Source: Diplonema japonicum
Taxonomy: Eukaryota > Protista > Euglenozoa: Diplonemea
Assembly: GCA_964019335.1 (NCBI GenBank)
Contig: OZ025653.1
Location: 558,001 to 622,000 of the forward strand
DNA: 64,000 nucleotides
Direction: 5' to 3'
Both the position numbers and the translations under genes were made by a program. Positions 1 to 64,000 of this stretch are shown here, one piece after another; positions within the stretch are counted from its first letter, which is position 1, and the number at the start of each line of letters is the position of its first letter. Under the pieces are notes generated by a model. It saw only the letters and a program-made list of their open reading frames with translations, made no database searches and was not told where the DNA came from.

Positions 1-839
1 AGAATGGGGTATCTTTCGGGGCTTTCAAGCGAAAACAGTTTGCAAGCCTCGCTGCTGGAGAGCAGTTGATAATAACAGTGGAAAAGCCGTTCCTGAAGCC
101 CGCAGGATATGACACGGGACTGTTCGAGGAGGTAGCTGGTAGTGAGCGCACCGCAGATCTGACCGGACGCATCGAACTGTACTTGAAGGAATTTCCCGAA
201 GCGGGACGAATTGTCATTCCGAACAGTCTTAGCGTTCCCGAACGTCTCGAGCACAGGGGAGGTAGCGGTGATGCGAGTATGCAGTGTGCGTGAAAGATCG
301 GACCCCGAGGTACGGGAGCAGCTCAGCTCACCAAGAAACCGCAGGACCAACTTCACAGCTTCTGTTTTCCCTGCACCAGAATCACCGGAAACAAGAACAG
401 TCTGACTCTGCTGGGTGTCCATCATGCTCTGGTACACATCACGTCCTGTGCGCCACACGTGGGGTAGAACATCGCTATCTGCAAGGCAGTACTTCGGCAT
501 CTGATCAGAAGAGTACCAAGGAATGTTGAACGTGAAAGGGTTTATAGATAATGATATCCTGCCTATATCAGTGTAGGTGACATTCTTAGTGAATCGCCTC
601 TTTACTGCTTGTAGCAAGTGGCCTTCGTGTAGTTCTGTCAGGTCTAGTAAGTCGTGTGGCTCCTCTTCACACAGTGATACATTCATTACTGCGTGAACGA
701 GCTCCAGCCTCGTTGTTACCTCCTCACCCTCATCTTCACATGGTTGCACGGCCACTTCATTTCCATCCACGCGAAGGATGCTCCCATAAGACCAGCTTGC
801 CTTTGGAGACACGTATAGAACTAGCTGCCCACTCTTCAT
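1..839 (-). CDS. Myosin heavy chain, N-terminal part of the motor domain (runs off the window start)
   Basis: Not in the ORF track. Manual translation from ATG 839 gives MKSGQLVLYVSPKASWSYG...DLLDLTELHEGHLLQAVKRRF...SINPF, P-loop VSGDSGAGKTE, LETFGNAKTVRNDNSSRFGKF and YLLEQSRV, all myosin motor signatures. Confidence 0.95.
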   Translation of the reverse strand, partial: MKSGQLVLYVSPKASWSYGSILRVDGNEVAVQPCEDEGEEVTTRLELVHAVMNVSLCEEEPHDLLDLTELHEGHLLQAVKRRFTKNVTYTDIGRISLSINPFTFNIPWYSSDQMPKYCLADSDVLPHVWRTGRDVYQSMMDTQQSQTVLVSGDSGAGKTEAVKLVLRFLGELSCSRTSGSDLSRTLHTRITATSPVLETFGNAKTVRNDNSSRFGKFLQVQFDASGQICGALTTSYLLEQSRVISCGLQERLFHCYYQLLSSSEACKLFSLESPERYPI

Positions 840-3687
840 TTGTGCATTTTCTGGTGGTGTTTTGCCTGAAGGGAGGGGGGTTGATATTTCGATAGAAATG
901 AAAAGTGAGGGGGGGGAGGAAAAAAAAGTAATAAAAAAAATCTGGAGAAAGAGCGAGTGAATGAGAAAAAGAAAAGAAAAACAGGAAAAAAAAAAGTGGG
1001 ATGAAGGAAAGGGAGAATGGAGTAAATGCAACTTTCCATAAAGATGCAGATAGGTGGGAAGGGAAAAAAAAAAAAAAAAAAAAAAGCAAGAGATGGGGCT
1101 GGGACGAGATTAAAAAAAAAAAAAGAAAAAAAAAAAAAAAGGCACTACTATTTTTTTTTGTATCCTGTCTTTTTTTTTTTATTGTTTTTTTTTTTTGTTT
1201 GTCATTCATGTAAAAGATATGGGGCATAACTCTTTTTTAAGTAAAAAAAAAGCGTTATAAAAAAAATGTGGTTTTTTTTTAAAGGGTTTTTCTTTTTCTC
1301 ACGATATCTTTTGCAAACTTTTTTAAAAATTGGTTCATTTTTTGTCGTCAGCCTAGAACTAGCTGTTTCTATTCCACAGGAACAGATAAGTTTTTTTTTT
1401 ATTAGAGTAAAAAAAAAAGGGGGAGGAATGTTGAATAATTGATGCTAAAAATTGTCCAATAAGATAGAAAGGAAAAAAAAAAAATGTAAACAAAAATAAA
1501 AAATGGAATAGAGAGAGGGACACCCAGGGCAAAGTTATAGTGGGTTAGGAGGGGGAAAAGAAGGGAGGGGGGATATGATGCCCAGTGAGTGAATAAGAAA
1601 AGAGTGGCTTCACTGTGACTATAGAACCCCCCGAAGGGCATTCCAATTAAGGCACAGAGAAAGAAGGGGAAGAAAAAGAAAAAAAAGTAATGGTTGAATA
1701 TATAAATGGATGAACATGTGAGTCGAACTTGAGCATCATCTCTTTTGATTCATTATTCCTCCACAGGAAGGAGAAAAAAACCCTTTTTTTTTTTTAAATG
1801 TTTTCATGAACATAAATTGTACAGCAGAGAAGGAAAAGTAAAAGTTAAAGGTAAGGATGAGAACATTCTTTTTTTTTTTTTTTTTTTCCTGTTCCCCTCC
1901 CTGTTTCCTTTAATATTTTCTTTTAAATTTTCTTTTTCATTTTTTTTAAATAATTTTTGTACAGCCAAAAAAAAAAACTGTTACAAATCGACCCCGTCAT
2001 TGGAATTTTTCTTTGTTAAAAAAACCATTGAAGTTGAATAGTATTGATAAAAGGGTTGAAATGGGTTTTTTTTTTTTGTGTTTTCTTTTCTTTCTTTTTT
2101 TTTTTTAAATTATATTTCTTTGTTCTTCAAGTTGTGAACACGGGATATTTCTCTGTTCACATTATGAAGCAAGCAAGGGAGGGAGAAAGCAATGATAGGT
2201 TCTTTCTACCATCATCGCCCCCCTACTTCCTTTCCTTCCCACCGAAAGAAGAAAGGGTACAACAGTGCAGACCAATCACATTAGATATCACCTGTAGTGG
2301 TTGCTGTCTGCATTTGCCCTCTTTTCTTAAAGACATTAAAAAGCAAAAAAGAAAAAAAAAAAAAAAAAAAAGAAGGTCGTGTGCACAAAAGTACACAACA
2401 AAACAAAGGGAAGGAAGTCATTTTTTTTTAAAATATGTTTTTTAAGAAAAAAATTGCTGTTTTTTTTTTTTTTTTTTTTTTTTATTTTTTTTTATTTAAT
2501 CCCCCGGATACCAATGACAAAGGAGAGAAAGGAAGAAAAAAAAAAAAAAATGGGGTAGGTAAAAGAATTAAGGAGAGATAGAGAAAAGAGAATGGGTAAA
2601 AGCACCGCTTCATCTTCTCTCTGTCTCTCCCTTTTTTTTTTCTTTTCGGGAAGGGAAAGCCGCCACTGCCGGGGCTCGTGTTTCTACCCAGCCTCTGCAC
2701 ACGTCAAAAATGGGTTGTTCCCCCTATCCCTTTCCTCCCTCCTTCTTTTTTCTTCCACTTAAAAAATAAGAAGAAGAAAAAGAAAAGGAGGGGGAAAAAG
2801 AAGGGGCCCTGACAGGCGAAAATAGGCTGCGCTCTTCTCGGAGCCATTTGTCCAGCGGGCGTATTTTTGGGAAAGAGAGGGAGAGAGAGGGAGGCAGGAA
2901 AGATGGTAGGCGAAGTGACTATACTAAACTCCCTTTGCATTTCTTTTTTTTTTTTTTTTTTTTGTAAACCTAACCATTTTTAATATTTTTCCCGCGATTT
3001 TTTTTCTTCTTTTCCCCCCCCCGTTAACTGAATAATGACAGTTCGTGTTGAAACACTTTTTGTAACGGGGCATCTTTTTTTTTTTTTTTCCTCTCCATTT
3101 TTTTTTTTTTTTTGTATTCTTCTTCATTTACCTGTTCGGTTTTTTTTTTTTTCCTTTTTTTTTTTCGTTTCGTTTTTTTTTTTTTTTTTTTTTTTTTTTT
3201 TCCGTGCTTTCTCCCATGTCAGTACTTGTATTCCAAAATACCATTTTTTCTCAGCCCCCCCGCTTTTTTTTTTTAGAGGCTTCTTTTAAATAATGAATTG
3301 AATTAAAAAAAAGGTGGTGGGGGACTTCTTTTTTTGTCTAAAGCATTGAATCCAGGGATAATATGAATAAAATGTAAAGTAGGGCAAAATAAAATAAACA
3401 AATAAAAGAGGGGGGGGTAGTCGAATGATGATATATATTTCTTCCCCCCCCTCTTCTCTTCTTTCTCTCCTTTGTATTCACTCTTTCAAGCCAATTCTCG
3501 TTTTTTCAAAAGTCCTGTGAAGGCTGAAACCATTTCTGCGGGCAGATTACTCGTGACCTGGCCGCCTTAGGAGTCAAAAAAAAAAAAGCAGAAATTGAAC
3601 TCAGTGAACAGAGGGAAAAAACAATGGGGCAAACTATTTTTTTTTTTATTTCTAAAATACAAGTAGAAAGAGAAGAGGGGCGGGTGT

Positions 3688-3722
<35 letters not shown>

Positions 3723-3772
3723 AGGATTTCAGCAGTAGTTCGTTTCAATTTTTCTTACGTTACTCTCCCACA

Positions 3773-3805
<33 letters not shown>

Positions 3806-4571
3806 CTCTCATTTTTTTTTCTCAAAAAATATTCAAAAGAAAAAAAAAATGACAAGAGAGAGCAACAAGGGGGCACAAAAGGGGTAGGGCGGGGGGGAAA
3901 AAACAATAAACTTCTCAGCAAGTGCTTGATCAGCTCCTTCTTGCCTACCCTTAGCTCAAGTACTTTTAGTACTTCACAAGAGGGGGAAGAAGCAGTTCCC
4001 AGCCTGGGATGGGGAAAAATAACAAATGGAAAAAAAAAAAAGAAAAATAAACCTGAATAGGGAAGGAAGAAGAATAACAAAATATAAAGGAGGGAAAAAA
4101 AAGGGGGGGGGGGAACTAAAACAAATAAAATAAGATAAAGGCACGAAATCCGTCGGCGATGCAACAGGGAGAAAGAAAAAAAAGAAAGAAAGAAAAAAAA
4201 AAACTGTGAAAACCAAGAACACATGTTTAGGGTGAATTTTTTTTAAAAAAAAAAGGAAATGTATTTCCCATGTGATTTCACTCTTGGTTTGCCACAAAAA
4301 AAAAAGAGAAATCGGAAAAAAAAAAAAAGGAAACGAGAATGAAAAAAAAAAAAAAAAAAGAAAAAAAAAACGTGTATTTGAAAGGAGCCTGCAATGTATG
4401 ACAGGATCGCAAATAAAAACAAGAAAACCATAAAAATGGCGTAGTCTTTTTTTTTCTTTTCTTTTTTTTTCTTCTTTTTTTTTTTTCTCTCTCTCTTTTT
4501 TTTTTTTTTTTTCTTCTCGTTGTTGTTTTTTTTTTTATTTGTTGTGGTTTGTCTAAATCGCATTCTAGCAA

Positions 4572-6032
4572 TCATGCAACAGGGTAAGATGAGTACGGCT
4601 TTTTTTTTTTTTTTTTTTTCCCCTCCCAATTTCCATATACCTGGTACTGAAGAGCGTGCGTTGGCTGCATCGGCTGAGCGTAACTATGTGTGGGCGATAG
4701 GCGCGATGCGTTGTTCGGAGAAGTAGGACCAGAGGTGGGAGTGCAGAACCCGGAGCCTGAGTTGGACTGCCCAAAGGTGGACGAGTCCACAATGGTACGG
4801 AGGTGGGACTTCTCAAAGACCGCCGAATAGGGGGACACTGGCGCTGAAGGCACCATGGACACACCCACCATCGTCTGCTGAGGGTAAAAGAGATCCAAGT
4901 TCTCAGCAGAGCTTGACCTGGAGTGGCTAGCAGCCCGTCTCTCCTCAGCCTCCCTCCTAAGTGTCGGCTGGTACTTGGGCTTGTCCTCTCCGCTGCTGCG
5001 CTCCATGAGGTCATCGATTTCTTGGTCGGTCATCCCGTCCAACTTCTCGTCCTCCTCCTGGTCCTCTAGCGACTCCACATCCCCGTTCTCCGTCACGATG
5101 CTGATTCTCCTCTCGCTCCCGATCGAGGGTGATGAGGCGTTGTCGTCGTTCTTCTCCTCCTCCTGGGGGTGCTGCTGCTGCTTCTCCTGCTTGACGTTCC
5201 CGAAGGTCGACTTGTTCCGCACAAAAAGCGACGCGGGACCTGACAGCGAGGTGGACCCAGCGAAGGGCGATGCGACACCTTCCTCACCTGTTAAGCGTGC
5301 GGTGCAGAGACACAACATACCTGGTGAAGATGCGCAGAAGCTGTTCGAAGCGACTGTAACGTCAAGCGGCGGGGGGCCCTGGCTCCTCATGCTGCCGCTG
5401 CCCTGAGAACTGTGTCTGTCGTCTGTTGTGAAAGATGGCGGGGTGCTTTTCCTGGGTGCCGGGACAGGGGGGGGTGCCATGGTCATGAGCTGCTGAATTG
5501 GCTGCTGGACCTCCTGCGCAGGCTGGACCTCCTGGATCTCCTTGCCCATCTCGTCCATTTCCACTTGCTTAGGGAGCAGGAGCTCTTGCCCGAAGATCAT
5601 TTTCCTTTTTGCCAAGCTCTGTTTGTACCGGTGGATGTGGGGGTTGGGGCACAGTGTCCCCTTTACGCAGGATCCACTCTGGAAGAAGTTCAAGCACTTG
5701 CGAACCTTCTCCGTCTCCGTCTTCCACTGCTCTTGGCACACCCTGCAGCGAAGTGTGATGAAGCCCTTCTTCACACGCACGTTGTCCCAGTTGTTGTGCA
5801 CACACGGGCAGTCGGAGAACGTGTTGGGCGCTGCAGGAGGGATCTTCTCTCTCTTCTTGTTCTTCCTCTTTCTCTTGCTGTTGCTGCTCTTCGAGCTGTT
5901 GCCAGACGATAAGCTGTCTGACCTCAAAACCTCTTCTTGGGCCACTATGTGGCCTTCTGGCATCTGCGGCACCATCTGCGGCATCCCGCCAAGAGACTGG
6001 ACCACTGCCCCTGCTGACTGGACTGCTGTCAT
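4572..6032 (-). CDS. Zinc-finger protein (CxHNxWDNVR..CRxC module plus CCCH finger) with low-complexity tail; 42-nt intron 4599-4640
   Basis: Likely start is MTAVQS at 6032 (the upstream part of the ORF is poly-T UTR). Motifs CVHNNWDNVRVKKGFITLRCRVC and CLNFFQSGSCVKGTLCPNPH. Intron reads GTATAT...A-run-AG. Confidence 0.75.
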   Translation of the reverse strand: MTAVQSAGAVVQSLGGMPQMVPQMPEGHIVAQEEVLRSDSLSSGNSSKSSNSKRKRKNKKREKIPPAAPNTFSDCPCVHNNWDNVRVKKGFITLRCRVCQEQWKTETEKVRKCLNFFQSGSCVKGTLCPNPHIHRYKQSLAKRKMIFGQELLLPKQVEMDEMGKEIQEVQPAQEVQQPIQQLMTMAPPPVPAPRKSTPPSFTTDDRHSSQGSGSMRSQGPPPLDVTVASNSFCASSPGMLCLCTARLTGEEGVASPFAGSTSLSGPASLFVRNKSTFGNVKQEKQQQHPQEEEKNDDNASSPSIGSERRISIVTENGDVESLEDQEEDEKLDGMTDQEIDDLMERSSGEDKPKYQPTLRREAEERRAASHSRSSSAENLDLFYPQQTMVGVSMVPSAPVSPYSAVFEKSHLRTIVDSSTFGQSNSGSGFCTPTSGPTSPNNASRLSPTHSYAQPMQPTHALQYQVYGNWEGKKKKKKKPYSSYPVA

Positions 6033-6670
6033 TTTAATGTTTTCTTTTATGTATTTGTCACTGGAGATGACTTTTTTTCCTTTTTTTTTTTTTCTCGTTG
6101 TCCGGAATAAGGTTTCAAAAATTGGAGAGAAAAAAAAAAAAGGAAGAAATGAAAGAGGGGGGAATGAAAAAAAAAAGGAAAAAGAAAAAAAAAAAAAAGA
6201 AAAAAAAAAAAAAAAAAAAAAGGAAGAAGAAGAAGAGAGAATAACTTTCAAACATGCACAGCTACTGGCCAGAATAACCAGTTGCTTCAGGGAGAAAGAA
6301 ACTTCGATGTTTGTGCAACCCCGAAGACCCCCCTTTGCTTAGCTAAAAAAAAAAAAAAGAAAAAAAAGCTCAATCTTCACCTTGAAAAGGTTACTTTTGA
6401 GAAATAGAAGATAGTGATGTAAGAGAACATGAATGGGAGAATACGTGATCTCGTTCGTGGGTGGGTCAACATTTTCTTTTTTCCTTTTTTTTTTTTTTTT
6501 AATTCAAAAAATAAAAAAAGGATGGGTTCACGGGTCCCCCCCACACACGAGCATCGTTTTTCCTGCAGGTTTTGCAAACCAACACAGCGGTAAGTACTGC
6601 ATTGACAATGTCATATAGGAGAAGGATAAAAAAAAAAAAAAGATTTCTCGAAAGTTTTCGGTGAGCAGAA

Positions 6671-7219
6671 CTACACCACATAATCAACTTTGATGCTGGA
6701 GAACGGCTCTCGACACATAGGACATAATTTTTGCTTAAGAAGGTTGGCGCAGCACGGGTGGAACGCGTGCCTGCACACTTGATGCCCTGTGGAATCTCGG
6801 AATTGAGTCACTTCCACTTCCATCATATCCAGGCAAATGGCACACTCCATATCTATTGGCGTATCTGATTCGGTGGAAGAAGTGCGTTTCTTGCGATGCT
6901 TTTTGACTTTATTTGCTTTTTCAAAAATGTTTAGCTCCATTATTCTCTCATAGCTGGTGCCTAGGAGGTAAGGGGGGGCGGAAGAGCTTGTCTTCTCCCA
7001 CCTGCACCAGCAGAGTTCGCACACCCGTTTTTCTTTAATTTCGTACCCTTCCTCCCATTCTCTTCCTTCGGCCACAACAGGGCAACGCTTCGTGCTGCAG
7101 CCATCGCAGACCACCCTGCCACACCCCCGGCAGTGTGACTTATCCCACCACTCGCCAACATTTTTTCCACAGACCTCACATTCATCCCCATCTCTCCAAA
7201 ACTCACGGCCTCGGAACAT
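6671..7219 (-). CDS. FYVE + RING finger protein
   Basis: WRD..CEVC, HCRGCGRVVCDGC and RVCELC (FYVE); CAIC...CRHAFHPCC...CPMCR (RING). Start taken at MFRGREFW. Confidence 0.85.
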   Translation of the reverse strand: MFRGREFWRDGDECEVCGKNVGEWWDKSHCRGCGRVVCDGCSTKRCPVVAEGREWEEGYEIKEKRVCELCWCRWEKTSSSAPPYLLGTSYERIMELNIFEKANKVKKHRKKRTSSTESDTPIDMECAICLDMMEVEVTQFRDSTGHQVCRHAFHPCCANLLKQKLCPMCREPFSSIKVDYVV

Positions 7220-8756
7220 TTTTTTTTTCCCCTCAAAAAACCTTTCAGTACATAAGTATAATTTATAAAATAAAAAAATATATAAAATAAAAAAAGAGAA
7301 GAAGATCGAGCTAGTACGTATGTATGTAGCACATACCAAACTAGAATGGGAAAGAAAAAAAAAAGAGGTAGAAATTAAAAAAAAAATTCTTTTTTATTTT
7401 TTTTGGTTCGCTTTGCATGACGTGAATAGGTAAGTTTAATGGGAAAATGCAGCGGGCGAACCAATCGAGGTAAAATAGGTAGAGAAAAAGCTAGGGGGAG
7501 GGGGAACTAATGTGTTTGTTAAAAAAAGAAAAGGGTTTGCAGGGGGGGAGGAAGAGGAACCCCCTCCCGTTTTTGTAATAATTTGACCAATAAATAATAT
7601 CTCTAAATTGTGTTTTTTTTTTGTCAGGTTTTACTTATTTTTACGAGAAAAAAAAAAAAAAAAAAAAAAAGAGACATTTAAGGGGACCTGCGGTATGTGA
7701 CAGGACGCCTGAAGAGTCTCAATCTATCTCTTGATCGAACCTTTCTGTTGTGGTGTGGCCTTCGGCCCCTCGTTCACCCTCCTCGGTACCTTAGGTATAA
7801 AACCCTCAACCGAGTTGGTAAGGACACAATAGTTGTACAAAAAAGAAAAAAAAGAAGGTGAAGAAGTGAGGTGAAGCCCTCGATCTTCTCCCTGAAAGTA
7901 TGCAACAAAATAACTTCTAAGACGTTAAAAAAAGGGCAACATGCTTGAAGTGTCTTTTTAAAATCTTTTTTCACAGGGGGGGGAAGGAAGGGAGGGAAGT
8001 AATCGAAGTTCTAAGAACGAACAGAATAGGAACTGGCCTTTGTTTGTACAGGTAAAAACCTGTAAAGTTAAAAGACTCGTTCTTGCAAAAAAAGGGGGTG
8101 TAATAATCACCAAAACAGTATTGGGGTTTTTTTTACTCATTTTTTTTTTGTTCTCCTCCTTATTGCCTACTATTCTTTTAAAATCTGAAAGGAAGCCTGC
8201 CTACAGACGAAGAGGGGGCAGCAAAAAGTTATGGGAAAGACGGGGGAAAAAAAAAATAATTGGAATTGGGAGGGCAAGGAGGGGGAGCAAAGCAGTTTCT
8301 GGGTCAATTTGTTCCTCCAAAAATGACAACAGAATATATGAGAGAAAATCAGCTAAATTAATTAACGAAAAAAAACTCAGGAATGAGCGAAAAGGGTGGG
8401 AAAGGAAAGAAGAAGAAGAAAAAAAATATATATGTATGAGTTTAAGGAGGCCGGTGTTGGCGGCGCCCTGAAAAAAAAAAGGGGGTGTCTTTGAAGGGAG
8501 CCTGCAGTACGCGACAGGATCGCCTAACAAAAAAAGAAAAGAGAAAAAAAAAAAAAAAAAGGAAGAAGGAAACCGTTTCGGTGAATGCAAAAAAGAAAAA
8601 AAGAAGAAGAAAAAAAAAAATATTTATGACTATATGTCTTTGTTATTCGCCTGGCATCTGGCACGGAGGCAGGTGATTCACCCCACTCTCCACCCGCTTT
8701 GGCAGTCTTTCACAAGTTTGCATATAGTTATAACATCATTTTCCCCCTTTTTTTCC

Positions 8757-9392
8757 CTACTCGTCAATGGAATAAGGTGCTTCAGTAAGCCAAGGGTTGG
8801 GAACCACCTTTGTGTAGGAGAATTCCTTTCTGCAAACTGGACAGGTCTTGTTAGACAGAAGATGCATGCACCCAGGGTGGAAGGAGTGCCTGCAAGTTCT
8901 TGCCGTGGGTGTGAAAAATTGGGTAATCTTCGCCTCCAAGGGAGAGAGGCACAAAGCACAGTCGGGGTCGTTTTGGATGCTGAAGAGGGTCACTTCAGCT
9001 GCAGAGTGAATCCAACGGGTTTCCCCCGTGTTTTTGTTATGTTCGTAGATTCGATTTTTGTCCTCGTCAAGGTAGCGCCTCCAGCCGTTCTTTTCCAGTT
9101 GGATGCCCAACTGTTCAATTTTGCATTGTTTTTTTCCGACCAGGAACTTTTCTTCAGGGCTGTCCAGCCAGTTTTCCATACACTTATCGCACACGGCTTT
9201 GTCCTTCACCTCGTAGTCCGGTTCATCCAGTCTCGTAACAGCCACGACCGGACATTTTACCGAGCAGCACTTACTGCAAAACACCTCCCCACATCTTCTG
9301 CAATTGTGCTTCCGCTGAAAAATCGAAAAATCGACCGCACACTTGCTGCACTCGTTACCCGTGACCCAGTGTTCTCTGCCCTTTTTAACCAT
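8757..9392 (-). CDS. FYVE + WW-like + RING finger protein, paralog of 6671-7219
   Basis: RKHNCRRCGEVFCSKC (FYVE); GWRRYLDEDKNRIYEHNKNTGETRW (WW-like); CALC...CRHSFHPGC...CPVCR (RING). Confidence 0.85.
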   Translation of the reverse strand: MVKKGREHWVTGNECSKCAVDFSIFQRKHNCRRCGEVFCSKCCSVKCPVVAVTRLDEPDYEVKDKAVCDKCMENWLDSPEEKFLVGKKQCKIEQLGIQLEKNGWRRYLDEDKNRIYEHNKNTGETRWIHSAAEVTLFSIQNDPDCALCLSPLEAKITQFFTPTARTCRHSFHPGCMHLLSNKTCPVCRKEFSYTKVVPNPWLTEAPYSIDE

Positions 9393-9462
9393 TTTTTTTT
9401 TTTTTTTTTTAAATTCAAGAGCTGCTTTTTTTTTTGTTTTGTTTTTTTTTTTTGTTTTATTT

Positions 9463-10049
9463 CACTCTTCAGAAATTACTTCACGCACTGGGGGGCCCAT
9501 TACTTCACGCTAAATCTCATTACTTCACGGTGAAATAATGGCCTGTTTCCCGTGAAGTAATAGGGGGTTTCCGTTAAATAATATGCCTCGGTAGGCCAAT
9601 TTTTGCCTCGGTTCGGTTCCCAGTGGGGCTACTTTTTCCTTTCAGTTTGCTATTTCCCCCCAGGTTCAGCCCAATTGGCCAACTTTTGCCTCGGCTCACC
9701 AAGTTGGACTACTTTTTCCTCCCAATTTGCCCACTTTTGGCTAGGCCTTGTTCCCAGTTTCTGGGGGTAACTCTTCTGTGGGTAAGGGTAACTTAGTCAG
9801 CTTACCCAAGCTCCCCAAAAGACTTCAAAATACCGAAGCAGCAGAAAAAAAGGAGCCAGCGGCCACGCCAGGTATGGGAAGGCCTGATTAGAGATGGTGA
9901 CAGTGGCAATGCCAGCGACGGCGGCAATGCCCCTCGTGGTGAAGTAATTTCAGAGTGTCGTGAAATAAAACTACTTACCTACCGCCAAGCAATGCTTTAC
10001 CGACCTCGAGGTAACGGTAAAGTCATTACTTGTTGGCAGCAAATAGCTA
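9463..10049 (+). mobile_element. Non-autonomous element with asymmetric inverted repeats and a 3' hairpin (Helentron/Helitron2-like), copy 1
   Basis: Highly similar to 56638-57256. 5' terminal CACTCTTCAGAAATTACTTCAC pairs with subterminal GTGAAGTAATTTCAGAGTG (9939-9957), followed by hairpin CTTTACCG-ACCTCGAGGT-AA-CGGTAAAG. T-runs on both sides, no TSD seen. Confidence 0.65.
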
Positions 10050-10371
10050 TTTTTGTCAACCCCAGAAAAGAGTATATAACTACTGTGATAAAAAAAAAAA
10101 AAAACACGAAGCTATACGAAAGGAAAGAAGAAGGAGAGAGAACGAAAAAGAGAAAAAAGAAATGGCTCTGCTTTCTCCCCAGAAATAAAGGAGCAACTTC
10201 CATCAGTTTGTTTGCTAGAAGAAAAAAAAAAAGGGTGTACGTGGAGGGGGTGGGGCTGATGGAATCATTTCTCTTCTACATTCATTCTCCTCCTTCTTCT
10301 TCTTTTTTTTTCTCTTCCCCCTTTCTACTATGATTTGACGGGAAATAAACAAAAAAACAAAACAAAAAAAA

Positions 10372-10409
<38 letters not shown>

Positions 10410-10411
<2 letters not shown>

Positions 10412-13400
10412 AGTTTTCAACGTCCATCTTTTCAGCAGTGGAATCTTCTTTCGGTGCAATTTTTGGGATTTTCTGCTTTGGCTCATAAGGACACGATGCA
10501 GGGGGGGTGACCTTGTCAGGCAACGTTCCAACGAGATCGGAGCTGTGGTAGGTGGTGAGGTTGGCGACTGCCTCATCAAGGGCGGTCTGCATGCCAGCAG
10601 CGTAAAGCTTACCGAGGATCCGTTCCACATCTGTTTCCTTGACGTGAAGAACAGGGTTTGCCGGTTTGAAGACTGTGCAACAGTCAGCCGTTCCGTACAT
10701 TTTGGTGATGTCAAATATGTTGAGATCGTAACAAAGTTTAATAATCTCCTCCTTCGCAAACGTGACGAGTGGCCTTGCAACAAACATGTCGCTGTATTTG
10801 TCAAGAACAGACATGTTGCACAAAGTCTGCGATGCGACCTGTCCTATGTTGTCCCCCGTGCACAGTGCTTTGTAGTAGTTCGCCTCTGCCACTACCTTAG
10901 CCAGTCTGAACATGAACACCCTGTACAGAACAGTTCTGTAAGATGCGGGCACGTCGGGGGTCTCGGCGATAAGCTCTTGGATCTTCGAAAACCTTACCAC
11001 GAACAGCGGGCCGCCCTCCCCTTGGTGTCTGTTAAGAACTTCTTGCAGTTTTCTGATTTTCAAAACAACTTCCTTCCCGACGTATGGGTACCCGTCAAAG
11101 TGAATAAACCCAACCCTGCACCCTCTCTTGATCACCTTGTGACATGCTACAGGTGAGTCATGCCCACCCGACAACAAGCACAACACACGCCCGTCTGCAT
11201 CCACACCGTCAGGCAGCCCACCGCCGCACTTTTCCACATTTTTATGCGTGAACACCATTGCGACGTCCGGTCTTACGCGTGCCTTTTATTATTATTATTA
11301 TTATTATTTTTTTTTTTTTGACAGCATACCTCGATCAGAATTTGCGGTTTCACCAAGTTCACCTTCAACGGAGGTGACAACTCCGCCGCCTGCGACGATA
11401 GGTACTGTTAAAGAAAAAAAAAAATTTATATATTGTACGAAGATATGCCATACCACGTTTGCCCCCAGGTTCCTGTTGATGTCATTGGATTCCATGGGGA
11501 AGCGCTTGTCGGCCCTCCTCGAGGTCACGCCGAAGGTGATGTTTGTCGCGGTGGGGTCGAGTTTCTGGATCTGCTCGTAGGCACAGTGGAATGTTTCAAA
11601 GGCAGACTTCCGGATGGCCTTCCAGTCCGGCTTAGATATTTTGACTGCGGCAACCGTGTTAATGCCCGACACCTCCTTCAGAAGGGGCTTGATTCTGTCT
11701 TCAAACTCCTGTAGTGTGTTAAACCAAAAACAAAAACAAAAAACTGCGACATACCGTTGAGGTAATCTGCCTGCTGGGGGGAGGGATGGTTGCGACAGAC
11801 GTGCTCTGCGAGAGGCCGCCTTTAGGGATGTTCTCAGGTGCGATGTGGAAGAGCAGCACGTACCCAGCTTGCGGGTGTCCTTTTGGAACCCACAAAGACA
11901 GCTCCTTGGCAACCTCGTCAGACGCCATCTTCTTCCTGATGTTCGACATCATTTGCTTCTCAAAAGTTTTCCTGTTCGAGCCCTTCAACACAAGCTCCCC
12001 CAAGGTGATCATCACGGCATCGAACCCATAGCTCGACTGCTTGCATGATTTGAAGATCTCTGCGATCTCCTCGTCAGACTCAAACACAATGGGTTCTATG
12101 GGCACTTGTTCCTTCTTTTCCTTCGGCTTCTTCTTCATGCGGTCCCATCTGTTGGGTTTTTTGCTTTTCTTCTCCATGTTCGGCGCGGTGCTGTCTTTTG
12201 TTTTGTTCTTGTCGTCTTTGAAGCTTCTCTTGTTGAGCTCGCGTGCTTGGTTAGGTTGGAACTTAGACAGTGTGGTCCGCATGGCGTCCAACAGTTTCGC
12301 GGTGTCTGCATCTGTGATGTCGGAGCTGAACGAGAAGCGAACGGCACTGAAATAGTCCTCACCGTTGACACGGAGGGACGAGATAACTTTGCTCGGCTTG
12401 TCGTTTTGCGACGAGCAAGCGGCACCACTAGAGATGGACAGCCCCAGGTCGGACAACATTGACACGAAGTGTCTACCCTGCATCCCTGGGAACAAGTACG
12501 TTAGGATTCCAGGCGCGCCCAAAGGAGGAGGCTGCGAGAGTTCCTTGTAGGTGACATTGAGCTCTTCGCAGATGGTGGCGATGCCCGATGTCACTTGTTT
12601 GCGGATGGCAAGGCACGTCTGCTCATTGTGCTTCATCTTTTCAATCGACAGCTTCGTCGCAACAAGCCCTGCGATGTACGCCGCAACGTCCTTTGTCGCC
12701 TTGTACGTGTCGGGGAGCAGCCCGCGACGCGTGGCAACAACAGCACCGCACCTCTTGGGACCGCTTACCTTGTGGAAGGACAACGAGACAAGCGAGGCTT
12801 TCCATTTAGCCATCTCAAGAGGGATCTTACCGAGAGTTTGGATACAATCAACGTGGAAAAGTGCCTGCGGTGCGAGCTCTTGGATCAACACACCGATTTT
12901 CTGAAGCGGCTGGATCACACCTATTTCATTATTGGCATGGTGGGTGGAGACGAATGCGACACGCTCGCCGAAAGTGGAAAGCTTCTCTTTAAGAATGGTG
13001 AGATTGTAGACACCGGTATTGCGGTCGACAGGGATGATCTCGGTGGTGAAGCCCTTGTGTTCCATGGCGGCAGCCTTGTCAAGGAGGGAAGGGTGCTCGA
13101 TCTCACCTATAAGAAGGACATCACGTTGCAGTCCACCACCAAGGCTCTTGGGGCGAACGGGGAGTACAGCGTGCATCACGAACTCGTTGGCGGCAGCACC
13201 ACCATCGACGAAAACACATTTCTCGTAACCTTGTTCCTCCGGGTTACATAGTGCAACCACCTCGGAACGAGCCATTTCTTCAATAGCATTGGCGGCTTGG
13301 CCTTCTGCGTGCATTGAATTAGAATTTGCTGTTAGCAACATGTTCCCCACCGCCTGTGCCGCGATCGCCTCTGCTGACATTGCTGTTGACGCTGCTTGGT

Positions 13401-13512
13401 CGAAGCTCGCAGGCCGTGCGTTTTTCTTCTTCTCATGCTGAGCCGTTATAATGTTATATGTGGCATCTATCAGCTCTCCCTCGTCAGGGAAAAGCCTCTT
13501 CAGGTGATCCAT
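10410..13512 (-). CDS. thiI: Cysteine desulfurase (NifS/IscS type)-ThiI fusion; exons 13512-11755, 11708-11454, 11404-11330, 11282-10410; about 986 aa
   Basis: Desulfurase: ANNEIGVIQP, HVDCIQ, SFHKVSGPK (PLP lysine), SSGAACSS (catalytic Cys). ThiI: GELVLKGSNRKTFE, THUMP TFGVTSRRADKRFPMES and KVNLVKP, PP-loop LSGGHDSPVA, TGDNIGQVASQTL, RPL, DCC. Three phase-0 GTATG..AG introns (46, 49, 47 nt) join all parts in frame. Confidence 0.92.
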
Positions 13513-14206
13513 TTTGAAATTCCCTTGGCTCCTGCTTGTGATGGTAATGAGGTTTAGTATAAAAAAAAAGAAAAGAAATTCGCTGTGGGGGAAAGGGAGG
13601 GGAAGGTGAGCAGTTTTTTTTTTAAGAAAACACCAGATCTGCTTGTTTTTTTTGGGGGGGGGGGAACATGTAAAAAAAAAAAAAAGAAAACGACATACGA
13701 TGAAGCGGGGTTTTTAAAAAAAGCTTTTTTTTCTTCTTCTTCCCGATTCCATTTTTAAGTTGTGTTACTCATTCTGGGAGGGGATCTAATGGGGGGGGTT
13801 TTTTTTCTTCTTTTTTCTCTTTCTCGTTCTGTCTGTAAAAAAAATAAGGGGCGGGAAAAAAAAAAAGAAAAAAAAAAAGTACTAACATCTCGAAAATAAA
13901 CCGTAGTCCCTCGAAGTTCCATCCCGACCCATGACGGGCATTCGGGGAGAAGGGAAGAAGAAAAAAAAATAGAGACAAAAAAAAAGGTAATTCCAACACT
14001 TTCTCTTTTCCCACCGCCATGCTTCGTCCGTCATAACTATGATTTCTTCTTTCCCCTTTTTTTTTCTCATGTCTGTGTCAATGCTTCAATCAAAACAAAA
14101 TAAAAGAGATTAGGAGAAATTTTTTACTATTTTTTTTTTTTTGTTTTGAATTGAAAAAAAAAAAAAAGAACCAAAACGGAAAAAAAAAAAAAAAAAAAAA
14201 TTGTCC

Positions 14207-16204
14207 TCACGTACCACCCCGCACGGAGCGTTTTCCCCTCATAGGCTGCACAATTGCATCAATTGAACTTGAAGTACGGGAAATTATGTAACACCCATCT
14301 TCCAATCGTTCAAATGTGCATCCTTTGAAAATGTGAGTACTGCCCAACCGGAGGTGTGCAAATTGAGGCACTTTGAATGCGTCCTTCTCGTCCTCCAATT
14401 GCCCTCTCAGTTGCGCCGCGATCTTGTAAAGGGCGTGAATCTGCACAGCAAAAAGCCTCACAGGCAGCCCACATGAAGTTGTTAAAACTTCTTCACCAAC
14501 AAGCCCCATCACGTACTTGAAATTCAAGATAAGCTGTGTCATGGAATGTCTGTCCTGAGCAACAACACGAGCCCACACTTTTTCAGCGGAAAGTGAGTTA
14601 GTCAATGGGATCTTAAGCAATCCGTAGGAAGAGAAGATTTTTGCAGTGTTTGTTCTAGGGGCCTCAAGATGAAGAGACAGTTTGGAACCTTTCACTGCGC
14701 CGAAGCAATCTTGCAATGTGAACACGACACCTAACAGAACGTTGTTGCAGCGGTACATCTCGTTCGAGTCGAGGAACGCATCGCAGACCCCCTTCCAGAC
14801 CTCAGTGCTGTCCTTGGCATCGTTAAGAAGACATACTATCTCATCCAGGTAGCTCTTGGCTTCCTCTAACCCCTCCTTCCGTCCATCGCAAGACCATTTC
14901 ATGATGTGTTCCAGCACTTCGGCCTCCCGAGAAGGCTCCGAAACCAGTATCGTCTTTGTTATAATCGCATAATAGAATTTTACTAGCAGTTTTGTCAGTG
15001 CTACGCCAGATGGATCGTCGTTGGAACGTAGCGATATCCTCGGAAGGGCGGAACCGCTTGTGTTTTTTATCTTCAGCAACGCGCCTTCGTTGATCTTCGA
15101 ATTTTGTTTGATCTGGTTCAGCCCCGAACTGGACTGTCTTTCCACCAACGAATTACACTGCCTCATCAACGCAGGACGCAGCAGATCCCATTCGCAAAAC
15201 CCGCTTTTAAGATGCTGCAGTATAACCGGTATCATCGGGGAGGCATCCAAAGGGAAGCTTGGATTGCTAAGAAGCTCTAGAGAGGTGTTTAGAATAGTTT
15301 TTTGAGGGTTGAGTATGGTGAAGATTGGGATGGGAATACCGCGAAGCGCGGGTTCGGTCCCAGCAAGGAAAGGAGGGAGGCCGGTTTTAGCGGTGAGCAA
15401 AATTATGGAGGAACGCGTCTCACGGCATATAGAATCGATGAAGTTTTTCAATTTTTTTTTCGACTTCCCATCTGGACAGAGCCGGGAGGATGTGGGTCGG
15501 AGCTGGAACATGGAGTACCCAGGTGGGATGTCGACAGTCTCCACACCAGCTTCAGGTGTCGTGCCTCCAAGTCGGACCCAAGAACTTCGTTTAGCATCGC
15601 GTCCGTACAAAAGCCAAGTGAGCCTGTCTGTTGTATTTTTTTTCTTGACTGTGAACTTTGCAGCCACCCCACGTGGGTTGATGGGTACCGGTTTCCCCAT
15701 TCTGTTTCGTTGCAGATCAATAACAGTGTTTTCAAAATGCGTTTCAGGATCGATTTCAGTTGTAACCAACGTTTCCGACAACTCGATTTCTTCGTCAGTC
15801 TTCGTGGAGAATCGGAGTTTTTCAATCTCAAATAAGTATGATGCGGGTTCTCGGACTTCTCCATCTGAAATGATGATTATGCCGGCCTCCCTGTGGAGCT
15901 GTTCGATTTTTTCAGGGATCGCAGATTCTTGGACGTATAGACCTCCGACTTTCTCTGCGATGAGGTTGGCAATGCCGTTTATCAACCTTCTTTTGATGGC
16001 CCGCACTACACAGCATTTTCCTGGGTAACGTACTTTTCCCCATCGTTTGATGTTCTCTAGTTCCAAGCATTTTTTCAACGCGGTGTTCTCGCACGCTCTC
16101 AGGCCTCGCAGAATGCAGTCCTGCGCCTCGCCTTTCGCTCCTTTGTAGCGTACGGTTTCCCAGTCGTGCCACCGTAACAATTTTTCACGGTTGTATTTCT
16201 TCAT
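14207..16204 (-). CDS. Hypothetical protein, about 665 aa, intronless
   Basis: Long ORF of normal composition, co-oriented with neighbours. Start taken at MKKYNREK. No recognised motif. Confidence 0.7.
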   Translation of the reverse strand: MKKYNREKLLRWHDWETVRYKGAKGEAQDCILRGLRACENTALKKCLELENIKRWGKVRYPGKCCVVRAIKRRLINGIANLIAEKVGGLYVQESAIPEKIEQLHREAGIIIISDGEVREPASYLFEIEKLRFSTKTDEEIELSETLVTTEIDPETHFENTVIDLQRNRMGKPVPINPRGVAAKFTVKKKNTTDRLTWLLYGRDAKRSSWVRLGGTTPEAGVETVDIPPGYSMFQLRPTSSRLCPDGKSKKKLKNFIDSICRETRSSIILLTAKTGLPPFLAGTEPALRGIPIPIFTILNPQKTILNTSLELLSNPSFPLDASPMIPVILQHLKSGFCEWDLLRPALMRQCNSLVERQSSSGLNQIKQNSKINEGALLKIKNTSGSALPRISLRSNDDPSGVALTKLLVKFYYAIITKTILVSEPSREAEVLEHIMKWSCDGRKEGLEEAKSYLDEIVCLLNDAKDSTEVWKGVCDAFLDSNEMYRCNNVLLGVVFTLQDCFGAVKGSKLSLHLEAPRTNTAKIFSSYGLLKIPLTNSLSAEKVWARVVAQDRHSMTQLILNFKYVMGLVGEEVLTTSCGLPVRLFAVQIHALYKIAAQLRGQLEDEKDAFKVPQFAHLRLGSTHIFKGCTFERLEDGCYIISRTSSSIDAIVQPMRGKRSVRGGT

Positions 16205-16989
16205 TTTCTTTTTCTCGACCCCCCCACCCGCCTCCCTCCTGCGCACAATTTTTTTTTTGTTGGGTAGATGATTTAAAAAAAAATGTCTAATTTTTTTTTC
16301 TTCTTCCAGGGGCAATAAAAAAAAAGAGTAATGAAAAAAAAAGTGGAGGGGGGGTGCATTTGTGGTCGGGGGAATGAAAAAAAATAGTTTTTAATTATTA
16401 AGTTGGGACAGTTGGAGGGGGGGGGGGGGGGAAATGAAGAAAGGAAAGAAGAAGAAAAAAAAAGAAGAGAAAAGGAACAAAAAGAAATAAAAAGAAATGT
16501 CAATTAAAAAGAAAAGATTACACCAATTGGTTCCTATCTCCTCGGTCCTTCTCCCCCCTTTTTTTCCTCTCCCTTTCCTCTCCTTTTTTTTCCTGCCTTG
16601 TTCAGGTATCAAAAAAAGTTTTCTGTTTATTTTTTTTCTCTCCTCCGAGAAGTTGGAAAGAAGGAAACCTCAGTTCCCCTCCCTTTTTTTTTTTGTAATT
16701 TTTTTTTCTTTTCTTCTTTTTTCTTCTTCTTCTGTTATCCTTAAAAAAAAAAAAAAAAAAAAAAATCCAAGGAAAAGCAAGCGGAAAAAGGAAAAAAAAG
16801 GGGGGGAAGGGAAGAATAAGAAAGTGTAGGTTTGTAAAAACAGAAGAATAAAATAAAATAAATAACACCCCCCCCTTTTTTTTCTCTCTTTTTCTTGGCA
16901 GCATCCCGTACACTGTATAAAGGGGCGGAACCACTTACCTAGGCAAGGGTGGATCAAATATTCTTTTTTTTTTCTTTTTTGTTTTTCAT

Positions 16990-17592
16990 CTAGCTTTTCC
17001 AAATGCGGCAGGTATTGTCCTTAGACCCGGTGATGATAGTATCCCCACAGTAGTTGAAGGCACAACTGAAAATTTCATCGGTATGTCCTTCAAGCGTCTG
17101 TAGGCAAACTCCTGTTTCAGCATTCCAGACTTTGCAGGTTTTGTCAGAAGAAGCAGAGATAAACTTTGTGCCTTGAGGGTTAAAGGCAACTTTGGAGATT
17201 TCACCGTCGTGACCGAGGAAGGATGCAATGCAAGCACCTGTTGCGGTGCTGAAGACCCGAGCAGTATTGTCAGCGGAGGCCGTCACGATCTTCTGGCCTC
17301 TTGGTTCAAATGCAACGTCCAAGACCTTTTTTTTTTTTTTTTTTTTTTTTTTCTTGGAAAAAAAAAGAAGAAAAGAAAAAATTACCTCGTCGGTGTGCCC
17401 TCTCATGGTGTACAGGCACTGCCCGCTGTTCACGTTCCAAACCCTGCAGGTCCTGTCGATCGATCCGCTGATCGCTAGGTCGCCGCTGTAGTTGAACTGT
17501 GTGGACGATATCTCCCCCTTGTGTCCCGACAGCGTGTGTATGCACCTCCCGCTGCGCACGTCCCAGATCTTGGAGGTGTGGTCGAATGAGCT

Positions 17593-17638
<46 letters not shown>

Positions 17639-18556
17639 TGTCATACCCCGTTATAATCGTGTCGCCAGTAGAGTTGAAGTTCAAGCTGACAATCTCAGCA
17701 GTGTGGCCAAGCAGCGTGTGCAGTTCTTGACCCGTCTCCACGTCCCACAGCTGTTTTTTTTTTTTTTTTTTTTTTTTGCCTTCGCGTCTCTATCCCATAC
17801 CTTCGCTGTGTTATCCATCGACCCAGACGCCAGCAGAGTGGATTGTGGGTTGAAGCAAAGACACACGATCTCCGTGAGATGCCCTCTCAGCGTGTAGAGA
17901 CAGTCGCCTGATCGGGAGTCCCAAAGCTGTTTTTATTTGTTTTTCTTTTTAATTTGTTGAAAAAACCTTGCAAGTTTTGTCGAAGGACCCTGTAGCCACC
18001 TTGTCCCCAAAGGGTGTGTTGAAGGACAGCGCGTAGACAACGTTCTTGTGGCCTTCAAGCGAAACAAGCTCGTCACCTGTTGCTGTGTCCCACACTTTAC
18101 AGGTCCTGTCGTAGGAGCCAGTGATGAACTTGTCGCCGTCCTTGTTGAAGGCACAGTTGGTTAGGGGCAGGATGTGGGCACGCAGCATTTTGAACAGGTA
18201 GAACACCTTTTGTTTGTTTTAAGTGTTTATTTTTGTTTCCTCTTTCGATACCTGTTTTGTGTCATAAGTTTTCTCCTGGAGCTTTCCCAGCAACTGCTTC
18301 ACTTGGTCATATCTTGAGTCCGGTATAAGCGGCTCTTCTTCTATAATCTGCCGCGTCAAGGCATCTAAGTTTGAGTGAGGGGATAATGTTAATAAATCTA
18401 TTGTTTTGCTTTCTACGTCGCCGTTGCTGTAGAAGAGGTGTGTGGGGTGTAAAAAAAAAAGAGGGGAGGGGGGGGGGGGGGGGGTGTATACCTTCTTTCA
18501 TATTCTAATGTGAGGCCTGGCGGGTGGTAACGCAGCAAAAACCTTTTTAATCTCAT
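16990..18556 (-). CDS. DAW1: Dynein assembly factor with WD repeats (DAW1/WDR69/ODA16); six introns: 18427-18491, 18207-18251, 17927-17966, 17751-17800, 17591-17646, 17326-17385
   Basis: [15 protein letters not shown]-terminus, [15 protein letters not shown], successive WD40 repeats, ends [11 protein letters not shown]. All introns are GT-AG. Confidence 0.92.
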
Positions 18557-18739
18557 TTTTTTTGATTAAAATTTAAAGGAGAGAGAGGGGGGGGGCACGA
18601 CTTTCTTAGAAAAAAAAGAAAAGAGAGGAGTTGCACCCTTCTTTTTTTTTATTACTTTTTTTTCCCTCTTTTTTTTTTTCCTGTGAATATATTTTTTTTC
18701 TACGTTTTTCGAACGACACAAAAAAATACAAATATAAAC

Positions 18740-18777
<38 letters not shown>

Positions 18778-18908
18778 GATACAAAGTGATACTATGAAAA
18801 TAGCATTTTTTTCTTCTTCTTCTTCTTTTTTTTTTTGTTCTCCCGGGAAATGCTCAGTACCAATTAAGTGCAGAAGCTGCAGGAAAGGAGACAGTTTTGA
18901 TTGAGGGT

Positions 18909-19361
18909 TTACAGAGGGAACGCTTCTTTGCTCTGTTCAATGAAAAAAGAAGCTGGTTTTTCAGGGTGCTGTTTCTCCCACAAAACCCGTCCCTGGTCGT
19001 GGATGTTGTAGGACTGCAAGAAAGTGTCAACAATGGCCAATTTTGCATTATCGTTGGTATCAATGAAAACCCACACGGGGATAAACACAGGAAGTGGCAT
19101 TGCAGCTGCTGCACTGAAGATCAGCGTTGCGAAAGAAACCGCCCCTGCCCAACCACCTGACATGTACAGAAGCCCTTTCATATGGTCAGTATGCACTACT
19201 GGCAACGATTTCTTATATTCTTTGATCTTACCTGCAACCCAAGTCCACTTCTCTCTCTCCACCCTGCCCCATTTCGCACACACCAGTCTCACTCCCAAGT
19301 AATCATCGCAGAATTTAAAAACGGACGTTAAGACCTCTTCAGGAATATCGTGTATAGGCAT
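18909..19361 (-). CDS. Small F-box-like protein
   Basis: N-terminus IHDIPEEVLTSVFKFC...VRLVCAKW fits the F-box pattern. Confidence 0.6.
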   Translation of the reverse strand: MPIHDIPEEVLTSVFKFCDDYLGVRLVCAKWGRVEREKWTWVAGKIKEYKKSLPVVHTDHMKGLLYMSGGWAGAVSFATLIFSAAAAMPLPVFIPVWVFIDTNDNAKLAIVDTFLQSYNIHDQGRVLWEKQHPEKPASFFIEQSKEAFPL

Positions 19362-19596
19362 TGTTTTTTTTTTTTTTTTTTTATATTCCCTGTTGAGGTG
19401 TGGGGGCCAAAAAAAAAAAGAAATCAATAGGACCACCCCCCTTATTTTAGAAAATAAGTAAAGCCGAAGAATAACATAAGAGGGAGGGGGGAAATAATAA
19501 ATAAAAAAATGTGTAAACGAGAAGAAATAATAAATAAAAAAAAAAGGCCATGATGTGTAAAAAGGAAAAAAAAAAAGTTTTTATATAGGTGCCTGT

Positions 19597-20888
19597 TCAC
19601 ACCTTGCCTTTCCTCACCGCTACGAAACAGAGGAACGAGTGCACGTCCATCTTTGATTTGTAAATTCCTATAGATTGTATAATGCTAGCTTCGTAGTGAG
19701 TCAGGTGGATGCCTGCGAGGTTGCAGAGCTTTGTGAGATCGCTCAGTACGTCGATTGTGAGTTGTCGTGCCTCTGTGGCCTTGTGCCGCGAGGGGGAGAG
19801 CCCCTTGGCCCTTAGGACAGATGTCTGCAAATGTCGCTCCCTCTCTTCAAGGTCCTTGATGAGCTCCTGCAGATTATTGATTTCCTCTGGTGACCCGTCC
19901 CCCAGGAGTGCTTCATTGTAGCTCTTCCGTGCCCCGCTTAGCTGTTGAGTGCACTGTTTCATGTCTGCCTTCATCGTCTCCAAGCTCATGCCTTCCACCT
20001 CTGAGGTGTCGTCCTGTGGTGCTGGCTCTTCGACCTCTGGGATTGTTTCCTCTACCTCGGCCACTGTGTTCTGCTTTGCAAATTGCCTGGTGAAGTTTAT
20101 TGTGAAAGAAAGGGGGCATACTTGAACAAATAGGAGTGCTTCTCGTAGTTCCCTTCGGCAAGCCCTGCGTACTTCCCAAGGGCACGCGCTGCTAGGAATG
20201 ATGTCTTCTCCAACATTTCCGACTCACGCACTTTCTGCTCCTGGATCCAACCCCCGACCTGTAGCGATGTCAGTTGCAGCCCCTCCACAGCGCGTGACAA
20301 CTGCCCTACGCTTAGTGCCTCCAGTGCTGCTTTCATGAACGGCCATGTGAACATCGACGCCACGCGCTGCATGTTCCCTCTGGCCACCAGTGCGCTCCGT
20401 GTCTGGTGGATCCCGCGGTCTGTTTTGCTGTACTCTTGTTTCATGGCACGTTCCCACCAATCAAGCAGCTCGACAAATGCCACGCCACCCTCTGCGAGCC
20501 CCTCCGCCGCCCCGTCCAGCTCCTGCACCCAGCGGGAGATGTCACGGGCTGTGCTTGTGGGGTCCAGCTGCTTCAAGAACAGTGTAAGGTCAAACCTGTC
20601 AAGCACCCCAGAAAATTTACTGTCACACGTGCAGAAGATCTCCCACAGCACCCGTCTTTCCACCGACCCCAGGATGCTTGCCACATGCCGCACCAGGTAT
20701 TCCACAGCTTGCGTGTCGTCTTCACAGGAGTTCACTTGAACACCCTCATCCTTCTGTTCCACTTCAACTACTCTTTCGTGCTTGTAGCACTCCGCTTGCT
20801 CTGGTTGTATGGTGTACCGTGGGGTCAGCCCGATATAACTGCTGGGCGACGGGGACACGTCCCTTCGGTCGGCGTCGTCAGCACTCAT
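19597..20888 (-). CDS. EF-hand-like / coiled-coil protein; 35-nt intron 20087-20121 joins two listed ORFs
   Basis: IFCTCDSKFSGVLDRFDL and GGVAFVELLDWW EF-hand-like motifs. The GTATG..CAG intron restores the frame into QFAKQNTVAEVEE. Confidence 0.7.
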
Positions 20889-20936
20889 GTGCCATCCCTA
20901 TGGTGCTTGGAGGAGGGACAGAATAGAAAAAAAAAG

Positions 20937-22370
20937 TTAATTGGCTCGCATATTGTTGCGATAGTACTGTTTCAGGCACCTGTAAAGGTGTATCTTTGAC
21001 ACGGCAACACCCACTTCTTGAAAGTAATCGGAGTACGCAGCATCGGCAGTCAACCTGTTCTCCTGCAACACGTGGAGGTCGACCTCTTGCTCCTTGATCC
21101 GCCTAGCTTTGCGGTCCAGGACAATACTCTCGGGGAGCACCCTCGGATCGGTGGTGAGGCGTGCTCTACGAGGCACACGTATCTGCGGTGGCGGGGGAAC
21201 TTCTCTGCGCTTGTTGTGGAGAATAAAAGCTAATGAGGCGCCTTTAGCCGTTGACGGCCGTGCCGCCTCCCCACCCCACGGTGTGCTCCAAGCCGGTGGA
21301 GGGCGGACGGGGTGGCTTCTTGGAAAAGACACTTGGGACTTAGCTGCTGATGGTAACGATTCCTTCTTAGCAATGACAGCTAGAGTCTCAGTTGCGGGCC
21401 TCGCTGTCTCAGATGGAGTGACAGGTACATCAACGGATGGCATCGTGTGCTTTCTCAACTTCGCTTTTTTCAGCATCTTGCTAGACCATCTCTTTTGGAT
21501 GCGCACCTCGGTCTGCCGTCGATGCACCTGTGCACCGCTGAGCGACTTCATTCGTCGCAGCATAAAGAAGTCGTCTGGGTCGTGCCCCGCTTGCTTAATG
21601 AGTGAAAGGCCGGCGGTGAGGAGGTCGTAACTGTGGTGCGAGGCAGGGAAAGGCGGTTCCTCTTGTGGCAACGTCGAGAGGATGGAGTTGCGTTGGTCGA
21701 GCCTCTTTTGGATCCTGTACGAGGTGCCATGTACGTGGTTCAGGACGCTTGTAACAGGGTCGCTGGTGCCTGTTTCCAACGAGGACAGTTCATTTTCCTC
21801 TTCTTTCCTCTCGAGCGCCGTCGTGTAGATGTCATATGCAAGCATCTCGTGTGGTTCAGGCAGTGTGGTGGCCTTGCTGAAGTTTTCGACGATAAGCTTA
21901 GCAGCCTTCTCTCGCTCAGCCTCTACCCTCAGCAAAACGGTCAGACCTCCGTGTAATAAATTCGCATTTGGACTGTCAAACACCTTCATATGCATCTCTC
22001 GCAAGAAGCTTGTTATGTCCTTCGAGAACAGCGAACACAGGTGGAGGAGGCTTGCACAGAAGCTTGCTTTGCCGAGCTTCTTTTTCTCATTTGAGTCAAG
22101 CACCCAGTCGTATTCCACAAGTTCATCGATGTCTTTCCATGAGGTCTCTAAAGGCAGGGCCTGCTGCAGCAGGGCTGTGAGGCACCACTTGTAACAAGTC
22201 TCATCCATTTCGTTGGTGACCCCTTTCAAACTCAGCCACCACGCGTTCAGTCCTTGTCGTACGTCTGTGTTCCCTAACTCGTCCAAAAGGTGTGGATTTG
22301 TCAAGATCTTCACGAACTTTTTGTAGCGCTTCTCCCTGCCCCAGTACTCATCGGCGATCTGGGTCGGCAT
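20937..22370 (-). CDS. Hypothetical protein, 477 aa
   Basis: Long co-oriented ORF with a weak EF-hand-like segment (YDWVLDSNEKKKLGKASF). Confidence 0.7.
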   Translation of the reverse strand: MPTQIADEYWGREKRYKKFVKILTNPHLLDELGNTDVRQGLNAWWLSLKGVTNEMDETCYKWCLTALLQQALPLETSWKDIDELVEYDWVLDSNEKKKLGKASFCASLLHLCSLFSKDITSFLREMHMKVFDSPNANLLHGGLTVLLRVEAEREKAAKLIVENFSKATTLPEPHEMLAYDIYTTALERKEEENELSSLETGTSDPVTSVLNHVHGTSYRIQKRLDQRNSILSTLPQEEPPFPASHHSYDLLTAGLSLIKQAGHDPDDFFMLRRMKSLSGAQVHRRQTEVRIQKRWSSKMLKKAKLRKHTMPSVDVPVTPSETARPATETLAVIAKKESLPSAAKSQVSFPRSHPVRPPPAWSTPWGGEAARPSTAKGASLAFILHNKRREVPPPPQIRVPRRARLTTDPRVLPESIVLDRKARRIKEQEVDLHVLQENRLTADAAYSDYFQEVGVAVSKIHLYRCLKQYYRNNMRAN

Positions 22371-22429
22371 TTTGATGGCATAGTCCTTCTTCTGAGTGCA
22401 ATATTAGCTTTGACACGCTTCAAAAGTTT

Positions 22430-23320
22430 TTAACATTCGCACTGCCTCGGGCACCGCCCTACAAGCAAACACGTGCCGCACGCACTGCATGCTGGCATTT
22501 GAAGTGGTGCGTCATCCACACACCGCGCGCAGTTACATTCAAACCCGTAAGGCATCAGGGCCTTCCGTCGTTCGTTTTTAGGTTTCGATGGGTTGCAATA
22601 CGACAGTACAAGCTCGTCGCCTTTGTTAACATCGGCGGCGGCGGAGAAGCATGCTGCTGTGCTCTTCGTATGCGTGCGCACGACATTCGGGGTGCAGGAG
22701 TGGTTCATGAAGGATGCAGCGGGGTACAAAGCGGTCGAGCCACCGGGCAGCGAGAAGGCGTTGCATCTAATCGCCGATTGAAGCCGCCAAAGGAAAGTGG
22801 ATAAACCCCGCCCTGTCACGGGGAGGCTGTTCGGTCGGTTGAGATCTGAGCTGATGGCTGCATAGAGATCAAGCCATACAGGAGCGCGGGGTGGGTGAGC
22901 ATCCTTCCCGATACACAAATTTGTAATACCGCACACAGGTTTTGAGATCACGGTGTGGCTAGGGATGGAAGGAAAACCATGCGACACCACACGCCTGACT
23001 TGTTTGGAGGTACTGTGCAGCTGCGAAAAACAAAGAACACCGAAGAGAATTTTATCGTCCGTTGTGTGCTGTTGTGCAACGTGCAGCACACCGCACCTAC
23101 GTTCATGTCGTTGATCACGTTCCCGACACACAGCAGTGCACCACCCTGCCTTGCACCTACCACACACATCAACTACATCATTTGACAAGCAGCTCCAACA
23201 GCACCCACCCGGTACGTATAAACACGCAGGCTCCACAGTTCCTATCGCTTCGCCTACGTTGTACTGCTTGGTCGCGTGTGCCGCACGGCCTTTGTCCACA
23301 GATGGCCGGATTGATGCCAT
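22430..23320 (-). CDS. SET-domain (SMYD-like) protein
   Basis: KGRAAHATK pre-SET segment, Cys-rich MYND-like insert, SFMNHSCTPN, GDELVLSY, YGFECNCARC post-SET. Confidence 0.85.
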   Translation of the reverse strand: MASIRPSVDKGRAAHATKQYNVGEAIGTVEPACLYVPGGCCWSCLSNDVVDVCGRCKAGWCTAVCRERDQRHERRCGVLHVAQQHTTDDKILFGVLCFSQLHSTSKQVRRVVSHGFPSIPSHTVISKPVCGITNLCIGKDAHPPRAPVWLDLYAAISSDLNRPNSLPVTGRGLSTFLWRLQSAIRCNAFSLPGGSTALYPAASFMNHSCTPNVVRTHTKSTAACFSAAADVNKGDELVLSYCNPSKPKNERRKALMPYGFECNCARCVDDAPLQMPACSACGTCLLVGRCPRQCEC

Positions 23321-23385
23321 ATGGCTTCGAATAGTTGTCCCTTGAAGAAAAGGTGGGGGGAGTGGTGGTTGGTGGGGGAACTGTA

Positions 23386-24146
23386 CTATTTTTTCGCGCG
23401 GGCCCATTCGACAAAATCATCTATCAGAACAGGATACGGACCGTCTGGCTCGTGCGCTGCAAGGCTTTCCGTGCTGTTTGGGGTGATTTTTTTTATTTGA
23501 TCCTTCTTAAAAACACAAACCTCGCAGCGAATTCATAAAGTTGTTTCCATAAGTCTCTCGATACGCCACGTGACTTGAACGGTTCAGCCGTTTCGACATA
23601 CGTAGTCCATTCCTTGAGGTATTTGAACCTTTTTGCAAGCAGTTTTTGCCAATATTCCATTGCAATTGAAGGATCCATGTGCTTCCCTCTATCCTCCCGC
23701 AGGAAATCGTAGAGGTAACCGTAGAACTCACCGAAGACCTCTGGTGTCCCACCGACCTCTTCCTTGAGCTGGGTGAACAAGCTGCGGAGTTTCACATGGG
23801 AAGTGACCTTGGCATTGGTGAGGCCGTGGAACCACTCCCCTCGTTGGATGCCCCATGACAAGCAGCTTTGCAGTTTCCAAGGCAGCAATAGGATAGTAAC
23901 TTCGTCAGTGACACCCAGGTCTTCTCCCATCAGTATGATGCCTTTCTTCCATATTACATCTCGCTCGTCGGCGTCTCTAGTCATGTCCCGATACTTATCG
24001 AACATCACCTCTAGGTCTGTTTTCGCTCTATGTGCAAAACCAGCGTTCCCGTTGCCGTTGTTGCCCCCTGTTCCTATTGACGATGCTTTCTTCTTCAAGG
24101 CAGGTTTTTCCGCGCCGTCTTTATTGGATTTCCGACGGGTGTCCAT
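23386..24146 (-). CDS. DCN1: DCN1-like cullin neddylation protein; intron 23474-23520
   Basis: FGEFYGYLYDF, AMEYWQKLL, VSRDLWKQLYEF. The spliced last exon gives DGPYPVLIDDFVEWARAKK*, the DCN1 C-terminal signature. Confidence 0.85.
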
Positions 24147-24792
24147 TTGTTCTTTTTTTCTTTTCTTTTTTTTTTTCTTCTTTTTGCTCGCACCCTACGG
24201 GAGGAATATAGTTTGTTTTTCTTCAAAACAAAAAGAAGTAAAAATAAAAATAAATAAAGCAGAAAGGGAGAAGAATAAGAAAAGATACAGCTAGGGGTTA
24301 TTTCTTTTTTTTTTTTTAGAGTTCATGGAGCCCATGGAAAAACAAGAAAGTGAAAAAGATTGTGGGGAAAAAAAAAGAGAAGATGAAGGGGAACAAAAGA
24401 CAAACAAGAAGAAAGCCACGTAGGGGGAAGGTGGTTTTGCTTCATTTGCCTTTCTTTTGTCTTGTCTCCCTCTCTTTTTTCATCTTTTTTCCACAACCGT
24501 CTTCTTCATATGTCCTTCATAGAGTCCTGCCTCCTGTTTTGCGGCGACACGTCACCGTCAGTCAAAAGGAATAGTAAGGAAATACAAGTTTTGGGAAATA
24601 TGTTGTAACCGAACTTATGTCGGGTAGACCTTATTTCGGACCGGGGAAATTATAAGATTAGCTTATTACTTCTTTCGCTCAAGTGCTTTTTTTCGGTTCA
24701 ACATATTCCCGGGTCAAGAAAATAATAATAAAAAAAAAAAACAAAAAAAACAGTTCACATGTCATTTTGTACGCTCAAACAATGAGACGAGA

Positions 24793-25386
24793 TCAGAACA
24801 GCCTGTTGATCTCCTCAACACCAGCCTTCAGGGCTCCTTCCGCATCCTTGGCCGTGTCTTCAGCACGAATAAAAGTAATGTCCGTGAGGCCCACGAAACC
24901 GAGAAGCTGTGTCAGATAAGGTGTGAGGGTGTCGTATGGCTTGCCTGCGTAGGCACCACCACTTGCGACAAGAACGTAGACCTTCTTCCCCTTGAGGAGA
25001 CCTGCGGGTCCTGTTGCGGTGTAGTTGAAGGTAACCCCAGCACGGAGGAGGCGGTCAATCCAGGCCTTGAGGGTGGACGGGACTCCAAAGTTGTACATGG
25101 AGACGGACAAGGCAAGGACATCTGCGTCCTGTACCTCCTTGATGATTTCATCGGACACCGCCGCAAGTCGTTTCTGTTCTGCCGTCCGCTCCCCTTCAGG
25201 AACACTCCATGCCCCCATCTCTTCACTGCTCAGGTGGGCGAGAGGTTTTGCCCCCACATCGCGAATGGTGGGCTTCACACCCCCACCCAGCTGCGATAGG
25301 AACGCCTCTGCAAGCCTGTTCGAGCACCCCTTCTCCCCGTTCATGCTGCTCTTCACAACAAGTACCTTCTGCATTGTCTTCGACAT
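24793..25386 (-). CDS. azoR: FMN-dependent NADH azoreductase (AzoR/AcpD, flavodoxin-2 family), copy 1
   Basis: KVLVVKSS, MYNFGVPSTLKAWID, RAGVTF.YT..GP.GLL, ASGG.Y. Intronless. Confidence 0.9.
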   Translation of the reverse strand: MSKTMQKVLVVKSSMNGEKGCSNRLAEAFLSQLGGGVKPTIRDVGAKPLAHLSSEEMGAWSVPEGERTAEQKRLAAVSDEIIKEVQDADVLALSVSMYNFGVPSTLKAWIDRLLRAGVTFNYTATGPAGLLKGKKVYVLVASGGAYAGKPYDTLTPYLTQLLGFVGLTDITFIRAEDTAKDAEGALKAGVEEINRLF

Positions 25387-25583
25387 CTTGGGGATGAGTT
25401 GAGTTGGAAGAGTTGTGGATAAATCTTTTTTTTTTTCCGTAAATGAATGTGCGAGAAGGAGCGAGATATTAAAAATAAAGATGACCCCACAGAGGATGTC
25501 ACAAAGGGAGGAAAGAAGTTGTTGTACTTCAAACGAAAAAGAAAAAAAAAAGGAAAAAAAAAGGAAAAAAAAAGGAAAAAAAA

Positions 25584-25626
25584 GATGTCTTTGAGGGAAC
25601 CTGCACTATGTGACAGGATCGCCTAA
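25584..25626 (-). repeat. Dispersed about 40-nt hairpin motif; other copies about 4372-4410, 7671-7710, 8485-8527
   Basis: Minus-strand consensus GGCGATCCTGTC-RYRYANYG-CAGGYTCCYTTCAAAKACA followed by a T-run, four copies in the same orientation. Confidence 0.75.
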
Positions 25627-26032
25627 AAAAGATAAAAAGAAAAAGCAGCAAGGGCGGAGAAGAATAAGATCCAGCTAGATTGTTTAAAGGAAATGTTTTA
25701 GAGTTCATGGAAACCATGGAAAAACAAGAAAGTCAAAAAGGACTGTGGGGAAAAAAAAGAGAGAAGATAGAATAGAAAGACTAAACAAGAGGAAAGCCAC
25801 GTAGGGGGAGGGTGGTTTTGCTTTCATCTGCCTTTCGTGTTTCCCTTCTTCTTTTTTCATCTTTTTCCACAGCCGTCTTCTCTTGTCCCTTCATAGAGAG
25901 TCCTGCCTCCTGTTTTGCGGCGACACGTCACCAGTCAAAAGGGAAATAAAATATTTTGGGAATATGTTGAAACCGAAAGCATGCCGGGTAGACTTTATTT
26001 CGGAGACTCGGGAAATTATAAGATTAGATTAT

Positions 26033-26076
<44 letters not shown>

Positions 26077-26152
26077 CAACTTGGGGCTTTTCTCGGTTCA
26101 ACATATTCCCGAATAAGGAAATTAACAAACAACATGACTTAATGAGACGAGA

Positions 26153-26749
26153 TCAGAACAGCCTGTTGATCTCCTCAACACCAGCCCTCAGGGCTCCTTC
26201 CGCATCCTTGGCCGTGTCTTCAGCACGAATAAAAGTAATATCCGTGAGGCCCACGAGACTGAGAAGATTTGTCAGATAAGGTGTGAGGGTGTCGTATGGC
26301 TTGCCTGCGTAGGCACCACCACTTGCGACAAGAACGTAGACCTTCTTCCCCTTCTTGAGGAGACCTGCGGGTCCTGTTGCGGTGTAGCCGAAGGTAACCC
26401 CAGCACGGAGGAGGCGGTCAATCCAGGCCTTGAGGGTGGACGGGACTCCAAAGTTGTACATGGAGACGGACAAGGCAAGGACATCTGCGTCCTGTACCTC
26501 CTTGATGATTTCATCGGACACCGCCGCAAGTCGTTTCTGCTCTGCCGTCCGCTCCCCTTCAGGAACACTCCATGCCCCCATCTCTTCACTGCTCAGGTGG
26601 GCGAGAGGCTTCGCCCCCACGTCGCGAATGGTGGGCTTCACACCCCCACCCAGCTGCGATAGGAACGCCTCTGCAAGCCTGTTCGAGCACCCCTTCTCCC
26701 CGTTCATGCTGCTCTTCACAACAAGTACCTTCTGCATTGTCTTCGACAT
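26153..26749 (-). CDS. azoR: FMN-dependent NADH azoreductase, tandem copy 2
   Basis: Near-identical to copy 1; the 3' flank is duplicated too. Confidence 0.9.
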   Translation of the reverse strand: MSKTMQKVLVVKSSMNGEKGCSNRLAEAFLSQLGGGVKPTIRDVGAKPLAHLSSEEMGAWSVPEGERTAEQKRLAAVSDEIIKEVQDADVLALSVSMYNFGVPSTLKAWIDRLLRAGVTFGYTATGPAGLLKKGKKVYVLVASGGAYAGKPYDTLTPYLTNLLSLVGLTDITFIRAEDTAKDAEGALRAGVEEINRLF

Positions 26750-26849
26750 CTTGGGGATGAGTTGGGTTGGAAGAGTCTTGTGGATAAACCTTTATTTTAT
26801 TTACTCCGTTTCCATTAATGGGATCACGACGCAGTATAGCAATGAGATA

Positions 26850-27605
26850 TAAAAAAAAGAAAGTACAAAGAAGAAGAATGACTTTGGTTGCTTCATAAAC
26901 CGCCTGGCGTACGAGCAACTTCTTAACCGCGCTAGCGGATGTTGCTGCCCTTCTGTGCTGAAGGATGCATGGCTGCGGGAAGGGTGGACTGCGTTCTGGT
27001 AGGTTGTTGTGCAGGCACGAAGGGGTCGGACCACTCTTTTCTCTGTGCAGTCGGTACTGCGCATTGTCCTTCCAAGATTTCGCACGTTCTGCTGGATGCG
27101 AATTTCGGCCTTCCTGTGTACCCCTTCAATCGCTTGGGTGCACCTATCGATCGTAATGCCACGGATTCTGTTATTTCCCTGGGCATGAATGGCTTTGGTG
27201 CGTGTGCCTCGGCTGCGCCCATCAGCTTTTCTATTATTTTTGCCAATCGGTTGGCCCTCTTGGTGCTGTCGTCTTGTCTGCCTAAAACGTACACCCCACT
27301 CGTTAGCTCGAAGTCTATCACTAGCTCTAGTCTAGTCACCGACCCCTGCTTATTGCACTTTGTTTTGTATGTATTTTGACACGTGCCGCATCGTGTGGTT
27401 GAAGCCGGAGACCTCCATCGACAAGGCAGCGGAGACGGCCCGCATCATGAAAGACATGAACCCACTCGGGGTGGCAGTCAACCGTAAGTACACGGTGCCA
27501 GAAATAAGATGGTTCCGTAAACACTTGAAGATGAACTTCATGGGAGCACAGATAGTGCCGGAAGTAATCAAGTGGCTTACGAAATTAGAATGGATTAGAA
27601 TGGTA
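26850..27605 (-). mobile_element. Truncated retroposon-like relic with an inverted 5' segment (boundaries approximate)
   Basis: Minus ORF 26932-27339 (LELVIDFE..LRSIG..G...R..FAS) and plus ORF 27360-27659 (VIKWLTKLEW) match consecutive parts of ORF 29154-29924. Confidence 0.55.
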
Positions 27606-27875
27606 ACAAAAAAGAAGCATTCCTTCCTCTTTTTTTCTTGTCTCCGAGAACGAGGATAGTTTTGTTTTTTTTTTTTTTTTTTTGCACACTGTAAACCGTA
27701 AAAGGAAAATGTCCGGAAACCCTGGCAGACCGGATGATCTTCCTTCCGTACATTTTTCCTTTGCAGGCTTTTTCGAATCAAAAAATAACTTCAAGACTTT
27801 AGCACCTTTTGCCCTGTTCGCCCATGCCAGTGAAAATCTGGAATCTGGTTATAATGGTTGCTAATGTTCATCAAT

Positions 27876-28901
27876 TTACTTCAATCCCTGGACCCTTATA
27901 AACTTCGAAATGAACTTGCCCCACTCGTCTCGATCCTGCACGGGTGGTTGAAAACAAAATACAGAAGAAAAAAAAAACACACATACTCCTTTGGTGTTGC
28001 ACCTAAGCAACTGGGTTTGGAAACTTTTCGCCTTGGGATCGAAGAAACTAACTGAGAAATACACAGATGCGTCAGTCTTCTCATCTATCTTGGGGTGATC
28101 CCCTGGCATCAGAGAGATATTACAAGAAGACCTGTGAGGGACTGTACTCCCCCTCGAGTTTGTTTCAAGAACAACGAACTGTATAGACATGGCGGATTTC
28201 GCGGTGGGGTCGTACTGGTTTTTTTTTTTTTTTCTTTCTTTCTTTTCCTCGCTTCATACTGTTATCCCCCCTGCGGTACTTCCTCTGCCCTGTGGCGCGG
28301 ATTTGTAAAAGAAAAGCCCTTCCGCTCTTGCAACAAGAAAGCCTTTTGTTTCGTTCCATCCTTTGAGCTTGCCTTTCACGTAGTACTGAGGTTTTTTTGG
28401 GACTCGGAAAATTTTAAAATATACCTTTATGTCACCTCCCTTTTCCTTCGCGGGGTCGGACTTTTGGGCCTCCACTCGGGCCTTTTCCTCGACTTCTCGT
28501 TGTTCTTTTTTCTGCTGTTGTTCTTGCTCCCTTTGCCTCTTCAGCTCTGCAGGGTTCAGAGAAGCTTGTTTCTGTTCCTCTTCACCTGTAGAAGGTTGTT
28601 CTGAAATAACACTGGCAATCCGTTGTGGGCCGTTTTTCCTAGCCTTTTTAACTGTGATCTGACCCACAGTGGATGTGCCTACAGTCGATGCTGTTCCTGC
28701 ACTTACTGTCGAACTAGAGTCGCCAAGATCATCGGCGGTGGTGGTGGCCAGTTGTTCCTTTAGTTTCGATAGCTCCTTGATCTTCGTCTCCTCTCTTTCC
28801 AACTCACGTTTTTTTCTCTCCTTTTTGCTGTGTTCCAGCTGCAGTTGCAGCAGCTTTAATTCATTCTTGACTTCTTCCTCCAAGCTGTAAGCTTCAGTCA
28901 T
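27876..28901 (-). CDS. Coiled-coil + PH-like domain protein with two short introns
   Basis: Start MTEAYSLEEE, coiled coil, then a beta-rich region ending DRDEWGKFISKF. GTATG..CAG introns near 28216-28259 and 27937-27985 link ORFs 28254-29054 and 27876-28190. Confidence 0.6.
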
Positions 28902-29099
28902 TGTTTGCTTTTTTTCCCCCCCTCTTTTCTTCTTCTTTTTTTTTTTCTTCCACCAACTACTATAGCATTTTTTTTTCTTGTATTCTTTTTTTTTTTTTTT
29001 GTCTTTCTGTCCCCTTCCTCCCCCCCCTTCTTGTTGTATTTTTTTTGTTTTCATTTTATCCCCCCGGGCTCACTAGCATGTCACATTGGCCTCAAAAAA

Positions 29100-29930
29100 A
29101 ATTCACTATGATAGGAACGAAGTGGTTAGCAACGGCCCGCCGCGGTGGCGTGCCTACCTTATGATGCTCCCCTTTTGGGGTCGTTCCCTGCTACCCACCG
29201 TAGTGCCTAGCTGTCGTTTATATCTTCCAATCCTTTCTTTCCGGTAATCTTCTCTCAGTCCTTTCAGCTTGGTCGCCGTCAGCCCCGATGCAAACAGGGC
29301 CCTCCTATCAAAGCCAACGACGTGGTCGCGGCCAATGGATCGTAGTGATCTCACGTTCTTGCATGACTGCGCCGGAAAAGCGCGCCTCCTCTTCTCCCTC
29401 ATCCATGTCGCTTGCAGCGTATCCAGGATCCGCTTGATCCTCACCGCCTTCTTGTCGATGTCAATCGTCGTGTTGATGTTAACCCCCAGCGTCTTCTTCG
29501 TGTAGCACTCGAAGTCAATCGCCAGCTCGATCGCCGACACGGACGTTCCCTCCTCCGCCCACCGCAGCGCAGCCAGCCATCTCAGCACCTGATCACCATA
29601 CTCCCTGAGCTGCGGGGTCAGCTTGAGCTTGTACAGTTCCACAACCTTTGGCGCCTCGAAACGCCTTCCTTGAGTCGTCACCACCCACGGCGGTTCCTTC
29701 TCAACCGCGAACCGCTTCACCGCCAGAGCATCGTCCCTGCGCCTCACCACCTCTGCCAAATACCTCTGCAGCCTCTCCAAACCGCGGAACACGACCTTCC
29801 TCGGGAGAATCCCGTGCAGCTCCAAACAGATCGGCCACCTTTCGCTCCTGACCAGACCGTTATATACCTCCTTCTTCTGCACCTCCAATGCGACCTCGCA
29901 CTCCCAAAGCTGGTGTCGCAGCAACCTAAC
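29100..29930 (-). mobile_element. 5'-truncated retroposon-like relic (C-terminal ORF region plus 3' end)
   Basis: GC-rich open frame with no clear ATG, homologous to the relic at 26850-27605. Its last 38 nt recur identically at 63229-63266. No RT domain in the window, so class is inferred. Confidence 0.55.
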
Positions 29931-30440
29931 TGTGCTGCCCTTCGCAGCATCACAGACGTCGCAATTGAGCGAAAAAAGAAAGAGTTGGTGCTAAGCAGCT
30001 TTCGCAGTGCATATGGCACAAATCTGCATGTCACCACTACTCTTTTGGTTTTCTCTGATGCAAAAACTGGCCTTCTGTTCCATCCTGGTATCCGAGGCAG
30101 ACAAAAAAAAAAAAGTAATGAAAAGAGAACAATAAATAAATAAATAAAGAAACAGGAGGGTGCTTATCTATGGGAAGAAAAAAAATTTGAAGAACAAAAA
30201 GAAACTAAAGGAAGCTGACTGAACTTCCTAACTTTCCTCCTCTCTCTAACCCCCATCTTGACGACACTTTTTTTTTTTTTTTTTTTTTTTTTTTGATAAA
30301 TACTGGATGCACCCCCTCAATACAAAGAGGGAAAAAGGGGGGAAGGGGGGACAAGGACAGAGGAACGAAAGAAAAAGTGAAAGAAAACAGTAAAAAAAAA
30401 AAAACAAAACAAAAAAAAAAAGGGGGCCAGGATAGCAGTC

Positions 30441-31259
30441 TTAGTTGAACTCGTCATCCTCGTCGGGGAGGGGCATTGCTGCGGCGGCGGCGGTCTCCTC
30501 GATCATCGCCTTCTTCTGCGCTTCCGACATCGATACCTCCTCCCTCTGTTTGTGTGTTGTGTTACGTTGTGTTGTGTTGTTCCCTCCCTTCCCCTTTCCC
30601 CGTACCTGCAGAACGATCTGCTCAGTCAACTGAAGGTTGTTGTCGTTGGCGAGCTTCTTCGCCAGCCACAGGAAGGGCTTCTCGAAGTTGTAGTTCGACT
30701 TCGCGGAGATGTCGTAGTACTGAAGGTTCTTCTTTCTGTGGAAAGTGATCTGCTTTGCCTTCACGGTCCTCTCCATCACGTCCACCTTGTTCCCCACAAG
30801 CACCAGAGGGATGTTCTCGCACACCCTCACAACGTCCCTGTGCCAGTTGGGCACGTTCTTGTATGTCTGACGCGAGGTCACGTCGAACATGATGATCCCG
30901 CAGTTCCCTTGAATGTAGTACCCGTCACTGTGGTGTGGTGGTGGTGGTGGTGGTGGTTAATTTCTTTTCTTGAATTCTTTTTTCCTTCTCTCATACCGGA
31001 GACCACCGTACTTCTCCTGTCCTGCTGTGTCCCACACATTGAAGCAGATCAGACCGTGGGTGGTGTGGAAGGTAAGGGGGTGCACCTGTGTGTGGTTGGA
31101 GTGGGGTTTCTGAATCACATCCACTCATACCTCCACGCCGACTGTCGGGATGTACTTCTTCTCGAACTCACCGCTCTGGTGACGCTTCACGAAGGTGGTC
31201 TTACCGGTACCACCGTCACCCACCAACACGAGCTTGAAGCTGGCAACAGGTGCACTCAT
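30441..31259 (-). CDS. RAN: Ran GTPase copy 1; introns 31086-31130, 30928-30996, 30546-30605
   Basis: [57 protein letters not shown], acidic tail PDEDDEFN. Confidence 0.97.
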
Positions 31260-31351
31260 TTTATTTTCAAGTGTGTGCTCCTGTGTTTTCTTTTTTCACT
31301 TGCTTTTTTTCCCCCTTCTTCTTGTGTTTTGGCTTCTTCAAAATCTTTGAG

Positions 31352-31425
31352 TCAGATCTTGGTTGTATTTTTGGAATTAGATTAATCAAAACAACGTTCA
31401 TACGCCAGGTAAAGGTGTGCATCAT
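31352..31425 (-). ncRNA. C/D snoRNA module E (6 copies in window)
   Basis: Box C ATGATGC, D' ATGA, C' TTGATTA, D CTGA. D guide TACAACCAAGAT pairs with the conserved LSU GAUCUUGGU(G/U)GUA segment, the U24 target region. Confidence 0.75.
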
Positions 31426-31610
31426 CTTAAGGAAGACGGGTGGAGGAAAAATAATTCTTTATGGCTATATGTCTTTGTTGTTCGCACGAGCAAAAAAGGT
31501 TTTTAAAAAGCTGCGAAGGTTTTTTGCTCGGGTTCCGGGTTTACAAAAAAAAAAAAAAAAACTCATTTGGCGCTTCATTTGTGTGCACGAGTGGGAATAG
31601 AAAAAAGAGA

Positions 31611-31734
31611 GAAGCTCAGTCCCGACACCTTGCTGCAATGTCGTCAGTGTTGAGGGTAAGTCTTTTCCCTTCAGTCAGGTGGCTCATGCTCTGCAGAACT
31701 GAACCTGTTGTCTGTCATGTCGATCATTCGCTTC
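31611..31734 (-). ncRNA. C/D snoRNA module A (11 full copies; target uncertain)
   Basis: Terminal stem GAAGC/GCTTC, variant box C ATGATCG or ATGATTG, D' CTGA, internal stem TGAAGG/CCTTCA, C' CTGACGA, D CTGA. Confidence 0.7.
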
Positions 31735-31790
31735 ATCTCTTCCTACATTTCCTTGGCAGGTGTTGCAAAAAGACAAAACGGGAAAAAAAA

Positions 31791-31884
31791 GGTGTTCAGA
31801 CAGCCCGTCGTTTTTGTCACCAGAGGCAACACCGAAGTGAGCAGTAAGGCATCAGCTTGCAAATACGAACAGTTTCATCACCAC
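31791..31884 (-). ncRNA. C/D snoRNA module B, snR70/SNORD43-like (8 copies, one degenerate)
   Basis: Box C GTGATGA, D' and D CTGA. D guide AACGACGGGCTGT pairs with SSU ACCGCCCGUCGUU; D+5 falls on the decoding-site C (yeast Cm1639 equivalent). Confidence 0.85.
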
Positions 31885-31926
31885 ACACAGCCGTCCACCA
31901 CACCAATGCTTGGAGATGGTCGATGC

Positions 31927-32012
31927 AAGTCAGTTGAAATAGTAGTAGAAATAGGTATCCTCAGAAGAGTACTTCAGACATATGCTTGTTTTGATTTGAG
32001 TTGGCATCACAT
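31927..32012 (-). ncRNA. C/D snoRNA module C, snR74/SNORD27-like (5 copies)
   Basis: Box C GTGATGC, C' CTGAGGA. D' guide AACAAGCATATG pairs with SSU 5' CAUAUGCUUGUU; D'+5 falls on the yeast Am28 equivalent. Confidence 0.85.
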
Positions 32013-32055
32013 AGAAAACACTATTTACCACAAAAAAAAAGAGTTCTGGGAATTC

Positions 32056-32126
32056 TTCTCTGGGGAGTTTGGGTGTGCGTGCGGTTCCATATCCGGAAGG
32101 GACGCGACCGTTAAACGCCCGATGGA
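32056..32126 (-). ncRNA. Single-hairpin H/ACA-like (AGA-box) RNA, module D (8 full copies, 1 truncated)
   Basis: About 70 nt, basal stem GGGCGTTT/AAACTCCC, apical TTCC/GGAA stem, ends in AGA as trypanosome and Euglena guides do. Confidence 0.7.
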
Positions 32127-33158
32127 CGGTAAAGAGGGCTAAAAAAAAAAGATCACAGAAAGAGCGTAAAAAAGTGAAGCTCAGTCCCGACACCTTGCTG
32201 CAATGTCGTCAGTGTTGAAGGTAAGTCTTTTCCCTTCAGTCAGGTGGCTCATGCTCTGCAGAACTGAACCTGTTGTCTGTCATGTCAATCATTTGCTTCA
32301 TCTCTCCCCACACATTGGGAACCGCTTCTTGATCCTGCAACCGGTATCTGGGGAGTTTGGGTGTGCGTGCAGTTCCATATCCGGAAGGGACGCGACCGTT
32401 AAACGCCCGATGGAAGGCAAAGGAAGAACAGCGATGGGCCACCTGGAAAAAACAACAGGAAACAAGGTGATGGATCATTTGCTTCATCTCCTTACATTTC
32501 CTTGGCAGGTGTGGCAAAAAGACAAAACGGAAAAAAAAGGTGTTCAGACAGCCCGTCGTTTTTGTCACCAGAGACAACACCGAAGTGAGCAGTAAGGCAT
32601 CAGCTTGCAAATACGAACAGTTTCATCACCACACTGCTGTCCACCACACCGATGCTTAGAGAGGGTCGATGCAAGTCAGTTGAAATAGTAGTAGAAATAG
32701 GTATCCTCAGAAGAGTACTTCAGACATATGCTTGTTTTGATTTGAGTTGGCATCACACAAGGAAGGTGCAAAATGTATAAAAAGAGGTCTTGGAATCCTC
32801 TTCTTTCTTCTCTGGGGAGTTTGGGTGTGCGTGCGGTTCCATATCCGGAAGGGACGCGACCGTTAAACGCCCGATGGGAGGTATAAAGAAAAGCCACGAC
32901 TCACCCTTGAAGAAGGAACGAGAGGAGAAGCTCCAACCGGGAAATTTGAAGCTCAGTCCCGACACCTTGCTGCAATGTCGTCAGTGTTGAAGGTAAGTCT
33001 TTTCCCTTCAGTCAGGTGGCTCATGCTCTGCAGAACTGAACCTGTTGTCTGTCATGTCAATCATTCGCTTCAAGGAGAGGGGGCAAAAAGACAACGTTAA
33101 ACGCCCGTCTGGAGAGCCAGGAGGGCCTCCCACCACAACACACAAGAAATACAGGGGG

Positions 33159-33242
33159 TCAGGTAGAGCTCAACTTTTAGTTTCAAGGAGGGCATGTTGC
33201 CCTCTCAAGGAACAGAAATCTAAAATGTTTTTATTTCATCAT
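33159..33242 (-). ncRNA. C/D snoRNA module F (4 copies)
   Basis: Box C ATGATGA, D' TTGA with guide GATTTCTGTTC (LSU GAACAGAAAUC), internal stem GAGGGCA/TGCCCTC, D CTGA with guide GTTGAGCTCTAC (approximately LSU GUUGAGCUUGAC). Confidence 0.75.
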
Positions 33243-33797
33243 TTTTTGCTGACAGCAAGAAGGAAACAGGGGGAGGGGGGGCTACGGGTTATACCAATCA
33301 GATCTTGGTTGTATTTTTGGAATAAGATTAATCAAAACAACGTTCATACGCCAGGTAAAGGTGTGCATCATGTTAAGGAAGAGGGGTTGGGATACGGAAA
33401 AGAAAAAAAAGAGAGGAGAAGCTCAGTCCCGACACCTTGCTGCAATGTCGTCAGTGTTGAAGGTAAGTCTTTTCCCTTCAGTCAGGTGGCTCATGCTCTG
33501 CAGAACTGAACCTGTTGTCTGTCATGTCGATCATTCGCTTCATCTCTCCTTACGGCAGGTGTGGCAAAAAGACAAAAAGGTGTTCAGACAGCCCGTCGTT
33601 TTTGTCACCAGAGGCAACACCGAAGTGAGCAGTAAGGCATCAGCTTGCAAATACGAACAGTTTCATCACTACACAAAATCCATGAAATATTGGGCTCAGA
33701 CGTGACAAGAATGGTAAAAAAAAATCAAAGGAATAAGACGAATAACAATATGCACAGTGACGCGGGTTCACTGTTAAACGTTAACATGCTGCAGGTT

Positions 33798-35672
33798 TCA
33801 GAGAGAATCGTAGTGCTGCTGCGACCACTTCCTAATCATCTGCTCCTCGATCTTCCTCACCTGGATGGCGGAGGGGGGGTCGTTGGGGGTGGCGAAGAAG
33901 AGGTCAAGATGATGGGCACCAAGGTCAATGACAAGTGCCACCGAAGAGCCGTCGGCAGTGATATTTTGAACCATCGGGCCTAAGGCACCTCCGCCCTTAG
34001 GGTACACACCACCGCCTGACCAGGGGTCGAGTGCTCCGTTGCTCCACACGATGTTCGTGTACTGCGAGACATTCACAGAGTGGTAGTAGCTGGTCACCCA
34101 ATTCGACCAGTTGTCCTTGTAAGTCGGCGTGCCGAACAGGCCCTGAGGGGCGAACTGGTTCTGACACCCGGTAGTGAGTTTATGCGGCCCAATAACTGTT
34201 TCCAAGGTGTAGCCCTTTGGTTCGTTGGGAGGCCAGAAGATGTCGCGCCCGACGCCTTGCACGTATGTGCATGACAGGTACAAGTCTTCGTTGCAGCAGA
34301 TAGGGTCCCATGCAAACATGGGGTCGGTCACGGGTTTGTTAAAGGTGCATGCTTTGTTCTTGTTACGGTTGCACAGCGGGCACTCCGGGCAGCCCTCGCA
34401 GGGAGGGCAGCTTTCGCATGTGTCGCTCTCCACTGTCTCGACAAACACAGGTTCTTCCTTCTCTTCAGCCTGCTCGGACTGGTCGCCCGTGTAGCAAGAC
34501 ACGCTGCCTGTGAGGTTGTGCCACACACCAGCCGCGTCTGTCATGGCAGTTACAAGGCCCAGCACGTGCGAGTCCAAGATTTGCTGCTCAGTCAGCTCCA
34601 TGATATTGCTAGTGGTGGTCCCCCAGTTTACGTTCACCTTCAGGTCACCCATTGTGATGTTGTACACCAGTTCGGACACGGACCCCTCTACCTTGGGGGT
34701 GAAGTTCTCAAGACCTTTGCTGCAGGCTTTTCTCATGGGCCATGCGGGGAGCGGGTTCTTGCCAGACCCAACAGAGTAGGTGATGTAGATAGAAGGGAAA
34801 GGGTAGTCACCTTCGCCCATGAAGAACCAAGGGACCTGCCCCCAGTTGATGAGGGTTGTTGCGTCGACGGTGTCCTCGCAGCGTTTTGCAGCTTTCGCGA
34901 GGAGGCTGCGGCCCTGGGCTGTCCTGCCGAGTTCGTTGATAAGGGGCCATGTGCTGCGGAGGTTGTTGTAGCAGCTGTCGGTGGCACCGCCTTTGCTGCT
35001 GAGGCCGCGAGAGAGGGCGGAGGAGCTGGAGTCAAGGCCTTCCTTTCCGCCGATGCTTGGGAAACCGCTAACGGGCGCGGAACCGGCAATGGAACCGGTG
35101 ATGACATCGGGGTACTTGATGCGCATCCATCCAGCAAGCATGCCGCCATAAGAACCACCAAAGGCGATGACAGGTGCGTTGGTGCCGAGCTCGGTCTTTA
35201 AGTGCTTGATAAGTACCGAGTAGTCTGCGAGGGCCTGTGCGCTGGTGCAGTACGAGATACAATCGTCCATCCCGTACATCTTCGGGATGGACTGCCCTTC
35301 GTATCTGTGCTCTGCGAAGACGATGAGCGCACCCATCTTGGCCCCCATCTCCCACATCAGCCCTGTGTTGTTCACGTACTCTTCCACAGGCGACTCGTTT
35401 CCTGTGTAAAAGAAAATGGGTGCTTGCTCCGCAGTGTCGTAGCCCACCTCTTTCCCCTGCTTCCAGTACTTGTCATAGTAGCAGTACCTCTCCATGTATG
35501 TGTAGTTTGAAGGCCCGAAGTGGTCCAATTTTTGCTCAAAATATTTCCACGTGCAGTTAACCGAAGACGGGTTCCCTCCCTCCGTCACCTGGCCCCACTT
35601 TCCAAAACCGAGACCTCGCCTGCCTTCCACCGCTGCTGTCAGAAGCAGCAGCATCATTATTTTGTGAAGCAT
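33798..35672 (-). CDS. PRCP: Serine carboxypeptidase S28 (lysosomal Pro-X carboxypeptidase-like), secreted
   Basis: Signal peptide MLHKIMMLLLLTAAVEG, QKLDHF, PIFFYTGNE, AEHRYEGQS, GGSYGG, SNGALDPW, AHHLDL. Confidence 0.92.
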   Translation of the reverse strand: MLHKIMMLLLLTAAVEGRRGLGFGKWGQVTEGGNPSSVNCTWKYFEQKLDHFGPSNYTYMERYCYYDKYWKQGKEVGYDTAEQAPIFFYTGNESPVEEYVNNTGLMWEMGAKMGALIVFAEHRYEGQSIPKMYGMDDCISYCTSAQALADYSVLIKHLKTELGTNAPVIAFGGSYGGMLAGWMRIKYPDVITGSIAGSAPVSGFPSIGGKEGLDSSSSALSRGLSSKGGATDSCYNNLRSTWPLINELGRTAQGRSLLAKAAKRCEDTVDATTLINWGQVPWFFMGEGDYPFPSIYITYSVGSGKNPLPAWPMRKACSKGLENFTPKVEGSVSELVYNITMGDLKVNVNWGTTTSNIMELTEQQILDSHVLGLVTAMTDAAGVWHNLTGSVSCYTGDQSEQAEEKEEPVFVETVESDTCESCPPCEGCPECPLCNRNKNKACTFNKPVTDPMFAWDPICCNEDLYLSCTYVQGVGRDIFWPPNEPKGYTLETVIGPHKLTTGCQNQFAPQGLFGTPTYKDNWSNWVTSYYHSVNVSQYTNIVWSNGALDPWSGGGVYPKGGGALGPMVQNITADGSSVALVIDLGAHHLDLFFATPNDPPSAIQVRKIEEQMIRKWSQQHYDSL

Positions 35673-35771
35673 TGCCTCTTTTTCCCCCCCTCTTTGGGAT
35701 AAATCTTTTTGCAAATGCGTCAGGAAAAAAAAAAAAAAAAACATAACCTTTTTACCCCTTAAGACTTCAAG

Positions 35772-35808
<37 letters not shown>

Positions 35809-35826
35809 TAAGGATCCTAAGCAGAT

Positions 35827-37170
35827 CTATTTCTTAGGACACCCCGTGAAGTTTCCAAGCGTGATATTATCGGCGGATGTGAGGAAACCGAATCGGTCGG
35901 GGTGCTGCCGTGCGAAGGGAGGACACGCCAGCCAACCATCGATGGATTTGTACGGAGCAGCCATTTGTTTACGGGAAGTAGAGTGGACGATTTTGCCTTG
36001 CTTGACAACTTTAATGAACGAGGCGGGGTCACTGTACCCACGAAGCGCGAGGAGGTCATGCATCCAACCGAACGCGCACAGCTTCAACATGATTCGTGCT
36101 ACAGAAGGGAAACAATTTGAACAATGCCAACCCGCCGATAAGACAGGCCTTGGGTGATATTTCTCCGATGCCCATGTACACGCTGTTTCCATAGGACTTC
36201 CATTCCCAACAAGCAACCTTTGCGCATAACGTTTCTTCCGCTTCCCCCTACACACATCACTGCTACCCCCTCGTCTACCGTGTATGTACACACCTGCCAT
36301 TCGGTACTTTAACGCATCGCGTCCTATGATAAGTGAGGACGCTGGAGCCATGTGGTTGATGCGTTCATTCCAGTACCCGTATTGGTACTCCTTGAAGTAC
36401 AGGACGAACCATCTGTTTGCAGAATGGTATTCAATGGCCCAGATTACAACCAAGGGGTTGGGGATCTCATCGAGATCGGAGTATAAAACCCAATCGTTGG
36501 GGAGCACCCCTGTGCTGTTTCCCACCGTGTAATAGCCGTGCACGGCGTGGTCGCGAAACCAGACTTCAACATCATCCCTTCCCACAGGAACCGGCCATGT
36601 TCCGATAGAAGTTGTTGATGTGGTGTTTGTTCGGGTGTCGGTGACACTGACATGAGCGGGTGTTCCACTTCCGTTGGAGAATATTGTGACTAATCGAATG
36701 CAGTTTCTCCATGGTTGGATACGGGGGTGGTCGAGGGTGACGAAGGATTTCTTGAATCCCCCGTATGTTAGGTTGGCTTGAAGCAGTACGAAAACGTCGA
36801 CCCAAGGGGATAGTACACCCAACCTAAGTTCGAACATCTCCCAGTCACCGTTGAAGGTGAACGTGTCCCATATTTTGATGGAGGAGGATTTTCTGCAGCA
36901 GTCTTCACCGGGGTGGAACCCGCACGCCATGCTGCTTTCGTTGTTCATCTCGCCATCTATCGGGGTGAGCCATTTCCCAAACGCCACGCTTGAGTTCTTC
37001 CCAACCTTCACCTCGTACCTTTCTGTCTCTACCACTCTCGCTTCATATGTTGTTTCGTGGACTTCATGATGAAGATGCATTACCAGTGAAAGATTCGCAT
37101 CTCTTGCGATAAACAACCCACACATCACCAGCACACCCACCACAACAAGAGTGAGTTTCATGTGCGTCAT
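35827..37170 (-). CDS. Glycosyltransferase family 17 (MGAT3-like), type II membrane protein
   Basis: N-terminal TM, IWDTFTFNGDWEMFELRL, VDVFVLLQANLTY, SDLDEIP, GWHCS. Confidence 0.8.
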   Translation of the reverse strand: MTHMKLTLVVVGVLVMCGLFIARDANLSLVMHLHHEVHETTYEARVVETERYEVKVGKNSSVAFGKWLTPIDGEMNNESSMACGFHPGEDCCRKSSSIKIWDTFTFNGDWEMFELRLGVLSPWVDVFVLLQANLTYGGFKKSFVTLDHPRIQPWRNCIRLVTIFSNGSGTPAHVSVTDTRTNTTSTTSIGTWPVPVGRDDVEVWFRDHAVHGYYTVGNSTGVLPNDWVLYSDLDEIPNPLVVIWAIEYHSANRWFVLYFKEYQYGYWNERINHMAPASSLIIGRDALKYRMAGVYIHGRRGGSSDVCRGKRKKRYAQRLLVGNGSPMETACTWASEKYHPRPVLSAGWHCSNCFPSVARIMLKLCAFGWMHDLLALRGYSDPASFIKVVKQGKIVHSTSRKQMAAPYKSIDGWLACPPFARQHPDRFGFLTSADNITLGNFTGCPKK

Positions 37171-37493
37171 CCCAACTACAAGGAAGGGTCAATCGTGCCC
37201 TCCCCGGGGCCCCCGCCTTTTTAAAAGAATTTTCCTTTTTGAATTGGCTTGCGACAATATATGTTAAAAAAAAGGCTGTGGTGGGACGGAGCACTTTCGA
37301 GAGAAAAAAAAGGGGGGGGGGACCGAAGAGGAAACCTGCAAGAGATACGAAAAGATAAACACCATAGGGTTAGAGTGCACAAGTATGGATAAAATAAAAT
37401 AAAAGCTAGCCCCCCTGTGAAAAAGGGATGTGTTTGTAATAAATAATAAGAAATACGAGGGGGGGGGGGGGGGAGGAAGAAAAGAGAAGGGAC

Positions 37494-39131
37494 CTACTTC
37501 CGCTTGCCTTTTCTCGTTCTTCCCGTTGCTTGGCTCGTTCCCATGAAGGTTATGCTTTGAGATGTGTCGATGTTTTTGCATTTTCTGCGCATTTCCACCG
37601 CTGCTTCCATGTCTCTTATCTGGTCTTTGAGGGACGCAATATCGGTGTCGAGTTCTTTTGATTCCGCAAAAGAAGCTCGGAGAGCTGTTTCTACTTCTTT
37701 TTTGACCGTTTCCTGTTCTGTGTGTATCTTCTCCTTCTTTGCAATGGCCTCACGTAGGTTTGTTTCATCTTCAGCAAGCGCTGCCTGCAAACAGGCTACA
37801 TCACTTGCAGCTTCGGCTCTTCCGTTTTCTAGCTCGTCTGTAATGAGTTTTTCATCGTCACGTTTCTCTTTGAGCGCCTTGACCTCCTCCTCGTAAGCTC
37901 TCAGCACCCGCCCACCTTCGTGCCGCTCCTTCGACAACAACTCTTCAAAATGCCGTCTCGCGCTCTCCATCTGGTGCGCCAGCAGATGGCTGTACTCCAA
38001 GCAGATCAACTCATGCTTCGTCTCCACCTTCGCATCCACAATGCTCTTCCCCGCCACTGTCGCCTTCTCCCATTGGTCCGGCAGCACATCCTTGTTCGTC
38101 TGGTGTATCAACAGCCTGTGTATGAACAGGTCACCATCATAATCCCATATCTTCTGCGACCCCAGCTCCATCACCAGTGTGTGCCCTGTCTCAAAGCAAT
38201 GCTTCAACGTGTGCTGTTCCGTGTACCTGCCGCACCCAATGAAGGTGCACACCAAGCACGCCCACAGAGAGTCCTTCGTGTTGCATACTTCGCAACAGGG
38301 CAGCTCCTCCGACGAGCTAGACGAAGAGCTTGACGCGAAAGAGGTGTTGTTGACATAAGGTACGGAGGGGACCAGGGAGGGGGGGAGAGTGGGGGAGATG
38401 GGCTCACGATGTTTCATCACCCGCCAGCTAGTACACACCCTGCAAGTTGATGTGAAGTGGCATCTGCATCCCTCTTTATGCGTGCAGAGCATATGCTGCA
38501 CGCCGCTGATGCTTGCGTCGAGACGCTCGAAGCAAGAAGCACATGTTGGCAGCTCTGTGTACCCCGACACCTTCAAGGGCGGTGTGACATTTGTAGAGGA
38601 CGCAGGCTTGTCATGCACGAGGAGCGCAGGCAGTGCATCAGCAGGGTGCGAGAACGACATCTCAGACTCTTGGTCAGCCCACGCTGCAGGCTTCTTGTGA
38701 GTAAAAGGCTGCACCAGCGGTGCCACAGCCAGCAACGCCCCTGCGCTCTCTATTTCATACCCGGACAGAATCATCATCAACTCCTTCGACCGCACCAGGT
38801 TGACACCCTCGATCTGTAGTAGGTAGCAATGCACTGCATCTGGGAAGTACCGCACCCTCCGCACCTTGTCCTTACACACTTCCAAAGCCTTCAAGAGCAT
38901 CTCGAAGGGCAACCCTTCTCTTCGTCCCAGTACCGCAAAATTCCATGTCCCCTCCCCGTTAGTGGAATCCGCTGGCATCTTCCCCATAAGAGACTGCTTC
39001 CTGTACAGGTGCGGGACGCCTGTCATGATTTCTACAACAGCGGGGCCGAAGGCTTGTCCCATTGCTGCTTCGACGGTGGAGTGTGTGGGGTTGGGTCCTG
39101 CCCCATCGACGTTCAGCAGCAGGTACGACAT
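37494..39131 (-). CDS. BRAP: BRAP2/ETP1-like protein (RING-like, zf-UBP, coiled coil)
   Basis: ELPTCASCFERLDASISG, LWACLVCTFIGCGRYTEQH, QKIWDYDGDLFIHRL, EYSHLLAHQMESAR. Confidence 0.88.
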   Translation of the reverse strand: MSYLLLNVDGAGPNPTHSTVEAAMGQAFGPAVVEIMTGVPHLYRKQSLMGKMPADSTNGEGTWNFAVLGRREGLPFEMLLKALEVCKDKVRRVRYFPDAVHCYLLQIEGVNLVRSKELMMILSGYEIESAGALLAVAPLVQPFTHKKPAAWADQESEMSFSHPADALPALLVHDKPASSTNVTPPLKVSGYTELPTCASCFERLDASISGVQHMLCTHKEGCRCHFTSTCRVCTSWRVMKHREPISPTLPPSLVPSVPYVNNTSFASSSSSSSSEELPCCEVCNTKDSLWACLVCTFIGCGRYTEQHTLKHCFETGHTLVMELGSQKIWDYDGDLFIHRLLIHQTNKDVLPDQWEKATVAGKSIVDAKVETKHELICLEYSHLLAHQMESARRHFEELLSKERHEGGRVLRAYEEEVKALKEKRDDEKLITDELENGRAEAASDVACLQAALAEDETNLREAIAKKEKIHTEQETVKKEVETALRASFAESKELDTDIASLKDQIRDMEAAVEMRRKCKNIDTSQSITFMGTSQATGRTRKGKRK

Positions 39132-39209
39132 GCCCTGTGGGGTGTGGGGTATGGAAGGACTTAAAATAAAAACAAGACCCGTCCCACAACACTAGTGAAC
39201 CACAGGACC

Positions 39210-39758
39210 TCACGTGTCGTACGCAAGGGGGGTGGAGGGGGATGCAGCGGGGGCGGGGGTCGAGAAGGGTTGTTTTGGGAGCATCTCACCAGCGAGCTTG
39301 CGGTCTTCGGGTGCCACACGGCGGTGATCATGTTCGTGATCAGGCTCGGCCCGGCTGCGGTCCTCGCTAGGAGCAGTGGTTGCTGCTGTAAAGCGCAAGT
39401 CGTTGGTGGTGTAGTCGTAACTCACGCCAAGCTTCTTGAGGTCCTGGAGGCCCAGCTGCACCAGCTTCCCAAGAGGAGTCTTCTCGTCCTGGTCCGAGCC
39501 GAATGACACAAACGTCTCAATTTTTCTAACCTCCCCTGTGACATCTACCACGCTCAGTGTTACGGGTCCTGATATGTCCGTCGTCTTCCCTGTCTGCTGT
39601 GCTCTCAGTTTGTCCATTAGAATGGACGCAGTCTGCTTGCTTTCCGCACCGCCTCGCAGAAGGTCTCCAATCAGCTTTCGTTTCTGTGAAATTAAAGGCT
39701 CAGCAGGTGGGATGGTTATGATATACCTCATCTTTTTCGTTCTGCTCAGCGGCAGCAT
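39210..39758 (-). CDS. Hypothetical protein
   Basis: Co-oriented 182-aa ORF, no recognised motif. Confidence 0.5.
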   Translation of the reverse strand: MLPLSRTKKMRYIITIPPAEPLISQKRKLIGDLLRGGAESKQTASILMDKLRAQQTGKTTDISGPVTLSVVDVTGEVRKIETFVSFGSDQDEKTPLGKLVQLGLQDLKKLGVSYDYTTNDLRFTAATTAPSEDRSRAEPDHEHDHRRVAPEDRKLAGEMLPKQPFSTPAPAASPSTPLAYDT

Positions 39759-40580
39759 CTACAAACCCCAACATCCCCTTCACAGAGATTGGCAGCTTTG
39801 TGTACGAGCTCACTGGGTTGGGCGTTACCTGATTTTTTTTTTTTTTTTTTTTTTTGTTCTTTTTCGTGCTCCCTTCACACCTTCATCCTTACCGACATCC
39901 CGTTCCTTGCCACATCTGCTTGTGACTTAGCAACAAACAGAAGGGTCCTACTGCGAAACATTCTTCCTTTTTTATAATGTGCCCTTTTTTTTTTTTTTTT
40001 TTCTTCTTTTTTTTTTATATTCCTCAGTAGCTACCAATTTTAAACACACAGATACAAAAAAAAATCAACACCAGACACTAAAAAAAGAAAAAGAAAAAAA
40101 CGGAGGAGAAAAAAAAAAAGAAACGGGGGTGAGAAAAAAGAAAAAAAAAAACGACTTCTGCACTTGAGCCTGGTGACGGAGGGGGAAAATGTGAGGGAGG
40201 GATCAAATAGAAAGAAAAAAAAATTCAAAAGAGGTCGAGAATAGAAATAAAAAAAGGCAAGGACGTGCCCTCTCATTAGCTGAGGAGGATGAGGGTGACG
40301 GTGAAGTATCTTTCCTCTTTCCTCCCGTTTTCCTCTTTTTCTCTGCTGCTATGTTACAGTTTTCTGCAGTTGACAAACACCGGGGCCTTGGTTGGGTTGG
40401 GATGATGGTGTTACTTATTTACTTATTTCTTCTTTTAACGAGCCGCTAAAGTAACAGCTGAACGCGTTTAGGTGTTTGTATCTTCCATATATTTTCTTCT
40501 CCCACTTTATTCTTGCAGCTGATGATGCCCTTACTATGTTATTTTTTTTTTTAATATTTTTGTTTCATGTCCAACAAGAT

Positions 40581-41398
40581 TTAATTGAACTCGTCATCCT
40601 CGTCGGGGAGGGGCATTGCTGCGGCGGCGGCGGTCTCCTCGATCATCGCCTTCTTCTGCGCTTCCGACATCGATACCTCCTCCCTCTGTTTGTGTGTTGT
40701 GTGTTGTGTTGTGTGTGTCCCCTTTCCCCATACCTGCAGAACGATCTGCTCAGTCAACTGAAGGTTGTTGTCGTTGGCGAGCTTCTTCGCCAGCCACAGG
40801 AAGGGCTTCTCGAAGTTGTAGTTCGACTTCGCGGAGATGTCGTAGTACTGAAGGTTCTTCTTTCTGTGGAAAGTGATCTGCTTTGCCTTCACGGTCCTCT
40901 CCATCACGTCCACCTTGTTCCCCACAAGCACCAGAGGGATGTTCTCGCACACCCTCACAACGTCCCTGTGCCAGTTGGGCACGTTCTTGTATGTCTGACG
41001 CGAGGTCACGTCGAACATGATGATCCCGCAGTTCCCTTGAATGTAGTACCCGTCACTGTGGTGTGGTGGTGGTGGTGGTGGTGGTGGTGGTGGTTAATTT
41101 CTTTTCTTGAATTCTTTTTTCCTTCTCTCATACCGGAGACCACCGTACTTCTCCTGTCCTGCTGTGTCCCACACATTGAAGCAGATCAGACCGTGGGTGG
41201 TGTGGAAGGTAAGGGGGTGCACCTGTGTTCAAAATTGAATGAAATTCATTCCCATTCGCTCCTTCATACCTCCACGCCGACTGTCGGGATGTACTTCTTC
41301 TCGAACTCACCGCTCTGGTGACGCTTCACGAAGGTGGTCTTACCGGTACCACCGTCACCCACCAACACGAGCTTGAAGCTGGCAACAGGTGCACTCAT
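40581..41398 (-). CDS. RAN: Ran GTPase copy 2 (same exons; different intron 1, intron 3 and flanks)
   Basis: Exons essentially identical to copy 1, three GT-AG introns at the same positions. Confidence 0.97.
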
Positions 41399-41736
41399 TT
41401 GAATATTCTAATTTCTTTGGTGGCTTAGCGGCATATGGTACAAGATAGAATGTGAACAGGAAGTTGCAGCTGATATACTACACAAGATGAAAAGTACCAA
41501 AAGATTACCAGAACTACACTTCTGTTGACAGTGTGGGTGCAAGTGTCTAAGTCAGAGAGAAGTGTACGGGGAGGTGGGCAGGGGTGAAGCCATCCAGCGA
41601 CTGCAACGCCGTCGGGATAGTGAACAGCCTGTTCTGTTCCGCAGAAAAGGTTGAATGAACCTTTTACTTGCCTGATGCTTACAGGGTTTGGATGGAATCA
41701 GGGAATATTTTTAGAACACAATATTTGCATAAAGAT

Positions 41737-42564
41737 TTAGTTGAACTCGTCATCCTCGTCGGGGAGGGGCATTGCTGCGGCGGCGGCGGTCTCCTCGATC
41801 ATCGCCTTCTTCTGCGCTTCCGACATCGATACCTCCTCCCTCTGTTTGTGTGTTGTGTTACGTTGTGTTGTGTTGTTCCCTCCCTTCCCCTTTCCCCGTA
41901 CCTGCAGAACGATCTGCTCAGTCAACTGAAGGTTGTTGTCGTTGGCGAGCTTCTTCGCCAGCCACAGGAAGGGCTTCTCGAAGTTGTAGTTCGACTTCGC
42001 GGAGATGTCGTAGTACTGAAGGTTCTTCTTTCTGTGGAAAGTGATCTGCTTTGCCTTCACGGTCCTCTCCATCACGTCCACCTTGTTCCCCACAAGCACC
42101 AGAGGGATGTTCTCGCACACCCTCACAACGTCCCTGTGCCAGTTGGGCACGTTCTTGTATGTCTGACGCGAGGTCACGTCGAACATGATGATCCCGCAGT
42201 TCCCTTGAATGTAGTACCCGTCACTGTGGTGTGGTGGTGGTGGTGGTGGTGGTGGTGGTGGTTAATTTCTTTTCTTGAATTCTTTTTTCCTTCTCTCATA
42301 CCGGAGACCACCGTACTTCTCCTGTCCTGCTGTGTCCCACACATTGAAGCAGATCAGACCGTGGGTGGTGTGGAAGGTAAGGGGGTGCACCTGTGTGTGG
42401 TTGGAGTGGGGTTTCTGAATCACATCCACTCATACCTCCACGCCGACTGTCGGGATGTACTTCTTCTCGAACTCACCGCTCTGGTGACGCTTCACGAAGG
42501 TGGTCTTACCGGTACCACCGTCACCCACCAACACGAGCTTGAAGCTGGCAACAGGTGCACTCAT
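41737..42564 (-). CDS. RAN: Ran GTPase copy 3
   Basis: Exons, introns and 5' flank near-identical to copy 1. Confidence 0.97.
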
Positions 42565-42665
42565 TTTATTTTCAAGTGTGTGCTCCTGTGTTTTCTTTTT
42601 TCACTTGCTTTTCCCCCCCCTTCTTCTTGTGCCTTGGCTTCTTCAAAATTTTTGAATTATACCAA

Positions 42666-44513
42666 TCAGATCTTGGTTGTATTTTTGGAATAAGATTAAT
42701 CAAAACAACGTTCATACGCCAGGTAAAGGTGTGCATCATCTTAAGGAAGAGGGGTTGGGATACGGAAAAGAAAAAAAAGAGAGGAGAAGCTCAGTCCCGA
42801 CACCTTGCTGCAATGTCGTCAGTGTTGAAGGTAAGTCTTTTCCCTTCAGTCAGGTGGCTCATGCTCTGCAGAACTGAACCTGTTGTCTGTCATGTCAATC
42901 ATTCGCTTCATCTCAAAACCGAAAAGAAGGAGAAGTTCAATCAGATCTTGGTTGTATTTTTGGAATAGGAATAATCAAAACAACGTTCATACGCCAGGTA
43001 AAGGTGTGCATCATGTTAAGGAAGAAGGACTCAACAGCGTCCCTTCATCTCTCCCTACATTTCCTTGACAGGTGCGGCACAAAGACAAAATAGAGTCCTC
43101 ATTAGCTTCAGAATGAGAGGGGCTCTTGACCAAAGGCCAACCAAATAAATACGCAGGTCAAAAAAGAAGAAAAAGGTGTTCAGACAGCCCGTCGTTTTTG
43201 TCACCAGAGGCAACACCGAAGTGAGCAGTAAGGCATCAGCTTGCAAATACGAACAGTTTCATCACCACACACAGCTGTCCACCACACCAATGCTTGGAGA
43301 TGGTCGATGCAAGTCAGTTGAAATAGTAGTAGAAATAGGTATCCTCAGAAGAGTACTTCAGACATATGCTTGTTTTGATTTGAGTTGGCATCACATAGAA
43401 AACACTATTTACCACAAAAAAAAAGAGTTCTGGGAATTCTTCTCTGGGGAGTTTGGGTGTGCGTGCGGTTCCATATCCGGAAGGGACGCGACCGTTAAAC
43501 GCCCGATGGACGGTAAAGAGGGCTAAAAAAAAAAGATCACAGAAAGAGCGTAAAAAAGTGAAGCTCAGTCCCGACACCTTGCTGCAATGTCGTCAGTGTT
43601 GAAGGTAAGTCTTTTCCCTTCAGTCAGGTGGCTCATGCTCTGCAGAACTGAACCTGTTGTCTGTCATGTCGATCATTTGCTTCATCTCTCCCCACACATT
43701 GGGAACCGCTTCTTGATCCTGCAACCGGTATCTGGGGAGTTTGGGTGTGCGTGCAGTTCCATATCCGGAAGGGACGCGACCGTTAAACGCCCGATGGAAG
43801 GCAAAGGAAGAACAGTGAATGGGCCGGTTGGGATACGAGCACCATGGGGGTCAGGTAGAGCTCAACTTTTGGTTTCAAGGGGGGCATGTTGCCCTCTCAA
43901 GGAACAGAAATCTAAAGGTTTTTATCTCATCATTTTTGCTAACAGTGAGAAGGAAACAGAGGGGAGGTGGATTACGGGTTCCTTTGGCGTCGTTACACGA
44001 AGTCAGATCTTGGTTGTATTTTTGGAATAAGATTAATCAAAACAACGTTCATACGCCAGGTAAAGGTGTGCATCATCTTAAGGAAGAGGGGTTGGGACAG
44101 CCAAAAGGAGAAGAGTGCAAAAAAGAATAAAGAGAAGCTCAGTCCCGGCAATGGGGACAGCTCCCTGAACCTGCAACCGATATCTAGGAGTTCTGGGAAT
44201 TCTTCTCTGGGGAGTTTGGGTGTGCGTGCGGTTCCATAAATTTGAAGCTCAGTCCCGACACCTTGCTGCAATGTCGTCAGTGTTGAAGGTAAGTCTTTTC
44301 CCTTCAGTCAGGTGGCTCATGCTCTGCAGAACTGAACCTGTTGTCTGTCATGTCGATCATTCGCTTCATCTCTCCTTACATTTCCTTGGCAGGTGTGGCA
44401 AAAAGACAAAACGGGAAAAAAAGGTATTCAGACAGCCCGTCGTTTTTGTCACCAGAAGCAACACCGAAGTGAGCAGTAAGGCATCAGCTTGCAAATACGA
44501 ACAGTTTCATCAC
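42666..44513 (-). ncRNA. snoRNA array 2; order E A E B C D A D F E (A/D fragments) A B
   Basis: Same modules as array 1. Confidence 0.85.
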
Positions 44514-44917
44514 CGCACAACAGGCAGGCGAACGGGCATACAGGTATCATTGAACCAAGCAAACAGGAAAAAAAGAAAAGGAAAACGGTGAAAGGGGAGG
44601 GAACTAAATATTAAAGCAAGATCATATTTAAATCTTTTTTTTATCTCTCTTTTTTTTTTTTTTTGCGTTTTTTTTTTTAAGACCAGCAAAAAAAAAGAAG
44701 AAAAAAAAAAAACAAGAAAGACCAACCATAAGTTAGAAAAAAAAATAATAAAAATAAAGACTGTCTACATAAGATCCCCCCTTCCTTCCTTTCCCCTGTT
44801 TCACAAACAATTATTTACATCTCATTTTATTCCCCCCTTAAATTTTTTTCCCCCCTCTTTTTTCTCATCGCATGTACTAAGGAAAAAAAAAATTTTTTTT
44901 TTTTTATTACGTCATTC

Positions 44918-45426
44918 TTAATTAGTGGACATCATGTTGATGAATTCCATATAATGAATTTTGCCTTTTTTTTTTTTTTTTTTTTTTTTTTCCCTCCCTC
45001 CAAACCTGTATTTTCTGGGTCGACGGTAGCGAGCAGCTCAGCAGCTTCATCAGGAGACAGTTTTTCAGAACCATAGGTGGTGAGAGCATGTTCTAAGACT
45101 TCAGTGGAGACGTAACCAGGGGGGACGTTATCAGTCTCGAAAACTTTGAAGGCAGCCTTCAGCTGTTCAGGCGTGTAATCAGCTTGGACCCGTCGTGACA
45201 TTACTGTCACGAACTCGTTGAAATCAATGTCTCCGCTGCCGTCGGAGTCGACCTCTCGCATCATGGCATCTAGCTCCTCGTCAGTTGGCTTAAGTCTCAG
45301 CGTCTCCATGAGCTTTCTCAGCTCTTCTTTGGAAATGCTGCCACCATGATCTTCGTCCACTAGATCAAAAATCTCTTTGAATTCCGCAAGCTCCTCTTCT
45401 GTAAGGTGATGTTGTATACTAGCCAT
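44918..45426 (-). CDS. Calmodulin-like EF-hand protein; intron 44965-45005
   Basis: LTEEELAEFKEIFDLVDEDHGGSISKEEL, DSDGSGDIDFNEF. Spliced end is DPENTGKIHYMEFINMMSTN*. Confidence 0.9.
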
Positions 45427-45577
45427 CTATCGGTCGCTCACCCTCCCCTCCCCTCCCCTCTCCCTCCCACTCCTTTTTATTATTATTATTATATATATAT
45501 ATGGGTTTGTGCGTGAAGAAAATGGGAGTTTTTAACAGAAGGGTGCAGAAAAATAAATAAATGAGGGGGTGGTGGAG

Positions 45578-45609
<32 letters not shown>

Positions 45610-45766
45610 AGAGATCGCGGTTGTACTGACGGGGAAAGGGGGACGAGGAAAAGGAGGAAAAAAAAAAAAAGGAAAAGAAAGAAAGCACAGTTATTATACA
45701 TAAAAAAAAAAAAAAAAAAAAAAAAAGACGACACACATAATGAAAAAAGAAAAAATAATAATAGTA

Positions 45767-45797
<31 letters not shown>

Positions 45798-45878
45798 CAC
45801 TGATTTTCCCCGAAAAAAGAAAACACTCAAGAAAAAAGAAAAAAAAAAGAAGAAGAAATCCACATTTTCCCCCCTTCT

Positions 45879-46628
45879 TCACGCATTTCTCGCTTTGCGT
45901 TGTTCGGCACCAGCTTCGGCAAGCTCTTTCACCATAAGTTGTTTTTGCTGTGTTTTTTTTATATATTTGATGAAAGAAAAAAAAAAAGAAAAAAAAAAAA
46001 AAAAAAAAAAAAATACCCTCTGCTCCTCGAAGTAACCTGACGCACCTGGTGCTGCACTTTCGTAGAAGTAAGTGTTCACACCGTCAACCCGTTCGGCCAC
46101 TTTGCTGAAATCGAAGAGGCCCTCCTTGATTCTGATGTACTCTTGTTCATATTTGACCTTCCTCCTTGCTGCGTCATCGATCTCCTCAGGATACATGGGG
46201 CCAAAACGCTCAATTTCAATTGAGTTTTCGTCCAGCCCAAACATCCTTGCATGCACCAGCTGGCACCTCTGCACGTATGACATCACCGCAAAAAACCCCA
46301 CATAATAATACATATGCTTGTACCTAGGGTGGTACCTCCACTGTGCCTTGTGGAAATATCTTCCGGCACCGTGGAAAAACATGTAAGTGCCTACAGTCAT
46401 ACACGCGGTCGCAACAAGGTCGTACCACCTGAAGTAGAAGATGTAATTACTGTTGCAGAGCTTGTAAGCCTCTTGGCAAACAGGCCAGAACTGAGCAGGA
46501 TGCTTGTTGATCATAGGGTTCTTCAGCCTCTTGTGCATCTTCAAGTCACGATCCCGTACCCTGGTTTTAAGCCTTTCGAGCTCCTCAATGAGACTCTCGG
46601 TGGGCATCCCCGCATATTGGCTCGACAT
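45879..46628 (-). CDS. Probable mitochondrial complex I accessory subunit (21-kDa/NUXM family); intron 45948-46016
   Basis: YFRWYD, two hydrophobic helices and RMFGLDENSIEI resemble the NUXM family FR..D and R..G..EN..E pattern. Confidence 0.55.
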   Translation of the reverse strand: MSSQYAGMPTESLIEELERLKTRVRDRDLKMHKRLKNPMINKHPAQFWPVCQEAYKLCNSNYIFYFRWYDLVATACMTVGTYMFFHGAGRYFHKAQWRYHPRYKHMYYYVGFFAVMSYVQRCQLVHARMFGLDENSIEIERFGPMYPEEIDDAARRKVKYEQEYIRIKEGLFDFSKVAERVDGVNTYFYESAAPGASGYFEEQRVFFFFFFFFSFFFSFIKYIKKTQQKQLMVKELAEAGAEQRKARNA

Positions 46629-46735
46629 TTTTTTTTTCCCCCCTTCGCCCCTCTCTTTCCTTTTTTTTTCTTCTTTTTTTTTTCCGCGGTGCATCTCGGT
46701 GTTGGAAAAAAAAAAAAAAAAAAAAAAAAGGAAAC

Positions 46736-46778
<43 letters not shown>

Positions 46779-46784
<6 letters not shown>

Positions 46785-47225
46785 ACAAAGATCTACCACA
46801 TCCTCGCCCCCTAACGGGTGCGCCAGCATCATTTCCTTGAATTCTCCGAAATCGACGAGTGAGAACATCAAGTCCCACAGGTCGCCTGTGAGCTCCTCGC
46901 GGTTTTTCTCGCCGACTTCTTTCAGGAACGCTTCCGTATCAACACCAACAGCTTCCAATTTGTCAGATATGAGCCCGTCCATCATTGTCACGAACTCCTT
47001 GTAGATCTCGGTGTAGCACAGTTTGTTCTCTTCGCTGTCGCTGAACTCTTTACGGTACTTCTTCACAAACTGCTCTTGCTCCGCTCTGTAGTCTTCACAC
47101 ATCACAAGCTCTTCAAGAACCCCAACAGCTGCGTCAAACTCAGTTGCTTCACCACCGCAAGCGAAAATCTCCTCCTCTTCCTCCTCTCCAGTTTCTAAAG
47201 GGGAACCATCGTTACCTTTTTCCAT
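46779..47225 (-). CDS. ARL2BP: BART/ARL2-binding domain protein
   Basis: FDAAVGVLEELVM, EFSDSEENKLCYTEIYKEF, LVDFGEFKEMML. Confidence 0.85.
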
Positions 47226-47257
47226 CACCCTGTGAAGAAAATATATATATATATATA

Positions 47258-48885
47258 CTGTAAAACGAATAATGTCGGACGGAAAAATTCTCGGACAGAA
47301 AAACTCCCGGACACCAAAAAAACCCGGACATTTTTCCGTCCGGGAGTTTTTCTGGGAAGAAGTTTTTTTACTTAAGGGGGGTAGCAGCTCCCACCACGTT
47401 TGCCTGGAAGGGCTTTATTCCTTGTGCAGAGCCAAAATGTCACCCTGCGTGGCAGTTTGAATTTTTCTTCCCCTTTCAATGCACCAACAAACAGCACCCA
47501 CGGGATCTTTAACTTCTCATAAACCCGTACTTCTTTCGTCAGATTGACCAGTTCGACTACCCAAGGCAGGTTGAGCAGCTGGCTTGTGAGGGGCCCAACT
47601 TTGGTGCTGACACCCCCGGCCAGCTCACCCCCGAGAGGTGGAGGAGATAAACTCCTTACACCGGGCCAGTACAAACCCCCGAAAGCAGCTTGGCGGCCTC
47701 TGCCTCGGTCAGAAGACGGCAGCAACAGGTTCAACAGAGCCCCCGGTTTCTTCCAGACGGAAATACTGGACGTTGCTATTCCACCCTACCACACCCTGGC
47801 CGCCGCGACGCCGTGATAGTAGCGTATCGCCCAATACGGGATTTAGCATCCTTCGGGGGCTGAAAGATTTTTGCTTGAGTCGATAGGTAAACGGGCTTGG
47901 TGAGCCTATCCCAGCACAACAAATATGCACCTATGCAGAAGGGCTGCTGTGCGCCAATCCAGCTCGAAAGACAGACCTGGTAGACTTTGGTGGGGCACTG
48001 CCCTTTTCCACTGGCTAGGCTGACAAAACTTTGCAGCAAGAAAGACAAAAGCCGCAAGCCACCTCCGGAAAGCCCGGAAACGAGAAGGACAACGAAGAAG
48101 GCACGCTGTTTCACCATGGAATTCAGGTCCATAATCGACACCCATAAAGTAAGGCCGGAATTGGTCTGGAATACGGGGTTAAAAACCAAAACAAAAAGGG
48201 GTGCTAAGGTCGTAAAAGTCCGTGGCTTTGGACAAAACGGGCTATAACCGAACAGCTGGCTGTTTCCTTGGCTGGATGGTTAAATACAAAGGCAAAGCGG
48301 AAACGCAACCGGCAGGGATTATCCGGTGATGCCCCGGTCAAGCACCCGCCCACCGAATGGAGCCTAACGGCATCGCCCAATCATTGGGCTAATTATGATA
48401 CTCGGTATCTGGGTTACGGAGCTGTTTCTTCCTTTTTGCTGGTTTTGCCGAACGGGCCGATTCTGCTGTCGGCGACCACAACTCTCACACGACCTATGCC
48501 TATGGGTTCGTAGAGTGGTTCGCAGGCGCAAACGTGCACATTGCTTTTGTCCCCCTGGGCTCACCTACATGGTTCAACCGATGGATATTGGGTTGAACGC
48601 AGCTGTAAAGCATCTATTAAGAAAGGTAGTAGGCCACACGAAGGCTCGACAAGCTGATTGCCTCAGGGCAGCAAGGGAGGACAAAGATGCAGAAAGGGAA
48701 CCCTGGGGGTTTCTTCGCGCGGTTGCCGTTTGCAGCCCAGGCCAGTATGTAGGTGGTAGTGGACCAGGCCCCCTGACGGCCTTACCTAAAAAAAATTCCC
48801 GGACGGAAAAATTCCCGGACGGAAAAATTCCCGGACGCCAAAAAAACTCGGACATTTTTCCGTCCGGGAGTTTTTCGTTTTACAG
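47258..48885 (+). mobile_element. Degenerate pogo/Tigger-like (Tc1-mariner) DNA transposon, copy 1
   Basis: TIR CTGTAAAACGAA/TTCGTTTTACAG, TA on both sides, subterminal CGGACGGAAAAA repeats, DDE_1 remnant PPGLTYMVQPMDIGLNAAVK. Confidence 0.85.
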
Positions 48886-48892
48886 TATATAT

Positions 48893-51311
48893 GGGTCGAT
48901 TTCAAACCCCCCCCCCCCCCCCTAAATGAGGCCAATTGACACTTTCGTTGCATCTTTGGGCATGCCGCCCCCTTTAAAAAAAATTCTCCATATTTCCCGG
49001 CCCATATTAGGAAAGAACCCGGGTCAGAAATCGCTCAAGGGTGCTATTTTGACCTATGAAAAATTCAGTCTTAGGGTAAAAATCGGGTTTTAGCGGTTTT
49101 GGTAAAGTCAGAGATTATGCTTCCAATAGCAAGAAATAGCGGAACTCACTGCCAGAAGGTGGCTGAAATGATGTTGAAGGTGGAAACCTTCATTTCTTAG
49201 TCTTCTGCAGTTTAGATGTGCTGCTGCTGCTGGGTGGGCGACCTCGTTTCTGTTTCATATTAGGCCTTCTACCGCGTTTTGGGGGGGTTTTAAGAGGCTC
49301 ATTCGCAGGTGTGCTTGGTGCTTCGGGCTTGTCATGCTCTTCTACGGGGGAAGTGTCGAGTTTCTTTTGTAACTTGATAACAATTCTTTCCCGTTTTTCA
49401 AGTCCGGGAAGGCTATCAGGAACGTCTTCATCCTCATCACAAGATTCATAGGCTGGGGGCCTTTTCTCTGCCCTGTCTGCATCAAGTTCTTTGATGACGT
49501 ACTTTAGTTCCTTCCAGCTCGTGGATGCACATGTTGTAGCAAATACACCCTCCGGAGTACTCTTGAACCCATATGCGCCTGTAAAGTCCGGGAACTCAAG
49601 AATCTTCTTTTTGTACGGGCCAAATACATCAGTAACTACAAATGCAGAGGTGTACCGTATCGTATTGGTGATGTTCACTATTTGTTCGACAGTTTTAATT
49701 GTTGTGGAACGAGACACCCGAAGCCAAACACGAGAAAGCACTCCGAAGTGGCTGTCCCTGCCGTTTTTGCCGTGTTTCTCCCCCAGAAACCACAGGGAAA
49801 ACGTCTTATCAGCATAGACGTCACGAAGACCAAAAAGAACAAAATAGCAAAATTCCTTTGCACGAAAGTGACGCCCACTGTCAGTCCAGAGAATCCACTC
49901 CATTTTTTCGGGTTTGCGCAAACCCACTAGCCAGGACAGTTTTCAGGCACTCGATAACGCATTTCACGTCAGTATTCAGACTTGAAAGCACACAATCAAC
50001 ATGCAGCGCCCTACGAACACCATGCCCGTCAATCCAGTACACCCCGATTCCCAAAACACTAAACGATTGCGAATGGTAAAAATCGTAGCTTGTTGATACA
50101 GGACCCATTGGTAGGGACCCCTTGGACTTGAAGTCGATGTCAAGAACTAATGCATCCGGTGGGGGAGAAGTCCTGTGCTCATTGTACAACCTTCTTTGGG
50201 CCATACACCTTTCAACATGTTGCTCCCAAGGCTTCAAGTTTGCAACAAGTTCACGTACCTTTTTCTTTGGGTACTTCCATCGAATCGCATCAATGCAATT
50301 TAGGGTCTCTTGCATGTCCGAAACACTGAACTGCAGGTCCCATTTGACCCCACGTGATGTCATCGTTTGCAATAGCGAAAGACGCATCCGTTGTGCTTTT
50401 GTACAGTACTCGCACATATCCGTGGGTTTGGCACAGTGCATAAATTCCTTCCCTCTCCTCCTTCGGAATGTTGAATAGGAAATCTTATTCATAAGGGCGG
50501 ATGACCGGAAAACATCTTGATATGACACCTCGAGCGACCTTACGGTAGTCATCCTGTGGCGTTTGCGTGTGAGACGCCGGAGGACCCGCGATGTTGGCTG
50601 GCTGACTGCTAGATGATCAGAATTGATCTCTGTGTCATCCTCCAAGGACGTCGCACTGGGCCGGCCTGGCTTGCACACTGTACCCATGATACTGTAGAAC
50701 AAGTCTTTTCCAACAGTAAGGCCAGCTGCCCTTATTTCGTCGTGTGTGATGTGGTCAAGCCGCATGCCTCTGACCAATTGGCGCCGTGTGGCGTCTTGTT
50801 GTCTATTAAGCCAACCAGAAAATGATGGCAGAAGTGCCGCTAGAAGTTCCCCTTTACACACTACGTCACAAACTAGTGCAGCACAGTCGTTGCCACTGAG
50901 CTTCTCAAGAACCTCTTTGGCGAGTGTCCTGATCGCCGATGTGTTCCCATTTACCCTTTCTCGGTCCGAATACCTTTTTTTTACCCCTAGTTTCTCAACT
51001 GCAAGTTTAAAAGCGTCCATTTTTGGAACCCCCCCCCCTCTTTTTCTGAAGTTGTTTAAAGTGGGAAAACCTTTTTTTGGAACCCCCCTCTTTTACTGAA
51101 TTTATGCAAAGTGAAAAAACCCATTTTTGCCCCTAGGACTGAATTTTTTGGCTACTAGTAACACTCACTTTCCAATTTTATGGGGTGTTTTTTTTCCTAA
51201 CCTGGGCCGGGAAAGTTGTAGAATTTTTTTTTTTGGGAAAAAGTACTTAGAGAAATATTGAAAGTGTCAATTGGCCTCATTTTGGGGGGGGGGGGGGTTT
51301 GAAACGATGCC
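48893..51311 (-). mobile_element. Sola-like DNA transposon with about 200-bp imperfect TIRs; transposase 49190-51020 split by a frameshift
   Basis: TIR core TTTCAAA(C)n..AAATGAGGCCAATTGACACTTTC at both ends, ATAT on both sides. Motifs PTDMCEYC, DIDFK, WTDSGRHFR, HGKNGRDSHFG. Confidence 0.8.
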
Positions 51312-51446
51312 ATATATATATATATATATATTTTTTTTTTTTTGAAACACAAAAAAAAAAAATAATAAAATAATAATAATAGTAGGGCAACGAGGGGGGT
51401 ATAGGGTGTAAATCAAGAAAAAAAAAAAAAAGAAATGTACATATTG

Positions 51447-52247
51447 TTAAGTCGAACTGTTTGAAAGGGGGCTTGCTGTGTTATCCTCTGAGCATGGTAT
51501 ATCAGGAGATCGGCATCCAGTCAGTGCATTGGTCAATGTGACGAAAGAGGTGAATGTGAACGGTTCGGGGGGCAGTTCGTTTTGTTGACCGTCCGGGAGG
51601 TGAAGCCCGAGCTTACCCAAAACAGTTGGGATCAGAGACGGCTCGAGAAAAACCGTGTCGCTCTCCCCTGCAACGGAGTGGAACACAGGTCGGAGCGCGT
51701 CAATGTGAAACCGACCTTGTATTTTAAACGTCATTCTTGCAAGGCATTCTACAAAATCGATTGTACCAATTTTGTCAGTGTCAACCTCACTAAACATTTC
51801 ACAAAGGACCTTCTCAGGTATGGGGTATGCAATAAGGTCTATAATATTGCCTAAATCGTCTTTGCTCACCCTTCCGTTTAAGATTTTCGACTTGGAGACT
51901 TGTGCGTAAGCTTCTCTTATATCTGTTAAGAATTCTGACATGTCGGAGCTGTTAATTGAAAAAGTGCTGTTTTCTGATTGTATGGACTCGTCACGTTCAA
52001 GAGAGACAATTGCGTTGAAGTGTTTGTCGAGCTCTCCTTTGTCGTCGGGGGTTATGCCCGACCCGCTCATGAAGCCTTCGAGGGTTTTCGTTTTCGCCTT
52101 CACCCTCATCTCCTTCAAAACATCGATTAGTTGTGTTTCCACCCTTTCCGGTTTCGTCTCTAGCAAGCTCCTGGTCAATATTTCCAACGTCCGCGCCACG
52201 TCATGCTTCACCAAATATTCCAAATCTACAGCTGAAAAGTTCGTCAT
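51447..52247 (-). CDS. RIIa/Dpy-30-like docking domain + EF-hand protein
   Basis: EYLVKHDVARTLEILTRSLLETKPE; FSEVDTDKIGTIDFVE. Confidence 0.7.
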   Translation of the reverse strand: MTNFSAVDLEYLVKHDVARTLEILTRSLLETKPERVETQLIDVLKEMRVKAKTKTLEGFMSGSGITPDDKGELDKHFNAIVSLERDESIQSENSTFSINSSDMSEFLTDIREAYAQVSKSKILNGRVSKDDLGNIIDLIAYPIPEKVLCEMFSEVDTDKIGTIDFVECLARMTFKIQGRFHIDALRPVFHSVAGESDTVFLEPSLIPTVLGKLGLHLPDGQQNELPPEPFTFTSFVTLTNALTGCRSPDIPCSEDNTASPLSNSST

Positions 52248-52656
52248 GTCATTTCTTTTCTTTTTTTTTTTTTAAAATTCCTTGGGAAGGGGGGGGTTTT
52301 TTTTTGAAGAAAATGGTAAAAGAAAAAAAGAAAAAAAAGCATTCTTTATTTTCGTGCTTTTTTTGTTTCTCTTACTTGGGGCGGCGGTTCCCCCCCCCCC
52401 CCCCCCCCCCTCTCTGAGGACTTGGTTCAAGTAAAGTGTTCAGCTTTCCTTTCGCAAAGCCCCCCCCCCCTTTTTTTTCTTCCTTCTTTGTTTGTGTGTT
52501 TCCCTGCTGAAGGAGAGGATTTTGGTGGCCAGATAGTGGATTAATTGTTTCTTTTTTTTACAGGGGCAGAGGAAAAAAAAAAAATGGACTCAGTTCAAAG
52601 ATTCGATAAGGCACCACCCCTCTCCCTCTCTTTTTTTTCTTTTTCCTTCTTCTTCT

Positions 52657-52726
52657 TCAATCTTTCTCTTCGACATCTGAGTCTTCCCCTTCTCTGAGGT
52701 TCCGCATGATGCTGCCCCAACCGTCC

Positions 52727-52758
<32 letters not shown>

Positions 52759-54341
52759 CACAAACCTTAAATTGCGAACGGTCGGCAGGTGAAGGCGCAG
52801 GTGAAGGTGAATCTTTGAACACAAACTCACCGCTCTCCTTTGACCCAGAACTACCCACCGACTGACCACTCTCACTACCAACAGTAGACGACAGCGCCTT
52901 GCCAGAAGACGTCTCGGCACCAGGAGCATTCAAGGTCTGCTTAGCCACTTCAGCACCAGGGACATCAGAGTCTTTCTGCGGGGACTTTCTGGCCTTCTTT
53001 TTACGAACAGGCGGTGCTGAGATGTTGTGCACCTTCTCCTTCGCTTCAATCTGTATTGTTTTCCTTTCTTTCCCCACCCTTTTTTCAAACACACCACTTT
53101 AGACCCTGAAATAACCTCTTCTTTCCTCACCATCCTGGATATCCCAGGCGTGGCAGGGTGGGCTGGGGTTACAACACCTTTTTTTTTTATACAAGAAAGA
53201 AATTTTTTTTTAAAAAATACCAAGCATCCATGGGTGCAGCAACGCCTCTTGTGCGGTAGGCCGGGAGGCAGTATCGTGGTTCATCAATTTCGTAACAAAA
53301 TCGAGGCTCTCTGTGGGCAACGAAGACGCAGATTGCGGGAAACTGTACAGATTTGTTTCCCCCCCTTCTCCCCAACACAACATACTTAAGCCCGGACATC
53401 ATGAGTTTCTTCAGCTCCCTCAGCCTGTCGTCGGTGGCCTTGTGTGTCGATGAGTGGGCAAGGTAAGGCAGCCTCCCCACCAGCATCGCGTAGCAGACCA
53501 CCCCCGCACCGTAGATGTCCACCTTGGGCAGGCTGGACCGCGAGGACTGCCACGTTTTTTTACCCCCAGTGGTGTGGTCCAGCATCCCTTGAATTGCCTC
53601 TAAAGAAGCATAATACTCAGTACAGGTAAAGGGTGTCACAGCAACAACAGGAGAGGGCATGGCGGAAGTTGCTTTCAACGTACCAGGTAGAGGAGAAGAT
53701 CCATCATGCTTGACCGGTGGGAAGGAGTTGAGAGACGCGGAGGAGGCAGGGGGTTTGGGGATGAACTTTGCAAGACCGAAATCGATAAGCTTGATCAACA
53801 AGGTGTCAGGGTTGATGAGGATGTTCTCAGGCTTCACGTCCCGATGTATAACCCCCACACCGTGAAGATACGAAAGGGTGTCTAAGAGCTGCTTCATGAT
53901 AATTTGCGTTTGTACCGCGGTTAATGTTCCATTGACCTGAATTAAGTCGTAAAGTTCGCCTTTACACAGTGTGGTGACGAGGTACAACGACTCGTCCGTG
54001 TGGAGCACCTCGTGCAGCTTCAAGCAGCCCGGGTGGTTCAGGGTTTTCATCACTGCGATTTCTATCAACGCGTGTTGCAGCTGTTTTGGTGTTGAAAATC
54101 TTTTTTTTTTCATTTCTTTGACCGCGACTATTTGTTCGGTGCCTCGTTTCTTCATACGCTTGACTAAGCCATAAGTGCCCCTGCCAAGGTATCCTGGTTC
54201 CGGGTTACCTTCCAGGTTCACATCCTCTTCGCACCCCACAATTTCATATACTGCTGAGATTTCTGTTATGGCTGTGCCGAGTTTGTTCAGCTTGTCATTT
54301 ACCAGCTGCAGTGGGAGCGTGGTGGCAAGTGGTTTGGCCAT
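52657..54341 (-). CDS. Ser/Thr protein kinase (CAMK-like) with four short introns in the 3' part
   Basis: GRGTYGLV, VAVK, HRDVKPEN, DFG. Spliced continuation RPTAQEALLHPW ... DGWGSIMRNL..EEKD*. Confidence 0.88.
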
Positions 54342-54776
54342 TCTTCTTTCCCCCTGCCTCCCTCCCCTCCCTCTGTTTTAATGTGTGGATTTTGTACAAC
54401 GGATTATTTAAAAAAAAAAGAGTTTGAAAGGGTGAAGAAAAAAAAACGGGAAGGGGGGGGATCTTTTCTTTTTTTTGATAAAAGGGATGAGAGCAGTGGG
54501 TGAGGGATGGGAAGGGGGGGGGGGGGGGGGGACGGGAGTTTTTTTTTTTTTTAAAAAGAATCTTTTTTTTTTTCGTACTTATTCTTGTCTTTTTCTTTTC
54601 CCTCTTCGGCGGGGGAAAAATAAAAAAAAAGAACAGGGAAAGCGGAGAGCAATGTTAAAAAAAAAACTGGTCGTTGTTATGCACGTGGGGTAGAAAACCT
54701 GTAGAAGTTTATAAGCCCGTTGACACCTGCTTCCGACGCTCTTGCTAAAAAAAAAAATAAAACTGGGGGTTTTTAA

Positions 54777-55606
54777 CCATCTACCAACGGACCATTTTTG
54801 CCCACCAGGGGGTAAATTTTCAAAACTTCAAAAAAAAACTATTCTAGCGCAACGCTGGGCTATATGCCCCCGGAAATGCCTCCAGATGTCCCAATTCTAG
54901 AGAGAGGGTGCCCACAGCAGGGCCCACCCCCACAACATTGTCAAAAATATCGTTCCCGAAGTGCTCGAGAGGGGGTACAAAAAACAAGTCAAAAAGAATC
55001 GACTGTAAAATTCTATAAAAAGCTATTCAAGGCCTTCTTGACGCGGTTCGTACATGCCCCAGCTGGGAGAGACTTCTTTTTTGACCCCGAGAGGGGTTTC
55101 TGGGGGGTATCCCCGGCAAGGTGGTAGTCTTTGAAGCACGGAGTCACGCAAAGTTGTACCAAGCAGGCTGAACACTGAAATAGGGGTCTTTTCGACTTGC
55201 AATGCTTGCACCGCACGTTGCGCTACTTTTTCGGGGAAATGGTCCCAGAAGGTGCTGTCGCGGCGCATTGGGGTCTCAGGGCACTCGTTCTGTGTTTCGG
55301 GGCATGGTATTGGGGCAGCCTGCTCTGTAGTTGACTTTAGCTGTTGTTTGGGCAGCCTCCCTAGTAGCCCTTCGATGACTGCCTCTTTAAGGCGTGAATC
55401 CACTGTCGTTCGTACTCAGGGTGTTGGGGGGCAATGCTTCTTTCCAAACAAACCGGGCATTTGCCAGAGATTTACCTAACAAGTACGAAAATACTTTCAG
55501 GGGCCACTTCGAAGTCACAAGGGTGCCGGGCTGTATTGCATTGAAAGCCCTTTGCGCAAAGATTTTTTTTCAAATCGTCTCTATAAAGACGCTCGTTGGT
55601 AGATGG
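54777..55606 (-). mobile_element. Internally deleted piggyBac element
   Basis: Perfect 13-bp TIR CCATCTACCAACG, TTAA on both sides, retains the C-terminal Cys-rich domain RCKHC..CSACLVQLCVTPCFKDYH. Confidence 0.9.
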
Positions 55607-55996
55607 TTAACTTTCTTTTTTTTGGGGGGGGGGGCATGACCTTTAAAAAAATACTGATTTGCCCTCAAAAAATAAAAATAAAAAAGTAACAAATTTTGCC
55701 CCGATTTCTTTTTTTTTTCCTTCCAAGTAGCAATATTTAAAAAAAAAAATAAAATAAAATAAAAAAAAGAAGAACAGGTTTTCTGCCTCCCAGCCGCCTT
55801 TTCTTTTCGAAGAGAGAAACCTCAGAAAAAATAAGGAAGGGGTATCAAAAAAAAAAGAAAAAAAAAGAAAACCATAACAATTCGAAAAAAAAAAAAGAAA
55901 TAAAATCACCACAATGGGAAGAAGTGCCAATGTTCTTCGTTAAAAAGAGAACGGGAAAAAAAAAAACTGCACTCACCCACCCTAATTGAGAAACTG

Positions 55997-56033
<37 letters not shown>

Positions 56034-56289
56034 ACCTCCTGTTCTTTTCTGCATGAGCTGTTTCGAAAATCCTAGAAATGCTTCTGCCAACTGTCCTGCT
56101 GTAATATTAGTTCTTTTAATTAAGCTGCAAGCGATTTTCATTTATTTTCTTCATTTTTTTTCTTCAATCGGACATCAAGCAGTAAAAGGAGGCAGAACGA
56201 TCTTTCTGCTCAAAAAAAAAAAGTTTGCATTAGACGGAGGTTTATTTTTTTATTTTTTTTATTTTTATTTTTATATTTTTTTTTTATTT

Positions 56290-56594
56290 TTATTTCACAG
56301 CTTGACCAGCCTTTCTCAAAGTCTCTAACGCATCATCCACCAGTTGGTTCAGATTGGTAGGGGTGCTGCAAGGGGTTTTTTTTCCTCTTTTTTTTTCCCC
56401 CCCCATTTCACATACTCGAGAAGGTTGATCAACTCACTGATGTCCATGGTCGCGATGAGCATACCAGTGATTTTACCAGACATCTGTTTTTTTTCTTTTT
56501 TTTTTCCCAACAACAAAGCAACACACCTGCTCAGACTGGTTCATCCTCCTAATGTTGTTGTAGATCGCAGTCCCCACCATGTCTTTCTGATCCT

Positions 56595-56627
<33 letters not shown>

Positions 56628-59600
56628 CTTTTCATTTCACTCTTCAGAAATTACTTCACGGTGAAATAATGGCCTGTTTTCCGTGAAGTAATAGGGGGTT
56701 TCCGGTAAATAATATGCCTCGGTAGGCCAATTTTTGCCTCGGTTCGGTTCCCAGTGGGGCTACTTTTTCCTTTCAGTTTGCTATTTCCCCCCAGGTTCAG
56801 CTCAATTGGCCAACTTTTGCCTCGGCTCAGTTCCAAGTTGGACTACTTTTTCCTCCCAATTTGCCCAGTTTTGGCTAGGCCTTGTTCCCAGTTTCTGGGG
56901 GTAACTCTTCTGTGGGTAAGGGTAACATAGTCAGCTTACCCAAGCTCCAAAAGACTTCAAAATACCGAAGCAGCAGAAAAAAAGGAGCCAGCGGCCGCGC
57001 CAGGTATGGGAAGGCCTGATTAGAGATGGTGACAGTGGCAAGCGGCAGCGGCAGCTCTTAGTCAACAAAAGGAGGAAAAACAACTTGTATTGTAACCTTT
57101 GACCCCTCTCTTAGTACCCCTTGTCACCCTGTTGTGCCCCTCGTGGTGAAGTAATTTCAGAGTGTCGTGAAATAAAACCACTTACCTACCGCCAAGCAAT
57201 GCTTTACCGACCTCGAGGTAACGGTAAAGTCATTACTTGTTGGCAGTAAATAGCTACTGTAAAACGAAAAACTCGCGGACGGAAAAATGTCCGAGTTTTT
57301 TTAGCGTTCGGGAATTTTTCCGTCTGGGAATTTTTTTTAGGTAAGGCCGTCAGGGGGCCTGGTCCACTACCACCTACATACTGGCCTGGGCTGCAAACGG
57401 CAACCGCGCGAAGAAACCCCCAGGGTTCCCTTTCTGCATCTTTGTCTTCCCTTGCTGCCCCTGAGGCAATCAGCTTGTCGAGCCTTCGTGTGGCCTACTA
57501 CCTTTCTTAATAGATGCTTTACAGCTGCGTTCAACCCAATATCCATCGATTGAACCATGTAGGTGAGCCCAGGGGGACAAAAGCAATGTGCACGTTTGCG
57601 CCTGCGAACCACTCTACGAACCCATAGGCATAGGTCGTATGAGAGTTGTGGTCGCCGACAAGCAGCAGAATTCGGCAAAACCATGGGAATCGATGATTTA
57701 TAGCAAAAAGGAAGAAACAGCTCCGTAACTCAGATACCGAGTATCATAATTAGCCCAATGATTGGGCGATGCCGTTAGGCTCCATTCGGTGGGCGGGTGC
57801 TCGACCGGGGCACGGATAATCCCTGCCGGTTGCGTTTCCGCTTTGCCTTTGTATTTAAGTTGCGGTGCAACCCATCCAGCCAAGGAAACAACCAGCTGTT
57901 CAGTTATAGCCCGTTTTGTCCCCCAAGCCACGGACTCTTACGACCTTTGCACCCCTTTTCGTTTTAGTTTTTAACCCCGTATTCCAGACCAATTCCGGCC
58001 TTACTTTATGGGTGTCGATTATGGACCTGAATTCCATGGAGAAACAGCATGCCCTCTCGTCCTTCTCGTTTCCGGGCTTTGTCTTTCTTGCTGCAAAGTT
58101 TTGTCAGCCTAGCGGAAAAGGACAGTGCCCCACCAAAGTCTACCAGGTCTGTCTTTCGGGCTGGATTGGCGCACAGCAGCCCTTCTGCATAGGTGCATAT
58201 TTGTTGTGCTGGGATAGGCTCGCCAAGCCCGTTTTACCTATCGACTCAAGCAAAAACCTTTCAGCCCCCGAAGGATGCTAAATCCCGTATTGGGCGATAC
58301 GCTGCTATCACGGCGTCGCGGCGGCCAGGGTGTGGTAGGGTGGAATAGCAACGTCCAGTATTTCCGTCTGGAGAAACTGGGGGCTCTGTTGAACCTGTTC
58401 CCGCCAAGCTGCTTTCGGGGGTTTGTACTGGCCTGCTCGGCCCCTTGTAAGGAGTTTATTTCCTCCACCTCTCGGGGTGAGCTGGCCGGGGTGTCAGCAC
58501 CAAAGTTGGGCCCCTCACAAGTCAGCTGCTCAACGTGCCTTGGGTAGTCGAACTGGTCAATCTGACGAAAGAAGTACGGGTTTATGAGAAGTTAAAGATC
58601 CCGTGGGTGCTGTTTGTTGGTGCATTGAAAGGGGAAGAAAAATTCAAACTGCCACGCAGGGTAAACATTTTGGCTCTGCACAAGGAATAAAGCCCTTCCA
58701 GGCAAACGTGGTGGGAGCTGCCACCCCCCTTAAGTAAAAAACTTCTTCCCAGAAAAACTCCCGGACGGAAAAATGTCCGGGTTTTTGTGTCCGGGAGTTT
58801 TTCTGTCCGAGAATTTTTCCGTCCGACATTATTCGTTTTACAGTATTTTTTTTTTTTTCCTTTTTTTTTCTTCTCCCTTTGCCAAACCTGTGTAGACATG
58901 GAAGAAAGCTTGCTGAGGTCAGGCTCGTCACCATCTCTGTTGCCCGCAAACCCATTGGGACCCATGTGCGACACTCTTCCTTGAGAATTGTCTGCGGCAG
59001 TGGGAGGAGCCTGTCTGGTTGGCATGCTACCAGGGTGAGGAGGGACCATGCCCATGCCCATACCCATGCCCATGGGCATCCCCCACTGTCCTTGGGGCAC
59101 CATTGGCCGCTGTTGTGGCTGTTTCACGCCCTTCTTCGACCTGCCATGGCTGATAAACAACGGTTTTTCAGACCCCTTGAGGGGCTTCCCCTTCATGGCG
59201 TTCATTGCGCGCTGAGCCATGGACGGTGTTGCGAAGGACACGAAGCCGTACCCAGTGCCGTCCTTCTCCCTTTTGATGTCGACAGACTTCACATCACCGA
59301 ACTCTGCGAAGGCAGACCTGAATGTGTCGTCTTCGATGGCAGGGTCGGGGATCCTGAAGTACAGGCTGCTGGTAGAGGAGATGTTCTGCTGCATATTCTG
59401 CATGACGTTCATGCCCATAGGCATCCCCATGGCCATCCCCATGGGCATTGGCATGGGGTACGGTGCCGGCACGTTGGCCCCTGTCCACGACGCTGTGGGG
59501 CCGTGTGTGCCATTGGATGAGTAGGTGCTTTCTTCCTCGAACATTTTGCGCAGTTCTGCGTCCCTCTCCGCCCTCACCATCGCCTTCGAGACGTACAGTT

Positions 59601-60348
59601 CGTTCCAGTCGTCTGTGAGGCCCTCGATCGTCGTCCCGTTCCACTCCATCGCTGCAGCTGCTGACGCAGCATCTTCGAAATTTATGAAACAGAACCGCCT
59701 GCCTTGCGCGTCTTCCTTCAGTGCTATCGACGTCACTGCGCCCAGCTCTGCAAATATCGCTCTGAGCTCCTCCTCAGAGAGTTCGTGTTTGAAGTTCTTC
59801 ACGTACACATTCGTGAAGGTGGCCCCGACACGGCGCTGTGCGGACTTCACGAACTTCTTCACCCCAATAACCGACCCCTTCAGGGACGTCCCGTTGTATT
59901 TCTGAATGGCCTCCTGTGCCTGGTCTGCTGTGGCGTAGGCAACGTACCCGTACCCCAGGGAGACCCCGAAGGTGTCTGCTGCGATCTTGCACGACATCAC
60001 CGGCGCGCCCTCCGCAAAGTAGTTGAACAGGTCCTTCGATGTTATCGATGGGTGCAGTCCAGAGATGTACAGGTTGCCTGTCCCGAGCTTTCTGTCCTTC
60101 GGGTCGCACATCAGAGGCATGATCCTGATGGCCCGACCCTTGATGGCGGACCCGTTCAGCTTCTGCATCGCCATGTTCGCCTGCGCGTTGTCCCCCATCG
60201 TTATCTGTGCGTACTTCATCGACTGCCCCACCTTGTCGCGTGTCACCTGTACCGACATCACCTTCCCCACCGTGCTGAAGACCCTGCCCAGGTCCTGCTC
60301 ACTGATATCCATCCCCAGGTCACCTACATACAGCGTGGCCCCCGACAT
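56290..60348 (-). CDS. PABP: Poly(A)-binding protein: 4 RRMs + MLLE; exons 60348-58888, 56592-56527, 56483-56416, 56365-56290
   Basis: TLYVGDL, GNLYISGL, SLGYGYV, FTNVYVKNF, GYGFVSF. Downstream exons encode QKDMVGTAIY..GKITGMLI..LVDDALETL (MLLE). First intron is 2295 nt. Confidence 0.88.
56638..57256 (+). mobile_element. Helentron/Helitron2-like non-autonomous element, copy 2 (inside PABP intron 1)
   Basis: Highly similar to 9463-10049, with internal indels. Confidence 0.65.
57257..58843 (-). mobile_element. Degenerate pogo-like transposon, copy 2 (inverted relative to copy 1)
   Basis: Same TIRs and TA duplication; reverse complement of 47258-48885 with indels. Confidence 0.85.
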
Positions 60349-60410
60349 GTTGCTAATGAGATATCCCCTGCCTGTTGGGTGGTGTGTTGTCTTGCTGCCG
60401 GGAAATTTGA

Positions 60411-62550
60411 TGCTCAGTCCCGACACCTTGCTGCAATGTCGTCAGTGTTGAAGGTAAGTCTTTTCCCTTCAGTCAGGTGGCTCATGCTCTGCAGAACTGA
60501 ACCTGTTGTCTGTCATGTCGATCATTCGCTTCAAGGAGAGGGGGGGGGGGGGGGGGGGGGGGGGGTGGCAAAGACAAAAGGAAACAAGGTGTTCAGACAG
60601 CCCGTTTTTGTCACCAGAGGCAACACCGAAGTGAGCAGTAAGGCATCAGCTTGCAAATACGAACACCACACAGCTGTCCACCACACCGATGCTTAGAGAG
60701 GGTCGATGCAAGTCAGTTGAAATAGTAGTAGAAATAGGTATCCTCAGAAGAATACTTCAGACATATGCTTGTTTTGATTTGAGTTGGCATCACACAGAAA
60801 ACACTATTTACCACAAAAGAAAAGAGTTCTGAGAATTCTTCTCTGGGGAGTTTGGGTGTGCGTGCGGTTCCATATCCGGAAGGGACGCGACCGTTAAACG
60901 CCCGATGGACAGTAAGGAGGGCTAAAAAAAAGATCACAGAAAGAGCGTAAAAAAGTGAAGCTCAGTCCCGACACCTTGCTGCAATGTCGTCAGTGTTGAA
61001 GGTAAGTCTTTTCCCTTCAGTCAGGTGGCTCATGCTCTGCAGAACTGAACCTGTTGTCTGTCATGTCGATCATTTGCTTCATCTCTCCCCACACATTGGG
61101 AAACGCTTCTTGATCCTGCAACCGGTATCTGGGGAGTTTGGGTGTGCGTGCGGTTCCATATCCGGAAGGGACGCGACCGTTAAACGCCCGATGGAAGGCA
61201 AAGGAAGAACAGCGAATGAGCACCATGGGGGTCAGGTAGAGCTCAACTTTTGGTTTCAAGGGGGGCATGTTGCCCTCTCAAGGAACAGAAATCTAAAAAT
61301 AAGTTTTTATCTCATCATCTTCACAAGAGACCAAAGGCCAACAACCACCCAGACTAAAGACAAAAGGGAGAGCAAAAAAGGTGTTCAGACAGCCCGTCGT
61401 TTTTGTCACCAGAGGCAACACCGAAGTGAGCAGTAAGGCATCAGCTTGCAAATACGAACAGTTTCATCACCACACACTGCTGTCCACCACACCGATGCTT
61501 AGAGAGGGTCGATGCAAGTCAGTTGAAATAGTAGTAGAAATAGGTATCCTCAGAAGAGTACTTCAGACATATGCTTGTTTTGATTTGAGTTGGCATCACA
61601 CAAGGAAGGTGCAAAATGCATAAAAAGAGGTCTTGGAATCCTCTTCTTTCTTCTCTGGAGAGTTTGGGTGTGCGTGCGGTTCCATATCCGGAAGGGACGC
61701 GACCGTTAAACGCCCGATGGGAGGTATAAAGAAAAGCCACGACTCACCCTTGAAGAAGGAACGAGAGGAGAAGCTTCAACCGGGAAATTTGAAGCTCAGT
61801 CCCGACACCTTGCTGCAATGTCGTCAGTGTTGAAGGTAAGTCTTTTCCCTTCAGTCAGGTGGCTCATGCTCTGCAGAACTGAACCTGTTGTCTGTCATGT
61901 CAATCATTCGCTTCAAGGAGAGGGGGCAAAAAGACAACGTTAAACGCCCGTCTGGAGAGCCAGGAGGGCCTCCCACCACAACACACAAGAAATACAGGGG
62001 GTCAGGTAGAGCTCAACTTTTAGTTTCAAGGAGGGCATGTTGCCCTCTCAAGGAACAGAAATCTAAAATGTTTTTATTTCATCATTTTTTGCTGACAGCA
62101 AGAAGGAAACAGGGGGAGGGGGGCTACGGGTTATACCAATCAGATCTTGGTTGTATTTTTGGAATTAGATTAATCAAAACAACGTTCATACGCCAGGTAA
62201 AGGTGTGCATCATCTTAAGGAAGAGGGGTTGGGATACGGAAAAGAAAAAAAAGAGAGGAGAAGCTCCAACCGGGAAATTTGAAGCTCAGTCCCGACACCT
62301 TGCTGCAATGTCGTCAGTGTTGAAGGTAAGTCTTTTCCCTTCAGTCAGGTGGCTCATGCTCTGCAGAACTGAACCTGTTGTCTGTCATGTCGATCATTCG
62401 CTTCATCTCTCCTTACATTTCCTTGGCAGGTGTGGCAAAAAGACAAAACGGAAAAAAAAGGTGTTCAGACAGCCCGTCGTTTTTGTCACCAGAGGCAACA
62501 CCGAAGTGAGCAGTAAGGCATCAGCTTGCAAATACGAACAGTTTCATCAC
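60411..62550 (-). ncRNA. snoRNA array 3; order A B* C D A D F B C D A F E A B (B* has lost box C)
   Basis: Same modules as arrays 1 and 2; ends about 60 nt upstream of the PABP ATG. Confidence 0.85.
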
Positions 62551-63131
62551 TACACAACACAGTGGAACCTTCCCATAACTCGGCTTTGAGTACAAAAAAG
62601 AAGAATAAAAAAGGATGTTATAATTTTTTTGAAGAAGCTTTTAAAGAAAGAAGGGGGGGGGGGGGTGCTTTCTTTGTGTTCCCCTAATTTTTTTGACGGA
62701 TGATTCAAAAACAATTCGTACCTGAGCCGGAGAAGCTTTAAAAAAAAAAAAAAAAAGAAGAAGAAGAATCCTGCGGCATTAGTTTCTGCGCACAACATCA
62801 TTTCTTTAGGGCCCACGAATAGTTTTTAGTATTGCAATCACAAAAAAAAAAAAAAAAAAAAAAACCATGTGATTTACACTGGCACAAAAATCAGGAATAA
62901 TAATAAAAAAAAAAAAAAGAACTTGCCCCTTGTCGGAGTACTGTATTGTGAGAGAAGGGAGGCACATCCTTTTCATTTTCTGTTTTATTATATTTTTTTT
63001 TTCAATTCTTTTTTTTTTCTTTCCTTCTTACCTCCCCCATATTTGATTAGTTCTTTTTAAATATTTTATATAAAAAAGAAAAAGAAAAAAAGAGGGCAAC
63101 ACTTCTTTTTCTTTTTTTTTTTTTGTCAACT

Positions 63132-64000
63132 TCAGCTCACGGTGAAGTTAGCCTGCTGGTCACTGTCTGCACCATTTTGTTCTTCTGCGTAGAGCGTTTC
63201 GCCTGTGTGAAAAAAAAAAAAAAAAAAATCACTATGATAGGAACGAAGTGGTTAGCAACGGCCCGCGCAAAAAAAAAATCTCAAACCCCCTATTGCATAC
63301 CTGCAAAAAGATGAACAAGAACAAGTAATTGAAAAGCAGCATGATGCAAACAGCGTACCAGGCCACCTTTTAAAAAAAGAAATCTTTTTTGCCCCCCCCC
63401 CCACCGTTCCAACATACCGACTGTACAGCCACGAAGAGAAGCGCCAAAGAAATGGCAAGCTGCCCCAGAGTAAGGCAGGCTTGTGTCTTGTAAGGCGAAG
63501 AAAATAAAGTCCTGTTGGTTGACAATTTAAAAAAAAAAAAAATAAAAAAATAAAAAAAAAACATACCATGCAACAGCATGAGCCAGGTCACCAGGTACAC
63601 CACAGTTGGTGTACCCAAGGCCCTTGTAAATAGCGGCAGTTGCTAAGAGTTTCTCATCCACCTGTTAGGTGTTATATTTAACCATCACCACAGGATACAT
63701 ACCTTAACGGAAGAAGCGTCTGTACCATCTGTGGGAACGAGCCCCGGGTGGAACCTCACCAATGTCCCGCTCTTGTATGCAACACCGGGACGCCAGATTT
63801 GGATTTCCCTGCCGTGCAGGTCCTGCACAGGAGAGACGCATAGCTGCCAGTGGCCGTAGGTGTGCGTGTAGGCAACGTACTCCAAGAAGTTCTGGTAGAG
63901 CGACCTTGCTGACAATAGTAGCAATGTGTTGAGAAACACGACAACGGTGAGAAGCCTTGTGCGGACAGGTGGCCAGTACAGGTGCTCGTTGGCCACGAAG
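63132..64000 (-). CDS. 3' part of a spliced membrane protein gene, possibly TMEM39-like
   Basis: Hydrophobic segments, YGHWQL..IWRPGVAYKSGTLVRF, several GT-AG introns (last one 63203-63300). Family call is weak. Confidence 0.5.
63229..63266 (-). repeat. 38-nt copy of the retroposon 3' end, inside an intron
   Basis: Identical to 29103-29140, embedded in an A/T homopolymer. Confidence 0.8.

Follow-up and report, generated by a model that had tools for sequence, protein, structure and literature searches.

4-Thiouridine at position 8 (s4U8) is regarded as a mark of bacterial and archaeal tRNA, where it senses near-UV light and signals tRNA stability. In Bacillus, the desulfurase NifZ and ThiI form a dedicated donor-acceptor pair for its synthesis (PMC5372739, PMC13066941), and the mechanism of those ThiI proteins that have neither a rhodanese domain nor a CXXC motif is still unsettled (PMC9825150). 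ThiI homologues have been noted earlier in a few protists, with ThiI genes in two of the 60 eukaryotes surveyed (PMC9825150, PMC5372739), and the reviews state that s4U has yet to be reported from a eukaryote (PMC5372739, PMC7694415, PMC9825150).

Here we describe a gene within a 64-kb window (the whole stretch of Diplonema japonicum DNA that was analysed) whose product joins both partners: a divergent, class-I, NifZ-like PLP desulfurase is followed by a basic disordered linker and a complete ThiI of the Bacillus type. This nuclear single-copy gene yields one cis-spliced mRNA for a 986-aa bifunctional protein, and we consider it probable, if well short of certain, that the protein acts as a self-contained tRNA U8 4-thiolase, for which we infer the substrate, product, sulfur route and location.

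Gene structure and expression

The fusion gene lies on the minus strand and consists of four exons that sum to 986 codons (Table 1). Each exon has a length divisible by three, so that all three introns, which are of the GTATG..AG type, are in phase 0; splicing of intron 2 changes the frame compared with the ORF that reads through it, and exon 3 aligns without gaps to the product of a D. ambulator transcript (P0001). This model was re-derived from the sequence and is identical to that of the original prediction, which had proposed three phase-0 introns of this type in a gene for a protein of about 986 aa, and had named RNA evidence across the junctions as a check. Such evidence comes from a public RNA run, one contig of which (X8 record 20; 2966 nt, 100% identical) spans nearly the entire coding sequence, and with it both halves of the fusion, in the blocks 13532-11754, 11707-11454, 11404-11329 and 11277-10425, thereby skipping all three introns. 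The joints are the same in two runs from relatives that are 95-99% identical (X1 and X2), and at intron 3 both X8 record 20 and X2 record 7 have only four record letters between 11329 and 11277.

Since a single spliced contig has all introns removed, the fusion is made as a single mRNA, and since there is one ThiI locus in the 62.5-Mb assembly, the intron-less contig represents cDNA and not a retrocopy. Diplonemid mRNAs receive a trans-spliced leader, and a polypyrimidine tract with an AG just upstream of the 5' untranslated stretch is likely to be the putative spliced-leader acceptor. The neighbours of the fusion gene are ordinary eukaryotic genes (FYVE-RING, WD40, SET), and no tRNA genes were found within the window.

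Table 1. Features of the fusion gene, from its 5' to its 3' end, in positions of the window.
Feature	Position	Strand	Remarks
5' untranslated stretch	13513..13532	-	X8 record 20 starts at 13532
Exon 1	11755..13512	-	586 codons; aa 1-36 helical N-terminal extension, aa 37-425 class-I cysteine desulfurase, aa 426-497 basic disordered linker, aa 498-586 start of ThiI ferredoxin-like domain
K248, PLP-binding lysine (HK motif)	12769..12771	-	invariant in alignment A2 (40 sequences)
C366, catalytic persulfide-forming cysteine (SSGAAC loop)	12415..12417	-	invariant in A2
Lys/Arg-rich linker	12022..12237	-	72 aa, 20 K+R, 13 D+E; low pLDDT
Intron 1	11709..11754	-	46 nt, GTATGT..AG, phase 0; joint in X8 and X1 RNA
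Exon 2	11454..11708	-	85 codons; end of ferredoxin-like domain and first part of THUMP
Intron 2	11405..11453	-	49 nt, GTATGG..AG, phase 0; joint in X8 and X2 RNA
Exon 3	11330..11404	-	25 codons; end of THUMP
Intron 3	11283..11329	-	47 nt, GTATGC..AG, phase 0; poly(A)/(AAT)n tract ahead of AG
Exon 4	10410..11282	-	290 codons and stop; ThiI PP-loop ATP-pyrophosphatase domain, then ~60-aa C-terminal tail
SGGHDS PP-loop	11154..11171	-	ATP-binding/adenylation site; S38, G39, G40, D42 and S43 invariant in A1
GQVASQT	10824..10844	-	invariant in A1
DCC motif	10677..10685	-	D200, C201 and C202 invariant in A1; in all 20 fused proteins
C264, tail cysteine, CP[YFC] motif	10491..10493	-	common to Diplonema-lineage fusions

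Distribution, conservation and origin

The fusion is a family trait that is already present in sequence databases, and not a one-off. We found 20 fused desulfurase-ThiI proteins, with hosts that include Diplonema ambulator, D. papillatum, Artemidia, Sulcionema, the heterolobosean Percolomonas (Percolomonas sp. WS MMETSP0759) and the bacterium Ca. Hydrogenisulfobacillus (Ca. Hydrogenisulfobacillus filiaventi, CAB1128945.1). The D. papillatum protein has been deposited at NCBI (KAJ9461253.1/KAJ9461252.1) under the annotation "putative tRNA sulfurtransferase". The initial impression of novelty was therefore mistaken as far as the sequence is concerned, the architecture extending across diplonemids, Percolomonas and at least one bacterial lineage. 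In the literature, our search found no description of a desulfurase-ThiI fusion or of ThiI in diplonemids, and nothing relevant on 4-thiouridine in Diplonema.

At least five diplonemid taxa have retained the fusion, and the same fused ORF is found in independent transcriptomes of other genera. Compared with the relatives that are 95-99% identical, 35 of the 40 differences are synonymous and five are non-synonymous, with synonymous changes predominating in the desulfurase half too, a pattern that indicates purifying selection on the fusion gene.

As for its origin, a nifZ-thiI-type gene pair had been thought to have been transferred and fused afterwards, and separate phylogenies of the two halves had been suggested. 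In the desulfurase tree, the half from the window groups with bacterial thiI-adjacent, NifZ-like desulfurases and outside IscS/NFS1. The NFS1 sequences fall inside an IscS clade (99*) that contains none of the fused proteins and hardly any of the thiI-adjacent desulfurases, so that the desulfurase half does not group with the mitochondrial NFS1 lineage. We also surveyed the 80 top-ranking ThiI loci from bacteria and archaea, which have 36-46% identity to the window ThiI and are spread over many phyla, such as Acidobacteriota, Nitrospirota, Bacillota and Myxococcota; at 17 of the 80 a desulfurase lies directly upstream of thiI on the same strand, an order that equals that of the domains in the fusion. 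Both the NifZ-like grouping and the matching gene order agree with a link to the bacterial pair. Fusion after transfer into a eukaryote, however, cannot be claimed, since bacterial fusions exist, the backbone of the ThiI tree lacks resolution, and no donor can be named from this tree and the 80 best loci for the diplonemid clade, whose sisters are P0119 and P0118 from EukProt. An AU test (43 rows) did not reject the ThiI halves of diplonemids and Percolomonas as one clade (p 0.187), and by this test a single eukaryotic origin of these halves is neither shown nor excluded.

The same genome also harbors a second desulfurase-PP-loop fusion, unrelated to the present one. Fusion of sulfur donors to tRNA thiolases may therefore be a recurring solution in the diplonemid lineage.

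The ThiI half and its probable target

Exon 4 matches the Pfam ThiI family (PF02568) at 4e-52 and 177 bits, and its closest solved relatives are the rhodanese-less ThiI proteins of B. anthracis (2C5S, 4e-37) and of T. maritima (4KR6, 1e-32). As in the ThiI/TtuI family, a ferredoxin-like domain and a THUMP domain precede the PP-loop domain. While ThiI_fer in exon 1 scores above its cut-off with 34.4 bits, THUMP in exon 2 by itself (0.0015, 19.4 bits) stays just under the Pfam cut-off of 20.6 because the domain is split across exons 2 and 3; full-length homologues pass this cut-off (P0113 with 25.7 bits, P0117 with 39.1 bits). The NCBIfam profile TIGR00342 is matched collinearly, exon 1 covering its positions 2-39, exon 2 its positions 56-127 (3e-6) and exon 4 its positions 157-365, with 20, 26.6 and 176.4 bits for the separately scored exons, where the equivalog cut-off of 264.5 bits applies to the whole protein.

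All motifs named in the original prediction, HK and SSGAAC in the desulfurase and SGGHDS, GQVASQT and DCC in ThiI, were located. DCC aligns to EDCC of 2C5S and to DSC of 4KR6, and holds the cysteine equivalent to Cys344 of E. coli and T. maritima ThiI; K177, invariant in A1 and likewise aligned to both structures, is the conserved Lys corresponding to E. coli K321 (equivalence to the E. coli numbering taken from PMC9825150). The CP[YFC] tail motif is present in the window protein, P0001, P0002, P0403, P0113 and P0117, and missing from P0114 and P0119. It is possible, if speculative, that its cysteine C264 constitutes an extra sulfur-relay residue. A rhodanese domain, for which there was no Pfam match at E <= 0.1 in any exon, and a CXXC motif, of which a motif scan found none in any of the four exons, are both absent, just as had been noticed at the outset.

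Would such an enzyme act on U8 of cytosolic tRNA? Activity on another target, be it another position, tRNAs imported into mitochondria, a different class of RNA or a sulfur acceptor that is a cofactor or small molecule, is unlikely, though it is the alternative that survives best. Thermoplasma has U9 as an alternative position, and the diplonemid ThiI clade, on its long branch, has an identity of just 36-46% to any ThiI from bacteria. The second desulfurase-PP-loop fusion in this genome likewise points to unusual sulfur-transfer enzymology, and the lack of reports of eukaryotic s4U (PMC5372739) would also fit a different target. Nevertheless, the ferredoxin-like domain and THUMP, which in ThiI form the ruler from the acceptor end to U8, are retained and collinear, a role in thiamine synthesis requires the absent rhodanese domain (PMC9825150), and the structured, conserved N-terminus is unlike a presequence for import.

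The desulfurase half and its predicted activity

Exon 1 has Pfam matches to Aminotran_5 (PF00266, 5e-30) as well as to ThiI_fer (3e-8), which confirms that the desulfurase and the N-terminus of ThiI share one uninterrupted exon. Desulfurases in the PDB match this exon at E 3e-31. Its AF2 model has a pLDDT of 89.6 (below 60 in the linker region 440-480), reaches a TMt of 0.82-0.89 against IscS/NFS1/NifS in Foldseek, and can be overlaid on active desulfurases with a deviation of 2.2-2.8 A. In the 40 sequences of A2, H140, D222, K248, T273 and C366 are invariant and R392 is near-invariant, so that a fold-type I PLP desulfurase's full set of residues is in place, from the stacking His, the Asp and the PLP Lys to the Cys of the flexible loop and the substrate-binding Arg; the SSGAAC loop is kept in every diplonemid-clade protein.

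The usual GGGQE loop had been reported as missing, and alignment to solved desulfurases bears this out: the canonical GGGQE(R)G(x)RSGT is replaced by LLPDTYKAT, which is about nine residues shorter and retains the loop-terminal Thr as T273. This deletion runs throughout the diplonemid clade and the P0160 clade. Given the shortened loop and a score of 167 bits, far below the NCBIfam cut-off of 304, desulfurase activity is not assured. Could this half then be a catalytically dead scaffold, with the sulfur coming from housekeeping NFS1 or another donor? We regard this as improbable, for although the loop deletion and the low NCBIfam score would suit a scaffold, they stand against a complete or nearly complete set of active-site residues including the loop Thr, a confident fold model, and the mostly synonymous changes seen in this half as well.

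The N-terminal extension is modelled as confident helices (pLDDT 94-98) and is a conserved, structured part of the enzyme, in line with the early view that it is not a mitochondrial presequence; a presequence was hence rejected. Because of this the fusion enzyme is probably cytosolic or nuclear. Basic linkers like that of the window protein also occur in P0002, P0113, P0117, P0125 and P0222.

Discussion

So how might sulfur travel through a single-chain U8 thiolase? Each of the following steps is derived from characterised families. The desulfurase would move sulfur from L-cysteine to C366 as a persulfide, and the ferredoxin-like domain and THUMP would grip the acceptor end of the tRNA, placing U8 in the PP-loop site, where its O4 would be adenylated by SGGHDS and ATP. 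The flexible Cys loop would then hand the persulfide sulfur to the cysteine(s) of DCC, without its leaving the polypeptide or dimer, and these would pass it on to the activated uridine, which thereby becomes 4-thiouridine; in Diplonema, the tail cysteine may possibly assist in this transfer. We see an even chance that diplonemids, and separately heteroloboseans like Percolomonas, make tRNA s4U by such a single-chain enzyme with sulfur taken directly from the desulfurase Cys loop.

Alternatively, the ThiI half could use an iron-sulfur cluster, as TtuI of archaea does, in which case the fused desulfurase would help to build the cluster or provide sulfide instead of relaying a persulfide. The ten cysteines of exon 4, among them the adjacent C201/C202 and the conserved tail cysteine, would be compatible with this, as would the open mechanism of the ThiI class without rhodanese and CXXC (PMC9825150). 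Yet the defining CXXC+C motif is missing from all four exons and the nearest relatives are Bacillus-type enzymes, which renders a cluster improbable. Finally, an artefact, whether from misassembly, from contaminating bacterial DNA or from two genes whose mRNAs are trans-spliced separately, was rejected as highly improbable, for while leader trans-splicing makes internal acceptor sites conceivable, the halves share an exon and a single spliced 2966-nt contig, the fused ORF recurs in transcriptomes of other genera, GT-AG introns interrupt the gene, and the genes around it are eukaryotic.

Few groups of heterotrophic protists in the sea are as diverse as the diplonemids, and the gene that they carry is a conserved, expressed and selected one for a complete predicted s4U pathway, which amounts to indirect evidence for s4U in a eukaryote. 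If the single-chain thiolase reading is true, no s4U pathway would have been known from eukaryotes before this one, and ThiI proteins without rhodanese or CXXC would obtain sulfur straight from the desulfurase Cys loop, a route that reviews list as unresolved. The question of s4U is testable in Diplonema papillatum, which is culturable and has a deposited orthologue, and the covalent donor-acceptor pair offers a convenient model for sulfur supply to a ThiI with neither a rhodanese domain nor an iron-sulfur motif.

Comparison with known systems

The closest counterpart is the NifZ and ThiI pair of Bacillus subtilis and B. anthracis (2C5S), whose ThiI has the same three domains as that of the window, likewise lacks rhodanese and CXXC, and for B. 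anthracis shares the SGGxDS and DCCTVF motifs. Bacterial NifZ-ThiI pairs have the desulfurase gene immediately before thiI and on the same strand, which agrees with the domain order of the window protein. However, the Bacillus enzymes are separate proteins, whereas in the window one nuclear gene, interrupted by three introns, encodes both as a single polypeptide with a disordered, basic linker between them, and the desulfurase of this polypeptide differs from Bacillus NifZ by the 36-aa helical N-terminal extension and the shortened GGGQE..RSG loop.

With E. coli IscS and ThiI, the window protein has in common the PP-loop adenylation chemistry, the Cys344-equivalent and a class-I desulfurase as sulfur source, all as predicted. 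E. coli ThiI carries a C-terminal rhodanese domain with Cys456 as persulfide carrier, both of which the window protein lacks, and thus the E. coli form of a persulfide-disulfide cycle between two cysteines of ThiI is not open to it; by the same analogy, no role in thiamine synthesis would be expected. The [4Fe-4S]-dependent TtuI of the archaea Methanococcus maripaludis and Pyrococcus furiosus resembles the window protein in its rhodanese-less architecture, but has the CXXC+C cluster ligands that are absent here, and TtuI archaea often have no desulfurase, where the window protein has one fused to it.

The deposited fusions of D. papillatum, Percolomonas and Ca. Hydrogenisulfobacillus all place Aminotran_5 before ThiI, as in the window. 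Those of diplonemids also share its loop deletion, N-terminal extension and linker, whereas the Percolomonas-clade and bacterial fusions retain the canonical GGGQE loop and take other places in the two trees: the clade of Percolomonas adjoins Planctomycetota ThiI and one Planctomycetota thiI-adjacent desulfurase, and the Ca. Hydrogenisulfobacillus fusion groups with NifZ-like desulfurases of Bacillota.

Gene structure and expression

Reading the minus strand of the window between 10300 and 13700, and re-deriving the splice model from the sequence, gave four exons whose codons sum to 986 (see the table), in agreement with the original prediction of three phase-0 GTATG..AG introns and a product of about 986 aa. 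All exon lengths are divisible by three and introns 1-3 are therefore in phase 0, while the length of intron 2 is not, which places the 25-codon exon 3 out of frame with a mechanical read-through ORF. In intron 3, a poly(A)/(AAT)n run replaces the polypyrimidine tract immediately ahead of the 3' AG, and the 3' end of intron 1 is an AC-rich stretch.

Features of the NifS-ThiI gene and of other loci mentioned in the text
Feature	Position	Strand	Description
Exon 1	13512-11755	-	586 codons
Intron 1	11754-11709	-	46 nt, GTATGT...ACAG, phase 0
Exon 2	11708-11454	-	85 codons
Intron 2	11453-11405	-	49 nt, GTATGG...ACAG, phase 0
Exon 3	11404-11330	-	25 codons
Intron 3	11329-11283	-	47 nt, GTATGC...AAAG, phase 0
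Exon 4	11282-10410	-	290 codons + TGA
C264 codon (exon 4)	10491-10493	-	CP[YFC] motif
First FYVE/RING ORF	6674-7339	-	FYVE and RING fingers
Second FYVE/RING ORF	8760-9392	-	FYVE and RING fingers, WW domain
Upstream ORF	14210-16315	-	702 aa
Second fusion (contig C36, same genome)	C36:355770-358718 (L085:931-3879)	+	982 aa, one open frame
Further Aminotran_5 ORF	C36:359670-360650		about 1 kb downstream of the second fusion

The stretch is contained in eight public sequencing runs, four of which (X8, X7, X1 and X2) were aligned to the window. A contig of 2966 nt from X8 is 100% identical and spans 13532-11754, 11707-11454, 11404-11329 and 11277-10425, and thus holds a nearly complete coding sequence from which exactly the three modelled introns are absent. 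Its third joint is untabulated, as 11278-11326 is repeat-masked, and the flanks lie only four letters apart in the record, matching the model. X1 and X2, which derive from organisms 95-99% identical, reproduce the joints of introns 1, 2 and 3, and 35 of the 40 listed differences between these relatives and the window are synonymous, a sign of purifying selection; X7 represents the unspliced, genomic form. An intron-less retrocopy as the source of the X8 contig can be rejected, since the 62.5-Mb assembly has a single ThiI locus, and the contig is therefore cDNA. This spliced contig rules out separate mRNAs for the two halves, and with its junctions checked in RNA the fusion stands as a single message.

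Contamination is excluded by the same-strand neighbouring ORFs, which are ordinary eukaryotic genes (FYVE-RING, WD40, SET). The two FYVE/RING ORFs just downstream are adjacent paralogues on the same strand as the NifS-ThiI gene, and the ORF directly upstream has no Pfam match at E <= 0.001.

Domain architecture and integrity of the enzyme

In searches run exon by exon against Pfam, exon 1 matches both Aminotran_5 (5e-30) and the ferredoxin-like domain of ThiI (3e-8), so that, as predicted, desulfurase and ThiI N-terminus share one exon; a THUMP match follows in exon 2 and a ThiI match in exon 4 (4e-52). The NCBIfam ThiI model TIGR00342 is collinear with this arrangement, exon 1 matching profile positions 2-39, exon 2 positions 56-127 and exon 4 positions 157-365, the remainder (128-156) falling to exon 3. 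The motifs originally called are all correct, including those reported missing: Pfam finds no rhodanese domain in the exons of the fused gene, CXXC is absent from all four of them, and the stretch past the PLP lysine reads LLPDTYKATKDV, where solved desulfurases align with the longer GG(T/G)QERGxR(A/S)GTENV, so that the GGGQE loop is shortened.

In an alignment of 40 sequences, the PLP lysine K248, stacking histidine H140, D222, catalytic C366 and loop threonine T273 of the desulfurase are invariant, and the substrate arginine R392 is nearly so. Likewise, SGGxDS, GQVASQT, K177 and D200-C201-C202 are invariant in the aligned ThiI half, for which the closest solved structures are the rhodanese-less enzymes of B. 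anthracis and T. maritima. AlphaFold predicts the product of exon 1 with a mean pLDDT of 89.6, and the model superposes with IscS, NifS and NFS1 (Foldseek TM 0.82-0.89, 2.2-2.8 A); its linker 440-480 is disordered, and its Cys loop is modelled with lower confidence, as is expected in class-I enzymes. Residues 1-32 are confidently modelled as helices and, being conserved among diplonemids, are not a cleavable presequence, which bears out the view that this N-terminus is unlike a mitochondrial presequence.

Distribution of the fusion

An exhaustive HMMER search with exon 4 over 1.84 billion representatives, combined with word-based searches and Pfam/phmmer checks, yielded 20 proteins in which ThiI follows Aminotran_5. 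The fusion is thus a family and no singleton, with named members in Diplonema ambulator, D. papillatum (KAJ9461253.1 and KAJ9461252.1 at NCBI, annotated 'putative tRNA sulfurtransferase'), Artemidia motanka, Sulcionema specki, the heterolobosean Percolomonas sp. WS (MMETSP0759), and the bacterium Ca. Hydrogenisulfobacillus filiaventi (CAB1128945.1), plus a Bacillota MAG. The closest relative, the product of a D. ambulator Trinity transcript (P0001), is 65% identical in exon 1 and 75% in exon 4, and its uninterrupted sequence can be aligned through each of the three exon junctions with no gap. The genome in the window is accordingly that of a diplonemid.

The same genome encodes a second fusion, in which Aminotran_5 (aa 192-519, 2.9e-36) is joined to the TtcA-like PP-loop domain ATP_bind_3 (aa 730-900, 7.8e-17). 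It is unrelated to the fusion in the window, and BLAST finds no similarity between the two desulfurases. A further Aminotran_5 ORF lies downstream of it.

Phylogeny and origin

Separate trees of the desulfurase and ThiI halves recovered the same groups. Group A holds the diplonemids and the EukProt protein P0119. Group B, the Percolomonas group with P0265 and P0272, adjoins Planctomycetota ThiI (P0129) and a Planctomycetota thiI-adjacent desulfurase. Group C (P0160, P0332 and P0338) is sister of A in the desulfurase tree (99*), and group D, the bacterial fusion, is placed among Bacillota NifZ-like desulfurases.

It had been proposed that a nifZ-thiI-type pair was transferred and then fused. 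In favour of such a bacterial pair, 17 of the 80 best-matching bacterial thiI loci carry a desulfurase gene directly ahead of thiI in the same orientation, matching the order of the two halves in the fusion. Moreover, a well-supported IscS/NFS1 clade, with fungal and animal NFS1, excludes every fused desulfurase and almost all of those adjacent to thiI, so that the window's desulfurase half is no duplicate of the host mitochondrial enzyme. The order of events, however, goes beyond this evidence: fused bacterial proteins exist and the AU test does not reject a tree that unites groups A and B in one clade (p 0.187), and fusion may therefore have preceded or followed entry into eukaryotes. Nor can a donor lineage be named among the nearest bacterial ThiI proteins, which share only 36-46% identity with the window and are drawn from many phyla. 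Within group B, both halves of the Percolomonas clade (P0125, P0222, P0263 and P0264) adjoin Planctomycetota, namely the P0129 ThiI cluster and the thiI-adjacent desulfurase of locus L036, which suggests that this clade has a bacterial source of its own that can be traced.

Proposed mechanism and comparison with known systems

How might a single chain thiolate tRNA? Modelled on the characterised NifZ-ThiI and IscS-ThiI systems (PMC5372739, PMC9825150), we propose that C366 would take sulfur from cysteine to form a persulfide, that the ferredoxin-like domain and THUMP would dock the tRNA acceptor end, that the PP-loop would adenylate U8, and that the tethered Cys loop would hand the sulfur to the DCC cysteine(s) and thence to the base. 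The parts for this are present; the chemistry is inferred. ThiI proteins without a rhodanese domain or CXXC+C have been explicitly flagged for investigation (PMC9825150). About 63 aa past DCC, in an otherwise variable C-terminal tail, the CP[YFC] cysteine C264 is kept in the Diplonema-lineage fusions (the window, P0001, P0002, P0403, P0113 and P0117) and absent from Artemidia (P0114) and P0119. Speculatively, C264 may act as an extra cysteine for relay or resolution, and may take the place of the one that a rhodanese domain would have supplied.

According to reviews, s4U is unreported in eukaryotes, although some eukaryotic genomes do encode ThiI homologues (2/60, protists; PMC5372739, PMC7694415, PMC9825150). 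In the literature we found no paper linking ThiI with diplonemids or describing a desulfurase-ThiI fusion, and the fused proteins are already deposited, those of D. papillatum with a generic annotation. The components and their chemistry are thus already known, and what is undescribed is the single-chain eukaryotic architecture, the implied product of which would be new to eukaryotes.
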